Shown here: one piece after another, positions 1 through 64,000 of the stretch
Position numbering within the stretch: position 1 is the first letter of the stretch
Layout of the letters: each line of letters opens with the position of its first letter
DNA from: Octopus vulgaris
Lineage: Eukaryota
DNA length: 64,000 nucleotides
Assembly (NCBI GenBank): GCA_951406725.2
Contig: OX597839.1
Span: forward strand, 7,192,001 to 7,256,000
Direction of reading: 5' to 3'
Notes under the pieces: generated by a model
Told to the model about the DNA's origin: nothing
The model's database searches: none
What the model saw: the letters and a program-made list of their open reading frames with translations, nothing else
Made by a program: the position numbers and the translations under genes

Positions 1-29879: not shown

Positions 29880-29996
29880 GTAACAATCAGTCACTGATCT
29901 TGCAACAATCAAAGTAGCTAGGTTTTCTGTATATTGCGAGCTGAGATTTTCTAACTAGCTATTTTGCTTGTTGCAAGATCAGTGACTGGTTGTCAC
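29880..29996. repeat. Isolated hairpin with arms of about 39 bp
   Basis: acaatcagtcactgatcttgcaacaatcaaagtagctag pairs with ctagctattttgcttgttgcaagatcagtgactggttgt. Confidence 0.85.
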
Positions 29997-30023
29997 ATGG
30001 TTTTCTATGCATTGTGAGCTGGA

Positions 30024-30258
30024 AGGCGGCGAGCTGGCAGAAACGTTAGCATGCCGGGCGAACTGCGTAGCTGTATTTCGTCTGCCGTTACGTTCTGAGT
30101 TCAAATTCCACCGAGGTCGACTTTGCCTTTCATCCTTTCGGGGTCGATAAATTAAGTACCAGTTACGCACTGGGGTCGATGTAATCGACTTAATCCGTTT
30201 GTCTGTCCTTATTTGTCCCCTCTGTGTTTAGCCCCTTGTGGGTAGTAAAAAAATATAT
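30024..30258 (+). mobile_element. SINE family A, full length
   Basis: aggcggcgagctggcagaaacgttagc...gccccttgtgggtagtaaaa; degenerate TSD cattg(t/c)g(a/t)gctgga. Confidence 0.92.
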
Positions 30259-30303
30259 ACATTGCGTGCTGGAGCGAATTCCTGCTATCTCTAGCGTCTG
30301 GGT

Positions 30304-30668
30304 TTCAGATAACTCCTGAAGAGCAAGATGGGGTTGGAGAGGACGACCCTGCCACCGAGAGAATACGAGAAATGATGGAAGGATGTGATGAGAAAGGTGG
30401 GTATCAGTAACCCAGCTTAATCATAGATGAAAGGAAAATATAGTTGCAGGGCCTCATATGCTGCCGGGTTCGATCTCTTTTCTTTCTTTGTTTCTTTGTT
30501 TCCGTTTAAAAAAAAGTTCTACTTAAAGGTAAAAATTAATCGTTATATAAAATATTTTTAAAGTAAATTTTTAACATAATGCTCATTCGAACTCATTTAA
30601 CATATTTGTATTTGTTTGTCTTGTAATGTCCTTTTCTATGTACGATCAGTTTGATCATAATAAAGATT
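30304..30668 (+). mobile_element. 5'-truncated L1/Tx1-like LINE 3' end
   Basis: 18-bp TSD tatctctagcgtctgggt (30286-30303, 30669-30686); decayed frame LLKSKMGLERTTL..YEK*WKDV resembles an ORF2 C-terminus; aataaa at the 3' end. Confidence 0.65.
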
Positions 30669-30888
30669 TATCTCTAGCGTCTGGGTATCCACCACTGACG
30701 CTGGTCACAAATAGATGGTAGGGGTCCAGATTGCCACGATAACCGGTTCGGCAAAAGAGACCGATAGAATAAGTACTAGGCTTACAAAAAATAAGTTCTG
30801 GAGTCGATTTCCTCGATTAAAGGCGGTGCTCCATCATGGCCACAATCAAATGACTGAAACAAAAGAGTAAAATAGTAAGAGTATGATA

Positions 30889-30962
<74 letters not shown>

Positions 30963-30971
30963 TATTATTAT

Positions 30972-31387
30972 ATAGGCGCAGGAGTGGCTGTGTGGTAAGT
31001 AGCTTGCTAACCAACCACATGATTCCGGGTTCAGTCCCACTGCGTGGCATCTTGGGCAAGTGTCTTCTACTATAGCCTCAGGCCGACCAAAGCCTTGTGA
31101 GTGGATTTGGTAGACGGAAACTGAAAGAAGCCTGTCGTATATATGTATATATATGTATGTGTGTGTATATGTTTGTGTGTCTGTGTTTGTCCCTCTAGCA
31201 TTGTTTGACAACCGGTGCTGGTGTGTTTACGTTCCCCGTCACATAGCGGTTCGGCAAAAGAGTCCGATAGAATAAGTACTGGGCTTAGAAAAAATAAGTC
31301 CCGGGGTCGATTTGTCGACTAAAAGGCGGTTCTCCAGCATGGCCGCAGTCAAATGACTGAAACAAAAGAGTAAAAGAGTAAAGAGTA
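30972..31387 (+). mobile_element. SINE family B, full length, in (ATT)n; a further 3' fragment lies at 30745-30870
   Basis: Complete head, CORE-like part and aaaagagt tail. Confidence 0.92.
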
Positions 31388-31399
31388 TTATTATTATTA

Positions 31400-31430
<31 letters not shown>

Positions 31431-31690
31431 AGCGATGCATCATGTTGGTCACATGCGCTTGTACGCTGTGGGTGGTATAGCGCTGCCTTTCACGCTCGAC
31501 TAAACACTGTAAGTTATTTATGTGCTACGCTCTGACGGCACCATATTTTGCCTGTAAACAGTTGAATTAGGCGCTGAAAGCTTATCGCGTGCGTTTTCAG
31601 ACATGCGTGTCGGTCGTTCTACTATTGCTACAAGATATACATACGTGTTTACAGTATCCTCGATGTATTTGTGTAAGTGTGTGTTTGTGT

Positions 31691-31736
<46 letters not shown>

Positions 31737-32114
31737 TTGCATATTATTTGTATATGTGGATGTTGTACTTTATGTATAATGTACGTTAGTAGTTTAGTGA
31801 TTTTTATCTTTTTGTTAGAATTCAGATGTGTGTGTCTATGTGTGTGTGTGTGTGTGTATGTGTGTTTTCGTATTGTAATGCCTAGGTGTTTGTGTATAAG
31901 TATCTGTTATCGTGTGCGTGTTTCAGCTAGTGGACTGCGGCGTTGTCGGGTTACCACCTTCAAATTGATCCCGTTACAATTTTTATCGAAAAATCTGATA
32001 CATATTCATTCTATCGACTTTCCGTTAGATTACGGGGGCTTAAACAAACCAGCACCGTTTATCAATTGTTGGTGAGGGACAATCAAAATAGCAGACACAT
32101 ATACATAGATGTAG

Positions 32115-32319
32115 AAGTGACCGCGTGTGTACCGTTGGCGATTTTTTTCCTCCGTCTTCCTTTCTTTGGATCTTTCCCTTTCCTATGTTTCTGACGAAGA
32201 GCTCCGCTCGAAACGTTAAACCCTCCTTCTTTCCTTCTTGCCTGAGCGTCCAATAACACTATACTTGTTCCAGGTCCTCGCGTTGTTGTGTTTTCTCTTT
32301 GTGTTTTCATGTTTGGATT

Positions 32320-32322
<3 letters not shown>
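32115..32322 (+). mobile_element. Penelope-like element terminal remnant
   Basis: Contains the hammerhead motif below; pyrimidine-rich, ends at a (TA)n tract. Confidence 0.55.
32187..32221 (+). ncRNA. Minimal type I hammerhead ribozyme motif
   Basis: GTTT-CTGACGA-A-GAGC(tcc)GCTC-GAAA-CG-TT-AAAC: core boxes, 4-bp stems I and II, palindromic ACGT stem III. Confidence 0.6.
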
Positions 32323-32364
<42 letters not shown>

Positions 32365-32465
32365 GTATGAAACACTAAAAGAACCTGTGCTCGGGTCTAT
32401 TTCTACGGCTAAACTCTCAAAAGTGGTATTCCAGCTTGACCGTAGTCCATGACTGAAACATGTAA

Positions 32466-32517
<52 letters not shown>

Positions 32518-32659
32518 CATATATATACATATACATATAGATATATAGACATATATATACATATATATATACATATATATACATATATATATGTATATCT
32601 ATCTATCTATATATATATGTGTATATATCTATATCTATATCTATATATCTATATGTATG

Positions 32660-32721
<62 letters not shown>

Positions 32722-33121
32722 ATATATCATACACACACACTCAAATGCATGCATGTATATATGAGGGAGAGAGATGTGTAATTGTCTGTTGAAAGAATAT
32801 ATATTTAGATACGTTATTACATAATATAACAAGATATGGGGATACTTTTTCTACTCCTTCGACGCAATCTGTTGACAGACTACGAATACGCATATTATGT
32901 AAAATTAAGTAGATAAGCGCAAATAAGTGCACATACATGCTATACACACACACCGTGATACATAAGCATTTTCTTCTATCAATATACTGTAATCCATCAT
33001 TAATAGTATAGGTGTTATGTCAACTTCTATGCTTTTGTTAATTCAATTGCGTTTCTATTTGTGGGATGCATCGAAACAGCTGTAAAGATATCATTATATC
33101 ATGTAATATTAAGCAATGAAA

Positions 33122-33305
33122 AGGCATCGGTTGGCAGAATCATTAACATACAAGGCAAAATGCTCAGCAGCATTTCGTTCGTCTATACTTTCTGACCCCA
33201 AATTCCACCGAGGTCAGCATTTCTTTTCATCCTCTCGGATTGGTAAAATAAGTACCAGGTGAATCCTTGTGTTGATGTAATCGATTTACCCCTCCATCGA
33301 AATTT
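33122..33305 (+). mobile_element. Old SINE family A relative
   Basis: ttggcagaatcattaac...caaattccaccgaggtca...gatgtaatcga. Confidence 0.7.
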
Positions 33306-33485
33306 CTGTAAACGGTATCAAGTAATAAAGTGTGTACTTATCTTGTACACCTATGGTTGGTTGTCTTTCTATCTTCATTAACATGCTCTGTTTTTTTTCT
33401 TTCTTCAAGCCAAATCACTTGAAAAGTTAGAGCGGTTCGAATAGTGGCTTGATGTCTATTCTTTCCAAAGTATTCTCATACACGC

Positions 33486-33522
<37 letters not shown>

Positions 33523-33679
33523 CTAAGTGTGTGTGAGCATGTATCTGTGCGTGTGCTTGTGTGTGTGAATGTATGTGTAAATGAAGATATATATATATTC
33601 GTTTATAAGTAATCGTTCTATTACTGTATCATTGCACATGCGTGCGTTTATAATGTATATATACATATAAAATATGTAT

Positions 33680-33710
<31 letters not shown>

Positions 33711-34593
33711 TTATATATATGTATGACTGTATGTATGTATATATGTATATATGTATATATATATATATATATTCATATATGTATGCATATTTATATGTGT
33801 ATATATATTTATATATATGTATATAATCATGTATATATATATGCTTACATACACACATAATACATTTGTGCATATTGCACATAAAAATAGTCTTCTACGC
33901 ACATACAAGCAAATTTACATACATGCGTACATACACACAGATGTAGAGATACATGCACATACATACATTAATGCATACAAAGATACATACATACACACAT
34001 ACATACACACACACATACATACACACACACGTACATATATATGACAGACGCATGCATGCACACATACATGCGTACACACATATATAATATGATAGTTTCT
34101 GTGGCAATTACAACTTTTCCTGTTGACTTTATTTATTCGTTCATTTCATTTCCTTATTATTATTTTTAATTTAATACTTTATTTATTGCTTCTTATAAAA
34201 TTGAAATTCCGTCTTCATTAACGGAAATCCATCTTAAACAATCTCTCTTTCTCACAAACAGTGTTCCTTCTTTTTACCGAGTCCTGACATTGCTTTTCAT
34301 ATACAACCGTAAACATTGGCATTAATTACGTGTGCATGTGTGTTTCTGTGCTTGTGTGTGTGTATGTGTGTGTGTGTGTGTCTGTCTGTGTGTTCATGTG
34401 TGTGTGTGAGTTTACATTTATATACACACATAAATATATATATTATATATGTATGTATATAAATATGTATGTGTGCATACACACACAGATATACACATAT
34501 TTCCCCTATACAAATATCTAATTCTGTACATGTGTCAATATATATACATACATATATAATTATGTATACATACATATATGTGTATATATATAT

Positions 34594-34664
<71 letters not shown>

Positions 34665-34692
34665 GATATATAGATTGATAGATAGATAGATT

Positions 34693-34764
<72 letters not shown>

Positions 34765-35279
34765 TTCATACACACAGAATTACACGCACGAATATGCACA
34801 CATATATATAATTTTATACATACATTCATATATATAAACATATATGCAAACTACATTTATGTATGTATATATTATACGTATACACACGTATGAGTACGTT
34901 CGTATGCATGTATGTATATACGCGCGTTCGCACATAGACGTTACTTTATAAACAGTCTTCGTTCCAATATAAACGAAAGATCGTGTTTATAGCCAGCTAC
35001 CTACTTAATGACACGCACAAATGCGTATACACACGTACATATACACGTTGCTAACACGTACATGTACGTCTACCTCTGTTTCTATGTATGTTATGCTTGC
35101 ATATAAACATATTTGACACAGGAAAGAACGAAAACACTGAAGATATTCAGCGGCTCGGACAACTCGAAGGAAATTTACCAATTTCATTTTCATGTACCAA
35201 TCTAAATATCTGTAAATGACACTGATCCAGACACACAGAATGATACCTGAACTGAAGTACTCACACACAGTTTTATATT

Positions 35280-36122
<843 letters not shown>

Positions 36123-36126
36123 ACAT

Positions 36127-36171
<45 letters not shown>

Positions 36172-36189
36172 TATGTATACATATATAAA

Positions 36190-36233
<44 letters not shown>

Positions 36234-36381
36234 TATATACATATATAAATATATATATATATATCACCGTGATCACCGTGATCGACCAGGCTATCAGATG
36301 TTGCTACACATCGCTGGTCACAATGCGCTTCGCATTGTTTTAGCCATCAAATGACGCCACCCCGCCGGCTAAATGAGCAGG

Positions 36382-36472
<91 letters not shown>

Positions 36473-36489
36473 TTATGTATGTATGGATG

Positions 36490-36645
36490 GATGATGGGCT
36501 TCTTTCAGTTTCCGTCAACGAAATCAATTCATAAGGCTTTGATCAGCCCGCGGGTTAGTAGAAGACACTTGCCCAAGTTGCCACGTTGTGGGACTGAACT
36601 CAGAACCATGTGGTCGGGAAGCAAGCTTCTTACCACACAGCCAAT
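36490..36645 (-). mobile_element. SINE family B 5' fragment
   Basis: gggcttctttcagtttccgtc...cttaccacacagcca. Confidence 0.85.
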
Positions 36646-37368
36646 CATATATGTATGTATGTATTTTAAAAAAGTCTTGTCCCATTTTGTAATTTTCTGC
36701 AGATGAAATTTAGTAAGTGTACACACACACACAAATACACACACTTGCGCGCGAACACACATTCACAATCAAATCCTCCCAAAAATGTGTTTATATGTGT
36801 AATTTTATCTTTGTTTTTCAAATGTAAAAACCCCTAAGTATACTTTATTAAAGCACCGCAAATGTTTTAATCACTACAGCGATGTGTAATTGTATGCACT
36901 GAATAAACTTATAGAAATAACTGGACTGACCTCTTTCTACCTTACTTGTTTCCCTCTTGACAGACCAAGCACTTACATTTGTTAATGCTCGGAAAACTAT
37001 AAATTTAAACGGATAATCACTGCTAATAAGATCTCCACTATGCTGGTTGTCATGATTTGCATAAATAATAGTTTGCTATCAGTTAAGTTATTCAATATAA
37101 AAGAGATGCACTAGGAAGCTTATGCTGAATTATTGAACGAACAAAAACAGCATATACATTCTACAAGTAACTCCTATGTTTGGTCATTGCTGCAAGGCAT
37201 AACAGATTACATCAGAGAAATGTAATTAAATGCCATTTCTCATTTTTCTCTTATGTAAAAAGGGAAGTTTTTAGATCACTTTCGACTAATCTGTGGCACA
37301 TACTCTAAGACCACACACACGCCTTTGATTCCACTTAGTTGCAGGCATGTATGAATATATGTGAATAT

Positions 37369-37413
<45 letters not shown>

Positions 37414-37430
37414 AACACACACACACACAC

Positions 37431-37485
<55 letters not shown>

Positions 37486-37490
<5 letters not shown>

Positions 37491-37642
37491 GTAAAATAAT
37501 ATGTGACAATTATTCGGTAGCCAAGATAAAACTCTGAGTTTCGGATGCCGAGGTGGAATACCACACCACCATCTCTTCGGCATCCGAAACTCAGAGTTTT
37601 ATCTTGGCTACCAAATAATTGTCACATATTATTTTACAGATA
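37486..37642. repeat. Near-perfect palindrome with 66-bp arms and 25-nt spacer
   Basis: 37486-37551 is the reverse complement of 37577-37642 with one mismatch. Confidence 0.92.
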
Positions 37643-37703
37643 AATTCCTCTATTTACATAATATTGAGATCTCTGTCTTTCTTTTGTTATCTTACCGTTT
37701 TTA

Positions 37704-37743
<40 letters not shown>

Positions 37744-37785
37744 TACATACACACATATACACGCATATATATATATATTTATATA

Positions 37786-38195
37786 CTCTTTTACTTGTTT
37801 GAGTCATTTGACTGCGGTCATGCTGGAGCACTGCATTTAGTCGAGCAAATCGACACCAGGATTTATTCTTTGGAAGCCTAGTACCTATTCCATCGCTTAC
37901 TTTTGCCGAACCGCTAAGTTACAGGGACGTAGACACACCACCATCGGTTGTCAAGCGATGTTGGTGGGGGGACAAACACAAACACACAAACACACACACA
38001 CACACACATACATATATACATACATTTATACGACGGGCTTCTTTCAGTTTCCGTCTGCGAAATCCACTCACAAGGCTTTGATCGGTCCGAGGCTATAGTA
38101 GAAGACACTTGCCCAAGGTACCACGCGGTGGGAATGAACCCGGAACCATGTGGTTGGTAAGCAAGCTACTTAACACACAGCCACTCCTGCGCCTA
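37786..38195 (-). mobile_element. SINE family B, full length
   Basis: Family consensus end to end. Confidence 0.92.
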
Positions 38196-38839
38196 TCTCT
38201 GTGTGTAAAGAGTAAAGAGAGAGTATACCTAGAAACACAGATACAAACAGACAAACGCGTTAGCGCAGATATATGCAACAATCCCATGAGAAAGGACATT
38301 TCTTGGTGTTTATATGAAAGCTTTTGCTATTTGACATAAACTGCCATAAACTAATAAAGACATTACTAATTTCCTTCCTCAACATCTTGACAGCTTTGCA
38401 GCCATTAACTTCCGGTTTGTAAGATAACCACCATTATGGTTATAAACCATGAGGATACAAAGGTTTGCTTTTCATTCTGGATTCCGTCTTTGGAATTCGG
38501 CCGTGCTGTACCATCGCTTTTAATTGGTCTTTGTCGGTTATATTTACCCCATGTATGTCGTCTGGTACGACTTATTTTATCGCACACTATTAGTCGAATG
38601 TTATAAATGTGGGGGCAACTCACAAAGATTATACAAAGTAGTATTGATAAGCGCTCATATACACTGGTAGACGCATACACAGGCACACAATAGAGTTAAA
38701 TCAGATACTTTTCTGATTTATTTAATTTATTCAATATTTATTTTTTGTAGAAATTAGCTTTTCCACATCGGCCTCTGTGTTTGATTTTCATACCTCGTAA
38801 ATTGGTGATCGTGTGTTGCTGGCAGAAGGTGTTTTGTAT

Positions 38840-39282
38840 AAAGGCAGCGAGCTGGAAAAGGCGGCGAACGTTAGCATGCCGGGGGAAATGCTTTGTGGTA
38901 TTTCGTCCGCCGCTGCGTTCTGAGTTCAAATTCCGCCGAGGTCGATTTTGCCTTTCATTCCTTTCGGGGTCGATAAATTAAGTACCAGTTACGCACTGGG
39001 GTCGATGTAATTGACTTAATCCCTTTCTTTGTCCTTGTTTGTCTCCTTTGTGTTTAGCTCCTTGTGGTCAATAAAGAAATAAGAAACGTTAGCACGCCGG
39101 GCGAAATGCGCAGCCATATTTCGTCTGCCTTTCGGGGTCGATAAATTAAGTACTAGTTACGCACTGGGGTAGATATAATGGATTTAATCCGTTTATCTGT
39201 CCTTGTTTGTCCTCTCTGTGTTTAGCCTCTTGTGGGTAGTAAAAAAATAGGTATTTCGTCCGCGCTGCGTTCTGAGTTCAAA
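38840..39282 (+). mobile_element. SINE family A tandem multimer
   Basis: Two bodies plus the start of a third unit, head to tail. Confidence 0.88.
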
Positions 39283-39619
39283 GTATTAATAGTTGAAAAG
39301 AACAGATAACATCGTAGCGTAGGTTGTATGCAGCAAGCTCACTACGCATGTAAGACTCCAGGAGCTACAACAAAACCTGAGATAAGAATAAATAATAGTA
39401 ATTGGATGTATCAGCACCCAACTATCAACAATGCTCAAAAATATCGGTGCAAATGCAAAGATAGAATACGCACAAAACTCATCATTGCTTGGAAATGCAA
39501 GAATTTTCCGCAGAGTTCTTCAAGCATGACCAGTAAACAAATGTCACCTTAGTCTGCTGACTGTGGACAGCTGATACTTTCCATCATACTCAGCAAAATA
39601 AACTGAGAATTTTCATTGA

Positions 39620-39620
<1 letters not shown>
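39283..39620 (+). mobile_element. R4/Dong-type LINE 3' remnant no. 1
   Basis: Frame IIVIGCISTQLSTMLKNIG..IEYAQNSSLLGNARIFRRVLQA* (stop 39527-39529), typical of a restriction-like endonuclease C-terminus; followed by (AAT)n. Confidence 0.7.
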
Positions 39621-39675
<55 letters not shown>

Positions 39676-39689
39676 CAATGATGATGATA

Positions 39690-40435
39690 AAATTGGTACG
39701 ACCGCAAACCCGAAGGCATCATCGAAAATGATAATGCAAAGATCCTGTAGGATTTTATGATTCAGTGCGACCATGGGATAGAGAATAGGAAGCCAGACAT
39801 AGTCTTAATTTAGAAAGAAAGCAAACAATGCTGGATCATAGATATATATTTCTTTACTACCCACAAGGGGCTAAACATAGAGGGGACAAACAAGGACAGA
39901 CATAGGTACTAAGTCGATTACATCGACCCCAGTGCGTAACTGGTGCTTAATTTATCGACCCCGAAAGGATGAAAGGCAAAGTCGACCTCGGCGGAATTTG
40001 AACTCAGAACGCAGCGGCGGACGAAATACCGCAAAGCATTTCGCCCGGCGTGCTAACGATTCTGCCAGCTCGCCGCCTTCTTGGATCATAGATATAGTGT
40101 ACCCAGCTGACAACAAGGTATGCGATAAGGGGGAAAGAAAAGTCGATAGATATGACAGGTTAGCTTGGGAGGTTAAGCAGTTGTGTTCGATGAAAAAGGT
40201 GGTAGTAGTACCAATAATTTTTGGAGCCCTTGGAACAGTGAGTAAAAATCTTGAGAATTACATGGAACAAATAGCGGCTGCAATGAGGATGGAGCACTTG
40301 CAGAAAACAGCACAGCTTGAAACCGCTCGAATATTCCGGATTGTGCTCGAAAAATAAGGGATGTTACCTTAGTTCACTGGTAGTGAACAACTCACCCCGT
40401 AGTACATCTCGAGCGTTAGAGGCTGTGCAAAGGCA
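39690..40435 (+). mobile_element. R4/Dong-type LINE 3' remnant no. 2 (restriction-like endonuclease domain), interrupted by a SINE
   Basis: WYDRKPEGIIENDNAKIL*DF..RKPDIVLI..WIIDI..VVVPIIFGALGTV..LQKTAQLETARIFRIVLEK*; (AAT)n on both sides. Confidence 0.88.
39847..40080 (-). mobile_element. SINE family A nested in the LINE
   Basis: 15-bp TSD tggatcatagatata at 39832-39846 and 40082-40096. Confidence 0.93.
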
Positions 40436-40725
40436 ATAATAATAACAATAATGATAATAATCATGATGATGATGATGATGATGTGGAGACGGTGGTGGTG
40501 GTGGTGATGATGATGATATACTTAGACATAGCCCCAGACATAATTCTTTAGGGTCATGTTGTATATGAAATAACAGATGCTGCCAGACATATTCTATACG
40601 TGTAAACAAGCGCAAGAATTATGGGTATTTTCCTATCAATACCGAGAGGATGTTTAAAATATTTATATATACAAACTTTGCACTAAGCGGACTTATTGGA
40701 ATGGATCTAATGATCTGTGTATGAT

Positions 40726-40837
<112 letters not shown>

Positions 40838-41213
40838 TGTACCTAGTAATGTGAATGTCTGTGCACACGTATATTATGTATGCGTCTATGTATATAATAT
40901 ATAAATATATTTATGCACATATCTATGCCTATTTTGCTATACACATACATACATACATATATACATACATACATACATATATACATACATACATACATAC
41001 ATACATACATACGTACATACATACATACATACGTACGTACATACATACATAAATATATACATACGTATGTACATACATACATTCGTACGTACGTACATAC
41101 ATACATACACGCATACATACATACATACGTACGTGCATACATACATACATACATACATACATACATTTGTACATACATACATAAATACGTATATACATAC
41201 GTACATACATACA

Positions 41214-41244
<31 letters not shown>

Positions 41245-41358
41245 GTACATAACGTATAAACAGATACACACAGATACACATGCGTATACACACATATATT
41301 AGCCTGTGTTCTTGGATTGGTACGTTGTAAGAAAGAAGGCGTCGGGATATATAAACAA

Positions 41359-41731
41359 CTAGCAGTATCGCCCGGCGTTGCTCGGGTTTGTAAGGGAAAT
41401 AAGTATATAAGCATTTTTAGAGAGTTATAGCCAAAAAATAGCAAAAATATGCATTAAAAATGGAAAAAAAATTATGGTAAACTTTTTTAAAATCGTTGAC
41501 TCATCGCAGACATTTTTAGAGAGTTACTTCCCTTATATAATAGCGAAAAAATGCATTAAAATGGAAAAAAAATGATGGTAATTTTTTTTTAAAATCATAG
41601 ACTCATCGCTCGATATGAATCACGACTATAAGATACCCGGTTTTGGTTAAACTGCACCGCAAAATGTGGGAGTAGTTAGGAATCTAAATCGTAGGAGACA
41701 GACACACAACTTGACTTTTATATATAAACGA
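41359..41731 (-). mobile_element. Non-autonomous Helitron
   Basis: Minus strand begins TC..tatatataaaa and ends with hairpin cccgagcaacgccggg plus CTAG; inserted between A and T; internal tandem repeat of about 100 bp. Confidence 0.75.
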
Positions 41732-41744
41732 TATTCTGAAGCAA

Positions 41745-41922
41745 TGGTGCGCATATACTCCTCCCTAACGATGTTTTGCTCAGTTGTGCTGGTTGCGGGT
41801 CTCCCAGGACGTTCGTCACTATCGACATATTTCGGCCATCTTCGAAACGTATGAACCACTCGTACACTTGTCTGCGGCTCATACACTCCTCTCTATACAC
41901 TTTCTGCAACTTTTTGTGGGCT
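41745..41922 (-). mobile_element. Mariner transposase N-terminal (HTH) fragment
   Basis: HKKLQKVYREECMSRRQVYEWFIRFEDGR, frameshift, VDSDERPGRPATSTTEQNI. Confidence 0.85.
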
Positions 41923-42032
41923 ATAAGCATTTGCGAAGGGAAATCCTCGTTCCCATCTCTAACCTTACGTGATACACACGGACTCGGGTTTCTGAGTAGT
42001 AATCCGTCATCAGCGTGTGACAATCACCAGCT

Positions 42033-42653
42033 TTTCTCTTTATTATAGGCGCAAGGCCTGAATACAGAGGGGACATACACAAACATGCGGAACAAAAAAA
42101 CATATGAAAGAATGAATTACAATGAATTTGCCCCAGCATGGCCACAGCTTGTGAGCTGAAACTAAATAAAATAAAAATAAAATAAAATAAAATTACAATG
42201 AATGTGAGATGGTTTCTCGTTCCCGCTCCGAGACGAAACCGTGATTTACTTTTTTACAATTAAACGTTCTTACAGTCTTTTCTTTTTTCTTTTTTAGCTC
42301 GTTCTTTTTTAGTCTTTTTTTATTGTTTTTTTGTCCTTTTTTTTCTTTATACATTTTAACAGTCTATTTTCCTCGTTTTTTATAGGAAGTACAAATTTTA
42401 CTTCTTTTTAAATGTTCATAAAAGGTTTCAAATCGTCTAATTCCACTTTGTCTATTCTCCATCTTTCTCCACTCCTCCCTTATAGACGGGGATTATACAG
42501 GTGCAAACGAGACAGTGTCTGAAATTCAACAATTTACACAATCCAAAGAATCTTGGTTCACCCGCGAGGGGAAACCTACAACAAACATACAATTTCAGTG
42601 CGTAACAATTTGAACTCACATCGAAGAAATCACAATCAACACCCATTAGTGGC
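42033..42653 (-). mobile_element. Internally deleted non-LTR retroelement, copy A (5' UTR, first ORF1 codons, 3' UTR)
   Basis: 5' 210 bp match 44450-44655 and 3' 400 bp match 42665-43018; ATG GAG AAT AGA CAA AGT starts at 42462; ends in aataaa plus an A-rich tail. Confidence 0.85.
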
Positions 42654-42664
42654 AATCACCGGTT

Positions 42665-44655
42665 ATTTATTTATTATAGGCACAAGGCCTGCATACAGAG
42701 GGGACATACACAAACATGCGGGAACAAAAAAACATATGAAAGAAGGAATTACAATGAATTAAATTATAATGAATATGAGACGGTTTTCTCGGTCCCACTC
42801 CGAGACGAAACCGCGATTTCTTTTTTACAATTAAACGTGCTTACAGTTTTTTTTCTTGCTTTTTTTTCGCTTTTTTTAGCTTGTTGTTTTTATATTATTT
42901 TTTTTTTTCTTTATACATTTTAACAGTCTATATTCCACGTTTAGTTTTTTTATGTAGTACAAATTTTACTTACTTATTTTTAAATATTCATAAAAGGTTT
43001 CAAATCGTCTTATTCCACGTCAAACTCGACTTATAACAAAAAGTTAGTGAAATATTAAAAAAAATTACAGTTGGATCGACAGACAAATATAACAAACTAA
43101 TTTGACAAAAAATGTGAATTTTTAATTATTTTCTGAGATTTTACAAAAATTAAAAAAAATATTATTAAAATTATTTTAAAATTTTCTATGCAAAGTCCAT
43201 ACATATCTCTTCCTATGAAAAGTCAATACATCTCTCTTAATTTCAAAAATCTCTCTTTAACTATGACCACTCCCCTCGTGCATTCCGGGCACCTTCCTGG
43301 CGGCAGCCCCCTTCATATTACAGATTTATACCTCACAATCGCTCTCTCCACCTCTTTACCTCTGGAATACGTGACCAAATGCCACTTACACCTCCCTCCT
43401 TTCACTTCTGCTTGCTCCGGACCCCGTCCCGATGCTCGGGCGCGCCGAAACATCACAACCAACTCCACAAACGCCTCTTCCTCCTCCCTCTGCAATGCTG
43501 TCCCTTCCTGTGTGCCCTCCTTCACCACCGCTTCTGTTGGTGCTTCACACCCACCTCTCCCTTCCTACATCACAACCTCCCTCAGACCCCTTGACTGTCT
43601 GGGGAGAATTCACCCGTACCCCCTCCTCCCCGTGTCTACCACTGTGAAGGGCTCCTCCACTCCACCTGTCACCCTCGCCGGCACAACTTCCTCAGCACTG
43701 CTTTCTTCACCCTTCCTCTCCTCCTCGTCCTCCCTCTCGAGACATCTCGTCCCCTTTTGTCCACCCCCCAGCCACATAGGAAGCATGTTGGTGGTCCCCC
43801 TCCACTGCCACTCGAAGTCCGCCGTCTTCCGGGAGTACTACTTCCTCCGCTTCACTATGCAAGTCCTCCAAAGACACCTTCATGACCACCTCGAGGCTAC
43901 AGCCCCACCAATTGGATCTCGAGGTCCCCGTCATCTTGAGGATCCCCACTCCATCCCTAATATCTCGCATCACGGCCGCCACCAGCCATTCCTCCTTGAA
44001 CTTGGGGGGCGGGCACCCCTTCAACTCCCACTCCGGCAGCGTGCCCGCCGCAGCAATTCGGTAGCAGCATCCATTTCGCTGTCTCCAACGTCTCCGTGGA
44101 GCGGTCCACGGCATCTTCCTCGCTACCAAACCCCACTTCCACAGAGCCACATCTTCCACGTGCATAGAACGTGGTCAACTCCTTCACACTCTCGAGGCAC
44201 TCCTCCGCCTCCTCCACTGGGACCACCTCCATCCTGTTCGAGGACGCAGACAACGCTCCGTACATCATCATCCTCCTCTCCATGCCCCCCCCACCAGCTC
44301 CTCAGGGGGAGCCAGCTTCAGACTGGTTCCCTCCCTCCCTCCCCACAAACCCCCTCCTTCCTTTCTCCCTCCCTCCCACGTCCACTGCCACTTCCTGCAC
44401 CTCCAGGGTGCTGGCATTCACTCCCCGTGTCGCCGCCGCCGCGTCTGCGCAACCCTGTCCACCCTCCACCCGTCCTCACTTCTCCCGCAGACGGGGACCA
44501 CACAGGTGCAAACGAAACAGTGTCCGAAATTGAACAACCTACACAACCCAACGAATCCCGGCCCACCCGCGCGGGGAAACCCACAACAAATATACAATAT
44601 CAGCGTGTAACAACTCGAAGTCACATCGAAGAAATCACAACCAACACCCAGTGGG
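42665..44655 (-). mobile_element. ORF1-only non-autonomous non-LTR retroelement (L1/Tx1-like), copy B, about 2 kb
   Basis: Bounded by aatcacc(a/g)g(c/t)t target repeats; 5' UTR, decayed ORF1, AT-rich 3' UTR and (aata)n tail. Confidence 0.8.
43223..44469 (-). pseudogene. Gag-like ORF1 pseudogene with degenerate CCHC zinc knuckle, A-to-G hypermutated
   Basis: Frameshifted frames ...YARGRCGSVEVGFGSEEDA..LLPNCCG..VPPKFKEEWLVAA..RVAVEG.PPTCFLCG..GQKGTRC (C-X2-C-X4-Q-X4-C at about 43742-43787); start codon is GTG where copy A has ATG. Confidence 0.7.
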
Positions 44656-44771
44656 AATCACCAGCTAGGGGTGAGAACTGATTCCGAACGCAAAATACTA
44701 TATGCTTTTTCCAGTGGCAAGCCGTCACTGATTTTCAAAAGGGAGAAACAAAACAAGCAATAATAAACATA

Positions 44772-44945
44772 TTTGCATAGAAAATTTTAAAATAATTTTA
44801 ATAATATTTTTTTTAAATTTTTGTAAAATCTCAGAAAATAATTAAAAATTCACATTTTTTGTCAAATTAGTTTGTTATATTTGTCTGTCGATCCAACTGT
44901 AATTTTTTTAAATATTTCACTAACTTTTTGTTATAAGTCGAGTTT
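44772..44945 (+). repeat. Inverted copy of 43022-43194 (about 172 bp)
   Basis: Reverse-complement match with only homopolymer-level differences. Confidence 0.92.
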
Positions 44946-44965
44946 ATAAACAGTAGCAGCACGAC

Positions 44966-45803
44966 ATCGTGAAGTATATTTGCCACCTAAATGTGGTTGA
45001 TCCATATGGGACGATGCTACTGTTGTTTATAGCCCTAGGAAGACATCACGTTTTCGAGATCAGTGATGATTTGTCACTGGAAAAAGCATATAGGATTTTG
45101 CGTTTGGAATTAATTCTCATCCCTAGCTGGTGGTTGTCACACGCTGATGACGGGTTACTACCAGAAACCCGGGTCTGTGTGTATCACGTAAGGCTAGAAA
45201 TGGGAACGATAATTTCCATTCGCAAATACTGATCGAGGATATTTTCCTTTTGATGGACGGAATTCAACACAATTTCTAGTCAACTAAACAGTTTGAAACT
45301 TCGTATACTGGTAGAATATGTCAAAAGAAAACATTATTTTCACTTGGCTTTTTTGAGAAAATTGTAATTTGTAAGTTTAACGTAGTTTAATTTTTCGAAT
45401 TTCCTTTTGATATTTAAGAGATATGGCTGTTATTTCTAGCACATGCCTCCTCGTTTGTTTATCAATATTGATAACGCAGCAAATGATTTGAACTCAAATG
45501 CTGGCAATTCATTGGTTAAAATTCGAAGAATTAAACTACGTTAAACTTACAAATTACAATTTTCTCAAAAAAGCCAAGTGAAAAAAATGTTTTCTTTTGA
45601 CACATTCTACCAGTATACGAAGTTTCAAACTGTTTAGTTAACTAGAAATTGTGTTGAATTCCGTCCATCAAAAGGAAAAGATCCCTGATCGAACACAGAG
45701 TGTCGTTAGCCAGCTGGAGAAGCTGTCTTCCGAGGGTTAAAAACAGCAGTAGCATCTTCCCGTATGGGTGATGTACATTGAAATGGAAAATATACTTCAC
45801 GAT
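44966..45803 (+). mobile_element. Older MITE with degenerate TIRs of about 80 bp (atcgtgaagtatatt...)
   Basis: 44966-45047 pairs with 45722-45803; contains the empty retroelement target and a nested MITE. Confidence 0.75.
45237..45684. mobile_element. Foldback MITE with TIRs of about 165 bp, GGAT ends and 8-bp TSD
   Basis: TSD ctgatcga at 45229-45236 and 45685-45692; arms share aaacttcgtatactggtagaat with the telomere-bearing MITE. Confidence 0.92.
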
Positions 45804-46664
45804 ATATATATATATATATATATCGCTACGTTCTCAGTTCGAATTCCTCCGAGGTCAACTTTGCCTTTCATCCCTTCGGGGTCGTTAAATTATGTGAAAG
45901 AAACACTAGGTTCAAAATCTGAAGCCCTGCTGCCTTAGAAAGTAGAAAGCATTGTGTACATGTTATGTCTTCAATGACTCCTCAACATGTAACAACACAA
46001 AAAAAAAATGGTGGCGATTGTGATGTCAGTAGTGTTAAGTGTTACTATTACTTTTGTTGTTGTTGTTGTTGTTGTTGATGCTGTCGGTGGTGTCGATGCC
46101 GGCATCTGTTAGAATATTTAGTGAAATACTTTCAAAGTAAACACGTTGCTTCTCCGCCTACCCCTACTGGTCTAATTGTTTAAATTACTGCCAGAAACAT
46201 TTTATTACCTACAATGGTATTTTTTCATTAAATTTGGTATTCAACACCTCATTTAATATCTTATCTACTTACCTACCTACCTACCAACCTACTTTAGATT
46301 CCCATACATCTGATTCCTCCTCAACCTCGTCTCTTCGGGTTATCTTTAATCAGAGAGAATCTCAGACTCACAAAGCTAGTAGCTTCCACCTCGCTGTCTA
46401 TCTACCTCTCTCTCTCTGTCTCTTCCTACCACCTTCTGTCTGTCTATCTGTCTGTCTGTTTGTCGCTCCCCCTACTCTCTCTCTAACTATCAATTTATCA
46501 ATTTAATTACCTATCCATGTATCTGTCTACCAGTTTCTATACGTTTGTCTGTTTCTCTATCTATTTGTCTTACAGGCACACACACACACACATACACGCT
46601 CGCATACACTCAAGCACAGGCACATAAACACATATATCATAAACACATATATACATTCTTTATT

Positions 46665-46901
46665 CTTTTAATCGTTTCAGTCATTTGACTCGACCCCGGG
46701 ACTTATTCTTTGTAAGACCAGTACTTATTTTTGCCGAGCCGCTAAGTGACGGGGACATAAACACACCAGCATCGGTTGTCAAGCACAGACACACATATAC
46801 ATATTTACGATGGGCAAATCCACTCGGCCCGGGGCTATAGCAGAAGACACTAGCCCAAGATGCCACGCAAGCTACTTACCACACAGCCACTCCTGCGCCT
46901 A
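46665..46901 (-). mobile_element. SINE family B with multiple internal deletions
   Basis: Head, CORE-like and tail pieces are collinear but shortened. Confidence 0.8.
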
Positions 46902-46975
46902 TGCATAAATATCACGGATTATATATATAAATATACATACATAGAACGTATATATGTATGTATATATATATATAC

Positions 46976-47018
<43 letters not shown>

Positions 47019-47630
47019 TATGTGTGTGTGTGTTCACGACACACATATTTACTGATATATGTGTGTGTGTGTATACAACTACACATATATTCATTCATGC
47101 ATAAATACATACAGACACACACGTATATACTTATGATGCCTTTAATGTGTTTAATGCATGAAGTTTCATTACTATTGTTTATAGTATTTGACAGATGTGA
47201 ATAAGTCTATCTTAGTTCTATGACAAAGAGGGCACGCGAGAATCTATTTGGGTTTACTTTCATTTTTTAAATTAAAAACGGAAGGTGGGTAACCATGACC
47301 CCTATTACATGGTCCTGGGAACTAGTGGGGGAGAATGAGGAATGCATCCTCAACATCCAAACCGGTTGAATGAGAGTCTGTTAAAGAGAACCAAGGTGTC
47401 TCACGGATTAAGAATACCATCTACATCGGCCATGGCCAGACTTGAACTCAAAACGCTGAGATTGAGAACAAATACTTTGAGATAATCCGGTGTTCCAACG
47501 CGAAATTTGCCGAGTTATTATATAATATAGTATGGTGACAACAGGCACTAAATATGATGGAATATCTTTTGATAAATAAACGTATTTTCGTAAGTAATTT
47601 GTTTAAATGATTAATTAAAGCGCATTAATT

Positions 47631-48220
47631 ATAGGCGCAGGAGTGGCTGTGAGGTAAGTAGCTTGCTTACGAACCACATGGTTCTGGGTTCAGTCCCACT
47701 GCGTGGCACCTTGGGCAAGTGTCTTCTACTATAGCCTCGGGCCGACTAAAGCCTTGTGAGTGGATTTGTTAGACGGAAACTGAAAGAAGCCCGTCGTATA
47801 TATGTGTGTTTGTGTGTGTGTTTGTCTCCCTCAACATCGCTTGACAATCGATGCTGGTGTGTTATCGTCATTGCCCAGCTTCTGTCTGAAGACCTGGGTA
47901 ATGACGATAAAGGAGGACCTCTCCGAACTTTCAGGTCCGCAGGTGGTCGGGTCGTTATCTCTAGTGATCTCGCACAGGACCGTCGAGCGTGAGCCGCCAT
48001 GGTTCGTGATGCCATCGGGACGAGAGAGGAAGCCGGCTCAACCCGCCCTGGGTGAACGCCGTCTCAGGCACAAGTAGTTTACGTCCCCGGTTCGGCAAAA
48101 GAGAGCGATAGAATAAGTACTAGGCTCACAAAGAATAAGTTCTGGGGTCGATTTGCTCGACTAAAAGCGGTGCTCCAGCATGGCCGCAGTCAAATGACTG
48201 AAAACAAGTAAAAGAGTAAA
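47631..48220 (+). mobile_element. SINE family B interrupted by an RTE fragment
   Basis: Consensus breaks at gctggtgtgtt and resumes at gtttacgtcccc (48077). Confidence 0.9.
47862..48076 (+). mobile_element. RTE-clade LINE 3' end with snap-back 5' junction
   Basis: KTWVMTIKEDL..SGPQV..SDLAQDRRA*AAMVRDA..EAGSTRPG* then caagta tail; 17-bp inverted repeat at the 5' end. Confidence 0.75.
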
Positions 48221-48226
48221 GCTTTA

Positions 48227-48430
48227 AGGCAGCAACCTGGCAGAATCATTAGCTGGGCAAGATGCTTAGCGGCATTTCGTCCGTCTTTACGTTCTGAGTT
48301 CAAAAAGTCGACCATACCTTTCGTTCTTTCGGGGTCGATAAGTTAAGTACCAGCTGAATACTCGGGTTGATGTTATCGACTTATCTTTACCCCATATTTT
48401 CAGGCCTTGTGTCTTTAGTAGAAGAGATTA
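48227..48430 (+). mobile_element. Older SINE family A variant
   Basis: aggcagcaacctggcagaatcattagc...caggccttgtgtctttagtagaa. Confidence 0.8.
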
Positions 48431-48782
48431 ATAATTAATAATTAAAGCTTGAAATACGAAAAAAAAACAACTTTTGACTCAAAGTGATACATTAATATAC
48501 GTAGATCTCAACAAATTATCCTATATTTTGCATATTATTGGTCTTATTAATATCGTCTTTATAATATAATTTAAGAGTGACACTAATCAAGCCAACTATG
48601 AATCAGACGATATTGGGTAAAATAATTATGATTTATATTAATTATAACTGTAACTATATTAATATAGACACAACGATATACTTAGGAAAACGTGTCTATT
48701 CGCAAATGGCGTAGAGACAGTAATTGTGACAAAATTAAAATATGAGTTACGTTTCCTAAGCATAGTTTCATTAAATGATTGT

Positions 48783-48988
<206 letters not shown>

Positions 48989-49009
48989 AAGAAGAAGAAG
49001 AAGAATCGA

Positions 49010-49712
<703 letters not shown>

Positions 49713-49857
49713 AGAAAAAAAAATATATGCTAAAGGACACTGTGGCACGAATCCAAACCTTGCAATTGAAACCGAGGAGACGGAAATTGTGAGGAAGACC
49801 CTCCGTAGGATTATACCAGTAATTCATAACTGAAAATGTCCAGCTTGTTTGTTACTC

Positions 49858-50005
49858 CATGTCACGCTGCTTTGGCCAAGAATTTCGTTAAAAGTACGGT
49901 CAAGCGTGGAGAAGAATATTCAATCACACGCACCTTAATTGCATTAACAGGTAGATCAATTGATCAAACAACATGATATTCACCGTCGAAACCGACGGAG
50001 ATCCG
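49858..50005 (+). mobile_element. Old SINE family C 3' body
   Basis: gtcacgctg...cgttaaaagtac...cgtcgaaaccgacggag is collinear with the tail of the 27522-27918 copy. Confidence 0.5.
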
Positions 50006-50462
50006 TTTACTTTAATTTACGTAATATGTGTATCGTGCCTCGTAGTGCTCAATCATTATATGCTATTCCTTTATCCTTTCATTCATTTATTCATTAATTC
50101 TTTCATTCTCTACATCATTCTTTCATTCATTCAATATTGGGGTTGTTGTTTTTTTTTGTTTTTTTGTATTTTACTTGTTTGATTGTTTGTTGTTGTTTTT
50201 TTTGGGGTTTTTTTTTGATGGTCGGCGCAGGGGAATGTGGAATTGGTGTTTTCTTTCATTGCATCATTGATTCCTTTTCCTATTTTTTTCCCCCCTCTTC
50301 ACAATCTTCTGATAGAATATGGTCGTCGTGGAAGAATATTTCTGGAATTGACACCATGAAAAGAAGAAACGATTTCTGGGATATTTTTTCATCAGTATAT
50401 TTCATTTATTTTTCAGCCAATCTGAATGAGACTCCATATTTGTATACCACACATATATACAT

Positions 50463-50525
<63 letters not shown>

Positions 50526-50682
50526 CATACATACATACATACATACATACATACATACAAAAGTACGTATATATATATGTATATACACATACATGTACAT
50601 TTACACATACATATATACATATATACTTATACGTATGCACATACTAATATACATATTATATGCATACACACGAATAAATGCG

Positions 50683-50860
50683 CACATACCTATATACATA
50701 TACATACATATAGAGATACGTACGTATTATGTACATACACACATACCTATATACATATACATACATATAGACATACGTACGTATTATGTACATACACACA
50801 TACCTATATACATATACATACATATCGATATACGTACGTATTATGTACATACACACATAC
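50683..50860. repeat. 60-bp tandem repeat, three copies
   Basis: cacatacctatatacatatacatacatatag..atacgtacgtattatgtacatacaca occurs three times. Confidence 0.9.
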
Positions 50861-51221
50861 ATGCGTAAATCTGCGCATTTATCGATTTATTGATCAGCAT
50901 ATCGAAACGATAGTATTTTCGATGATATAGTTGATTAAAAATAGCAAAGAAAAAATACACGAACACACATACACACACATATATATATCCCGAGACATGT
51001 GCGCAAGCACACTCGTAAAAAGCGATCCATGCATACATCTATTATATACAGGTAACAAGCCTCGATGCTGCAATTTACAATATCTACCCTTCAAGAGATG
51101 ATATTGTCAGCATTCCTTCTTATAATTATAATACAAGTAAAGAAATCCTTCGTCGGTTTCGACGAAGACTATTCCACCTATTTGACCATAGGAACTATCT
51201 TTACATTGAATAATAGCTATT

Positions 51222-51771
51222 TCTATTTCTTTACTACCCACAAGGGGCTAAACACAGAGAGGACAAACAAGGACAGACAAACAGATTAAGTCGATTACAT
51301 CGACCCCAGTGCGCAACTGGTTCTTAATTTATCGACCCCGAAAGAATGAAAGGCAAAGTCGACCTCGGTGGAATTTGAACTCAGAACGTAACGGCAGACG
51401 AAATACCTATTTCTTTACTAGCCACAAGGGGTGAAACACAGAGGGGAAAAACAAGGACAGACAAACGGATTAAGTCGATTACATCGACCCCAGTGCGCAA
51501 CTGGTTCTTAATTTATCGACCCCGAAAGGATGAAAGGCAAAGTCGACCTCGGTGGAATTTGAACTCAGAACGTAACGGTAGACGAAATACCTATTTCTTT
51601 ACTAGCCACAAAGGGTTAAAGACAGAGAGGACAAACAAAGACAGACAAACAGATTAAGTCGATTACATCGACCCCAGTGCGCAACTGGTACTTAATTTAT
51701 CGACCCCGAAAGGATGAAAGGCAAAGTCGACCTCGGCGGAATTTAAACTCAGAACTTAACGGCAGACGAAA
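51222..51771 (-). mobile_element. SINE family A tandem trimer (186-bp units)
   Basis: ctatttctttacta...gacgaaat three times head to tail, each lacking the A-box head. Confidence 0.92.
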
Positions 51772-51984
51772 TCCGGATTCGGCTTAGTTTTTTCACCTCT
51801 TCGTAGGAGATAAGCAGGGTGCCAGCCTCGTACTTGGGTCGGTTATTTTGTTGATTGTTCTTTCCTACATCTTTACCGTCCAGTAAAAAATTGGGTGAAA
51901 CCACAACCGAATAGGACAGCACTGAAGTAGGATCGTTTCCCCTATCTCCAAATGATCAAGACCCGCTGTATTTCATGACAATAC

Positions 51985-52404
51985 GGATCTTTTCGGTTTG
52001 AACGGCAGTTTTTTTCTAGCAGTGTCATATGAAATTGTCACCCATAATTATGACCCTAGCATCGATCTATTGCATTTCAATCTGTTTTAGGGTTAGAGTT
52101 AGTTAGGGTTAGGGTTAGGGGTTGGGGGAAAGGTATCTTCTTTTCTTCACAAATGTCAATAAATCCAATCTGTTTCTGAAACGAGGGACAGAATTTTTTT
52201 TACCTCAATAGACGTATTTGATTGGTTGAAATTGCAGAAATTGAAGAAAAAACAACAACAAATATCTTACAAACTATAGAATTTTCTCAATAAAGCCAAG
52301 AGAAAAAGATGTTTTATAAACACATTCTACCAGTATACGAAGTTTAAAATTTTTTAGTTACCTAGAAATTATGTTAAAAACTGCCGTTCAAACCCAAAAG
52401 ATCC
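51985..52404 (+). mobile_element. Telomere-repeat MITE, copy 3, with 8-bp TSD
   Basis: TIRs ggatcttttcggtttgaacggcagttttt; TSD gacaatac at 51977-51984 and 52405-52412; TTAGGG-like units at 52087-52119. Confidence 0.93.
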
Positions 52405-53149
52405 GACAATACTCTGACAACCATATCAAGAGTTAACAGCTCAAACATATTATACGAACTTTTTCTGTCTCATTCCAGTATGAGTAATTCACCGAACATT
52501 TCATAGACATGTGACTTTAACATAGTACCCAGGCAGAAGCATGTGACCGTGTATGATATGTCAGGATCCTTTTAATTATAGTTCTACAGCCATTTGACTT
52601 CAGTTAACTTAAAAGACTTGGGTCGACCTAACACTGAAGTGCAAGGCAATTTCCCAAATGCCCTCTAGTGACATCAAACCCAGGACGTCATGACTTCGGA
52701 GCAAACGACTTCAGTGCAGGAGCATGACTGCACACGATGCACCGATCAGCCAAAACGGAAATTCGGTGCGAAAATTCAGATAAACACAGATATATGTATA
52801 TATGAAACATATTCTCATTTATTTGATTGCAGTCAGTCACTGTTGCGATGCTATGGCGTCGTTGATCGTAATAACTGCAGAATTTATTTCGATCGTACAT
52901 TAATTTTATTGAATGCCGTTTGTTGCATCGCTAAGTTCTAGATTATAAAACTAAAACACCATTAACGCGCGCGCACACACACACACGCGCACACACATAC
53001 ACAGACGCAACACACACAGACACACACACACACACACACACACAGAGCACAACACGTTAAAAGATTTAGTACCTTAATTTTCTATACCGCTACAGTTTTG
53101 TGTTCCCCTGGTTTTGTCCAAACTTTAATACTATTTACTATACTATTAC

Positions 53150-53295
53150 TGTTTTACTTGTTTCAGTCATTTGACTGTGGCCATGCTGGAGCACCGCCTT
53201 TAGTCGAGCAAATCGACCCCAGGACTTATTCTTTGTAAGCCTAGTCCTTATTCTATCAGTCGCTAAGTTACGGGGATGTAAACACACCAGCATCG
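53150..53295 (-). mobile_element. SINE family B 3' half
   Basis: ttttacttgtttcagtcatttgactg...aacacaccagcatcg. Confidence 0.88.
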
Positions 53296-53710
53296 ACAGA
53301 AGAACAATATCAGCTCCGTCGATCGCAGCAGATACGGAAAGGCTAGACACATCGAAGATCCTGGACATATTCCCTTTCGTCAGACCAAGCAAAAAACAAA
53401 AGACAAGCTGCCCTGCCAGTTTTTACTAAGAGAGAAATAACTATCACGTCTGATGACAGTAAATTTGTTAAAATGGCGGAAATAGAAGAGAGTAACAATA
53501 AACAGCAGTATGCGAGAGGTAAAGCGATTCGGGGAAGTTTGAGGGAGATGGATGTAAGATGGACGACGCCAGAAGAGGAAAGGGTGAGAATAGAATTAAA
53601 ATGCAAGGAAGCATGTTGGCTCGCAAACAGAAGATACGACACGAACCGGATTTAGTTTTTATCTAGCCTGGGAGTGTTTGCACCCAGAACATCTAACATC
53701 ACATTCGTAA
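53296..53710 (+). pseudogene. Possible LINE ORF1 remnant
   Basis: Purine-rich coding-like frames (..QQYARGKAIRGSLREMDVRWTTPEE..) loosely similar to YARGRCGSVEV in the copy B ORF1. Confidence 0.3.
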
Positions 53711-53951
53711 TGGTCACGTGATGTAACATCGTTGTTGTTATTGGTTGTGTTGTTTTTTTGCGGTTGCTGTTGTTGTTGTTGTTGTTGTTGTTGTTTCATT
53801 ATTTAACCCCAGATTTAACCCCAGGCAACGATGCCTCGAGCCTATGATCAAAGACACTCCAACTCTGACCATCGCATCTTATAGTCAAACTGTGTATTTC
53901 GTACTACATCGTCCAACATTATTCACATTTCTCAAAAAAGATAAACATCGC

Positions 53952-54331
53952 CGTGGCTGTGTTGTAAGAAGCTTGCTTCCCAACCACATGGTTCCGTGTT
54001 CAATCCTATTGCATGTTTTCTACTATATATTTCTTTACTACCCAAAAGGCGCTAAACATAGAGGGGACAAACAAGGACAGACAAACGGATTAAGTCGATT
54101 ACATCGACCCCAGTACGTAACTGGTACTTTATTTATCGACCCCGAAAGGACGAAAGGCAAAGTCGACTTCGGCGGAATTTGAACTGAGAACGTAACGGCA
54201 AACGAAATACCGCTAAGCATTTCGCCCGGCGTGCTAACGTTTCTGCCAGCTCGCCGCCTTACTACTATAGCCTCAGGACCTCCAAAGTCTTGTGATTAGA
54301 TTTGGTAGACAGAAACTGAAAGAATCCCATC

Positions 54332-54377
<46 letters not shown>

Positions 54378-54632
54378 CTCTGTGTGTGTGGGTGTGTGTG
54401 CTTATGTGTGTGTGAATATGTGTCTGTCCCTCCGCCATCGCTTGACGACAGATGCTGGTGTGCTTATGTCACCGTAACTTAGCAGTTAGGCAAAAGACCC
54501 CGATAGAATAAGTACTAGGCTTACAAAGAATAAGTCCTGCGGTCGATTTCTTCAGCTAAAAAACCCTTTAAGTCGGTGGCTCCAGCATGGCCGCAATCAA
54601 ATGACTGAAACAAATAAAACAATAAAAGAATA
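53952..54632 (+). mobile_element. SINE family B with a nested antisense SINE family A (54028-54260)
   Basis: B consensus is broken at ctactata, which recurs after the A copy. Confidence 0.88.
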
Positions 54633-54887
54633 AGTTAAAATTGGGAGATATCGTCTCCAGAAGAATTTAGCTGCTATTTCTTGCATGTCCTGTGACCACA
54701 TGCAGACTCGCTCGTTCTGTCGTGGTGGTCATTTTCATTCTGGCAGGCTAATAGGTGCGATTTCAACATTAAACATTGTGGTATTTGTTGTGACAATAAC
54801 AGTTTCGGTGCAGGGGTTGAAATGGTAGTGGTGATGGTCCTGGTGGCCCTGGTAGTAGCTATTGTGGTAGTAATACTGCTGTTGTGA

Positions 54888-64000: not shown

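What the first reader, a model, noticed from the sequence alone, without database searches (positions are those of the whole stretch)
41930..45230. Two tandem retroelement insertions at one site of a MITE, with an empty target about 450 bp away: candidate site-specific Tx1-like system
Seen: aatcaccagct flanks the array (42022-42032 and 44656-44666) and a variant, aatcaccggtt, separates the two copies (42654-42664). Removing the inserts restores ttctcacccctagctggtgattgtcacacgctgatgacgg on the minus strand. This matches the uninterrupted ttctcatccctagctggtggttgtcacacgctgatgacgg at about 45114-45153 inside the neighbouring MITE. The two copies are diverged and differently deleted, which argues for independent insertions. 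Established: Tx1-clade LINEs are often sequence-specific, and Xenopus Tx1L targets a DNA transposon. Inference: an ORF1-only non-autonomous element that targets a MITE as a safe haven.
Basis: partly seen in the sequence, partly recalled or inferred. Interest (0 to 1): 0.7.

Follow-up and report, generated by a model that had tools for sequence, protein, structure and literature searches.

The report
Half-LINEs stacking at a hammerhead ribozyme
Two copies of an enzyme-less jumping gene sit at one exact spot, just in front of a predicted self-cutting ribozyme in a small repeat (not a MITE); a complete relative lands at the same spot, and one copy has 42% of its A letters changed to G on one strand, likely RNA editing written back into inherited DNA.

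Summary
All coordinates check out. Targeting is real: 47 of 51 genomic 3' ends and 30 of 36 5' ends abut the same site or a sister copy. An APE-RT LINE of the L1/Tx1 group uses the same site. (1) The target is not a MITE. It is a ~358-nt repeat with Penelope/retrozyme geometry, and the duplicated target is the 5' strand of helix I of a predicted type I hammerhead. (2) A and B are neither a DNA duplication nor fully independent. A's deletion and the B|A junction each recur at exactly one other place in the genome, both on the same contig. (3) B has 224 of 528 A>G against 3 of 269 T>C, with ADAR's 5'-G avoidance, so it likely came through an edited RNA. Precedents: Tx1/Tx1-Mar in DNA transposons, and HAL1. 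My searches found no hammerhead target and no ORF1-only Tx1 in print. This scan already noted all three themes on other DNA of this genome, and the editing on this stretch. Cleavage, promoter use and Tx1 clade placement are untested.

The parts
41923..42032 (-). Host repeat, part downstream of the insertion (unit positions ~131-234), with the predicted type I hammerhead: CTGATGA 42013-42007, GAAA 41992-41989, predicted cut between 41981 and 41980, 52 nt past A's tail. This copy is slightly decayed: one helix II mismatch, helix III loop not palindromic.
42022..42032 (-). 3' copy of the target-site duplication, forming the 5' strand of the distal part of hammerhead helix I
42033..42653 (-). Copy A: ~620-nt ORF-less derivative (5' ~200 nt joined to the 3' UTR at 42447/42446), ending in the AATAAAGAGAAA tail; not edited (A>G 3/44 and 6/138). 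The same deletion junction exists only at G000:C26:6,533,691.
42654..42664 (-). Middle target copy. It is of the other target subtype than the two outer copies; the junction is identical over 48 nt to one at G000:C26:8,129,904 and occurs exactly nowhere else.
42665..43021 (-). Copy B: end of ORF1 and 3' UTR with tail; not edited (A>G 3/155)
43022..43194 (-). AT-rich insert in B, absent from the other element copies fetched; inverted duplicate of 44772-44945 (98.9%). Both ends carry ~10 nt of element sequence, so the flank copy was probably templated from B.
43195..44655 (-). Copy B: 5' UTR and broken ORF1 (tblastn 44284-43211), with 224 of 528 A>G on the sense strand
44656..44767 (-). 5' copy of the target-site duplication (44656-44666) and the upstream part of the host unit (positions ~35-141), with the ATCAGTG motif about 66 nt before the duplication
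44772..44945 (+). 174-nt segment that interrupts the host unit's tail; inverted duplicate of the insert in B
44946..45047 (-). 3' end and tail remnant of a 5'-truncated host unit (partial tandem of the left arm)
45051..45803 (+). Second, inverted arm of the host repeat (45051-45234 and 45695-45803): empty target at 45125-45135, hammerhead core 45144-45175, 3' end on (AT)n. It is split by an unrelated palindromic element at 45231-45690.

Best explanation
The two copies belong to a ~1.86-kb ORF1-only retroelement family that sits at one site, the 5' strand of helix I of a predicted hammerhead ribozyme in a ~358-nt Penelope/retrozyme-type repeat, and is likely moved in trans by an APE-RT LINE of the L1/Tx1 group found at the same site. 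Inferred mechanism: the partner's endonuclease nicks 15-19 nt upstream of CUGAUGA and reverse transcription starts on the short AATAAAGAGAAA tail. The second nick gives an 11-19-nt duplication, which leaves the ribozyme whole and recreates the target, so arrays build up. The site lies near the predicted start of an snRNA-type promoter in the host, so the element probably borrows it; read-through RNA would be cut about 52 nt past the tail. This array is a mosaic: A's deletion and the B|A junction came from sister arrays 0.7 and 0.9 Mb away (shown; the route, read-through RNA or gene conversion, is inferred), and B's first 1.4 kb came from an RNA likely hyper-edited by ADAR before reverse transcription. 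Odds by step: targeting 0.95, trans-mobilisation by this LINE lineage 0.85, hammerhead-type host 0.9, ADAR origin 0.9, promoter capture 0.55, functional use of cleavage 0.3.
For: Flanks (4 ends found only by the junction pattern and so biased were dropped from 55): of 51 3' ends, 25 run into the host unit, 13 into a next copy, 1 into the autonomous 5' end and 8 into the target motif alone; 4 do not. Of 36 5' ends, 13 follow the host unit, 17 a previous copy, 6 other. The 21-nt site occurs 213 times and 13 are filled. ORF1-only: 26 of the 30 best ORF1 loci run straight into the 3' UTR, and none of 20 further 9-kb loci has ORF2 behind ORF1. ORF1 has zf-CCHC (13 of 18 frames) and a predicted tandem RRM fold. 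Partner: L145/L161 and the full-length but broken L208 end at the same site; its relatives have Exo_endo_phos, RVT_1 and zf-RVT, and the best PDB match is L1 ORF2p, E 4e-40. Of 30 relatives (one is the query), 13 end directly before hammerheads of three related repeat families, 7 before a next copy, 6 elsewhere, 4 show no end. Hammerhead: 89.4% of cells paired in 60 copies vs 3-54% when slid, 0/500 shuffles; helix I sequences differ between families but pair in each; a UUGAUAA core variant and alternative palindromic helix III loops occur. Host geometry: 22 of 30 loci inverted, 4 tandem, 4 single; 45 of 52 outer ends fall at two fixed points; 26 of 52 lie on microsatellites vs 17% in the control. 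This matches PLE structure in PMC8557442. Editing: A>G 224/528 vs T>C 3/269 (P 1e-44); after 5' G 27/152 vs 192/341 (P 3e-16); 7 of 106 segments show it; a contig of another run carries the edited letters. ATCAGY lies 60-69 nt before the duplication in 16 of 25 sites and about 57-60 nt before 12 of 13 undisturbed U2 genes; 2 of 15 U2 genes start right behind a tail of this LINE group.
Against: Rfam finds no hammerhead. The minimum-energy folds are not the catalytic fold and are unremarkable (z -1.7 to +0.5). Helix I pairing beats shuffles clearly in only 5 of 15 copies. The base of helix II is a C-A mismatch. Much of the two-sided change could be CpG decay among related copies, and pairs with two-sided change were not above shuffles (72/500). 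Partner and passenger share only ~12 nt of tail and 30-39% ORF1 identity, so the true mobiliser may be an unfound family. No named Tx1 reference came back. No PLE with this repeat as its pseudo-LTR was found (one family tested). The promoter rests on a 6-mer whose spacing is ~7 nt longer than at U2. B's 3' neighbour preference is G (72/138 vs 141/355), whereas PMC5625713 reports A for invertebrates. No double-strand partner for B's 1.4 kb was identified. All searches scored only the top 40-105 candidates of a high-copy set.
Confidence: 0.8

Rival explanations
1. One reading: the target is a MITE of a DNA transposon, and A and B were inserted one after the other at this spot, each duplicating the local target.
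For: Inverted arms flank the locus. Tx1L and Tx1-Mar do target DNA transposons, with tandem insertions around a TSD (PMC4494074). Single insertions elsewhere do duplicate the local target variant.
Against: The inversion point differs from copy to copy, units also occur in direct tandem, and a hammerhead core is conserved. The middle target copy is of the other subtype and identical by descent to one other locus. A's deletion predates this locus or was passed on from it.
Confidence: 0.05
2. The element is not targeted by a LINE enzyme. It is a fixed passenger of the ribozyme repeat, and the composite is copied by Penelope machinery.
For: In L122 a related element plus the host's 3' part is repeated inverted over 676 nt at 98.2%, the PLE-type inverted 5'-truncated copy, so hitch-hiking does occur. 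Array parts are shared between loci.
Against: About 200 of 213 exact sites lack the tail. Duplications carry local target variants on both sides. Several families at 32-50% ORF1 identity and an ORF2-bearing LINE use the same offset. Sister families sit in other repeats and at U2.
Confidence: 0.08
3. The A>G load of B is not RNA editing. It comes from an assembly artefact, an error-prone reverse transcriptase, GC-biased conversion or a DNA adenine deaminase.
For: No duplex partner was found. The 3' neighbour bias differs from the invertebrate motif in PMC5625713. The enzyme cannot be seen from DNA.
Against: The change is confined to the sense strand (T>C 3/269), avoids 5' G, starts and stops in blocks, recurs in 6 other segments, and is present in a contig of another run. 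GC-biased conversion would raise T>C equally.
Confidence: 0.06

Closest known systems
Xenopus Tx1L (in Tx1D) and crocodilian Tx1-Mar/SINEU (in Mariner-N4_AMi); Keno (U2). PMC4494074, passages and section 15 read
   Same: An APE-RT LINE and its non-autonomous passengers insert at one site inside another mobile element, form tandems around a TSD, and have sister families in LTR elements and U2.
   Different: The host is a hammerhead-bearing retroelement, not a DNA transposon. The passenger encodes ORF1 rather than being an snRNA-headed SINE. Clade membership was not tested by tree.
HAL1, HeT-A, Ag-Sponge (ORF1-only LINE derivatives). PMC5786205 and PMC5753468, passages read
   Same: 5' UTR, ORF1 and 3' UTR, without ORF2; mobilised in trans.
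   Different: Those come from the L1 (mammals), Jockey and CR1 clades. This one is site-specific, belongs to a radiation of families at 27-62% identity, spawns ORF-less 0.5-0.6-kb forms, and is not a recent deletion of the partner found.
Non-LTR retrozymes and PLE pseudo-LTRs. PMC7229834 (passages, section 15); bioRxiv 10.64898/2026.07.22.740005 (part 1 of 5); PMC8557442 (passages)
   Same: A ~350-nt unit with a type I hammerhead, a short helix III with palindromic loop, a mismatch at the base of helix II (U-U in HHR_Amex2), inverted 5'-truncated copies, a ~45-nt tail and (TA)n ends.
   Different: Mostly monomers and inverted pairs rather than long tandems. Cleavage, circular RNA and the mobilising PLE were not shown. 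The passages read do not describe these repeats as LINE targets.
APOBEC DNA-edited LTR retrotransposons (PMC4866542, passages); ADAR-type hypermutation of avian retroviruses (named in scan notes and recalled, not read)
   Same: Strand-specific deaminase clusters fixed in genomic retroelement copies.
   Different: A>G made on RNA, in a non-LTR element of an invertebrate. That screen reported invertebrate LTR elements free of G>A editing, and the word ADAR does not occur in its main text.

Membership tests
MITE (host repeat) | Fixed terminal inverted repeats around a constant body | tested here: not met
   The inverted arms have variable breakpoints; 4 of 30 loci are direct tandems and 4 are single units.
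Non-LTR retrozyme / PLE derivative (host) | Type I hammerhead core and three helices | tested here: met
   CUGANGA in 48 of 69 and GAAA in 61 of 69 copies; 89.4% of cells paired, 0/500 shuffles; two related families pair with other letters.
Non-LTR retrozyme / PLE derivative (host) | Match to a curated hammerhead model | tested here: not met
   Rfam: none in the window at E<=1 and none in 6 loci at gathering score.
Non-LTR retrozyme / PLE derivative (host) | Short unit in tandem or partial tandem, 5' truncation, inverted upstream copy, 30-40-nt tail, microsatellite ends | tested here: met
   Period 358 nt; 22/30 inverted; ends at unit 349-358 (30) or tail 40-52 (15) of 52; 26/52 on microsatellites vs 1009/6000. 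The tail is ~45 nt.
Non-LTR retrozyme / PLE derivative (host) | Related autonomous PLE | tested here: inconclusive
   One young PLE family (753-aa ORF) shows no similarity to the unit; other families were not examined.
Non-LTR retrozyme / PLE derivative (host) | Self-cleavage and circular RNA | not testable with these tools
   Only assembled contigs were offered.
Tx1 clade (autonomous partner) | ORF2 with APE endonuclease, RT and C-terminal zinc motif, behind an ORF1 | tested here: met
   Pfam Exo_endo_phos, RVT_1, zf-RVT in L202-L204; ORF1 before ORF2 in L208.
Tx1 clade (autonomous partner) | Target-specific by Kojima's rule (one sequence in more than 20% of flanks) | tested here: met
   13 of 30 3' ends at hammerhead repeats and 7 at sister copies; passenger 47 of 51.
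Tx1 clade (autonomous partner) | RT groups with named Tx1 elements | not testable with these tools
   No named Tx1 protein returned. The best solved match is L1 ORF2p (E 4e-40) over R2 (5e-9), which shows the L1 group only.
ORF1-only LINE derivative (HAL1-like) | ORF1 followed directly by the 3' UTR, no ORF2, own insertions with TSDs | tested here: met
   26 of 30 loci; ~1.86 kb; TSDs; RRM-RRM-CCHC.
ORF1-only LINE derivative (HAL1-like) | Shares 5' and 3' parts with its autonomous parent | tested here: not met
   With the partner found: ORF1 30-39% identical, only the last ~12 nt of the tail shared, 5' UTRs unlike. It works like HAL1 but is not filed as HAL1.
ADAR hyper-edited retrocopy (copy B) | Clustered A>G on the transcribed strand only, with 5'-G depletion | tested here: met
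   224/528 vs 3/269; 27/152 vs 192/341.
ADAR hyper-edited retrocopy (copy B) | An identified long double-stranded substrate | tested here: inconclusive
   No inverted element copy lies in the window. Fold-back composites exist elsewhere (L122, L243).

The most novel reading that the evidence does not exclude
A four-tier parasite chain with a feedback into the germ line. A Penelope element moves a hammerhead repeat. An L1/Tx1-group LINE and its ORF1-only passengers home on the base of that ribozyme's helix I in at least three sequence-diverged families, because the site gives them a promoter in front and a ribozyme-cut, target-matching 3' end behind. When Penelope machinery copies the loaded repeat with its usual inversion, the passenger becomes a long hairpin; ADAR edits it, and the edited RNA is written back as heritable, nearly half A>G copies such as B.
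Probability: 0.3. Interest if true: 0.8.

Novelty: new variant of a known kind. Interest (0 to 1): 0.6.

Why it matters
It adds a kind of landing site for sequence-specific LINEs: a ribozyme-bearing retroelement, hit at the same structural position in families whose target letters differ. That allows a test of how such LINEs choose and switch targets (endonuclease specificity, promoter capture or RNA-guided annealing). It extends ORF1-only 'half' LINEs to a site-specific L1/Tx1-group lineage. Copy B records RNA editing entering heritable DNA, in an animal inferred to be an octopod (nearest named protein from Argonauta), a group known for heavy editing (PMC5625713). Each ingredient has a precedent and the copies are old and broken, so the interest lies in the combination.

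Tried and rejected
Rfam on the window gave only microsatellite artefacts, and on six loci nothing. Pfam on the window's own ORF pieces gave nothing real; intact relatives were needed. The 514-aa frame on the + strand (43137-44681) is the antisense of the G-enriched edited ORF1, and I set it aside. I looked for ORF2 behind ORF1 in 20 loci and found none; the partner was found through the junction pattern instead. A young PLE family is not the host's parent. A resemblance of the unit's translation to a PLE endonuclease end (recalled motif) was not tested and is not used. Segmental duplication as the source of the shared array parts: no collinear unique flanks with L241 or L242. The idea that the 3' target copy comes from donor RNA: single insertions mostly carry the local variant on both sides, so it is not supported in general. 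Three of 10 segments flagged (L248 twice, L252) were dropped as diverged relatives with equally high G>A. Nine of 69 hammerhead copies were left out of alignment A2, all with length changes, including the window's empty copy; one longer copy (L039) was kept. Sequencing runs: no RNA holder listed, so nothing on expression. No named Tx1 reference, so no tree. The wide VIA fold search did not run. No snRNA-promoter passage was found in PMC7229834. Supplements were not opened; Repbase-type lists there may already name these families.
Full report
Observation. The two halves around the inserts (41923-42032 and 44656-44740) are an inverted, split copy of 45051-45233. On the minus strand the order is: host upstream part, target, B (44655-42665), target variant, A (42653-42033), target, host downstream part. 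The window is G000:C26:7,192,001-7,256,000 of a 2.8-Gb genome. An octopod is inferred from the nearest named protein (Argonauta, 60%).

Targeting. I searched G000 with B's 5' end (40 matches), its 3' UTR (42) and an intact ORF1 (126); only top candidates are scored. After removing duplicates and 4 ends found only through the junction pattern, 51 3' ends remain: 25 continue into the host unit at one position, 13 into a next copy, 1 into the 5' end of the autonomous element, and 8 show the target motif and then a deletion or another insert. Four show none. Of 36 5' ends, 13 follow the host unit, 17 a previous copy and 6 other sequence. The exact 21-nt site occurs 213 times (control 0); 13 of these have the tail in front (control 0). 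The host had 3720 first-look candidates, by rough estimate well under 0.1% of the genome. Single insertions duplicate 11-19 nt of the local target variant.

The passenger. The family is ~1.86 kb: 5' UTR, one ORF, 3' UTR and a short AATAAAGAGAAA tail without a long poly(A). In 26 of the 30 best ORF1 loci the ORF runs straight into the 3' UTR, and none of 20 more distant 9-kb loci has ORF2 behind it. Thirteen of 18 open frames have a CCHC knuckle. The model of a relative (pLDDT 72) matches tandem-RRM proteins (E 2e-5), as expected for a LINE ORF1 (recalled). Related ORF1-only families sit in other repeats or in arrays of 4-5 copies.

The partner. Among the 13 filled sites, L145 is the 3' end of an ORF2. 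Its relatives carry Exo_endo_phos, RVT_1 and zf-RVT, with human L1 ORF2p as the best solved match. L208 is a full-length, broken copy ending at the same site. Of 30 relatives, the query among them, 13 end directly before a hammerhead repeat (5 ours, 3 a second family, 5 a third), 7 before a next copy, 6 elsewhere, and 4 show no end. Partner and passenger occur in mixed arrays (L073, L243). Against a close parentage: ORF1 is only 30-39% identical and only ~12 nt of tail are shared. No named Tx1 was available for a tree.

The host is not a MITE. It is a 358-nt unit. Of 30 loci, 22 have arms on both strands with differing breakpoints, 4 are direct partial tandems and 4 are single. Of 52 outer ends, 45 fall at the unit's 3' end or after a ~45-nt tail, and 26 touch a microsatellite (control 17%). 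This is the PLE layout described in PMC8557442 (passages). Just 3' of the duplication lies CUGAUGA, helix II, GAAA, a two-pair helix III with a palindromic loop, GUC and the 3' strand of helix I. In 60 copies 89.4% of cells pair (slid controls 3-54%; 0/500 shuffles; relatedness and CpG decay inflate this). The second and third families pair with different letters, one has the UUGAUAA core (a U3-A8 swap, recalled as a natural variant), and the loops vary among CCGG, UCGA, UGCA, AU and UA palindromes. In all three the element's tail joins at the 5' strand of the distal helix I, so the duplication leaves the ribozyme whole. Against: no Rfam hit, weak folding statistics and no parent PLE. Axolotl retrozymes have comparable weak helices and work as dimers (PMC7229834 section 15); retrozymes are argued to be PLE derivatives (bioRxiv 10.64898/2026.07.22.740005, part 1).

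Promoter. Earlier scan notes proposed that the site is the start of an snRNA-type promoter. I tested this in part. ATCAGY lies 60-69 nt before the duplication in 16 of 25 sites and about 57-60 nt before 12 of 13 undisturbed U2 genes (read by eye). Two of 15 U2 genes begin right behind a tail of this LINE group. This is a 6-mer with a ~7-nt difference in spacing, so it is suggestive only.

Were A and B independent? They are not a DNA duplication. They differ by 12/157 and 7/75 (A>G sites excluded), like random pairs, though each shares 2 derived letters with the other in both regions (95th percentile 1). In the shared 5' part B is edited (19/42) and A is not (3/44). They are not simple in-place insertions either. 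The middle target is of the other subtype, and the junction matches L241 over 48 nt with two private letters; it occurs exactly twice in G000, 0.9 Mb apart, and L241's local target is of that subtype. A's deletion junction also occurs exactly twice, 0.7 Mb apart, in an array with the same full-plus-short order. Unique flanks are not collinear. A pair on C7 shows the same local sharing. So blocks of arrays moved locally, by read-through RNA with template switching or by gene conversion; I cannot tell which.

Editing. Against the commonest letter of 21 other copies, B's 5' 1.46 kb has 224/528 A>G, 3/269 T>C, 18/364 G>A and 11/232 C>T. After a 5' G, 27/152 are changed against 192/341 after other letters (P 3e-16); a 3' G is mildly favoured (P 0.015). 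Upstream G depletion is the shared ADAR motif, but PMC5625713 gives A downstream for invertebrates (passages). Editing runs evenly for 1.4 kb and stops before the AT-rich insert; B's 3' UTR is unedited (3/155). Five of 22 near-full copies and 7 of 106 segments show such blocks. A 569-nt contig of run X10 fits 44112-44318 and 44396-44650 with only 11 other letters, so this is not an assembly error. The duplex source is unknown. L122 shows one route: a relative plus the host's 3' part copied with a 676-nt, 98.2% inversion. I found the editing; another first-stage note on this stretch says the same.

Known and new. Tx1L in Tx1D and Tx1-Mar/SINEU in Mariner-N4, with tandems around a TSD, are the working model (PMC4494074). 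ORF1-only LINEs are known from L1, Jockey and CR1 (PMC5786205; PMC5753468). Searches for Tx1 with hammerhead, octopus with hammerhead, and HAL1 with Tx1 listed 1, 2 and 1 papers; none describes this by title, and the passages read in two of them do not either. Searches for ADAR-edited retrotransposons in genomic DNA listed none that is about it by title; I did not read those papers, and the library lacks most subscription journals. The scan itself has reported hammerhead-targeting LINEs, ORF1-only partners and ADAR fossils in other windows of this genome; these are leads, not support.

Verdict. The feature is real and site-specific, and is a new variant of a known kind. Shown: targeting, ORF1-only structure, a shared-site APE-RT LINE, the hammerhead motif and PLE geometry, the mosaic origin of the array, and strand-specific A>G. 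Inferred: trans-mobilisation, cleavage, promoter capture, ADAR as the agent, and the Tx1 label. Interest 0.6.

Noticed in passing
window 43022-43194 and 44772-44945: A 174-nt AT-rich segment is present twice, inverted, 98.9% identical. Its ends are element sequence and it interrupts both B and the host tail, so it was probably a templated insertion from B into the flank. The source of the inner ~155 nt is unknown; one search suggests part of it is high-copy.
   Followed up: partly
window 45231-45690: A palindromic ~460-nt element with GATC on both sides, inserted in the host's right arm; relatives at 28096-28327, 29036-29216 and 52266-52404. This one does look like a MITE.
   Followed up: no
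window 41718-41922 (-): A mariner transposase fragment (Pfam HTH_48, E 8e-7) abuts and truncates the host's left arm.
   Followed up: partly
window ~42129-42189: A 61-nt insert in A's 3' UTR that B lacks; it resembles the end of an abundant short repeat.
   Followed up: no
L122:5625-8242: An ORF1-only relative plus the host's 3' part is duplicated in inverted form (676 nt, 98.2%): the loaded repeat seems to have been copied as a unit by Penelope-type machinery.
   Followed up: partly
L137, L138, L139: Head-to-tail arrays of 4-5 ORF1-only copies of several young families with open frames, not in this host repeat.
   Followed up: no
L102, L133, L135, L136: Related ORF1-only families end in what look like LTRs of LTR retrotransposons (read by eye).
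   Followed up: no
L266, L273: U2 snRNA genes that start directly behind the 3' tail of a LINE of the partner's group.
   Followed up: partly
L245 and L246 (C7:7.45 and 7.62 Mb): Two arrays 170 kb apart share a private internal deletion and a junction, the same local sharing as on C26.
   Followed up: partly
L211-L240: A young Penelope-like family with an open 753-aa frame in many copies (93-96% identical); L225 has an inverted 5' copy.
   Followed up: no
L243, L249, L251, L256, L247, L007: Further A>G-hypermutated copies. In the 5'-truncated ones the edited block is the 5'-most part and ends sharply.
   Followed up: partly

Follow-up and report, generated by a model that had tools for sequence, protein, structure and literature searches.

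Structure of the locus

The window (G000:C26:7192001-7256000), the whole 64,000-nucleotide stretch analyzed, belongs to the 2.80-Gb Octopus vulgaris assembly G000, within which L-numbers denote loci. On its minus strand it carries two units of one retroelement family, copy B and, in tandem behind it, copy A (Table 1). Both units are enclosed by a single pair of 11-nt target-site duplications and lie in a palindromic host repeat (41923-45233, arms 85-89% alike), which is followed by a second palindrome of 460 nt (45231-45690, 82%). Part of the host spacer is highly repeated, as judged by contig depth. The body of B extended to 43213 rather than ending at 43290, the limit set in an earlier note on this DNA. 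Near the end of its ORF, B is interrupted by an inverted duplication of host spacer that sits at an 11-nt microhomology. This duplication looks much younger than the insertion (approximately 7% diverged at non-A sites) and thus probably represents a later templated repair or was homogenized by conversion; the edited tract of B ends before reaching it.

Copy A had been taken as a copy comparable to B, which it is not: it is an internally deleted unit in which reference position 214 is joined to 1483. The same deletion recurs at L003 (3344-3918), 700 kb away on C26, which suggests a mobilized short derivative. Splicing was dropped as the source of the deletion (no AG acceptor, 2-nt microhomology), as was a reading of the B and A tandem as split direct repeats of Ngaro/DIRS type, since insertion of whole units at a fixed target agrees with the target duplications, the tails and the varying tandem arrays.

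Elsewhere in the window, positions 35403-36000 hold frames of broken transposase type, which we take from their translation to resemble a mariner-type transposase, with similar fragments near 12873-13217 and 41718-42023. A further fragment (39680-40357), broken up by a SINE-like repeat and with similar fragments in L010 and L015, presumably resembles the C-terminal restriction-like endonuclease region of a non-LTR element.

Table 1. Features of the element pair (positions in the window) and, in the last eight rows, edited tracts of the family of B and A (family 1; positions in the family reference)
Feature	Position	Strand	Remarks
A>G hypermutated tract, copy B	43268..44616	-	first to last edited site; 230/507 family adenosines are G
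Copy B, 5' UTR and ORF1-like region	43213..44655	-	family reference 1-1438
Copy B, start codon position, GTG	44467-44469	-	sequence
Inverted duplication of host spacer 44772-44945	43022..43194	.	98.85% identity; interrupts B near ORF end
Copy B, ORF end, 3' UTR and short A-rich tail	42665..43021	-	unedited, 2/153 A
Target-site-like junction between units B and A	42649..42664	-	variant unlike the duplication of the locus itself
Copy A, internally deleted unedited unit	42033..42648	-	reference 1-214 joined to 1483-1849
Target-site duplication, 3' copy, 11 nt	42022..42032	.	sequence
Target-site duplication, 5' copy, 11 nt	44656..44666	.	sequence
Host repeat arm 1, portion past element 3' end	41923..42032	.	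89% inverted match to 45125-45233
Host repeat arm 1, portion past element 5' end	44656..44740	.	85% inverted match to 45051-45135
Host repeat arm 2 (inverted), second target-site copy, empty	45051..45233	.	
Tract, copy B	50-1383		
Tract, L103	50-1762		
Tract, L104	302-880		
Tract, L102	576-1087		
Tract, L105	50-331 and 804-971		
Tract, L091	435-981 and 1169-1206		
Tract, L092	920-1193		
Tract, L093	959-1184		

An ORF1-only element at a fixed target

The element is an ORF1-only, non-autonomous, target-specific non-LTR retroelement. Its unit measures about 1.85 kb and has a single ORF of about 430 codons between a T-rich 5' UTR and a 3' UTR, which is followed by a short A-rich tail. The N-terminus reads MENRQSYAAATTQG or MENRQSYTAATTQG in the family (L007, L022) and is not of the SYADA type that had been suggested for it; the run of GCG in B varies in length between samples. 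The protein contains a zf-CCHC domain at the Pfam cut-off and, in a low-confidence model (pLDDT 44), a ferredoxin/RRM-like domain at residues 85-171. Structure searches yielded nothing more specific than a ferredoxin-like fold of generic type (best Z 8.0, rmsd 3.1, 82 aligned) and matches to zinc knuckles, and L1 ORF1p was absent among the listed fold matches of the model. The look-alikes of the ORF in the protein atlas were CCHC and ZCCHC3-like clusters (at 0.90-0.92), and those relatives that bear a species name were Octopus proteins. A Pfam scan of 90 of the 92 downstream frames (two near-duplicate L116 frames were omitted) gave no match to endonuclease or RT families. Mobilization would be expected in trans, by a LINE reverse transcriptase.

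Copies of the family occupy one target site of the palindromic host repeat. The host's own variant of this site is found on both sides of the element in L001, L004, L005, L007, and L009; the two sides are mismatched in L016, L025, and L092. Tandem arrays are common, and their repeats are whole tandem units, not LTRs, a target-specific and tandem-forming habit that, to our eye, presumably recalls Tx1-clade elements. Pieces reaching the 3' end share that end and have A-rich tails, and 32 of 43 are short at the 5' end. A further 22 pieces reach the 5' end and not the 3' end, which indicates that later rearrangement is common.

Adenosines of the family are guanosines in copy B

As a family reference we used the majority sequence of 43 loci (1,854 nt, 710 A). 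Against reference positions 1-1438, B had 230 A>G changes at 532 adenosines, compared with 4 T>C, 20 G>A and 11 C>T; within the tract the edited share was about 45% (230/507) along approximately 1.35 kb. Unedited copies had 503 A>G changes at 18,890 adenosines (2.7%; background counts were made without the divergent copies L087, L094, and L095 and, for context, also without L030). The 3' part of B (2/153) and copy A (3/52 and 5/154) were at background level. When B was set against 29 other loci, most long copies gave 190 to 232 A>G changes and at most 32 of any other class, and three partly G-rich copies were conspicuous. The earlier note had described the same bias from copies A and B alone, and its counts were reproduced: between 42446-42662 and 44448-44668, 25 of 39 mismatches were T>C on the plus strand, 4 were C>T and each other class had at most 3, and the 18 nt at the start codon contained six A>G changes, including ATG to GTG. 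Little is gained by regarding copy B as inactivated by these changes, given that a non-autonomous element is concerned and that frames are broken in most unedited copies too.

At 220 of the 230 edited sites, A is carried by at least 80% of the unedited copies, and only 26 of the 230 edits have a 5' C. The family thus carries A where B carries G, B is in the derived state, and both the polarity and a non-CpG origin of the changes are settled. The least probable of the explanations considered is accordingly that G is ancestral and the family was mutated from G to A, that CpG decay produced the pattern, or that the tract is an assembly artifact; nothing specific favors any of these, and A-rich copies retain open frames of up to 394 amino acids. 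The bias is specific to one strand. Nor is there a G-rich subfamily to which B could belong, as edited copies have unlike tracts and do not group on a tree. None of the three conditions that the earlier note had set for refuting its reading therefore held. G>A changes in B were at the level of unedited copies, and an APOBEC-type excess of G>A on the sense strand was absent.

The edited state of B was also present in contigs from other samples and is not an error of the assembly. Run X2, from another sample and study, gave a 1,187-nt contig matching B over 43230-44318 with 12 differences and 3 gap letters. Run X5 (organism label B) covered 44112-44318 and 44396-44650 with 7 and 4 differences, and run X7 (organism label C) covered 43601-44175 with 29 differences and 18 gap letters. 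Unedited copies are only 70 to 75% alike to B overall, and the three contigs therefore carry the edited state. Run X1, possibly the assembly's own source, was left out of this confirmation, as were runs X4, X6, X8, and X9, which had small shares; the contigs of X1, X5, and X7 cover B in part, with the flanks unbridged. No second copy with the edits of B appeared in G000, from which we infer that the contigs are orthologous to B. At contig level, the B insertion is fixed in the germ line and common to samples and organism labels.

Edited tracts recur in three related families

Tracts of the same kind were present in 8 of the 43 family-1 loci, including B (Table 1). Five further copies with strong tracts belong to sister families, the three families being approximately 65 to 75% alike. 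One of these copies, L119 (63 of 213 adenosines edited), was the single such locus among 30 of its family; in the other sister family, 30 loci yielded one strong (L161), one moderate (L147) and two weak tracts (L164 and L153), and a search with an edited query brought in 9 more loci, among them L184, L189, and L195. The tract of L161 was counted as that of an ORF1-family copy, and the weak and moderate tracts were kept outside the 13 strong ones. In all 13 strong tracts, the changes were A>G on the sense strand of the element, with copies in both genomic orientations, and the tracts stopped at element boundaries.

The same scan found no T>C tract in an element body. The T>C flags of L134 and L159 fell in flanking microsatellite-type sequence (seen directly in L134 and judged from positions in L159). 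The G>A flags of L133, L135, L141, and L094 had A>G signals of similar size beside them or scores under 21, and one G>A flag in L161 dropped to 10 with more relatives. Other repeats contained no tract in 37 kb of callable sequence, a small control next to 158 kb of ORF1-family sequence.

With unedited queries, 3 of the 40 scored candidates from family 1 were edited pieces, as were 1 of 30 and 2 of 30 from the two sister families. These frequencies are biased in both directions, and a fair range for the edited share of insertions is about 5 to 20%.

Neighbor preference of the edited adenosines

Across the tracts of the eight edited family-1 copies, 2,126 reference adenosines were read as G in 807 cases, C in 17 and T in 34. 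Changes of A to C or T were at background level (P = 0.76), so that A>N mutagenesis of the DGR type was absent. The edited fraction in the eight densest tracts was 0.30 to 0.52. In family 1, the editing rate depended strongly on the 5' neighbor (T 0.60, A 0.54, C 0.29, G 0.12; P = 2e-71) and also on the 3' neighbor (G 0.49, C 0.41, T 0.37, A 0.32; P = 2e-9), with no significant effect at offsets -2 and +2; among triplets, TAG was edited most (0.76) and GAT least (0.09). The order of 5' neighbors T, A, C, and G was the same in B alone (0.71, 0.64, 0.32, and 0.17) and in family 3 (0.61, 0.48, 0.28, and 0.11), in which the 3' rates were 0.41 for G, 0.37 for C, 0.30 for A and 0.29 for T. Pooled edits were rarer at codon position 2 (0.34 versus 0.42 and 0.45; P = 0.0008, uncorrected for context); for B alone this gave P = 0.16.

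For human ADAR2, the neighbor order given in Table 3 of PMC3113232 is U>A>C>G on the 5' side and G>C>U~A on the 3' side, and the same source places the ceiling of editing in long duplexes at 50 to 60% of adenosines. The order in the tracts equals that of human ADAR2 in its hyper-editing of long double-stranded RNA, and the 45% reached in B is near this ceiling. According to the available text of PMC5625713, the octopus is one of the two species with the strongest hyper-editing signal, and its hyper-edited reads have a weak preference for a 3' G, at 20 to 25% of sites. In the tracts, 280 of the 807 edits (35%) had a 3' G, against a local background of 573/2,075, a preference that is moderate and above that in the octopus RNA report. 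Hyper-editing as described in both sources occurs at the RNA level and is transient, whereas the octopus tracts are in DNA.

The spectrum and the context also bear on a different origin of the tracts, namely, error-prone reverse transcription of unedited RNA, through either adenine-specific misincorporation like that in DGRs or an imbalance of dCTP and dTTP. Such copying requires no duplex, for which a partner has not been found, and would still produce the sense-strand polarity and the tie to retroposition. DGR mutagenesis gives A>N, however, and the tracts lack any A>C or A>T excess; their neighbor orders on both the 5' and the 3' sides match those of purified ADAR, and they have sharp 3' limits. 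We therefore regard error-prone reverse transcription as very unlikely.

The edited copies look like separate events

In every pair of copies tested, each copy had private edits (120 and 48 for B and L103, for example). Of 46 to 100 changes other than A>G, only 3 to 9 were common to B and other edited copies. A tree built without the reference-A columns was star-like with low support, and the edited copies were scattered over it, except for L092 and L093 (support, 0.85). These sisters, with similar tract ends, had 21 common edits versus 20.8 expected from context, which fits two RNA molecules of one donor edited separately. Given the differing tract limits and edits and the star-like tree, the 13 copies look like separate events, repeated at least 13 times in three related families.

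Amplification of one or a few edited master copies, in which case the 13 copies would not be separate and ADAR could still be the first cause, would help to account for the site sharing, which exceeded the expectation from triplet context in 13 of 20 pairs (P < 0.05), and for the tract ends at 1184-1206 in three copies; the low support of the tree also leaves room for it. The excess sharing could equally reflect wider context or partly common ancestry. The private edits on both sides of each pair, the small number of shared changes other than A>G and the spread of edited copies over three families as divergent as these make such amplification extremely improbable, more so than copying errors. 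Divergence at non-A sites was 0.074 in edited and 0.073 in unedited copies (P = 0.75), an equality that fits a single burst of A>G changes at insertion.

Tract geometry and the putative RNA duplex

In all eight edited family-1 copies, the tract began within 7 adenosines of the 5' end of the piece, and after it 16 to 369 adenosines were nearly untouched. The last 90 nt were spared in all eight copies and the last 400 nt in seven; these criteria were chosen post hoc, as was the product of the per-copy sliding probabilities (about 1e-13), which also depends on tract limits set by the analyst. Five of the eight edited pieces were short at the 5' end. Such a geometry is expected from target-primed reverse transcription if the 3' tail of the RNA is single stranded and its 5' part is an edited duplex.

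Tracts that hug the 5' end of the insertion could also reflect an intermediate at the 5' junction, if adenines were deaminated on DNA during or after integration, e.g., by ADAR acting on sense DNA paired with antisense RNA or on the newly made second strand close to that junction; with ADAR as the enzyme, the same context would be expected. Editing of first-strand cDNA in an RNA:cDNA hybrid would, however, appear on the sense strand as T>C, contrary to the observed direction, and deamination tied to host transcription would not track the element strand in 13 of 13 copies. In addition, the tracts end at element boundaries, the 37 kb of callable other repeats is free of them, and hypoxanthine in DNA is normally repaired. 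Deamination on DNA is thus, in our view, as improbable as error-prone reverse transcription.

Copy B is instead very probably a DNA fossil of ADAR-hyperedited RNA that was retrotransposed in trans. Hyperediting before reverse transcription is the reading that the earlier note had proposed and that the DNA signature of B supports, with the ADAR step deduced from that signature. In the sequence of steps that we envisage, a donor transcript would have paired with antisense RNA of the element over 0.2 to 1.7 kb, as the tract lengths suggest, and an ADAR with ADAR2-like neighbor preference would have deaminated 30 to 50% of the adenosines in the duplex. Reverse transcription would then have started at the unedited 3' tail and read inosine as G, which would account for the observed geometry. 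It may often have ended inside the edited duplex, leaving 5'-truncated copies, and the insertion would subsequently have become fixed in the germ line.

No internal inverted repeat longer than 26 nt was found in the element, and a fold-back inside one element was rejected on this ground. Since the element cannot fold on itself, the partner should be a second copy. Each arm of the inverted host repeat contains the target, so that double insertions would lie head to head, and read-through would fold back outward from the 5' ends. One clear double insertion was found (L103:1957-3772, G000:C2, about 85.83 Mb), a head-to-head pair in the two host arms with its center deleted and with an edited full copy approximately 4 kb downstream; L027 holds an inverted tail remnant. 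The second host arm was empty in most loci where it was visible. None of the donor duplexes sought matched the observed tracts, the L103 pair included, and three-letter (A/G-collapsed) alignment beside the edited copies revealed no hidden inverted or more edited piece other than the known inverted copy at L103. In L105 an unedited gap separates the two parts of the tract, and in L092 (1611-2748) an unedited 5' piece (1-218) is joined directly to the edited tract (from 906/920), a join that is possibly a template jump between two RNA molecules. To fit these two copies, the fold-back model must invoke a switch of template or the loss of the partner by deletion. A fold-back across two head-to-head copies in the arms of the host palindrome is nevertheless the most likely source of the duplex, with chances roughly balanced against antisense RNA supplied in trans.

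More broadly, and only tentatively, ADAR hyperediting in the octopus may be a recurring germ line mutagen of retrotransposing RNA, touching perhaps 5 to 20% of insertions of the ORF1-only superfamily, with duplexes arising from targeting of both arms and head-to-head fold-backs and with the inosine-rich duplex also shortening reverse transcription. We consider this wider reading somewhat less probable than its opposite. If it were true, the octopus genome would contain hundreds of dateable fossils of germ line ADAR specificity, and other animals may hold similar ones.

Relation to known systems

A-to-G hyperediting linked to ADAR has been described in retroviruses, namely, RAV-1 (Felder 1994), avian leukosis virus (Hajjar and Linial 1995), and HTLV-2/STLV-3 (Ko 2012), as cited in PMC8586724, where the HTLV-2/STLV-3 case is given as confined to cell culture and probably rare. 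As in the octopus copies, clustered A>G changes are attributed there to ADAR acting on RNA that was later reverse transcribed. Retroviruses are infectious, whereas the octopus substrate is a non-LTR, non-autonomous element, fixed in the germ line in many copies.

In vertebrates, APOBEC-mediated "DNA editing" of LTR retrotransposons leaves G>A changes through C-to-U deamination of cDNA (Knisbacher and Levanon, PMC4866542). Like the octopus tracts, these scars record a burst of deaminase activity during retrotransposition and are strand biased, context specific, up to hundreds of sites in size and fixed; they are G>A in vertebrate LTR elements, and the octopus tracts are A>G in invertebrate non-LTR elements. 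As far as the available text of that study goes, its focus was on LTR elements with DNA transposons as the control, other mismatch types were very rare and invertebrates were at noise level.

For ADAR1 restriction of human LINE-1, the text available from PMC5224506 reports that editing was not found across more than 2.5 kb of L1 RNA and favors an editing-independent mechanism while allowing for a small edited fraction. ADAR meets non-LTR RNA in both systems, and the octopus copies would be such an edited fraction kept in DNA. If this reading is right, they provide direct evidence of ADAR editing non-LTR RNA in germ cells in vivo, unlike the human L1 case. They would also be the ADAR counterpart of the APOBEC scars, in the animal group with the highest editing activity. 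We found no report of germ line-fixed ADAR hyperediting in non-LTR elements in the literature searched, a set with most subscription papers outside its scope, and the available text of PMC5974252 makes no mention of the fixation of edits.

RNA editing is usually treated as non-heritable, and the copies described here would reveal a repeatedly used route from A-to-I editing to germ line DNA, with more than 200 substitutions introduced in one step. Datable copies common to species would make the history of germ line ADAR preference testable from genomes alone. Edited copies also inflate estimates of repeat age and could pass for RNA editing if reads that are genomic or wrongly mapped are placed on unedited paralogues.

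In anatomy the element resembles HAL1 (half-L1), which, as described in the available part of PMC5753468, is likewise non-autonomous and has one ORF1-like gene and no reverse transcriptase. HAL1 derives from L1; the octopus element is HAL1-like in anatomy and is, in addition, target specific and tandem forming. Its ORF1-only superfamily is very large, with 13,062 first-look candidates genome-wide (also L041-L060 and L106-L195), and several relatives are annotated as host genes, e.g., LOC118764025 and LOC106878453. Some family-2 elements lie in recent segmental duplications, L054/L055/L112 (G000:C10, 95.25-95.52 Mb) and L043/L048 (C11, 10.72-10.73 Mb), with 98.8 to 99.9% identity for L054/L055 and L043/L048; some of those on C10 are inverted, approximately 42 kb apart.
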